IMG/VR virus record: IMGVR_UViG_3300011335_000014
Coordinates: 1 to 30,001 of that record
Length of the DNA: 30,001 bases
Strand: one strand, 5' to 3'
Source of the DNA: a virus
Lineage: Duplodnaviria > Caudoviricetes
The notes under the pieces were generated by a model. The model made no database searches. It saw nothing but the letters and a program-made list of their open reading frames with translations, and was not told where the DNA came from. Of this stretch, positions 1-30,001 are shown piece by piece. The stretch's first letter is position 1, and the number at the start of each line of letters is the position of its first letter. The position numbers and the translations under genes were made by a program.

Positions 1-8
1 AGAAGTCT

Positions 9-230
9 TTGATGGTAATACTGTATCCGTGGGCGAAGCTAAAGCCGGGTGAGGGCTTCTTTGTCCCGGGGCTAGACGTGGAAAGGGTGAGGGAGATGGG
101 CTTACGTGCCGCTCTCCCTCACCGCATCCAAGCGCGCGCTGTCGTGGGTATTAAGAACCACCAACTAGGCGTATGGTTTTATCGGAAATTTCCCGCGTCG
201 TATTTGCAAGCCCAATCTTCATCTTCCTGA
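9..230 (+). CDS. Small hypothetical phage protein (about 73 aa), possibly 5'-truncated by the window edge
   Basis: The N-terminal YPWxxLKPGEGFFVP resembles a common small phage protein motif (YPFxxxxxGDSFFVP). The frame is open back to position 3. It converges on, and overlaps by 80 nt, the end of the large minus-strand gene. Confidence 0.6.
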   Translation: MMVILYPWAKLKPGEGFFVPGLDVERVREMGLRAALPHRIQARAVVGIKNHQLGVWFYRKFPASYLQAQSSSS

Positions 231-3200
231 TCTGGTCAAGCTGTTCACGCTTGGCTTCAGGCGTCATCTTAGATGCGGCAATTGCTCTCTCTGCCTGCGT
301 CAGTATGTTCATGTTTGCCTTGAACGTGTTAGCCAGTTCTGCCTGCATGTAGTCGGAGCCGCGCTTGGTTATCAAGGCTTGGGCTTCCTGAACCTTGCCT
401 TCTTCCACCAATTTGTTGACGGTTGCCTTGACTTGCAGAACCTCGTTCATGCGCTCGTACACAGAGTTGATGATGCCGCCTGCGTCGTTGGGTTGGAACG
501 CACCGCCCACAATCGGGTATTCAGACAAACGTTTGACCGCCTGTTCTGGAGTTTCCTTGGATGGCACGCCTATGCTGATTGCTTGCAAGAAAGCCAGACC
601 CATCGTTCCTGTATAGCCACTGACAAGCGCCTCGATCTTGATTGGAGACACGCCCAAAGTACTACCGACAAACTTAGCGGCATCGCTTGTGTTAACGCGG
701 TACTGCTCTTCCGGCAACAACTGCTTCTCGCGTGCTGACAGAATGTCGCGGCCTGTATAGAACGACTTGCCCAGACCTACTTCGATCAAAGGCTTAGCCG
801 CTTGCGGGATGCCGTAAGACGAACCACCGGGGACTGTTTGCAACAAGATCTGCTTAAACGCCTTGACTGCTTCTTCTCCGCCGTGCTCTGTGGTCATGCT
901 GTTGTACAGCGCCTCAGGGATAGCTTTGAACACATAGCCAATCTCAAACGGCACAGGGATTTTGATAGGCTCGTCGACACCGGGCAGACGCACAAACCAG
1001 TTGCCATACTTCTGGTCAGGGGTAGCATTCTTATAGGCGTCGTCGTCCTCCATCATCAAGGCGTAGGCAAACGTAGCCGCCGCCATCATGCCGCCACGCG
1101 TCAACATCTTCTCACGGATACGCAGTTGATCGTTGAAAGGCATCTTACCAAACAGTGCCTTATGCATCACGTTCAGACCTTGGATCTGTGCGTTGAAGAA
1201 AGGAATCAACGCGTTGGCTACGTGGATGCTTGGGGAAGCGCCGCGCTTATTAAAGTTCATGGACTCAAGCGCCATGAGCGTGGCTTCCATCTCAGACAAG
1301 CCTTGCTCAATGTAGCTGTTGTACTGGGCACGACGTGTAAGCGCGTCAGCCTCCATACCCATCGCTTCAAACTTGCCAAGCGCTGTCATCCATCCGGGCT
1401 TGCCGTCTGAGATCTCGCGCAGAATCATAGACAAGTCTTCGCTTGTGCCACGGAAGTACTGACCGCCTACAATCCCGCGCTTCTCTAGCTTCTCTTTAGC
1501 CGCGCCGTTAATTTCTTTCAACGCACCAAGTACGGGTGTGAAGTCAGCGCCCGACAGGATAGGAGCCGCCAACGAGTCACGGAACAACTGTTTGGCCATG
1601 TACAAGGGGCTCAGCGTAATAGCTTTACGTAAGACTTGCGCAGGCATAGCCATGACACGGAACAGGAACGGCATCTGCGTGGGGATACCCTCCATGCCCT
1701 TAACCAACAAGTCGGCAGGCACGCCTGTCTCAAACTCCTTGTTGCCAATCATCACCTTCTCTGTAGCGATGATCGCGTAACGGTCATCTCCTTCTACTTT
1801 AAATTTGACAACGTCGGGGCCGTCGGCTTTTTTGACTAACGTGGCGGCTTTCAGGTCGACCAGTTCCATGACTGCGTTTTTGGTTGCAAGGTTACGCATG
1901 CCCATGTCCACTAACATGTTGGTGTTCTGCACCGAGCTAGTCATGAAGTCAATGATGGCGGTGTCGCCTCCCACCAACTTGTCTAGGTAAGGTTGCTCAG
2001 CAATACTGCCGATGCGGATGGGGCTTTCGTTGCCGATCACCAACTCGACGACACCTTTGCGCTCACGATAGAACGGAATGTAATCGTCCTCGGCCACAAG
2101 CTTCTTGACCAGAGCTTTAGACAACGCGCCTGTGCTGGCTACAAAGTCTAAAAGGTCGCGATTGTACTTGTTGTACTCTGTGCGGGCTTCCTCAAAGATG
2201 TCTTTCAGCGCTTGGTTTTTGTTAACTAAGTTAGTAACTTCGTCAAGCATAGCCTCTGTCAATACAGGTTTGCCGTCCTTGTCAGTGCCAAAGTTGAGCG
2301 TCTCAATGCCTTTGTTCTTAGCACGAATAGCCGCCATGTAAGTTGTAAACACTTGGTTTACAGCCTCGCCATTACCAATGTACTGCTTGGCATCTTTCAG
2401 CTTGTTCACAACACCGGCAATATTAGCGCCCCCAGTTGTCTCAACTAAGCGCTCAACACGGCCATCGTCACGGGTAACTTCCTTGATTGACGGCGCTCCA
2501 TCAGATACGGCCTTAGACACAATGTTCATACGTTGGTCGTATGAACGGAGGTAGTACAGCATCTGAGTGCCCTTGAGCGGCTCCATGTACTTAGCCAAAC
2601 GCTCAAAGCCTGCAAAGCGGTCAACAAGCTGTGTCTCAAACGCAAGGCCGGATGTGTTGGCTTTGATGCTGTCCCACCAAGTCTTATCCTGAGCCACAAC
2701 TTTCTTCATGGTTGCGCGTACGTTATCAAACTCAGGGTTGTCGTACACAACCAAAGGCGCAGGGAGCGTGTCTGAACGTGGGTCAACACCCGCTTCGTAG
2801 ATCTCTGTCTTAGTGCGCTGCATGACTTCTTCTGTCAGCACCATGCTCTCAGCAAATAGCGACTGCATTGCTTTGGCAGGCATGCTAAACGAACGGCTTA
2901 AGAACTCTACCAAACGTGTCAGCAAACTCTTGCGCGGCATGTCTGATGGAATCTCGGCCAGCATCTTCTGGAACTCGGGATTTGCAAAAGTCTCCGCAAG
3001 AAACTCCTTATTGTTTGTCAAGCCGTACAAGTCTGGGAAGTAAGGCATGCCGTCAAAGGTTTTCTGAAGAAAGTTCTTTTCTAACCAAGCTTCGCCTTCT
3101 GGCGTGAAAGACCACTGCTCAACACGTTCGCGTAGCACAGTAACGCGATTGTCTAATGCCTTGTCTTGGGTCAACATCTTTACAGATGCAGCGTGAACCA

Positions 3201-6200
3201 GCTCGTGCAAAAGCGTTTGCATTGGGTCAATCTTGGCTTCGCTGACAATTATCATGTCTAGGCTAGGGACGTAGTAGCCTGCCGCGCTCCCCATATAGCT
3301 GTGCATAGCCGTCTCGGAGGCAAACACTCGACCGCTGTATTTGTCTGGCTTAGCATCCGCAAACACTTCTTGCATGCGCTCAAACAACACTTTCTGGTTT
3401 GCATTCTTTGCACGCTTCGCGCCATACTCGGCGGCTTGGGCAAAGCTTAATCCGTTGTACCCAATGTCTGTGGCCAGTTTGACGCCAAGTTGTTTAAACT
3501 TACTGTTTGCTTGAGAGTCAGAAACTGTTAAAGGTTTTTCTGCTCTTAGTTTGGCCGGAGCCAAAGTAGGCGGTGTCTTCTCGCCACGGAATCCGCCACC
3601 GGGAATAGTGATGACAACGTCGTCAGCAGTCAAACCTTCCAAGAAGTCAATACGCTTTTGAATGCGGTTAGCAAGCGTTGGGTTGCTGTTCTTGTACAAA
3701 CCTGCGTCTGACTTCAAACCTACCAAGATACGGCTCTTTGCCGCTTGGAATTTACTAGCATGCGTTTGATTAACGCCCGCCACACGCATGTACATACCAT
3801 GCACATCGCTAAGCAGACTGCGCTCCGTCGCGTCGGTCAACTCTGCTACGGGTGTGCCCTTGTAAGTAAAGGTTGGGCCCAGAGACATGGCATCAAAGTC
3901 AAAGTCAAACTGTGTACGAGCTTCGCTAAAGTCAACAGACGTACGGCCACCGCCAAAGATACCGCGCACGTCGTCAGAAGAAACAAACGCACCCAAGTCC
4001 AACGTATCCTTTATACGCTCGCGCTTTTTCTCAGGCGACAGCAAAGTCTTAATGCTTTGAGAAGCAGGCACGTTACCGGTACGTAGTGGCTTGCCTTTGG
4101 CTTGACCAACAGAACTAAGCGTTGTTGCCGCTTTTTGTTTTCTACGGGGAGCACCTTCTTGCTCAACTTCGTATTGCGCTTCAACAGACTCAATAGACTG
4201 CAACACACCCAACTTAGCCATGGCCGCTATACGCGTGTTGTCGGACTGCGTCTCGTCGTTGATAATTTTCTTCAACTCCGCAGAAGTGTCAGGGCCGGGA
4301 ATGCTTTCGGCTTCTAGCAACAAATCAGACATTTGGTCGCCGTATGTTCTAAGTTTGGCTTCCTTGATCGCATCACGGGTTGCCGCGTCTTCTTCCTTTT
4401 CCAAAGCTTGCATTGCTTTGTTGCGCAAAACTTCAGCTTCTTTTTCCGCAGTTGTCTGTATGCGCTTGACCTTGCCTTCTTCGCGTTTGATGCCTTCGCC
4501 GCCAAGCTTGTCTTTCCAGAAGTCTTCCAACTTTTGTTGCTCAGTTTTAGCTTGTTCTTTAAACTCAGTAGCGCGTTTCTCGGCGGCTTTGAGCGTAGCT
4601 CTTTGTGCGTCAGCGTTTTTCTTAGCTTGTTGGTAAGCAAATGGGTATGAACTAGGCTTGTCAAGGACGCTCTCCCCGCGCATGGTGGCAAGGTTGGCTT
4701 CCAGCATTTCTAAATACTGACGTTCCATCTTGACGTTGCCGTCCAACATGGCTTGGGCTACTGCATAACCGCCGTCGTGTTCAGTTGAACGCTCATTTAC
4801 CAAGTCGGTAAGTTCATCCTCTTGCGTTTCAACTTGCTTCTTGAGGTCGTCAATAACGCTTTTCTTTTCTTCGTACCGGAACAACTCGTATGTGGCAAGC
4901 TCGGTGCGATTAGCGCCACCTTCTTGTGCCAACACGCTATCAAAGCGTTTCTTAATTTTGTCCAGTTCTGCCTGCTCTTTATCAAGCGTTGTCTTAGCTT
5001 TTTCAAGATCGGCGCTGGCTTTACTAACTACGGGGTCAAGCAAGAACGCCATTGCGTCGTCCATCTCACGACGAGCATTAGTAACTGCTTTTTCTACCGC
5101 TTGCTGATATGTACCGCGTTGCTGTTTAACAGCTTTCTCAGAATTAAGAATTGCTTTTTGTTCAGCAGATATGACTACTGAACCTTGCATAGCTTTCTTA
5201 ACTTGTTTAATAGCCGTACGAAGCGGTTGCAATCTGTCGTTCAAAGCTTTTGCTGCTGCGCGAACATTTGCATTTGTGTCTTGCATAAACGACAGCAACT
5301 GATTGTCTGTGTCGTCAAGGCGACGCCCATCCGCTAACAGCCTCATGGCTTCGTCAATTTGATCTCTATACTTGGGCAAGTGTTCTGTTTTAAACTCTCT
5401 TACCAAACGCTCGGCAATTTGCTGTTCTTGCGCAGACATAGGCTGGAGCGTGCGGTACTTTTCCAGAATAACTTTTTCTTCCGGAGTTGTGCCTGCTTCT
5501 GGCATGCCCACAAACACTTTTGCTAACATCTCGTTAGAGTAGCGGCTTGTGTCTTTCCAAAAGTATTGCGTGTCTGCAATAATGCTGTCGCCACGTTCTT
5601 TGACTCTCTCAAGGAACTGCATGCGTTTGGTTACTGTTGCTTTTCTTACTAGCCGTTCTTGCTCAGACTTCTTAAACAGCGCCCGCGCTTTATCCAACGC
5701 TTCCCATACAGGGCGCATGCGGGGTGACTTGGCAAAGTTTGCCGGTGTTGCGCGGATATAACCCAACGCTTCTTGCGCCTCAGGGAACAATGCTTTCTGT
5801 CCTTGCGGCACAGTCTCTGTAGCGCGGATAGCGTCATTGATGGCTTGAATATCAACTTGTTTGACGTCGCGTCCGGCAACAATGGCATCCACTACTGGCT
5901 CAACCTTGTCCAGAATCTCACGCGTAGCTTGGTTCTTGTCCATCAGATCGGCGGCAGCATTGAGCGCATCGCGTGCACCGGGGCGCATACCACCCATCTT
6001 AGACATTTTGTTACGCACAAATTCTGTACGGCGGCGTAATTCACCGCGAAGAGTAGTCGCCGTTTCACCACGGGCTTCGGCTGTCTTCTTGGCTTCCTCT
6101 TCTTTGAACTGGCGCTTGAGCACGCCTGTCTCTACACGTTGTACTTTAACTTCAGGCTTTGCATACAGCGCACGCATGGCTTCTTTGATGCGTTCTTGGA

Positions 6201-8634
6201 ACTGCGCCACTTCTTGTGGCTGCATGCTTGGCACGCCTTCTTTGACTACGCGGCGTTCTGTCTTTGCGGCACGCACAACCTTGTTTGCTCGCATCTGTGC
6301 AGGCTCGACAATAACTTCTTCGTACTCAGCGCGTACAGGTTTTTGTTTTGCTCGGTCAACCCATTCGTTGATTGCGTCAAATATATTAGATGCCGCTTTG
6401 ATCGCTTCGTTTTGTGTAATGGCGGGGTTGCCTGCGGCGCGGCGGTTTAACGCGGCTTCTTGTAGCGCAGAAGAAATAAGTTGGCCACGCAGTTGTTCGG
6501 CTTGATTGGTCAGTGATTGTTCTGTAGACGCGGATACTCCTTTACCAAACCCGACAAGTCGAGTTTCCATTTCCCCTGTATCTGGGTTACGTACTTGTTC
6601 AGTTTCTTTACCAAGCGTTTGCTCTGTACGCAGTTGCTCAGTGATGTCGCTCAGCTTGGCCATGGCCTCTTGCTGTTGACGGCGTGCGGCAACAACTTCA
6701 CGGGCGTAATCGCCACCTTCTTTACTAAGCTGGTCAATCTTTTGAAGTGCCACCTTGCCTTTGGTCAAAGCTTCCATGGCTGCGGCACGCTCTGGTGCAC
6801 CACGCTTACCTTGGGCTGGCATTGCGTAGCGGGCTGTGCGGTAGTCTTGATCGGCTTTGTCGGCTTCAGCAATTAAGGAGTCCAGCTTCTCTCGAATCTG
6901 TTCACCGCGTGGGATAGGCTTGATCTTGTCGCTGACTTTGATGACTGGCTCTTTGTTGAGCGCCTTCTCAAACATGGGGTCGAGGTAGTCAAAGTTAGGC
7001 TCAGCGTTCTTCTTTTGCTCTTCAACCTGTGCTTCAGACTCTTTGTACAGAGCCATCTGGTCTTTAGGCTGTGTAAGTTTCTGTTGGTCAAATGCCTGTT
7101 CTTGCTCGCGTTGGCGCGTGGCGGCTTTGGCTTCTGAACCCACGCGCAGTTTGAGCGCGTTAAAGATGTCATCGCTACGCAGACCTTCTGGCAAACCCGT
7201 CAGCGTTGGGCGTGTCTGTACAAGCTGTTGCGCCTTGGGGAAGTCCTGCATCAAATAGTCAGTGTAATCTTTGATGGCTTCAGCTTTGTACTTGGGGCTG
7301 TAGCTAGCGGCGGTATTCATCTGGTCGTTAGCCAGTGCAACACGTTGGTCAGCGTACTCAGCAACTTGTTGTCGAGGAGTTAAAGGAGCCGCAGGTGTAG
7401 GGGGCGTAGCAATCTGTTGCTCGTAGTATTCAGGCTCCCGCGCCACCTTTTGCTCTTCTGTCTCAGGAGGCAAACCAAACGCGTACTCTTGGGGGGTGAG
7501 CTTAGCCACGCGCTCTTGCTCAGCCATCTGGCCAAGCTGTGCTTTGGCTTTGTAGTAATCTTCAGAAAGCGGCGTGATTTCTTTTGTTAACTCACGAAGT
7601 TGTGCGTTGATCTGCGTGTTGAACGCCTTGTCCGCATCGTATGTAGGTGAGTCTTTTGTTACTTTTTTAAGCTGCGCAATCAAGTCTTGCTTCTGTTGAG
7701 CAAGGGTGTCGTACTTCTGCACAACTTCTTGTGCGTACTCTGGGGTTTGTTTACGCTGACGCTCTGCTTCAAGGCGCTTTTCTTCTTCTGCGCGGAGCGT
7801 GGCAAACTCATCTTGGGGTTTACCCGCACCTTTGGCACGACGACCAAGCGCTAGATCAAACAACCCCTGCGCCAACGCACCAACTGCGCCACCATAAGCA
7901 GCGGACTCGCCCACGTCTTCAATAATAGATTGGTCAGGTTTGTAAATGCCTTTGGCAATTAAGTTCTGCGCGGCTTGAGACGCGGCTTCCTGCGCGGCTT
8001 CTTCGCCACCAGCAATCAATGCACGTTTAACAAAAGCCGCCGCGCCTTCTTTGACTGGCTCGGCAATGCGTCCCAAAATGCGGGAAGGTGCAAACATTTC
8101 ACTTAGGCCAACAACTGTACCCAAGGCCGTAGCGCCTGCACGTTGTCCTTCTGTAGCCCCGCCAGTTTCTGCTCGCACACGAGCTTCTCCAGCACCTGCA
8201 CCTGCACCAAGCGCTCCCATACCCACACGGCCTGCCGCACCCAACGGGCCAAGACCTAAGAACGGAATGATTGAACCGGCAGCTTCACCAAATTTACGTC
8301 CCACCGTCTCTTCGTAGCCCGGCGCGGCTTCAAACGGTTTCTTGGCAGCGCCTGCTAGACTGGCAATACCAGAACGGGCAGCTTTCTCAGTTTCTTCGGG
8401 AAGTAATGCAGAAGCGCCGACAGCCGCGCTTTCAACCATACCAATAGCGCCGGGGGCTAGACCTTTAAAGAATTCTTTGGCTTGACCGCCAACAGTGGTT
8501 TCTTTTTTCTCTGGTTCTTTGGACTTAAACGCTTCGGGGTACATGCGTTGCGCACGGGCGTAAGCTTCTTGAGGCGACTCTCCCTCTCGAATAGTTACAG
8601 AAGAACCGTCTGGTAGAGGAAGATATTGTGCCAT
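151..8634 (-). CDS. Large polyvalent internal virion/ejection protein (about 2,827 aa) with zincin-like HExxH metallopeptidase and C-terminal LPD38-like domain
   Basis: Likely start is ATG 8634 (MAQYLPLPDG). It has Gly/Ala-rich hydrophobic N-terminal segments and a long E/K/A/Q-rich helical middle. LLHELVHAAS (HELVH at 3193-3207) is followed by EFLAETFANPEFQ. The C-terminal NWFVRLPG..IKIPVPFEIG..PEEQYRVNTS..SPIKIEALVSGYTGTMG is typical of LPD38. It is the last gene of the structural arm, a position like T7 gp16. Confidence 0.8.
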   Translation of the reverse strand: MAQYLPLPDGSSVTIREGESPQEAYARAQRMYPEAFKSKEPEKKETTVGGQAKEFFKGLAPGAIGMVESAAVGASALLPEETEKAARSGIASLAGAAKKPFEAAPGYEETVGRKFGEAAGSIIPFLGLGPLGAAGRVGMGALGAGAGAGEARVRAETGGATEGQRAGATALGTVVGLSEMFAPSRILGRIAEPVKEGAAAFVKRALIAGGEEAAQEAASQAAQNLIAKGIYKPDQSIIEDVGESAAYGGAVGALAQGLFDLALGRRAKGAGKPQDEFATLRAEEEKRLEAERQRKQTPEYAQEVVQKYDTLAQQKQDLIAQLKKVTKDSPTYDADKAFNTQINAQLRELTKEITPLSEDYYKAKAQLGQMAEQERVAKLTPQEYAFGLPPETEEQKVAREPEYYEQQIATPPTPAAPLTPRQQVAEYADQRVALANDQMNTAASYSPKYKAEAIKDYTDYLMQDFPKAQQLVQTRPTLTGLPEGLRSDDIFNALKLRVGSEAKAATRQREQEQAFDQQKLTQPKDQMALYKESEAQVEEQKKNAEPNFDYLDPMFEKALNKEPVIKVSDKIKPIPRGEQIREKLDSLIAEADKADQDYRTARYAMPAQGKRGAPERAAAMEALTKGKVALQKIDQLSKEGGDYAREVVAARRQQQEAMAKLSDITEQLRTEQTLGKETEQVRNPDTGEMETRLVGFGKGVSASTEQSLTNQAEQLRGQLISSALQEAALNRRAAGNPAITQNEAIKAASNIFDAINEWVDRAKQKPVRAEYEEVIVEPAQMRANKVVRAAKTERRVVKEGVPSMQPQEVAQFQERIKEAMRALYAKPEVKVQRVETGVLKRQFKEEEAKKTAEARGETATTLRGELRRRTEFVRNKMSKMGGMRPGARDALNAAADLMDKNQATREILDKVEPVVDAIVAGRDVKQVDIQAINDAIRATETVPQGQKALFPEAQEALGYIRATPANFAKSPRMRPVWEALDKARALFKKSEQERLVRKATVTKRMQFLERVKERGDSIIADTQYFWKDTSRYSNEMLAKVFVGMPEAGTTPEEKVILEKYRTLQPMSAQEQQIAERLVREFKTEHLPKYRDQIDEAMRLLADGRRLDDTDNQLLSFMQDTNANVRAAAKALNDRLQPLRTAIKQVKKAMQGSVVISAEQKAILNSEKAVKQQRGTYQQAVEKAVTNARREMDDAMAFLLDPVVSKASADLEKAKTTLDKEQAELDKIKKRFDSVLAQEGGANRTELATYELFRYEEKKSVIDDLKKQVETQEDELTDLVNERSTEHDGGYAVAQAMLDGNVKMERQYLEMLEANLATMRGESVLDKPSSYPFAYQQAKKNADAQRATLKAAEKRATEFKEQAKTEQQKLEDFWKDKLGGEGIKREEGKVKRIQTTAEKEAEVLRNKAMQALEKEEDAATRDAIKEAKLRTYGDQMSDLLLEAESIPGPDTSAELKKIINDETQSDNTRIAAMAKLGVLQSIESVEAQYEVEQEGAPRRKQKAATTLSSVGQAKGKPLRTGNVPASQSIKTLLSPEKKRERIKDTLDLGAFVSSDDVRGIFGGGRTSVDFSEARTQFDFDFDAMSLGPTFTYKGTPVAELTDATERSLLSDVHGMYMRVAGVNQTHASKFQAAKSRILVGLKSDAGLYKNSNPTLANRIQKRIDFLEGLTADDVVITIPGGGFRGEKTPPTLAPAKLRAEKPLTVSDSQANSKFKQLGVKLATDIGYNGLSFAQAAEYGAKRAKNANQKVLFERMQEVFADAKPDKYSGRVFASETAMHSYMGSAAGYYVPSLDMIIVSEAKIDPMQTLLHELVHAASVKMLTQDKALDNRVTVLRERVEQWSFTPEGEAWLEKNFLQKTFDGMPYFPDLYGLTNNKEFLAETFANPEFQKMLAEIPSDMPRKSLLTRLVEFLSRSFSMPAKAMQSLFAESMVLTEEVMQRTKTEIYEAGVDPRSDTLPAPLVVYDNPEFDNVRATMKKVVAQDKTWWDSIKANTSGLAFETQLVDRFAGFERLAKYMEPLKGTQMLYYLRSYDQRMNIVSKAVSDGAPSIKEVTRDDGRVERLVETTGGANIAGVVNKLKDAKQYIGNGEAVNQVFTTYMAAIRAKNKGIETLNFGTDKDGKPVLTEAMLDEVTNLVNKNQALKDIFEEARTEYNKYNRDLLDFVASTGALSKALVKKLVAEDDYIPFYRERKGVVELVIGNESPIRIGSIAEQPYLDKLVGGDTAIIDFMTSSVQNTNMLVDMGMRNLATKNAVMELVDLKAATLVKKADGPDVVKFKVEGDDRYAIIATEKVMIGNKEFETGVPADLLVKGMEGIPTQMPFLFRVMAMPAQVLRKAITLSPLYMAKQLFRDSLAAPILSGADFTPVLGALKEINGAAKEKLEKRGIVGGQYFRGTSEDLSMILREISDGKPGWMTALGKFEAMGMEADALTRRAQYNSYIEQGLSEMEATLMALESMNFNKRGASPSIHVANALIPFFNAQIQGLNVMHKALFGKMPFNDQLRIREKMLTRGGMMAAATFAYALMMEDDDAYKNATPDQKYGNWFVRLPGVDEPIKIPVPFEIGYVFKAIPEALYNSMTTEHGGEEAVKAFKQILLQTVPGGSSYGIPQAAKPLIEVGLGKSFYTGRDILSAREKQLLPEEQYRVNTSDAAKFVGSTLGVSPIKIEALVSGYTGTMGLAFLQAISIGVPSKETPEQAVKRLSEYPIVGGAFQPNDAGGIINSVYERMNEVLQVKATVNKLVEEGKVQEAQALITKRGSDYMQAELANTFKANMNILTQAERAIAASKMTPEAKREQLDQIRKMKIGLANTTREISDKTIRLVGGS

Positions 8635-8659
8635 GGCATTACTAATTGTGCGGCTTGAC

Positions 8660-8695
8660 AAAAGCCCCCAGCAAGGCCGAACTTAACTGGGGTGC
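8660..8695 (-). terminator. Putative intrinsic terminator/attenuator hairpin upstream of the large polyvalent gene
   Basis: Minus strand reads GC-A-CCCCAG-TTAAGTTCGGCCTTG-CTGGGG-GC-TTTT: a GC-rich stem followed by only four T. Confidence 0.45.
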
Positions 8696-8709
8696 TGAAA
8701 TTCTACAAC

Positions 8710-10485
8710 TTAATCCCGAACAGGGCCAGTGGGTTTGCTTGTTGGTGTAAGCATACGCTGTTTAATAATTGCATCAAACTGCGCGGCAAGATCCGGGTTG
8801 GTTGCTTTGAGCATCATTGGGTTTTTAAGGTACGCCTGCAACTCTGCTTCGTATCCTTTAGCCTCAGGGCCAATAGACGCGTAGTTTTTATAGGACTCGG
8901 CAAACTTGGGATCCCTTGCCATGCGGTCAACAATCTTCTCAATACCAGAAGGAGCGTTGATTTGCGCATTGGTACGGGCGTTAGCTCCTCGTTCTTGAAT
9001 CAATGTCCTGTTGGTAGCTTCGGCGTTGTTGACCATGTCTTTGTAAATGCCGCTAGCAATCTCACCCTTCTTACCCGTGATTTGTGTAACAGCAGTTGTA
9101 AAGTGCCGCTCGGACTCAGCCATACGCGTGTCGGCTTTTTCTTCGTAAGATTGTTGTGACTTGAGATCGTCGCGGCTTTCGGCTCGGCGTGCGTTCTCAA
9201 TGTCTGCCATGGCTTTGTTGCGTTCTTTAGCCGCTTTCTTAAACTCTTTAAGCGCATCGCCGTAGTCGCCCAAGCCAACCATAGCGCCTTTGGCAATGTT
9301 TGTAGCTGCGTTTGGAGATTCTCCAGCCGCCATAGCCAAGAAGCCTTTCATCAAGGACATAAGGCCTGACTTCTCTTTATCAGTAGCGTCTTGCAGTTCT
9401 TCTTTCTGCAATAGCTTCTCATAACCTGCGTATGCGGGGCCCTGCTTCTTGTTAAATTCATCGAGTTGTGCAATGCGCGCTTCTTTCTGTGAGCCAATGT
9501 CTTGGCGCTCTTGCAGTCGCTGTTGATCTAACCGGCGTTCAAGTCCAGCAGCATCAAAGAACTGGTCGCTTGCTTTGGTTGCATCCGCAGCAGTAGGCTG
9601 TTTGATTGTTGCAATTCCTGTAGGCAAGTTACTTTGAGGTGCAGGCGCGGCAGCGGGAGGAGCTTTATCCATAGGAGCGCCCGAATCAACCGGCATCTTC
9701 TCAAAGCCGGGTTTTACCCCGGGGAAGTCTTTAGCGCGAATAGCGTCTTTGTCGGGGTACTTGGCGGCTATGGCTGCTTTATCCCCAGCTTTAACTTTTA
9801 CTTCTTGATAGGCGGCAATTTCTTCAGGGGTAGCTGTGCCCTGCGCAATCTTTTGCTCAATCATGGCAAGCTGACGCTCTTTATTACCGCCGCTTAAACC
9901 TTCCATAATGCGTTGAAAAAGCGGTGTGTTTTCTGGGGCACCTTGTTGTGTGAACTCAGCGCGAGGTTGTACCGCCGCCATGCCGGGAATAGCATACATA
10001 GGGTTACTACTTACAACGCTGCCATCTCTTATATTACCTTGATAGCGTGGGATGTGGCCGCCCTCAGACATACGAACCACAGGCTCGCTACGCTGGGCAA
10101 AATCAAACATACCGCCTTGCGACATGCCGGTTCTTTTTGGGACATCGTCACCATCACCGTAGCCAGCAATACCACCATCAGCCATAGTCTGCATATTAGG
10201 CGCTGGGATCTGTGCAATACCTTGGTTTTCTGGAAGCTGTTGCTGCGCCATACCCGCAATAGACTGATCCGCCACTGTAGGCTGTTGGCCTACTTGTCCC
10301 TGTGCTGCTGTGCGCAGTTGTTTGCGGCGGTCTGACTCTGACTTTGCCAACGACAAAATGTAAGGGTTATTTTTATGCAGCATTGCATACTGTTGCAACG
10401 CCGAGTCCGGCTGTAAGCCAGCCAAGGTCTTTGTAATCAGGTTAACGTCAGGTGTGCCAATGGGCGTTTGTTGTGTGTAAGCCAT
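8710..10485 (-). CDS. Putative internal virion (ejection) protein, 591 aa
   Basis: Q/A/K-rich and helical, with a hydrophobic LMSLMKGFLAMAAG segment. It lies between the Q-rich gene and the LPD38 gene and carries the motifs MADGG, MSQGG and MSEGG. Confidence 0.6.
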   Translation of the reverse strand: MAYTQQTPIGTPDVNLITKTLAGLQPDSALQQYAMLHKNNPYILSLAKSESDRRKQLRTAAQGQVGQQPTVADQSIAGMAQQQLPENQGIAQIPAPNMQTMADGGIAGYGDGDDVPKRTGMSQGGMFDFAQRSEPVVRMSEGGHIPRYQGNIRDGSVVSSNPMYAIPGMAAVQPRAEFTQQGAPENTPLFQRIMEGLSGGNKERQLAMIEQKIAQGTATPEEIAAYQEVKVKAGDKAAIAAKYPDKDAIRAKDFPGVKPGFEKMPVDSGAPMDKAPPAAAPAPQSNLPTGIATIKQPTAADATKASDQFFDAAGLERRLDQQRLQERQDIGSQKEARIAQLDEFNKKQGPAYAGYEKLLQKEELQDATDKEKSGLMSLMKGFLAMAAGESPNAATNIAKGAMVGLGDYGDALKEFKKAAKERNKAMADIENARRAESRDDLKSQQSYEEKADTRMAESERHFTTAVTQITGKKGEIASGIYKDMVNNAEATNRTLIQERGANARTNAQINAPSGIEKIVDRMARDPKFAESYKNYASIGPEAKGYEAELQAYLKNPMMLKATNPDLAAQFDAIIKQRMLTPTSKPTGPVRD

Positions 10486-10487
10486 GT

Positions 10488-11537
10488 TTAATCCTGACCC
10501 ATTTGATAGATAGCCAAGTCAGCCAACCCAGCAGGGCGGCTTTCTAAGTCGCCAGTAGCTCCACCTTTGGCACCAAACAACTTAGCGCCAGTCAATGCCG
10601 CGCCGCCAAGACCTGCGATCTGAGACACTGCTGAAGGAGGGGGTGCATACACATTGGACGACTGCTGAGTCAAAGGCAAACCGCGCAACATGTCGGACAT
10701 GAATCCCAACTGTTTGTATGGGTAGTTCTGAGCGTTTAAGAAGTCTTGATACTGATTGTTAAGAATGTTCTGCGTTTGTGCTTGCTGTTGCAAACCATAC
10801 TGATTCTGCGCAGCGTTGATGCCCATGTTCTGTTGGTATTGCATGCCGCCCAACTGACCTAGAGTATTTGCGCCAGACAGTGCTGTCTGCAAACCTTGAA
10901 GTCCAAGCCCCGCACCAAACTGCCCCTGCTGTGCGTTTAACTGGGCTGCGCCTTGATTGGCTGCTTGTTCAGCGTTGAACTGCCCCATGCCTTGCGTATA
11001 GGCGTTTTGCTGGCCTTGCGCCATGATGTCGCCCAATTGACGGTTCAAGTTGCCTCTAGCCTGACCACGCATCAAGTAGTCACCACTACCGCCGAAGGCT
11101 CCACTACGCGCTGCATTGGCTTGCTGGGCTTGTCCTGCAATAGCAGATTGCCGTATAGCGTCTTGTTGCTGGCGCTCCACCACGTTTTTCATGTAGGGCG
11201 ACATGTAGCTCTCAGCCATCTGAGGGCTTGTAAATGACTTAGCTTGGAAAGGGTTGTATGTGTAACCTGTATTAAGCGCGCCTAGACCGGCAGAACCCGC
11301 CATTGCCGTTGCATCTTGCAACTGAGGTTGGGTCTGCATCAACGCCATATTCTCATACGACTGTTGCATCATTGGCGTGAACTGCGCCACCCGATCCCCC
11401 ATGTACTGCATGTAGGGGTTTTGATTGATGTCGGTCAGACCTTGGGCGTTACCTAGCAGTTCCTCAACATACGGCTTAGCGTAGTCGGGAATCGACGTTG
11501 TCGTTTGCGTTATTTGTGAGAGTTGTGGATCAGCCAT
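10488..11537 (-). CDS. Putative internal virion/DNA pilot-type ejection protein, 349 aa
   Basis: Very Q/G/A-rich, with a GAFGGS motif and a C-terminal hydrophobic IAGLGGAALTGAKLFG. RBS AAGGA lies upstream. The position is typical of ejection proteins. Confidence 0.6.
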   Translation of the reverse strand: MADPQLSQITQTTTSIPDYAKPYVEELLGNAQGLTDINQNPYMQYMGDRVAQFTPMMQQSYENMALMQTQPQLQDATAMAGSAGLGALNTGYTYNPFQAKSFTSPQMAESYMSPYMKNVVERQQQDAIRQSAIAGQAQQANAARSGAFGGSGDYLMRGQARGNLNRQLGDIMAQGQQNAYTQGMGQFNAEQAANQGAAQLNAQQGQFGAGLGLQGLQTALSGANTLGQLGGMQYQQNMGINAAQNQYGLQQQAQTQNILNNQYQDFLNAQNYPYKQLGFMSDMLRGLPLTQQSSNVYAPPPSAVSQIAGLGGAALTGAKLFGAKGGATGDLESRPAGLADLAIYQMGQD

Positions 11538-11547
11538 GATCTATTCC

Positions 11548-14211
11548 TTAAGCGGGAAGATATTTGTCAGCGCGGGAGTTAGCCGCTACTTTGTTTTTGC
11601 CTGTGGTCTTGCCGCGTGCACGTTGCACACGATCCATCATGGCGTAGAGTTTCTTAGCGCCTGCATCTGTAGAGCCGTTGCCAAGTTCAGACACGATACG
11701 CGCAGGGATTACAAACTCGCCATCGGCAAGGCGTGCGGGTTGATTCTTAGCGCCAATGGTTGCAGGGATGCTATCAGACACGCCATCACCGGGGCCTTTG
11801 AGCAAACGACCACCATCAGAGTAAGAGCCAAGCGAGCCAAGCCCGCCACCCATGGCGTAGCCCATCATGCCGCCACCAGCAGCAATTTGTTTGCCGTTTA
11901 CGTCGTAGCGTTTGCCGTTGCCCGCTAAATACGTTCCGTCTTCTTGCAGCACGGCTGTGTAAGTTTCTGTGTTGTTTCCAGAAGAATCAACAATGTCGAT
12001 GGTTTTTGCCTTGGTTAACTCAGCGGCTTTTGCACCACCAGCTTTGGGCGCGTTGGGGTTTGTGCTGCTTTCGGTAACTGTTCCGTCCTTGCCTGCTGAC
12101 AAGAATCTAGGTTTGTACTTCATACCGGCAGACCAGTATGGGCGCATGATGCCTTCAGCGGTTGATGCCGCTTTACTTTGCACGGGGTATTTACCGCCGC
12201 CTTTACCCATGAGGTAGTCGTACGCAGCCAGCGAGTCGCCAGTCTGTTTGTTGTACAACTGCTCAAACTCAGCCATTGTTTTAGGCGCTTTGGGGATATA
12301 GCCAAGACTTCCGCCACCAGTGGTGTACGCATTACGTAAACTCTCCATGCCTGTAAAGCCGCCAACAGGAATGCCGGGAATAACAGGGGAAGTTGTGATT
12401 GTGCCGTTGGGGTTGACTGTTGCGCCACCACCAAAAATAGACGGGCCAGTTGTGCCTGATACGCCCACGGGAAGCGTAGTAGCAGCGGTCGTAGTTAAAC
12501 TTGTGGGTTGTGTAACTGTTGTAGTTGTAGTGTCTACTGCCGAAGTGTTTTTAACGCACTGTTGTGTTGCTTCGTCAAAGTGGTAGCCCGTTGCACATGT
12601 TTTATCAACTACTTTTGCAGTGTCTTTAACGCACGACTGGGTTGCCTCATCCCAGTGATATCCTGTTCCGCATGTTTTATCAACTGCTTTTTTGGCAGTA
12701 AACAGATTGCCAAAGTCCTTACCCGTAGCACCTTTAATGTCCGCTTGGTTAATTCCAAGACGATCCATCTCAGCAAGTGATAAGTTCTGTGCTTGCGCTA
12801 CAGTGAGCGCTCCAGAGTTAATCTTGTCTTGTAGACTGCCTGCAACTTGGTTAATGTTAGCGTACATGCCTGCTATGCCGCCTGTATCGCCTTTTAAATC
12901 ACCGGCTTGATACCCAAACGCTCCATATAAATTTTGTGCTGATGTAGGGGCTCCTACAATACCGGCAGCGTCATTCAATTGATGTGTAGCGGCATACTGC
13001 GCTGCTTGAGACATACCCGCATTTTTCATAGCGTTTGCCAACGCTTGATCTGTTAAACCTACGTCAGCAGTCTTTGCTAAAAAGTCAGAAGAACTTAAAG
13101 TAGCTGGGTTAATTGCTTGTACAAAACGTTTCTCAAAATCGCCTTGATTAGCTTGCGTGCCTGTAATACGGCCAATGTCAGCAGCGCCTACATTGTACTT
13201 CTGCATATCTGCAGCGATCTGTGCATCAAGTGCGCCAGAAGCTAACTTAGACTGGTCAAGCCCTTTGAAATAATTAAACACATCTTGGTCGCCAACAAGC
13301 ATGCCGTTAGCGTATCCGGGCACACCACCGTTAGCCAAAGCCACGATGCCGCCATCAGCAAAACCTAAAGGAGCACGGGGCTGTAGCGTGTCCATCTGCC
13401 CTGTTTGGGGGTTTGTGTAAGCGTCAGAAAAGTTGCGACTACCAAACTCGCTGGCTTTGACCGGCGCTAAAGACTTGTACGTCTGTGTGTAGGGATCGTA
13501 TAACTTCTGACGAATGTATGCTGGGTTGGTATTCTCCGGCATCTTGGTTGTCGTCGGAACCATAGCGCCTGCCATGATTGGGGCTGCGGCTGCGCCTAAA
13601 TATTTAAAATTATCTTTGGCAAACTGAAGGGGGTCGTTTGCAACGGCTTTCAAACCGGCACTAGTCATATCAGCACCGGACATTGTGGCTGGATTAGCGC
13701 CGCTCTTGAGAAATTCATTAAAGGCTTGGCCAGACGAGCCCTGTGCAGCTGCAACATCACCAAATACTTGAGGGCCTGTGCCCGTGGCAGAACCGGCTAA
13801 AGCTTCAGACAAACCAGCGCCTGTGCCAGCGTTGGCCAAACCTTCAGCCAAGCCCGCTCCACCATACGCACCCAATCCGGCCATGAGACCGCGAGACAAA
13901 CTACCAGTAGCCAAGGTAGTCAGGCCGCCTGTAACTAAACCAGCCGTGCCAGCGCTCAAACCCAGACCGGCAATACCAAAAGCTCCGGGGCCTAAGAACG
14001 CGCCAAGAGCAATAGGGGCAACCGCCTTAAACAAGTCCGACAGCATGCCTGCTTCGGGTAAACCCGTAGTAGGGTTGATGGTCAATGAACGGCCATTTGC
14101 TTGGGCAAAAGACTGTAGGCGCTGGACTTCGTCCGGCGTCATGTGAATCAGTAAAGAATCATCGCCACGGCCTTGCTTGGCAACCATGTCGGCAAATTTA
14201 TGTAGGCTCAT
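11548..14211 (-). CDS. Putative internal virion protein, 887 aa
   Basis: N-terminal GRGDDSLLIHMTPDEV..LTINPTTGLPEA domain, then Gly-rich hydrophobic stretches and a low-complexity middle. The C-terminal domain reads DGGRLLKGPGDGVSDSIPA..RLADGEFVIPA. RBS GAGAGG lies upstream. Confidence 0.65.
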   Translation of the reverse strand: MSLHKFADMVAKQGRGDDSLLIHMTPDEVQRLQSFAQANGRSLTINPTTGLPEAGMLSDLFKAVAPIALGAFLGPGAFGIAGLGLSAGTAGLVTGGLTTLATGSLSRGLMAGLGAYGGAGLAEGLANAGTGAGLSEALAGSATGTGPQVFGDVAAAQGSSGQAFNEFLKSGANPATMSGADMTSAGLKAVANDPLQFAKDNFKYLGAAAAPIMAGAMVPTTTKMPENTNPAYIRQKLYDPYTQTYKSLAPVKASEFGSRNFSDAYTNPQTGQMDTLQPRAPLGFADGGIVALANGGVPGYANGMLVGDQDVFNYFKGLDQSKLASGALDAQIAADMQKYNVGAADIGRITGTQANQGDFEKRFVQAINPATLSSSDFLAKTADVGLTDQALANAMKNAGMSQAAQYAATHQLNDAAGIVGAPTSAQNLYGAFGYQAGDLKGDTGGIAGMYANINQVAGSLQDKINSGALTVAQAQNLSLAEMDRLGINQADIKGATGKDFGNLFTAKKAVDKTCGTGYHWDEATQSCVKDTAKVVDKTCATGYHFDEATQQCVKNTSAVDTTTTTVTQPTSLTTTAATTLPVGVSGTTGPSIFGGGATVNPNGTITTSPVIPGIPVGGFTGMESLRNAYTTGGGSLGYIPKAPKTMAEFEQLYNKQTGDSLAAYDYLMGKGGGKYPVQSKAASTAEGIMRPYWSAGMKYKPRFLSAGKDGTVTESSTNPNAPKAGGAKAAELTKAKTIDIVDSSGNNTETYTAVLQEDGTYLAGNGKRYDVNGKQIAAGGGMMGYAMGGGLGSLGSYSDGGRLLKGPGDGVSDSIPATIGAKNQPARLADGEFVIPARIVSELGNGSTDAGAKKLYAMMDRVQRARGKTTGKNKVAANSRADKYLPA
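12545..12685. repeat. Two-copy 75-bp tandem repeat encoding a 25-aa Cys-pair module
   Basis: VDKTCGTGYHWDEATQSCVKDTAKV and VDKTCATGYHFDEATQQCVKNT. The DNA copies start at 12545 and 12620. Confidence 0.9.
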
Positions 14212-14239
14212 TTTTGCCTCTCAAAATGGGGGTTGTTTG

Positions 14240-14268
14240 ATAATATCATGCTGGGAGCGCGGACACAA
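14240..14268 (-). promoter_or_regulatory. Putative sigma70-type promoter for the internal-virion gene block
   Basis: TTGTGT (14268-14263), a 17-nt spacer, then TATTAT (14245-14240) with an extended -10 TG (TG-A-TATTAT), about 30 nt upstream of ATG 14211. Confidence 0.55.
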
Positions 14269-15118
14269 ATGAAAGTGTAGCTACGACGGAAGCAGTTGAC
14301 GGTTTAGTGGGTAAAGGTGTGGCAATGTAGTTCGGAATGGTTACGTCTATTCCGTCTGTAGACCACCACACTTCCACATAATCACCCGCGTTCATAGATA
14401 GAAAATAGTTCCAACCCTTGATGTCATGTGATGGGTTGTTGACGGCCTTGCGCTGCGGCATCCCTACTTTACCGGTAGAACCAATGATGTCTGTGCCGTT
14501 TTGCTTTAACCAAAGATAGACATCTTGCGGTGCGTTATCTCCGTTTTCAAGTTGAACGCTAAACTGCATGTTGTAAATACCGGCATTTGCCACCGTCATT
14601 CGGGTCGTGCCCGTCAGCGATACTTCATTTGAAAAATCGGTTGTATTAAAAAATAAAGCGTAAGCAGTGGCTGGCGCTAAAGCAATTTGTTTACCCTCGA
14701 CAGACGCTCCAGACAAATGCGCCGCCGCAGTCGTTGCCAAAGCTCCTCGCACGCAACCCGTAAATGATGTGGGCGTTGTGCCTGTGTACGTTATGGTTTC
14801 GTTACCAATATAAAAGGCTTTAGGTGCTGCAACCGAGGCAGTTGGGAAAGACGCTGTAGACACCACGGGAATAGTGGTAACTGCGTTATTGATGTTGGCC
14901 GTCAAAGATGTTTGTGAGAAACAAGAAAACGCGCCGTACGGAAACCCAATATATCTACCCCCAGTTCGGCCAAACAATTCGGCAAACGCATTTTGCAGTT
15001 GGTTAAAGTACAGGCGTAAAACGTTGGTAAACTGGTCTTGGTACCGGCGTTCGTATTGATCCGTACCCAGTGGTAAATTGGGTGGGGCAGGGGTAATAAT
15101 CTGGTTTTTGGTTGCCAT
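14246..15118 (-). CDS. Structural/tail-associated protein (290 aa) with an inserted beta module and a beta-sandwich-like C-terminus
   Basis: ATG 15118 overlaps the upstream TGA (TGATG). N-terminal PPNLPL..YQDQFTNVLRLYFNQL helix. The C-terminal AGIYNMQFSVQL..WLKQNG..MNAGDYVEVWW is reminiscent of C1q/BclA-like jelly rolls. Confidence 0.6.
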   Translation of the reverse strand: MATKNQIITPAPPNLPLGTDQYERRYQDQFTNVLRLYFNQLQNAFAELFGRTGGRYIGFPYGAFSCFSQTSLTANINNAVTTIPVVSTASFPTASVAAPKAFYIGNETITYTGTTPTSFTGCVRGALATTAAAHLSGASVEGKQIALAPATAYALFFNTTDFSNEVSLTGTTRMTVANAGIYNMQFSVQLENGDNAPQDVYLWLKQNGTDIIGSTGKVGMPQRKAVNNPSHDIKGWNYFLSMNAGDYVEVWWSTDGIDVTIPNYIATPLPTKPSTASVVATLSFVSALPA

Positions 15119-15738
15119 CAGCAAGTACCCCAGTGGAGGCGCTCAAGTTCTTTACGGGCTGCTGCGGCATCTTCTATGGACTTACAAACTTTGGAATAGT
15201 ATTTTTTCTTCTGCACAGTTATCGCCGCGTAATAATAACCACTATGGAATAAAACACCCGTAACACCTGTCTTGCTTGTTTTTGGTACCCGAATGTTTCT
15301 AGCTTGTACTGTTGGTGTTGTCCAACGCACGTTATTAGGTTCGTAATTCCCGGTTGTGTCAATACGGTCAAATGTTTTAGCGCCCGACGGCTCGCCAACT
15401 TCTTTTGCAAAAGTAGCGTAATCATGCCAAGGAGCGTGAACTATGACCCCCCTACCACCCCATCTTGGATAGTCTTTGTCTTTGGGGTTGTAGCAACGTC
15501 GCATCATTGCTCGCCACGTATTGTATGAAGATTTATTCCAGCCACCATGTTTAAAATTAGGAACAATGCACCCGCAAGAGGTGGTATTCCCTGTTACTAA
15601 ACTTCCAGAAACAACCACTGTCTCACTACCACAGGCACACTTGCAACGCCACAACACCTTTTTTAACTTGTCACGTCCAGCCTGCTCAAGCACCGTCAGC
15701 TTACCAAAAATTTGCCCTGTTCTGTCTACGAATTTCAT
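15118..15738 (-). CDS. Free-standing HNH-family homing endonuclease with C-terminal AP2-like DNA-binding domain (206 aa)
   Basis: Start is ATG 15738 after AAGGAG. Motifs: GQIFGKLTV..WRCKCACG..SCGC, WRAMMRRC..YPRWGGRG, DRIDTTGNYEPNNVRW..QARN, and AP2-like KTGVTGV..YYAAI..SIEDAAAARKELE. It is more AT-rich than its flanks and sits between two tail genes. Confidence 0.85.
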   Translation of the reverse strand: MKFVDRTGQIFGKLTVLEQAGRDKLKKVLWRCKCACGSETVVVSGSLVTGNTTSCGCIVPNFKHGGWNKSSYNTWRAMMRRCYNPKDKDYPRWGGRGVIVHAPWHDYATFAKEVGEPSGAKTFDRIDTTGNYEPNNVRWTTPTVQARNIRVPKTSKTGVTGVLFHSGYYYAAITVQKKKYYSKVCKSIEDAAAARKELERLHWGTC

Positions 15739-15740
15739 CG

Positions 15741-15765
15741 CAAGCTCCTTAAATAAAAGAGCTTG
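15741..15765 (-). promoter_or_regulatory. Hairpin sequestering the Shine-Dalgarno sequence of the homing endonuclease
   Basis: RNA CAAGCUCUUU-UAUUU-AAGGAGCUUG forms a 10-bp stem with one G-U pair. AAGGAG is fully paired and the AUG follows 2 nt after the stem. Confidence 0.7.
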
Positions 15766-15799
15766 TAGTATACACAATCTTTTGTGATCCGTATACATA

Positions 15800-17908
15800 T
15801 CACCTACGTCCATCAGGACGAATGTCTATACGCGGTGCCCCCAACTGCCAGCAAGTGTTGATCTGGTTAGAGCTAATCTTGAAGATCATCTGACGACCAC
15901 GCAAACGTGTAAATATCATGCCTGTAAACTCTTCAGTAATATAGTACGCCGAAGATTTACGAACAGGCTGAGCAGCATCGCTTGTAACCCCCGAGCCGGA
16001 ATTGGCTAAGCCATAAAGCTCCATGGTCACAGTAGGCTGCACACCTGTCGGAGAAGTTGTGGCGCTCTCAAAAGTCAGATCAGGAAGGACGCGCCACACA
16101 AAACCAAAATTGTGTCCATCGCCAATGTCAAACTCTGAGGAAGAAATGTAGGCATTGATTGCAGTAGCTGTGCCGGTCGTGTTGTCATTTAGACCCGTTT
16201 CGTGGTTAATTAAGTTGCCTGTAAGCGTGGCTGTGGTGTAGTTTGCCGCAATAGGAACCGTCTGTAAGCCAGAGTCAAGCCAAGCAGTTCGAGACATGGT
16301 GCCGTAGTACCAGATTTTTTCAAGGTAGTTATAGATAACATACCTGTCGATGGCCGTACTATTAGCTGAGCAGTAGAACCACCAGACCTCATTGAAGCCT
16401 TCGTTTGTACCGGAGAATACTTGCAAGTCCTGTTCTTGGTTAAGGTCACTGAATACAAAGCGGCGCAAGTCGCAGTTAAGTGTTTGTACGCGACCATCAT
16501 AGGAGTAGAACTTGTCCACGCCCATCCAGTACACAATACCCGAAGCAATCACCGCCGCGTTAGGACTCATGATTGAGATGTTGTCGCCAAGCAGTTGCGG
16601 TGCCCATACGTAAGGAGGGCCAAGGTACTGGAGCGAATACACAGCCGAGTCAGTAAACATCACAACCTCTTGGCGGGTCTGAACAACTGCAACAATCTCT
16701 GAGCCGTGAGACACCCGTACAAAACCTGCTTGGTTAGTGGGGTCAGGCGTCCAGTTGTAGATGTCGTCTTGCGCTGACCAGCGAATCAGCATAGGGTCAA
16801 GCACGCTTGAGCCGTAGTCGTTACAGCCAAAAGCAATTACAAACCGAGATGTGTCAGAAACGGTCATGCTGTTCTGAACAGTTGGCACATCCACAATCAA
16901 AGACACATACACCCCGGTGCCCGTGGAGGAAGTATTTACCGCATTGCCTGCGCTGTCTAAAAGTTTAAACGTCAAGCCATTTACTTCAAACACGTAATAT
17001 GTAGTTGCCGCAGAGATGCCCGTGGGTAGGGACGTAGTAGCAGCAAACTGGAGGGCCGCGCCCTCGGTATAAAGTATGGTGGAGGTCACCACAGTTGGTG
17101 AAGCGCTGGTAAACGCTACATTGCCACCCAAAGAATTCAGCAGTACACCACGAGTGTTAACGCCGTTGTTGGCTGTCCAATAGTAAATAGGGCCACCACG
17201 GGGGCCGTACACTAAATCTTGGCCGTAGTTAATTTGGTTCCACAAACGCAGTGATGATGTGGATGTAAGGCCGTAACCCCATGTACCAATCGTGCCGCCA
17301 GCAGGGGGAGGACTACCCCAAGTACCAGCGCCCCAACCCACAAGAGGAACAGGAATAGCTGGGCCAACGTTAATTTGATACGTGCCTACAACAGCGGCAC
17401 CACCTGTAGCGCCAGCCGCAACCACCGTTGGAGAGGTGGAAATTGTGTATGTGTTGGCTGTTAGAACAGTAACTTGAAACTGCGCATTAAGGGTAGTAGC
17501 GTATGTGCCTGTAGCCCCGGAGAAGGTGACAAAGTCGCCTGTTACGCAGCCGTGATTTGTATCTGTAACAGTTACAGTAGTAGTGCCGTTGCCTACAAAA
17601 GTTACATCGCCAGCCGCAGTAGTCAACCGAATGGGCGTGATGTCGTAGTAAACACCGCCTTGGTTAATGTAAAACTTAAGGTTCGTACCAACACCAATAA
17701 GGTTATCGCCACCAAGCGTTACCCAATTCCACAACGAGCGACATACGCCTTGGAACGAAGCCGCAGACAGCGGCTCCCAGCCGCCAAGAACTTCGGGGTT
17801 GCCTTGACGAAAACGGATTTTGTCGCCTTCATACCAACCGCCCTCGGTTGTGTATCGCGTGTTCTCCCGGTTGACGCCCGGCTTAAACAGAACTTTTTGT
17901 AATGGCAT
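15800..17908 (-). CDS. Tail nozzle / P22 gp10-like (tail tubular protein B-type) beta-propeller protein, 702 aa
   Basis: Size and beta-rich, Trp-rich character (IRWSAQDD, YWMGVDKFYSYDG, NEVWWFY, WYYGTMSRTAW) fit this class, as does the C-terminal RLRGRQM..WQLGAPRIDIRPDGRR. It lies upstream of the ejection genes. Confidence 0.65.
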   Translation of the reverse strand: MPLQKVLFKPGVNRENTRYTTEGGWYEGDKIRFRQGNPEVLGGWEPLSAASFQGVCRSLWNWVTLGGDNLIGVGTNLKFYINQGGVYYDITPIRLTTAAGDVTFVGNGTTTVTVTDTNHGCVTGDFVTFSGATGTYATTLNAQFQVTVLTANTYTISTSPTVVAAGATGGAAVVGTYQINVGPAIPVPLVGWGAGTWGSPPPAGGTIGTWGYGLTSTSSLRLWNQINYGQDLVYGPRGGPIYYWTANNGVNTRGVLLNSLGGNVAFTSASPTVVTSTILYTEGAALQFAATTSLPTGISAATTYYVFEVNGLTFKLLDSAGNAVNTSSTGTGVYVSLIVDVPTVQNSMTVSDTSRFVIAFGCNDYGSSVLDPMLIRWSAQDDIYNWTPDPTNQAGFVRVSHGSEIVAVVQTRQEVVMFTDSAVYSLQYLGPPYVWAPQLLGDNISIMSPNAAVIASGIVYWMGVDKFYSYDGRVQTLNCDLRRFVFSDLNQEQDLQVFSGTNEGFNEVWWFYCSANSTAIDRYVIYNYLEKIWYYGTMSRTAWLDSGLQTVPIAANYTTATLTGNLINHETGLNDNTTGTATAINAYISSSEFDIGDGHNFGFVWRVLPDLTFESATTSPTGVQPTVTMELYGLANSGSGVTSDAAQPVRKSSAYYITEEFTGMIFTRLRGRQMIFKISSNQINTCWQLGAPRIDIRPDGRR

Positions 17909-17911
17909 CGG

Positions 17912-18355
17912 TCAATCCAGTAGGGCGCACTCAGCAGTGCGGCGTTTTAACAAGCCCGGCAAAACCTTGCCGCCACCTTTAGTCCAGAGCATCAGTTGTT
18001 CCTTGGCCCCTTCCCAATCATTGGCATTGATTTTCCTCTTTAACGTAGATGTTTGCAAGCGTCCAGTGCCCAAGTTATAGCAGAAATCTACGATGGCATT
18101 GCACTTGCGCTCGTCAGTAATCAGCCCCGGACAGTTACGCAAAACACCGGGTAGGTACGTATGCTCAAGCTCAATCATTAAAAGCGCCCTAGCCGTGGGT
18201 TCATCCATGGGAGCGTCTTCCAAAGTTACCTTGCGTTTATCTGCGTAGTAGGTAGAACCATAGCCGATGGTAGCTACGCCAGCCGGACACAGGTACGGCT
18301 TAGACCGAAAGCCTTCAAACTGACGGCACAGGGCTGAGGCAAGCTCTAAGTTCAT
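17912..18355 (-). CDS. Endolysin, GH24 phage lysozyme (147 aa)
   Basis: FEGFRSKPYLCPAGVATIGYG (E-x8-C-x5-T), AIVDFCYNLG, STLKRKINA and W..GGGKVLPGLLKRRTAE. Confidence 0.93.
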   Translation of the reverse strand: MNLELASALCRQFEGFRSKPYLCPAGVATIGYGSTYYADKRKVTLEDAPMDEPTARALLMIELEHTYLPGVLRNCPGLITDERKCNAIVDFCYNLGTGRLQTSTLKRKINANDWEGAKEQLMLWTKGGGKVLPGLLKRRTAECALLD

Positions 18356-18846
18356 AGCCCACGCTGCTTCAATGTACGGTCGAGGAACCAGTAATTTATG
18401 GTGCCAGACACCAGAGCGCAGAAGTCCACAGTCATCATGGTCTTAAACACTACTTCAGGAGATGCACCTGCGCGATAAGCTTGCCAAGCAAACCAGACAT
18501 GGATGAACGACCACAAGGCCATGATCCAGTAAGTCACCACAGGACGCACGGATGCGGACAGACTAGCCGCCCAACCACCCGCAGCTTTGACCATCTCGGC
18601 CTGCTGATTGATTGCAGCGTTAAAGGCATCCATGACCCCTACGTCCACAGCGGCTTCGCGCTGGGCACCGATCTCGGCTAGGCGTTGCTGACCACGCAGT
18701 TGTTCCAGTTCACACTGGCGGCTGAACATAAGAAGCTCATGCGCACGCTCGTTCTTCTTGTCAAAGTATTTCAGGATTTCAGGAGCAAGGCGGAAGATGC
18801 CACCCAGCAAGCCCCCGAACACACCACCACTTACAATTTCAAACAT
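18352..18846 (-). CDS. Putative holin (3TM-holin-like), 164 aa
   Basis: Hydrophobic N-terminus, a coiled segment, a W..SLSASVRPVVTY motif, two further hydrophobic helices and YWFLDRTLKQR. It overlaps the lysozyme start (ATGA). Confidence 0.6.
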   Translation of the reverse strand: MFEIVSGGVFGGLLGGIFRLAPEILKYFDKKNERAHELLMFSRQCELEQLRGQQRLAEIGAQREAAVDVGVMDAFNAAINQQAEMVKAAGGWAASLSASVRPVVTYWIMALWSFIHVWFAWQAYRAGASPEVVFKTMMTVDFCALVSGTINYWFLDRTLKQRGL

Positions 18847-18848
18847 GG

Positions 18849-19109
18849 TTATTCTCCACAGTGTTTACATCTGTGATGGCTATCGCCGTGTGAAAGCTTG
18901 ACCCCCGCTAAGAGACCAATAAAGCCACCGATGATGGTTTGAAACGCTGGGTGGAGCATGGCGAAGATTTCTGCATTGTCCACTTCCTTGGCCCACAGAC
19001 CGAGCAGAAACGCAACCACCATACCCAGCACCGACAGGCAAAGCGTGGAAGCTACCATCAAGGTAACAGAGTACGTCAATTTACCAACGACATCTGGGTT
19101 CTGTTCCAT
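18849..19109 (-). CDS. Small two-TM membrane protein (86 aa), possibly lysis-related
   Basis: Two hydrophobic helices and a C-terminal HHRCKHC. TGATG coupling with the upstream gene. Confidence 0.6.
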   Translation of the reverse strand: MEQNPDVVGKLTYSVTLMVASTLCLSVLGMVVAFLLGLWAKEVDNAEIFAMLHPAFQTIIGGFIGLLAGVKLSHGDSHHRCKHCGE

Positions 19110-19399
19110 CACTTCTTTTCCCGTTCAAGTGCGTCTTTGTATCCATGTACAACTTTGGCTCTAAGCCATGTGGAGTCTGCCGTGCCTGACCACTCTGCCA
19201 GATTGTTCCAAATAACTGTGTAATCCGTTGACTTGCAGTGCTGGGCGTTCTGATCCAGCCACGCCATCATTTGTTTGTGCCGTTCGGTCGGATCGTGGAT
19301 TGTGTAACCAATCCCGTAGAACTCGCGCACATGGCATCCATTCTTGGCTACGGCTCCGACTAGCCCCAACAGCAGTAACAGCAGAAGGAGCCAGCGCAT
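19109..19399 (-). CDS. Hypothetical exported protein (96 aa) with an N-terminal signal/anchor
   Basis: MRWLLLLLLLLGLVGAVA leader and two Cys in the soluble part. It is the first gene of the lysis cassette. Confidence 0.6.
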   Translation of the reverse strand: MRWLLLLLLLLGLVGAVAKNGCHVREFYGIGYTIHDPTERHKQMMAWLDQNAQHCKSTDYTVIWNNLAEWSGTADSTWLRAKVVHGYKDALEREKK

Positions 19400-19405
19400 A
19401 CATGG

Positions 19406-19882
19406 TTAGGGAGCGTCAGGCCAAGTGATTGTCCAAGGGAAACCTGCTTGGCTGGTTATGTCACGCAGGGCTTGACGATACGTTGCCCATGCAGTTTTAT
19501 CTGCGGTGCTGTCAGCAATCTGTGTCCAGTCGCTGTCGCTTAGTTTTTGTGTACGTTGCTCACGTACAGCTTTAGCTTGTTCAGCATCTTTCTGAGTGCG
19601 ATATGCAGTTTCATCTGCCGCCGCTGTGTCGCCTGTAAAGATCGGGCCAAGCACATACTTTGTGTACCACTTACCATCTACTTGCTCAACACCATTGGCT
19701 TGAGAGTATTGGTAAACAGTTCCACCTGTTGCTTGTGGGCCTTCAAAGACTACATCAGCACCTAGATTGTCTAGGATTTCAGTTGTTGTTGTATCCCATG
19801 ATGGGCCACCATTGGCTTTTGTGTATGCACGAAATTCACTTTCGTACATGACTGCGCCTGTTTCTCTGATTCGTACTTGCAT
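19406..19882 (-). CDS. Tail fibre assembly chaperone-like protein (158 aa)
   Basis: C-terminal VREQRTQKLSDSDWTQ..WATYRQALRDI..GFPWTITWPDAP signature, directly downstream of the fibre-type gene. Confidence 0.85.
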   Translation of the reverse strand: MQVRIRETGAVMYESEFRAYTKANGGPSWDTTTTEILDNLGADVVFEGPQATGGTVYQYSQANGVEQVDGKWYTKYVLGPIFTGDTAAADETAYRTQKDAEQAKAVREQRTQKLSDSDWTQIADSTADKTAWATYRQALRDITSQAGFPWTITWPDAP

Positions 19883-19891
19883 GATGATTCC

Positions 19892-21859
19892 TTATGCGAT
19901 AGCCAAAAATATGTAACTTGCGCCATTTGTGTTGATTGCCGCCAAGATGCCTGCGTTCAAAGCAAAGCCTGTTGAAACTGTTGTAACAGAACCAAGAGTT
20001 GCAGATTCAGCGGCTGTACTGTTAAGCAATAAATATGGGTCAGTCAATGTTGTCATGCCACGGGCTGTGTCATATACATACCAGTCACCAGTAGCGTCTG
20101 TACGCTTAATTAATACAAACCTTGCACCGCCTGTAAATCCACAGTCAATTGTTTGAGTGCTTCCATTACCTGTGTAAGACCCGACTTTGGAAACACCAGC
20201 ACAGGTTGCAAATAGGTAGGCGACAATTGTGCGGTCTGTATATGGGCTATTTGTAAGAAGTTGACAGTTGTAACCAAAATCTGTTGATGTAGGATTAGTT
20301 GTTCCCCAAACATCTGTAAATCCTGTGAAATTTGCATTTGTTGAATTAAGGCTTACATAACCAGAACGACCCAAAGTGGCTGAATAACTAAACCAACTTC
20401 CACCAGCATCTCTGCGTTTGGTAATAATTAGTTCTGGAACAGCCGCTAGATTATGTGTAATCCTTTGATTTGTTGACCCATCAGTTGTATAGCAAACCTC
20501 ATCAAAGAAGCTGGGGGCGCGTCTGAACATCCAATAAATATTTGAAGTATTATTTAGCCAGCCGTCTGAAAATACAGTATTTGACGCAAATGAACAATTA
20601 GCAGAACCATACTCTGCCGCTGTTCCTGATGTTATTGAAGCAACGCTACCGCCTCTTAATCTGTCTATGGCTGTGCTGTTTAAACCATCAGACGCTCTAT
20701 TTGCTTCTATAGTAAGGTCAACAGGAAAACCTGCTGTTACAGTTGATGGAAAACTTGATTTTGTTTGAGCAACAGGACTAAACACACTCGTCCCACTCGT
20801 AGGCACTTTCATCGGGCCACGACGAATGGCGATGTAGATGTAGGTTGAAGAAGCGTTTAGGTTTCCGCTGGTTGACTCAAATCCAGTGGCATTCAACCCA
20901 ACAATGTCGGCGGAGGACTCTGAATTAGAGTTGTTTGCAAGCAGCCATGAATCTGGCTGACCATTAACAGTCCAACCACGCATATTGTCAATTAAAAACC
21001 AATCTCCAGTGCCGCTTGATCTTTTTAGAAGCACCCACTGGGGTTCATACCCCAGATTGACACTGAAGTTGGCGCTGCCATCAGTCGTAAACGACCCACA
21101 CGAAATCACATTGTCTGTACCAGTCAGACCAAAGCCTCCTGCGTTGTGGGCGAATAGGTAGGCTACGTAGGTTGCGCCATTGATGTTTGTTGTGTCGGGC
21201 TGAACTATAAAGTCGGTAGATGTTGGCACACCATCCCAAACCGCTGGCGCACCAGCTAGAGCAGCCGTAGTGTTAAGAACCATGAACCAATTTTGTGGGC
21301 CTGACGCTGTAACTGCTCGATGGTAAACATACCAAACTCCCGTACTGTCTGTGCGTTTTACAATAATGCAACCAGGAGTGCTTGTAAGAGAGTGTGCAAT
21401 AGCTCTGCTAGAACCACCATTCCCCGTATAAGTTACAATATCAAAGAATTTTGGTTGCTTGCGGAATGTCCATGAGGCGTAGGTAAATGTACTGCCACCA
21501 CTGTTCATAATGGTGTATTCGTCATTACCTAACGTAAAACCATTTGTATTAAAAGACGTAATACCATTTGCGGCACTAGTAACAATATCTTGAGCGCCTT
21601 GTGTATTTGAATGTAACTCGCTTGCCCTACCCCTAACTGTATCAATTAATCCAGAATTGTAAGCGCCAGATCGAGATTTAACCCAAACTAATCCACCATA
21701 TGTGGACAAATTTATTCCATTGGTAATGGTATTGGGGTTGTTATTATTGCCTGTGTAGAGGTACGTTGAAAACACATCCTCGATGTAGTTGGGAACAGCG
21801 GCAACACCACCGCCAAAGGCATCATAAGAAGCTGCACCACTTGTTGCTTGTAATGGCAT
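19892..21859 (-). CDS. Tail fibre/receptor-binding-type protein with repeated YTGNG domains (655 aa)
   Basis: Likely start is ATG 21859 (MPLQATSG). Repeated units FFDxVxY(T)GNG..I.H.L...P..II.KR...W and GS[FY]T..GF.P..VLIKR..GDW. It is followed by the chaperone gene. Confidence 0.65.
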   Translation of the reverse strand: MPLQATSGAASYDAFGGGVAAVPNYIEDVFSTYLYTGNNNNPNTITNGINLSTYGGLVWVKSRSGAYNSGLIDTVRGRASELHSNTQGAQDIVTSAANGITSFNTNGFTLGNDEYTIMNSGGSTFTYASWTFRKQPKFFDIVTYTGNGGSSRAIAHSLTSTPGCIIVKRTDSTGVWYVYHRAVTASGPQNWFMVLNTTAALAGAPAVWDGVPTSTDFIVQPDTTNINGATYVAYLFAHNAGGFGLTGTDNVISCGSFTTDGSANFSVNLGYEPQWVLLKRSSGTGDWFLIDNMRGWTVNGQPDSWLLANNSNSESSADIVGLNATGFESTSGNLNASSTYIYIAIRRGPMKVPTSGTSVFSPVAQTKSSFPSTVTAGFPVDLTIEANRASDGLNSTAIDRLRGGSVASITSGTAAEYGSANCSFASNTVFSDGWLNNTSNIYWMFRRAPSFFDEVCYTTDGSTNQRITHNLAAVPELIITKRRDAGGSWFSYSATLGRSGYVSLNSTNANFTGFTDVWGTTNPTSTDFGYNCQLLTNSPYTDRTIVAYLFATCAGVSKVGSYTGNGSTQTIDCGFTGGARFVLIKRTDATGDWYVYDTARGMTTLTDPYLLLNSTAAESATLGSVTTVSTGFALNAGILAAINTNGASYIFLAIA

Positions 21860-21863
21860 AGTG

Positions 21864-23009
21864 TTAAGCCTTAAATTGTGTGTTGCTTGCCAAGACTGTG
21901 AAAGTCGCACTTCCAGTCTTCAAAATTAAGAACCTATAGGAATCAATGCCACTAGCATTACCCGCAGTAGGCGCACCACCAAGCCATCTAGTTGTAACCC
22001 CAGAAGTCGTTCCATCAACTTGAACAGCAGAGTTGTAGTAAGCAGTAGAGCCTTGAGTTACCAAGAAAGCTACAGTCATAGATTGACCTGTACTCATCAA
22101 AGTATTCAATGAAGTACCGCTAGAGCCTCTAAAGTTAACTGTCCAGTTAGCACTTGCGTTACTTGTGTAGTACAAGACTGACTGAGTGGTAATGTCGTAG
22201 TTAATCGTTCCAGTAGCCGCAGTGGCTGATACTGTTGCTACCTCTGCTGCATCGTTTAGAACAATGGCTTGAGCAGATGATGTGCCCGAGAAAGTCTGCG
22301 TTGCAGTAAACGTCGTGGCTGTACCGGGGGCCACATAGTCCGTACCCGCAGTAGCATTAGCCAACGCACCACCAGAGTTGGCTTTAAGAATCGCAGTGCC
22401 AGAGGGTGGGGCTAAGTAATCTGTACCGGCTGTAGCGGCAGAAATTGCCGTACCGTTACCTTTTAAAACACCCGTAATAGATGTTGATAACGTCAAAGCT
22501 GGGGTTGCACCGCCAGACGAAGTGCCTGCAAGTCCGTTAGCAGAAACAACAGATACAGCGGTTACTGTGCCTGTACCAGAAGTGCTGGTAGCAATCTTTA
22601 CGTAGTCAGTACCGTTGTAATAGACATATGCGCTTTCGCCAACGGCAATTGATACACCCGTTTGGCCTGTTGCCTTAAATGTCACTGCGCCACCGGTAGC
22701 GGCGTTGACCACCACGTAGGTTTTGCTATAACTAGCGCCGCTTGGGGCCGTGATAACTTTTGTCGTGGTCAGTGTGCCCGTGACTTTGATAATCGCGTAC
22801 TGCGCGGTAGTAGAGCCAATGTTTGTAGCAGAGGCACTACCGATAGTGTTTGCAAGCGTAACCGCGCCATCGCCGTTTAGCGTCAAAGTACCTGCGATTG
22901 CAATATCCGTGTATTCAGTAATACCGTTATTAACAGTGTTGCCCCATGTACCCGAGAGCGTGCCTTGCGTTGGGGTTACTAGGCTTAGATTGCTTGTTTC
23001 TGCGGCCAT
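21864..23009 (-). CDS. Tail fibre-like structural protein (381 aa)
   Basis: T/A/G/S-rich, with N-terminal GTLSGTWGNTVN and GTGTVTAVSV. Internal duplication LKGNGTAISAATAGTDYLAP / LKANSGGALANATAGTDYVAP at about 22327-22470. Confidence 0.65.
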   Translation of the reverse strand: MAAETSNLSLVTPTQGTLSGTWGNTVNNGITEYTDIAIAGTLTLNGDGAVTLANTIGSASATNIGSTTAQYAIIKVTGTLTTTKVITAPSGASYSKTYVVVNAATGGAVTFKATGQTGVSIAVGESAYVYYNGTDYVKIATSTSGTGTVTAVSVVSANGLAGTSSGGATPALTLSTSITGVLKGNGTAISAATAGTDYLAPPSGTAILKANSGGALANATAGTDYVAPGTATTFTATQTFSGTSSAQAIVLNDAAEVATVSATAATGTINYDITTQSVLYYTSNASANWTVNFRGSSGTSLNTLMSTGQSMTVAFLVTQGSTAYYNSAVQVDGTTSGVTTRWLGGAPTAGNASGIDSYRFLILKTGSATFTVLASNTQFKA

Positions 23010-23019
23010 TTAAGTGCTC

Positions 23020-23838
23020 CTATGGTGTGGTTGCAATAACAGCCCAACCTGCTGTTTGCGCGTTGCTGATATTTTGCCAGTTTGCGTTCTGTGTGTCATC
23101 AATTATTTCCCAAGTTTTTCTTACCGATTCACTCGAAGTAATAGCCGCTGTCTCTGTCACAGTTGGCCTGTAAGTTGTGGCCGCTGATTCCGAAGATGTA
23201 GCCGCCCCGATTAACTCATCCAAGAACTTGGCAAATGTTGCCGCACCTGTCTCAGTTGTCGAGGTAGCCGCTGTCTCATTTACAACAAGGCCAAAGTAAT
23301 CTGTTGCCGCTGTCTCTGACGTAGAACTTACTGTAGTCTCATTTACATCTGCGTTAAAGTACGTACCAACTATCTGATCTGTCGAGGTAGCCGCTGACTC
23401 ATCTACAGTTCTTGCAAAGATAGCCGCTATAAACTCCGCTGTCGCTGTGGCCGCTGACTCACTAACTGACTGCGCAAAAGTTGCTGCAACTGTCTCTGCC
23501 GTACTTGTAGCCAACGTATCACTTACATTAGCCGTATATCCTGTAATCGCTTCATTGGTTTCACTGATGGCAATATTTTCAGCAACCGTAAACGCAAAAC
23601 CGGCTTCAACTGTCTGGGAATCGGATATTGAACCAATCCCACCCCAACTTAAATCCCCCCAAGCCCCTTCGCCCCAAGCGCTGACTGAAGTAATTGACTC
23701 TGCGACGCTGACAGGAAATATGGCATTTGGTACTTCTGCGGTAGCTGTGGCAACGGACTCGGAAACGCTATCGGAAAAGGCAGTTATACCGCCCCAGCCA
23801 GCATCACCCCAAGCGCCGTCGCCCCATGCGTAAGCCAT
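23020..23838 (-). CDS. Acidic T/A/S-rich repeat structural protein (272 aa) with WG motifs
   Basis: Two AWGxGAWGDxxWGG blocks and about ten 20-aa repeats V-x-E-[ST]-AATST-x-E-x5-[FY]. Confidence 0.65.
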   Translation of the reverse strand: MAYAWGDGAWGDAGWGGITAFSDSVSESVATATAEVPNAIFPVSVAESITSVSAWGEGAWGDLSWGGIGSISDSQTVEAGFAFTVAENIAISETNEAITGYTANVSDTLATSTAETVAATFAQSVSESAATATAEFIAAIFARTVDESAATSTDQIVGTYFNADVNETTVSSTSETAATDYFGLVVNETAATSTTETGAATFAKFLDELIGAATSSESAATTYRPTVTETAAITSSESVRKTWEIIDDTQNANWQNISNAQTAGWAVIATTP

Positions 23839-23839
23839 T

Positions 23840-24418
23840 TTACGTCAGTGAGCAGGAGTACGAAACTGCGATTGTGTCACCCGAAACAACTGCTTTAGGG
23901 CTGCTAAAGTCACCGGCAGAGAACAGTGTTCCTGTGGTGTTGTCAATTGTTGCAGAGCCGCCAATGTTAATAAAGCACCCCGCCACTGTACCTGTTGAAG
24001 TAATAGAGAACGAGGAAGCTGAAGAAGTTGACTTCGTGCAAGTTGTGCCAGATACAAAAGCAGCAGCACTAAATGTTGGGGTTTTGCGGTTGCCAGAGTA
24101 TGTAGGCGCGTTAGCCAAACCAACTTCATTCCACGTAGGGTGCGATGCCTGCGTATCCGCAACCACGGCTGTGCCCGTACCTTTAAGCCCCATAACCACT
24201 GCGCCAGCGGCTGAGTTACCAAGGATGGTGTCCAGCGTCAGGTTCTTGCCCACAGTTGTGACCAAGTTCTCGATGGCGTCTTCCCACTTTACGTTGCCAT
24301 CTTTGTCATAGCAAACAGCGACGTAGTGGCCTTCAATAGTTGCCGTGTCGGAGGGGGTTGTGTTGTAGCTGCAAGATGCTTCGCACTTATCTGCGGCTGA
24401 AATTTTATCAAAAGACAT
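23840..24418 (-). CDS. Hypothetical virion protein (192 aa)
   Basis: DKDGNVKWED.IENLVTTVG and C-terminal GTLFSAGDF..VVSGDTIAVSY resemble common phage tail accessory proteins. RBS AGGAG. Confidence 0.65.
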   Translation of the reverse strand: MSFDKISAADKCEASCSYNTTPSDTATIEGHYVAVCYDKDGNVKWEDAIENLVTTVGKNLTLDTILGNSAAGAVVMGLKGTGTAVVADTQASHPTWNEVGLANAPTYSGNRKTPTFSAAAFVSGTTCTKSTSSASSFSITSTGTVAGCFINIGGSATIDNTTGTLFSAGDFSSPKAVVSGDTIAVSYSCSLT

Positions 24419-24426
24419 GGTAACTC

Positions 24427-24846
24427 CTAGTTAGAAGAACGAATTAACGAAGTGGTGGGGCCGTTGGTCGGCATGGTGATTGTGAATGTTGTCGTAGAAA
24501 TTTTGTCTGAGCCAAAATCCAACACAGCAACGGACTTATTACCTTGAGTGACGTTGTAAATCAGAGCACATCTAGCTGTGATCGCGCCTGTCCATGAGAT
24601 ATTGGGGAAGCCAACATACGCCGTATAGCCAGAAGTATTGACTGTAATAGGAGTCAACTGTGCCCCACCAAGCGCGTAGGTACCTGTAGCTGGCACTTCA
24701 TTGATTGAACTATACACAGTCGTATCTTCGTTTAGATTAGCGTTGGCTGTGTACAAGGCGATCTTAATCACATCAGTTGTTAGGTCATGAATACCTTGGT
24801 ACAACTGCGCCTTAAAGCTGGTGGTCTGGGTCTGGATAATCGACAT
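24427..24846 (-). CDS. Hypothetical virion/tail accessory protein (139 aa)
   Basis: TSFK..L.G.HDLTTDVIKIALYT..NEV..GTY..GG..L..ARCALIYN..VAVLDFGSDK is a recognisable phage structural family. Confidence 0.7.
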   Translation of the reverse strand: MSIIQTQTTSFKAQLYQGIHDLTTDVIKIALYTANANLNEDTTVYSSINEVPATGTYALGGAQLTPITVNTSGYTAYVGFPNISWTGAITARCALIYNVTQGNKSVAVLDFGSDKISTTTFTITMPTNGPTTSLIRSSN

Positions 24847-24847
24847 A

Positions 24848-25519
24848 TCAAGTTACCTTCTGACGGAACTGACCAGAACGGTAAGCGTCTTGACGCTCCA
24901 TACCATCGCCCAAACGTTTTGCAAGTGCCAAAGCTTCCATGAACTTCTGGTTGTACAAAGTCATCATATCTGGCTCACCCTTCATGTAGGTGTAGGCTTC
25001 GACCAAAGAACCGTACAAAAGCACAGAGTCAAAGTTATCACCCAGCCATGTTTGGCCGTCTGCTGCAACCGTGATTGACTCAGGGTAGTAGTAATAGTGC
25101 AACTCTACGCTGTACGATGAATCTGGCGTAGGGCCAAGAATAAAAGACAGTTCATCTGAAATAGTGACGCCCGATACAGCGGGGCCAAACAGAGCGTAGT
25201 ATTTTGGAATAGCCGTGTCTGTTGGCTGGGGGTATGCTTGGCGAATAAAGTTGACGTCTTTGTTCAGCAAATACTCGTAGTTGCCGCTGGCGTCAATGAC
25301 CGCCATCGAATACACCGCCAAGAAATCCAACGGGCACTGTAAATACTTGTTGTTTACCGTGGTCACACCCGTCACGTTCTTACGAATAGACGGGAACTGA
25401 ACCGAGTTATAAATACGCTGCTCAGCCTGCGTAACGAACACAGGGATATTAGCCACGAAATCTGCTTCCGTGTTCTCCGTGTACGCTTGGATCGCGTTGC
25501 TGAGTGCGGTGTAATTCAT
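24848..25519 (-). CDS. Head-tail adaptor-like protein (223 aa)
   Basis: MNYTAL...I..Y..FV.QAEQRIY, PKYYA, LGPTPD..Y.VELHYY and TWLGDNFDSVLLYGSLVEA match an adaptor/tail tubular A-like pattern. Confidence 0.65.
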   Translation of the reverse strand: MNYTALSNAIQAYTENTEADFVANIPVFVTQAEQRIYNSVQFPSIRKNVTGVTTVNNKYLQCPLDFLAVYSMAVIDASGNYEYLLNKDVNFIRQAYPQPTDTAIPKYYALFGPAVSGVTISDELSFILGPTPDSSYSVELHYYYYPESITVAADGQTWLGDNFDSVLLYGSLVEAYTYMKGEPDMMTLYNQKFMEALALAKRLGDGMERQDAYRSGQFRQKVT

Positions 25520-25713
25520 GCCATTGGGCCTCTGGCAATCGTGCCTTTGGTTGCCGCGCCGTTACCACGGGTGACGATACCGGATGTCTTAGTGGTTTCG
25601 TTACCAGCGTTTTTGCTGATGTTGCCAATAGACATATTAACGGTGTCAGCTTTACTGCGGTTAGGGGGAATACCGGGGTTTGTAGCGGCGGGTTGATTGT
25701 TAATCTTGGCCAT
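25516..25713 (-). CDS. Small basic hypothetical protein (65 aa)
   Basis: Start ATG 25713 (MAKINNQP) just after the upstream stop. Ends TRGNGAATKGTIARGPMA with ATGA coupling to the next gene. Confidence 0.65.
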   Translation of the reverse strand: MAKINNQPAATNPGIPPNRSKADTVNMSIGNISKNAGNETTKTSGIVTRGNGAATKGTIARGPMA

Positions 25714-25714
25714 G

Positions 25715-25891
25715 TTATTTCCCCTGATTCTTAACTTTGGCCATACCGCGACCATACTGGAGCATCATCTCATTGGTCTTACCGCCCTTGGCAAGCTTTG
25801 TAGGCGTTTTGCCGGGGTGCATGTTTTTCTCGTGCTTACCGACAGCAGACTTAATCATCTTCTTGTCTTGGGCTAAATCTTTCTTGTCCAT
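25715..25891 (-). CDS. Small basic hypothetical protein (58 aa), not in the supplied ORF track
   Basis: My translation: MDKKDLAQDKKMIKSAVGKHEKNMHPGKTPTKLAKGGKTNEMMLQYGRGMAKVKNQGK*. RBS AGGAG. It fills the gap between its neighbours exactly. Confidence 0.75.
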   Translation of the reverse strand: MDKKDLAQDKKMIKSAVGKHEKNMHPGKTPTKLAKGGKTNEMMLQYGRGMAKVKNQGK

Positions 25892-25900
25892 ATTAGACTC

Positions 25901-26290
25901 CTATGTAACGGTTACTGTAACTGTACCAACAAACGTCGTTGCCACCAAGTAGTTTGGCGTGAGAGCAACATCAAAATTACTGGCCCCACCAACTGGGCTC
26001 CAGCCCCACTGCAAATCTCGCGAACCACCAGTCAAACTACCAATACTGTTTACGCCTGCCGTAACGTACGTTGTATCTTTGCGTGGGTTACGCACTGCCT
26101 GCGGATCATCCACTGGGTACATACCCAACTGCAACTGCGGTTGATCTGGATCCCAACACGCATTACACACCATCAAATTGTAAAGCTTTGTCTTGATAAC
26201 TTCTTTTTTCAAAGCCGTCAATTTAAACTGCTGGCCACAGCGATCGCACATGGCAATACTGTTCTTACCAGAAGCAAACCTATTGCCCAT
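25901..26290 (-). CDS. Hypothetical protein with CxxC...CxxC zinc-ribbon motif (129 aa)
   Basis: CDRCG..CNACWDPDQPQ. Tightly packed in the operon. Confidence 0.7.
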   Translation of the reverse strand: MGNRFASGKNSIAMCDRCGQQFKLTALKKEVIKTKLYNLMVCNACWDPDQPQLQLGMYPVDDPQAVRNPRKDTTYVTAGVNSIGSLTGGSRDLQWGWSPVGGASNFDVALTPNYLVATTFVGTVTVTVT

Positions 26291-26291
26291 A

Positions 26292-27221
26292 TTAAGTTCC
26301 GCTTCCTATAAACATCTGGCGTGGGACAAACCTAACACTTGCTTTTTCTCTGTCTTCGTCTGATGCCAACTGCCAAGCTTCATCGTACTGTTGCTTCAAG
26401 ACCGGCAGGCGCTCAGCGCCGCCCTCAATCTTAAGAGCCAAGTAGTAGGCCAAGCCTGCCACCATACAGGGCAAGAACCTAAACGGCACGTCCATTGTGC
26501 GTACGCCACCACCAGCATCATCAATACGGCGCATGCGCCAGTACACAAATTGATACGTTGTACTATTGTCTGGGGTCGGCCAGACAGTTACAGAGGGTAG
26601 GTTCTGTACGTAAACAGCGGCGGCTGTTGAGTGCGCTGTGGCGGTTGTGCCGTTCTGGCCACGGAAGCAGTTGTAAAGCACGTTACCCGTAATGTAACCA
26701 TACTGAATAGTTTCGTTTTCAATCAACAAGAACCCCGTAGCTGGGAGCCCCGCAGTAGAGGTCAATGTAATTGTTGTATCTGTGGAAGAGATTCCACCAT
26801 TTAATGTAGTCCCGATGGACGAAGTCTGGCCATCCAAACGCTGATACCACACCTGAATTGGACGGGCTTGTTGCAGTTTGTTGGGGATCGTGGCGTAAGT
26901 AGAAACACTGATACGCGTGATGGTCAGATCAGCCTGCGTGGATGAGCTACCCGCGCCCGTGCGAATCACATGCTCAAGTAGATCCACTGTGTCTACAGGT
27001 AGTGCATAGGTGTTCAGACCCGGAGTCAGGTTAATCGTACCCTGCTCAAACGTCCACATGTTGACACCACGGTTTGCCCAATCAGCAAACATCAAGTTCA
27101 ATGAACGACGGGCAGTACGTAAGTCGTAGCCCGTACGCAACTCCGAACCAGCGCGTTCAAACGCTTCCTCAACCAATTCATTGAGGTCAAGATTAAACGC
27201 TGCGGTTCCTGAAGTTGTCAT
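26292..27221 (-). CDS. Head-tail adaptor / tail tubular A-like protein (309 aa) with an inserted beta module
   Basis: LVEEAFERAG..ARRSLNLMFADWANRG, WPTPD and DVPFRFLPCMVAGLAYYLA..LKQQYDEAW. ATGA coupling. Confidence 0.65.
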   Translation of the reverse strand: MTTSGTAAFNLDLNELVEEAFERAGSELRTGYDLRTARRSLNLMFADWANRGVNMWTFEQGTINLTPGLNTYALPVDTVDLLEHVIRTGAGSSSTQADLTITRISVSTYATIPNKLQQARPIQVWYQRLDGQTSSIGTTLNGGISSTDTTITLTSTAGLPATGFLLIENETIQYGYITGNVLYNCFRGQNGTTATAHSTAAAVYVQNLPSVTVWPTPDNSTTYQFVYWRMRRIDDAGGGVRTMDVPFRFLPCMVAGLAYYLALKIEGGAERLPVLKQQYDEAWQLASDEDREKASVRFVPRQMFIGSGT

Positions 27222-27394
27222 TTCATGCCTTTAAGAGTCTGAGCCAGACGCGCACGCTGCCCCATCTTACCGGGTTTTTTTGCAGCGGCGGCTAGCTTCT
27301 TTGCAGGAATCGGTTCACCTTTTTTAGCACCAAGGGCAGAGCGCAAAGCTCCGGGCTTCTTAATTGCGTCTTTAATCCAGTTCTTGGTAGCCAT
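27218..27394 (-). CDS. Small, very basic hypothetical protein (58 aa), not in the supplied ORF track
   Basis: My translation: MATKNWIKDAIKKPGALRSALGAKKGEPIPAKKLAAAAKKPGKMGQRARLAQTLKGMK*. TAATG and ATGA overlaps on both sides. Confidence 0.8.
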   Translation of the reverse strand: MATKNWIKDAIKKPGALRSALGAKKGEPIPAKKLAAAAKKPGKMGQRARLAQTLKGMK

Positions 27395-27627
27395 TATCTA
27401 TACCCTGCCGTTTTCTTTGCAATCGTTTTGGGTTGCGCTACGAATTGTTTTCCGGCTTTTTTGCCAGCACGTTTCGCACGCGTTGTCGCAGCGTACTCAG
27501 CAGGGCTGAGAGCTTTGATCGCAGCTTCTGGAAGATAGCGCTCGCCTGTTTTGCTAGACGGTTTTCCACTTTTGGTTCTCCATTTCTGGTCGCCCCAATC
27601 CTTCAAGGATTTCTGTGGCGCTTTCAA
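27394..27627 (-). CDS. Small basic protein (77 aa) resembling the C-terminal half of DUF5872-type proteins
   Basis: QKSLKDW..QKWRTKSG..GERYLPEAAIKALSPAEYAAT. The TTG start overlaps the upstream TGA (TTGA). Confidence 0.65.
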   Translation of the reverse strand: MKAPQKSLKDWGDQKWRTKSGKPSSKTGERYLPEAAIKALSPAEYAATTRAKRAGKKAGKQFVAQPKTIAKKTAGYR

Positions 27628-27899
27628 TCTCGGTAACCCCCGCCTGCCGCCTTGTACTTCTTGGCAACAAGCTGAGCTTTACGAGCCGACCACTGACCTG
27701 CACCCGTACCTTGCGTAGCTGCGGCCTTTACTTGGGACACAATCTTCTTGCGAAGACTAGGCTTTGTGTAATTGCCAGCCGCATTTACTTTACCGCCTTC
27801 AGCATATTGCGTAAAGTCAGTGTCGTCCCGCCGGGCTTTCTTGACGCCCTTGGGCATTTTAGAGGGGGCAATGTCCCCCATACCACGGCTGGCCATCAT
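27624..27899 (-). CDS. Small basic protein (91 aa): leader + YAEGG + region resembling the N-terminal half of DUF5872-type proteins
   Basis: NYTKPSLRKKI..GQWSARKAQLVAKKYKAAGGGY. Confidence 0.7.
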   Translation of the reverse strand: MMASRGMGDIAPSKMPKGVKKARRDDTDFTQYAEGGKVNAAGNYTKPSLRKKIVSQVKAAATQGTGAGQWSARKAQLVAKKYKAAGGGYRD

Positions 27900-27902
27900 G
27901 GT

Positions 27903-28319
27903 TTAGCAGGCTTTGCCGCCCTTGTTCATGGCGATCATCTTGCCTTTGGTCTTGCCTTTTTCAGCAATACCGTCACGGCTAGGGGCGGCTGTTTTAACTT
28001 TGCCCATTGCCATACCGCCACCAGCCATTTTGCTAGTGCCTTTTTTCTTAGCCATCATTGCCATCATGCCTGCGTTCATCTTGGAAGCCATAGTATCACC
28101 ACCTTCTTTAAAAAAAGTCATTTTACCGTGCTCGGTTTTAGACTTATTCACCTTCTGAACATCTGGACGAGTTGCCCCGCCAGAACCAAATTTTTTACCT
28201 TTATCCGCGTCAGTAAAATTTTTCCCAACGCTTTGGGGTATTCCAACCTTCTTGGCAAATGCGGGGCTATTTGCAATCGCTGCCATGAAGTTGTGTTGCT
28301 TTTTGCTTACGCTTGGCAT
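27903..28319 (-). CDS. Lys/Met/Gly-rich basic protein (138 aa) with four xxxGG motifs
   Basis: MPSVSKKQHNFMAAIA..., with FGSGG, FKEGG, MAGGG, MNKGG and DGIAEKGKTKG. TAATG coupling. Confidence 0.7.
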   Translation of the reverse strand: MPSVSKKQHNFMAAIANSPAFAKKVGIPQSVGKNFTDADKGKKFGSGGATRPDVQKVNKSKTEHGKMTFFKEGGDTMASKMNAGMMAMMAKKKGTSKMAGGGMAMGKVKTAAPSRDGIAEKGKTKGKMIAMNKGGKAC

Positions 28320-28567
28320 TACTTACCCCCTGCGTACCAGTTAATAAGCTGAACCAAACCTGCGCCTACAACACTACTAGCACCACCAACAAGCATTAAA
28401 ATCTTCCAGCCGCCTTTAGCTTCAGACAATGTTTTGTCAATAGCGGTCAGCGTTGCTTGCATGGCCTTCATGTTTTCCAACATCTTGTCCATGTCATCTT
28501 GCAAATGCTTAATGTCGGACGCATGCGTGGCCAACTCTCTAGCTGTCTGAATAGCATCGCCCGTCAT
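28319..28567 (-). CDS. Small coiled-coil protein with a C-terminal TM helix (82 aa)
   Basis: Heptad-like IKHLQDDMDKMLENMKAMQATLTAIDKTL, then hydrophobic ILMLVGGASSVVGAGLVQLI. Confidence 0.7.
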   Translation of the reverse strand: MTGDAIQTARELATHASDIKHLQDDMDKMLENMKAMQATLTAIDKTLSEAKGGWKILMLVGGASSVVGAGLVQLINWYAGGK

Positions 28568-28887
28568 ACCATCCGCCCTTTTGTCTTGCCTTTTGTAGCG
28601 CAGCCATCAGCCGCAGTTACATAGCCGCCATCCTTACAGTTCCACGCTCTCAAAGACTTATTGATCCTTGAATCCGGATCGTTGGCTGTCTTGGCAGAGG
28701 TTAGTTTTTTCTTCATGCCTTCCATACGGGCGCAAAAAGAGTCGCGGCGTTTGCCGCCCTCGGGTTGAGGGCGCTTCAGTCCCGGTTTCCCGGGGTTTGC
28801 CGCGTTGTAAGAAGCCCGTCCCTTGGCGTTCAAGCCGCCCTTCTCGGACTTCCCCTCTTTGCGTTGCCATGCTGGAGACTTAGCCAT
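28564..28887 (-). CDS. Basic phage protein (107 aa) resembling DUF6321-type proteins, with a C-terminal extension
   Basis: Likely start ATG 28887: MAKSPAWQRKEGK..GGLNAKGRASYN..RRDSFCARM.GM..DPDSRINKSLRAWNC, then KDGGYVTAADGCATKGKTKGRMV. Confidence 0.7.
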   Translation of the reverse strand: MAKSPAWQRKEGKSEKGGLNAKGRASYNAANPGKPGLKRPQPEGGKRRDSFCARMEGMKKKLTSAKTANDPDSRINKSLRAWNCKDGGYVTAADGCATKGKTKGRMV

Positions 28888-29161
28888 AGAACACCACCGC
28901 CGTTGTGGATGCCGCACAAACTGCTGAAATGTTTGTGTTACACCTTATCCCTTCTCCGGGAATTACAACGTTGATCGAGCCTGCCGCTGCGGGCGCAGTG
29001 AAAGAAAACTTGGCTGTGCCGCCCGTACCATCGTTTAAAACCACAGTGCCGCCAGATGCATAACTAATGGTCAAACCTTTAATGCGAGCAGGGCCAGCAA
29101 AAATGGTGGTAGTTGTTCCAGCAGCCGCCGATGCGGAGAGTACGTCATATTGCATAGTCAT
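28880..29161 (-). CDS. Small beta-rich hypothetical virion protein (93 aa)
   Basis: Start ATG 29161 after RBS AAGGAG. Motifs GPARIKG, IPGEGI and terminal VVFYG. Confidence 0.7.
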   Translation of the reverse strand: MTMQYDVLSASAAAGTTTTIFAGPARIKGLTISYASGGTVVLNDGTGGTAKFSFTAPAAAGSINVVIPGEGIRCNTNISAVCAASTTAVVFYG

Positions 29162-29175
29162 AATCAATCTCCTTT

Positions 29176-29195
29176 AAAAACGGGGCCGAGGCCCC
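29176..29195 (-). terminator. Intrinsic terminator after the 140-aa gene
   Basis: GGGGC-CTCG-GCCCC-GTTTTT on the minus strand, about 10 nt after the stop codon. Confidence 0.65.
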
Positions 29196-29204
29196 TTGAG
29201 TTGA

Positions 29205-29627
29205 TTAAGCAGTGCGTGTAAACACGTACGCTGTTGCGCTAGAGAACATGATGCGGAAACAAGCCAAGCCTGTTACGCCAGCGGCAATTGTTAAATCACC
29301 GAATGAACCGGGAGTGTCTGCAGCAGCAGTGGACAAAATACCGTTTGTAGCAACCGCAATGGTTACTGTGCTTGCGCCAGCGGTGTTGTCAATAAACAAG
29401 TCCAACACAGTGCCTTGAGTAGCACTCAAAGCGGCTCCCAACAGAGTGCCGGTTGGCAAAGTGATGGTTGTAGGGGCTGCTGAAGTAGAAGTAATGTAGC
29501 CTGTTGCAACTTGCGCCGCAGTAGCTGTGGCCGTTGCGTTAATTGCGTTGGTAGCGGCGGTTACTTGGTGGCCTTCAAGAAAGCCGTTTTGAGATACGAC
29601 TGGGCCGTTAAACGTGGTGCGTGCCAT
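29205..29627 (-). CDS. Probable capsid decoration/head accessory protein (140 aa)
   Basis: MARTTFNGPVVSQNGF, T/A-rich, with TITLPT. It lies immediately downstream of the major capsid gene and has its own promoter and terminator. The function is inferred from position. Confidence 0.55.
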   Translation of the reverse strand: MARTTFNGPVVSQNGFLEGHQVTAATNAINATATATAAQVATGYITSTSAAPTTITLPTGTLLGAALSATQGTVLDLFIDNTAGASTVTIAVATNGILSTAAADTPGSFGDLTIAAGVTGLACFRIMFSSATAYVFTRTA

Positions 29628-29633
29628 GATTTT

Positions 29634-29709
29634 TCCTTACATGCAAGTGAGGGTGTTCTGTCTGCATGTCGTCAGCCGGGACTGTCAGAACACCGGAAAA
29701 GCCCGGATT
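29634..29709 (-). ncRNA. Putative structured cis-regulatory 5' leader RNA (two hairpins with complementary loops)
   Basis: Three perfect interleaved helices: CCGGG/CCCGG (29706-02/29680-76), GGUGUUCUG/CAGAACACC (29694-86/29660-52) and ACAUGCA/UGCAUGU (29669-63/29645-39). The last ends directly at the SD AAGGA. Confidence 0.6.
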
Positions 29710-29715
29710 AAAAGC

Positions 29716-29744
29716 AATATACACCAAAAGAAAAAGGGGCACAA
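29716..29744 (-). promoter_or_regulatory. Putative sigma70-type promoter embedded in the capsid terminator
   Basis: TTGTGC (29744-29739), a 17-nt spacer, then TATATT (29721-29716). Predicted start near 29709. Confidence 0.55.
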
Positions 29745-29755
29745 GGCCCCTTTTC
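29726..29755 (-). terminator. Intrinsic (probably bidirectional) terminator after the major capsid gene
   Basis: GAAAAGGGGC-CTTGT-GCCCCTTTTTCTTTT. Confidence 0.85.
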
Positions 29756-29756
29756 A

Positions 29757-29776
29757 AATATTTCCGAAGAAATATT
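29757..29776 (-). other. C(UUCG)G tetraloop hairpin at the capsid stop codon
   Basis: AAUAUUUC-UUCG-GAAAUAUU, a perfect 8-bp stem. Confidence 0.65.
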
Positions 29777-30001
29777 AGGTTGAACCGGGTGAACCGAAGA
29801 CACCTAACGGGTCAGAGAAGCCAAAGCTGTAACGCTCACGGGCTTTGTAACGAACGTTGCCGGTATCAAAATCCCCGTCCATTCCAGTAGTCAAGGCCAT
29901 ACGCTCAAAGTGCTTCAGGCCGTTAGGAACGTCTGTGCACAAGAACCAAGCATTGGTGTCTGTCAGGTAGTGGTTAATTGTGTAACCTTCGGGGATTGAA
30001 C
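29775..30001 (-). CDS. Major capsid protein, C-terminal fragment (HK97 fold, Mu gpT-like); not in the ORF track
   Basis: My translation: ..SIPEGYTINHYLTDTNAWFLCTDVPNGLKHFERMALTTGMDGDFDTGNVRYKARERYSFGFSDPLGVFGSPGST*. It is followed by a strong terminator. Confidence 0.85.
   Translation of the reverse strand, partial: SIPEGYTINHYLTDTNAWFLCTDVPNGLKHFERMALTTGMDGDFDTGNVRYKARERYSFGFSDPLGVFGSPGST

Follow-up and report, generated by a model that had tools for sequence, protein, structure and literature searches.

A conserved three-way-junction RNA with two pseudoknots precedes a predicted capsid decoration gene in lake and ocean phages

The locus and its decoration gene

The window—the whole 30,001-nt stretch of phage DNA analyzed here—carries an 82-nt leader element on its minus strand, from 29709 to 29628. 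On the 5′ side lies the major capsid gene (29775..30001, minus strand), present as its 3′ end, cut by the window edge, and matching phrog_371 (major head, E 0.0013). A full-length copy of this capsid protein at a related locus (L081) matches PF25209 and PF10124 (Mu-like gpT) above cut-off, the latter with 38.5 bits. The element sits directly downstream of this Mu gpT-like head gene, the location that the Rfam family RF03012 (Mu-gpT-DE) calls for. A computed terminator-like hairpin (29731..29755, minus strand) follows the capsid gene. A second, A/U-rich hairpin on the minus strand (29756-29774) spans the capsid stop codon just before this terminator, as also seen in L001, L019, L041, and L047.

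A sigma-70-like promoter is predicted at 29716..29744 (minus strand), with a −10 box at 29721-29716 and a −35-like box at 29744-29739, and transcription is predicted to start near 29709. The sequence-only reading had already predicted a transcription start about 3 nt 5′ of the element. The boxes are placed by eye: the −35-like box matches the consensus at three of six positions, stands at a 17-nt spacer, and lies inside the terminator hairpin; a consensus scanner found no promoter in the window. On the 3′ side, the element runs into a Shine-Dalgarno sequence (29634..29639, minus strand) ahead of a gene for a 140-aa protein (29205..29627, minus strand, start at 29627). A computed terminator-like hairpin 3′ of this gene (29182..29195, minus strand) suggests a one-gene unit.

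Small basic ORFs, one of which carries DUF6321, line up on the minus strand at 27394-28917, between the decoration gene and SU10-adaptor-like genes. Among related loci, ORF insertions of 400-1650 nt concentrate in the gap from the capsid terminator to the leader, and many of these ORFs look endonuclease-like by eye (L009, L011, L024, L029, L032, L055, and others).

The downstream gene is likely a capsid cement/spike-like decoration gene, as judged from structural models. Its product combines an N-terminal arm, MAxTTFxGPV, with a swappable beta-sandwich body: the relatives share Thr-Thr-Phe-x-Gly-Pro-Val and differ beyond it, with 28 body clusters among 272 proteins. The model of the window protein (pLDDT 73.8) finds its best match in the knob of the Pa223 capsid spike (Z 8.0, rmsd 3.2, 97 aligned), which Foldseek returns as a weak match (E 0.015). 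A sister body cluster matches the KHP30, Pam1, and GP4 cement proteins (E 2e-4 for KHP30, 5e-4 for Pam1), and the DSL-LC04 record names its gene cement protein. The window body domain also ends many longer proteins. Searches of Pfam, PHROGs, and PDB sequences with the downstream protein gave nothing above threshold; the ESM Atlas returned clusters without names and pointed weakly toward families of phage fibre C-terminal beta-sandwiches. The Pa223 spike is described as a trimer whose N-terminus anchors at the capsid three-fold axes (10.1101/2025.06.11.659172), and the KHP30, Pam1, and GP4 cement proteins are likewise described as trimers (PMC9698820). By analogy, the window protein may be trimeric. 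The arm is not basic, with a mean of 1.2 Lys+Arg per 20 residues among relatives and three in all in the window protein.

Fold and covariation of the leader RNA

The three helices of 5, 9, and 7 bp that the sequence-only reading described are present on the minus strand as written and in the order it gave: 29706-29702 with 29680-29676 (5 bp, closing a 21-nt hairpin loop), 29694-29686 with 29660-29652 (9 bp), and 29669-29663 with 29645-29639 (7 bp, closing a 17-nt loop). Among 1500 shuffles of the 82 nt, one gave three disjoint Watson–Crick helices of 9, 7, and 5 bp. Nested minimum-free-energy folding gave no signal on either strand (z 0.29), as expected for a pseudoknotted RNA.

What changes is the picture that these helices form. 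Instead of two hairpins with kissing loops, the 9-bp helix is the trunk (P1) of a three-way junction at 29652..29694, identified by descriptor and covariation as the Mu-gpT-DE core. Two short stems that had been missed complete the junction: P2 (3 bp, 29684-29682 with 29675-29673) and P3 (2 bp, 29671-29670 with 29663-29662). One adenine stands at each corner (A29685, A29672, and A29661). The loops of both short arms are engaged in pseudoknots, assigned from the pairing counts of relatives: in PK1, the P2 loop (29680-29676) pairs with a 5′ strand at 29702..29706, and in PK2, the P3 loop (29669-29664) pairs with a 3′ strand at 29639..29644. The conserved PK2 comprises 6 bp, and its last base, 29639, coincides with the first Shine-Dalgarno base.

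Relatives were gathered through the capsid protein, two downstream proteins, DNA patterns, and 12 of 19 GenBank phage hits, with duplicates collapsed throughout. After 20 of 297 start candidates were left out (antisense, non-cement, or duplicate starts), 273 of 277 unique leaders were parsed. The flexible parser is permissive, with a score of 25 attained by 52 of 279 shuffled leaders; 253 of the 273 real leaders score 29-32. A strict parser accepts 262 of the 273 real leaders and 14 of 819 shuffles. Leaders built like that of the window are called long forms below.

Covariation among these relatives establishes the element as a conserved three-way RNA junction with two pseudoknots. Compensating mutations conserve the RNA in hundreds of lake and ocean phages, and all three helices first noted show such changes. 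The earlier proposal that the leader of the post-capsid gene contains a conserved RNA acting in cis is supported. The core reads P1-A-P2-A-P3-A; each helix begins with a pyrimidine and ends with a purine, each junction corner usually reads GAC, and the junction adenines are near-invariant (271, 271, and 272 of 273, where the parser demanded at least two of the three). For a MAFFT alignment, we picked 81 of 220 canonical leaders for diversity and then swapped one (L083) for the window sequence. Changes on both sides occur at 24 of 25 pairs, as high a number being reached in 0 of 500 shuffles, and none of the 500 shuffles reaches any of the five covariation measures. At the junction, the P2.1 and P3.1 pairs are each C-G in 78 leaders and U-A in 3, with none broken; the middle P2 pair occurs in four forms, again with none broken. 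The second P3 pair is Watson–Crick in only 28 of the 81, and G-A is its commonest form (175 of 273). Sheared and A-minor contacts are familiar ideas in RNA structure, and this G-A is probably a sheared pair.

Both pseudoknots stand out against cross-pairings between leaders. PK1, the P2 loop with the 5′ tail, pairs in 259 of 262 long forms vs. 339 of 2848 cross-pairings and uses 38 strand-pair types; its 5′ strand registers poorly in the MAFFT alignment (63% paired). PK2, the P3 loop with the 3′ strand, pairs in 261 of 262 long forms vs. 1082 of 3682 cross-pairings, and in some variants (L003, L314, and L336) its 3′ strand lies within a hairpin of its own, making the contact a true loop-loop pairing. 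Within P1, G-U wobbles outnumber A-C mismatches (149 vs. 10), an excess that favors an RNA of the sense strand.

A degenerate junction was considered for the class with SIWR N-termini and dropped; most members of that class keep the canonical core. A third form, of the HTVC027P type, has a 2-bp P2, a longer 5′ pseudoknot, and a P3 loop paired into the Shine-Dalgarno sequence, with compensatory changes seen by eye (L166:3281-3366, L550, L557, L566, L594, L597, L606, and L625).

The long-form model finds one copy in the 30-kb record. Cultured relatives include the Pelagibacter phages HTVC023P and HTVC027P, DSL-LC04, and the Roseobacter phages CRP-901/902. By this model, the long form is present in HTVC023P (58 bits) and DSL-LC04 (50 bits), and HTVC027P has a weak variant; CRP-902 carries a short form (72 bits on RF03012), and CRP-901 has the same leader. 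The model has no match in MinM2/Pag-Yong1, in Alcaligenes and Caulobacter phages, or in three Manatee Spring genomes. In MinM2, a Synechococcus phage, the corresponding place (L162:1593-1631) is without the junction, and a plain 8-bp stem pairs the Shine-Dalgarno sequence before a divergent MSTTLFPAPV start. By our estimate, IMG/VR holds about 24,000 stretches with the capsid patterns, about 2,000 with one long-form pattern, and about 4,300 with the short-form pattern.

Kinship with Mu-gpT-DE and linkage to the downstream gene

The sequence-only reading could assign the element to no known family. For the window form, this stands: Rfam gave eight weak matches on the window, none of them real, and no RF03012 match at E up to 10 (29300-30001), nor does RF03012 match in HTVC023P or DSL-LC04. 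At the family level it does not, as short forms at the same position score 51-72 bits on RF03012 (L071, L058, L430, L165, and L427), above the gathering threshold of 49 bits. Rfam types RF03012 as Gene; sRNA, with 53 positions. We take the source of Mu-gpT-DE to be PMC5737381, whose main text, in the part available, does not mention gpT.

The RF03012 consensus maps onto the window core, and one descriptor—outer stem, A, inner stem, AC, 7-9 nt, GA, outer stem—finds the window, the long forms, and the short forms. The long-form model finds no short forms; neither model finds the other form, and the case for kinship is therefore the core, position, and downstream gene that the two have in common. 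Both lie between a gpT-like capsid gene and a MAxTTFxGP gene and share a core of three GAC corners. The window form differs in its 9-bp P1, its added 5′ pseudoknot, and its dedicated 3′ pseudoknot strand. The short outer stem of Mu-gpT-DE, which spans about 53 nt in all, runs into the Shine-Dalgarno sequence, whereas in the window P1 ends at 29652 and the Shine-Dalgarno sequence begins at 29639. By score the window element is not an RF03012 member; it is a larger relative that likely works in the same way.

The short forms also extend what is recorded for the family. The Rfam consensus lacks P3 and any pseudoknot and stops at AUG; in the leaders collected here, the family element behaves as a 5′ leader, not as a downstream element. 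After 3 of 120 pattern matches were set aside, short forms show a P1 that holds the Shine-Dalgarno sequence and a P3 loop that pairs with the start codon and codon 2; one of 106 lacks this register. The loop base matches position 2 of codon 2 in 105 of 105 (G-C 69, C-G 36, none discordant): loop G goes with Ala codons (69) and loop C with Gly codons (36). On the best tree this Gly/Ala covariation amounts to 18 changes, but well-supported branches hold only 4 independent pairs (p 0.125). The loop-start codon pairing falls past the end of the Rfam model and does not figure among CaCoFold's new pseudoknots; CaCoFold places the family under loop and non-Watson–Crick covariations (PMC7657543 Table S1), and the ZWD structure holds 11 pairs. 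Some short forms start with UUG (L426, L445, L484, and L539); two of these, L426 and L484, have G instead of A as the loop base opposite the second U of the start codon, a wobble pair. Literature searches for Mu-gpT-DE/RF03012 returned only the CaCoFold paper (PMC7657543), and further searches gave no description of this element among the papers listed. Six supplementary files of PMC10690425 hold no match to it; the long form may figure as one of the candidates left without a name in that study.

The RNA stays with the downstream gene and not with the capsid gene. In a capsid-anchored set collected blind to the RNA, 104 of 105 loci with a recognizable downstream start carry the element (101 parsed, plus L048, L066, and L182 identified by Rfam, our own model, or eye). 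Where more than 400 nt are inserted after the capsid gene, the element stays before the decoration gene at 22 of 23 loci. On the capsid tree the two forms interchange: 16 changes between short and long are counted, and supported branches force at least three of them.

In 141 of 259 long forms, vs. 12 in shuffles, and in 65 of 104 short forms, the last base of a −10-like hexamer lies 8-9 nt ahead of the first paired base; with this spacing, transcription likely begins only a few bases from the element (about 2 nt). At the other end, the element overlaps the Shine-Dalgarno sequence or the start codon: among the 262 long forms, PK2 overlaps the first Shine-Dalgarno base in 186 and abuts it in 45, with a gap between the two in the other 31. 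Since PK2, P1, or loop pairing covers the Shine-Dalgarno sequence or the start, folding likely blocks initiation in both forms.

Residue 5 and the function of the leader

Residue 5 of the downstream protein correlates with the RNA. It is Thr in 345 of 368 element-bearing genes from three unlike N-terminal classes, in a set partly fetched with downstream-protein queries, and Thr occupies the anchor position in 34 of 34 members of the SIWR class. The element-less loci of the blind sets (L143 and L178) and MinM2 are all without Thr5. Two junction-less groups, first noticed by a scan for non-Thr starts and then resampled with residue 5 left free, show the same association. In one, the gene lies directly behind an endonuclease-like ORF, with no core within 110 nt, and none of the 76 has Thr5 (Arg in 52, His in 11, other residues in 13); Thr4, Pro9, Val10, Ser12, Asn14, Gly15, and Phe16 are kept at 71-76 of 76 under a search pattern that fixed Met, Ala, Phe6, and Gly8. 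The endonuclease stop overlaps the decoration start in 70 of the 76, and the bodies fall into 19 clusters. The endonuclease in L143 (905-1501) is GIY-YIG-like; a protein search with the endonuclease C-terminus returned only four loci. In the other group, genes behind an alternative leader RNA have Thr5 in 0 of 51 (His 29, Asn 22).

Both replacements were described in their own right. A GIY-YIG-like endonuclease gene stands in place of the leader in L143:905-1501, L178, and L671-L788, in many capsid backgrounds. The alternative leader lies about 60 nt before the start codon. It opens with a hairpin that covaries and has a UUGCAA-like loop, followed by a fixed spacer and then by a second, small hairpin in contact with the Shine-Dalgarno sequence. 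After 4 of 66 motif matches were set aside, it is represented by 51 unique copies (L789-L854; e.g., L791, L805, and L830), always with His or Asn at residue 5, and Rfam has no match at that place in six loci. One contig (L553/L554) carries two MAxTRFSGPV-type starts about 1.7 kb apart.

Several observations bear on how the correlation is to be read. Element-bearing genes use all four Thr codons, and pairing of the codon-5 region with its own leader shows no excess over pairing with other leaders (5.35 vs. 5.41). Loci without the element are spread across the tree of capsid C-termini (39 and 17 changes), and identity to the nearest canonical capsid C-terminus, compared over the last 70 residues, has medians of 94% and 98.5% in the two element-less groups vs. 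95.7% between canonical loci. Exceptions exist: canonical elements precede His, Ser, or Arg at residue 5 in 18 of 364, the third form with its 2-bp P2 precedes non-Thr genes in 35 of 36 of a biased sample, and only two of four register-shifted starts keep Thr. A single mobile cassette may lie at the origin of each element-less group, so that 0 of 76 and 0 of 51 may represent two events. Endonuclease self-immunity could explain the absence of Thr5 in the endonuclease-coupled group, and the fixed distance of residue 5 from the start codon makes a constraint at the level of the mRNA or the ribosome possible.

We lean toward the view that the element is an autoregulatory translational operator bound by the N-terminal arm of the protein whose gene it precedes. 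A translational operator or protein-binding RNA was among the options of the sequence-only reading, and the Thr5 pattern speaks for it indirectly. Free, unassembled cement protein would bind the junction through its arm and keep the 3′ pseudoknot closed over the ribosome-binding site, and its own synthesis would stop once the capsid sites are full. Transcription would presumably start beside the element, folding would repress, binding would be direct, and capsids would titrate the protein. A bolder version, tentative and in our judgment probably too specific, adds that the three-fold pseudosymmetric RNA, with its purine-A-pyrimidine corners, mimics the capsid three-fold docking site; the three arms of a trimer would each read one corner, and residue 5 would act as the specificity switch (Thr for this RNA, His or Asn for the alternative leader). 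Through such an RNA, phages of a group that ranks among the most abundant in aquatic habitats would count their capsids still lacking decoration.

Other explanations share parts of this evidence. A ligand-free structural leader, whose compact fold holds translation at a fixed rate and/or protects the 5′ end against nucleases, would account for an element that begins about 2 nt after the predicted start, has few invariant bases, and tolerates C-G to U-A swaps in its junction pairs as an architectural motif would. We regard it as unlikely: short forms pair the Shine-Dalgarno sequence and the start codon and so need a way to open, and the Thr5 pattern is left without a reason. Swappable junction pairs and an unexplained Thr5 link tell against a small-molecule or metal riboswitch, in which a ligand in the triple-A junction would stabilize the fold and shut translation. 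The multistem junction, the pseudoknots, the near-invariant adenines, and the overlap with the initiation site all suit such a device, yet the gene is structural, its body is swapped among the 28 clusters, and, among the matches listed, only the predicted decoration gene lies downstream, with no gene tied to a metabolite or ion; this reading appears quite unlikely.

Control might instead come from another phage protein, with the major capsid or scaffold protein opening the fold and switching decoration synthesis on when capsids appear. Capsid matches run at 77-100% over the last 74 residues (best 80 matches), far above the decoration body, and a gene with its own predicted promoter would need late activation. 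Near-identical capsid C-termini nevertheless occur with canonical, absent, and alternative leaders, and it is residue 5 of the decoration protein that tracks the leader, which makes this explanation very unlikely in our view. The least credible is a self-cleaving ribozyme, hammerhead-like or new, for which we see hardly any case. The compact double pseudoknot and the CUGANGA string in the window had invited the comparison. Type III hammerheads have an invariant unpaired CUGANGA, with GAAA 3′ of stem II and then stem III. The window shares the string, but there its CUG is the 3′ strand of P2, so the likeness does not hold up: the box occurs in 115 of 262 long forms, its second base, U, pairs in P2 and covaries there by swapping with A, C, or G, and what is invariant in the ribozyme is here a strand of a variable helix. 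The GAAA/stem III arrangement is missing as well: GAAA is absent directly 3′ of the would-be stem II in the window and occurs anywhere between P1 and AUG in 87 of 262. Rfam gave no ribozyme match, and cleavage within an 80-nt leader would leave the start-codon pairing unexplained.

With this analysis, the orphan Rfam motif gains a revised structure—a three-way junction with a pseudoknot onto the start codon—together with a target gene and a candidate partner, testable down to one residue. In our literature search, no virion surface protein turned up that controls its own synthesis by feedback on its leader, and the nearest comparisons come from other protein classes. The P22 scaffolding protein is likewise an assembly protein whose N-terminus is implicated in its own translational control (10.1101/2022.12.13.520362); it belongs to another protein class, and the part of that account available names no such conserved RNA fold. 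Upstream of T4 gene 32, a pseudoknot is bound by the gene's own product and regulates its translation (PMC10690425). As expected of an operator of this type, the present RNA is a structured 5′ leader that overlaps the initiation region and travels with the gene it would regulate; gp32 is a nucleic-acid-binding protein, whereas the predicted repressor here is a virion surface protein and its RNA a three-way junction.
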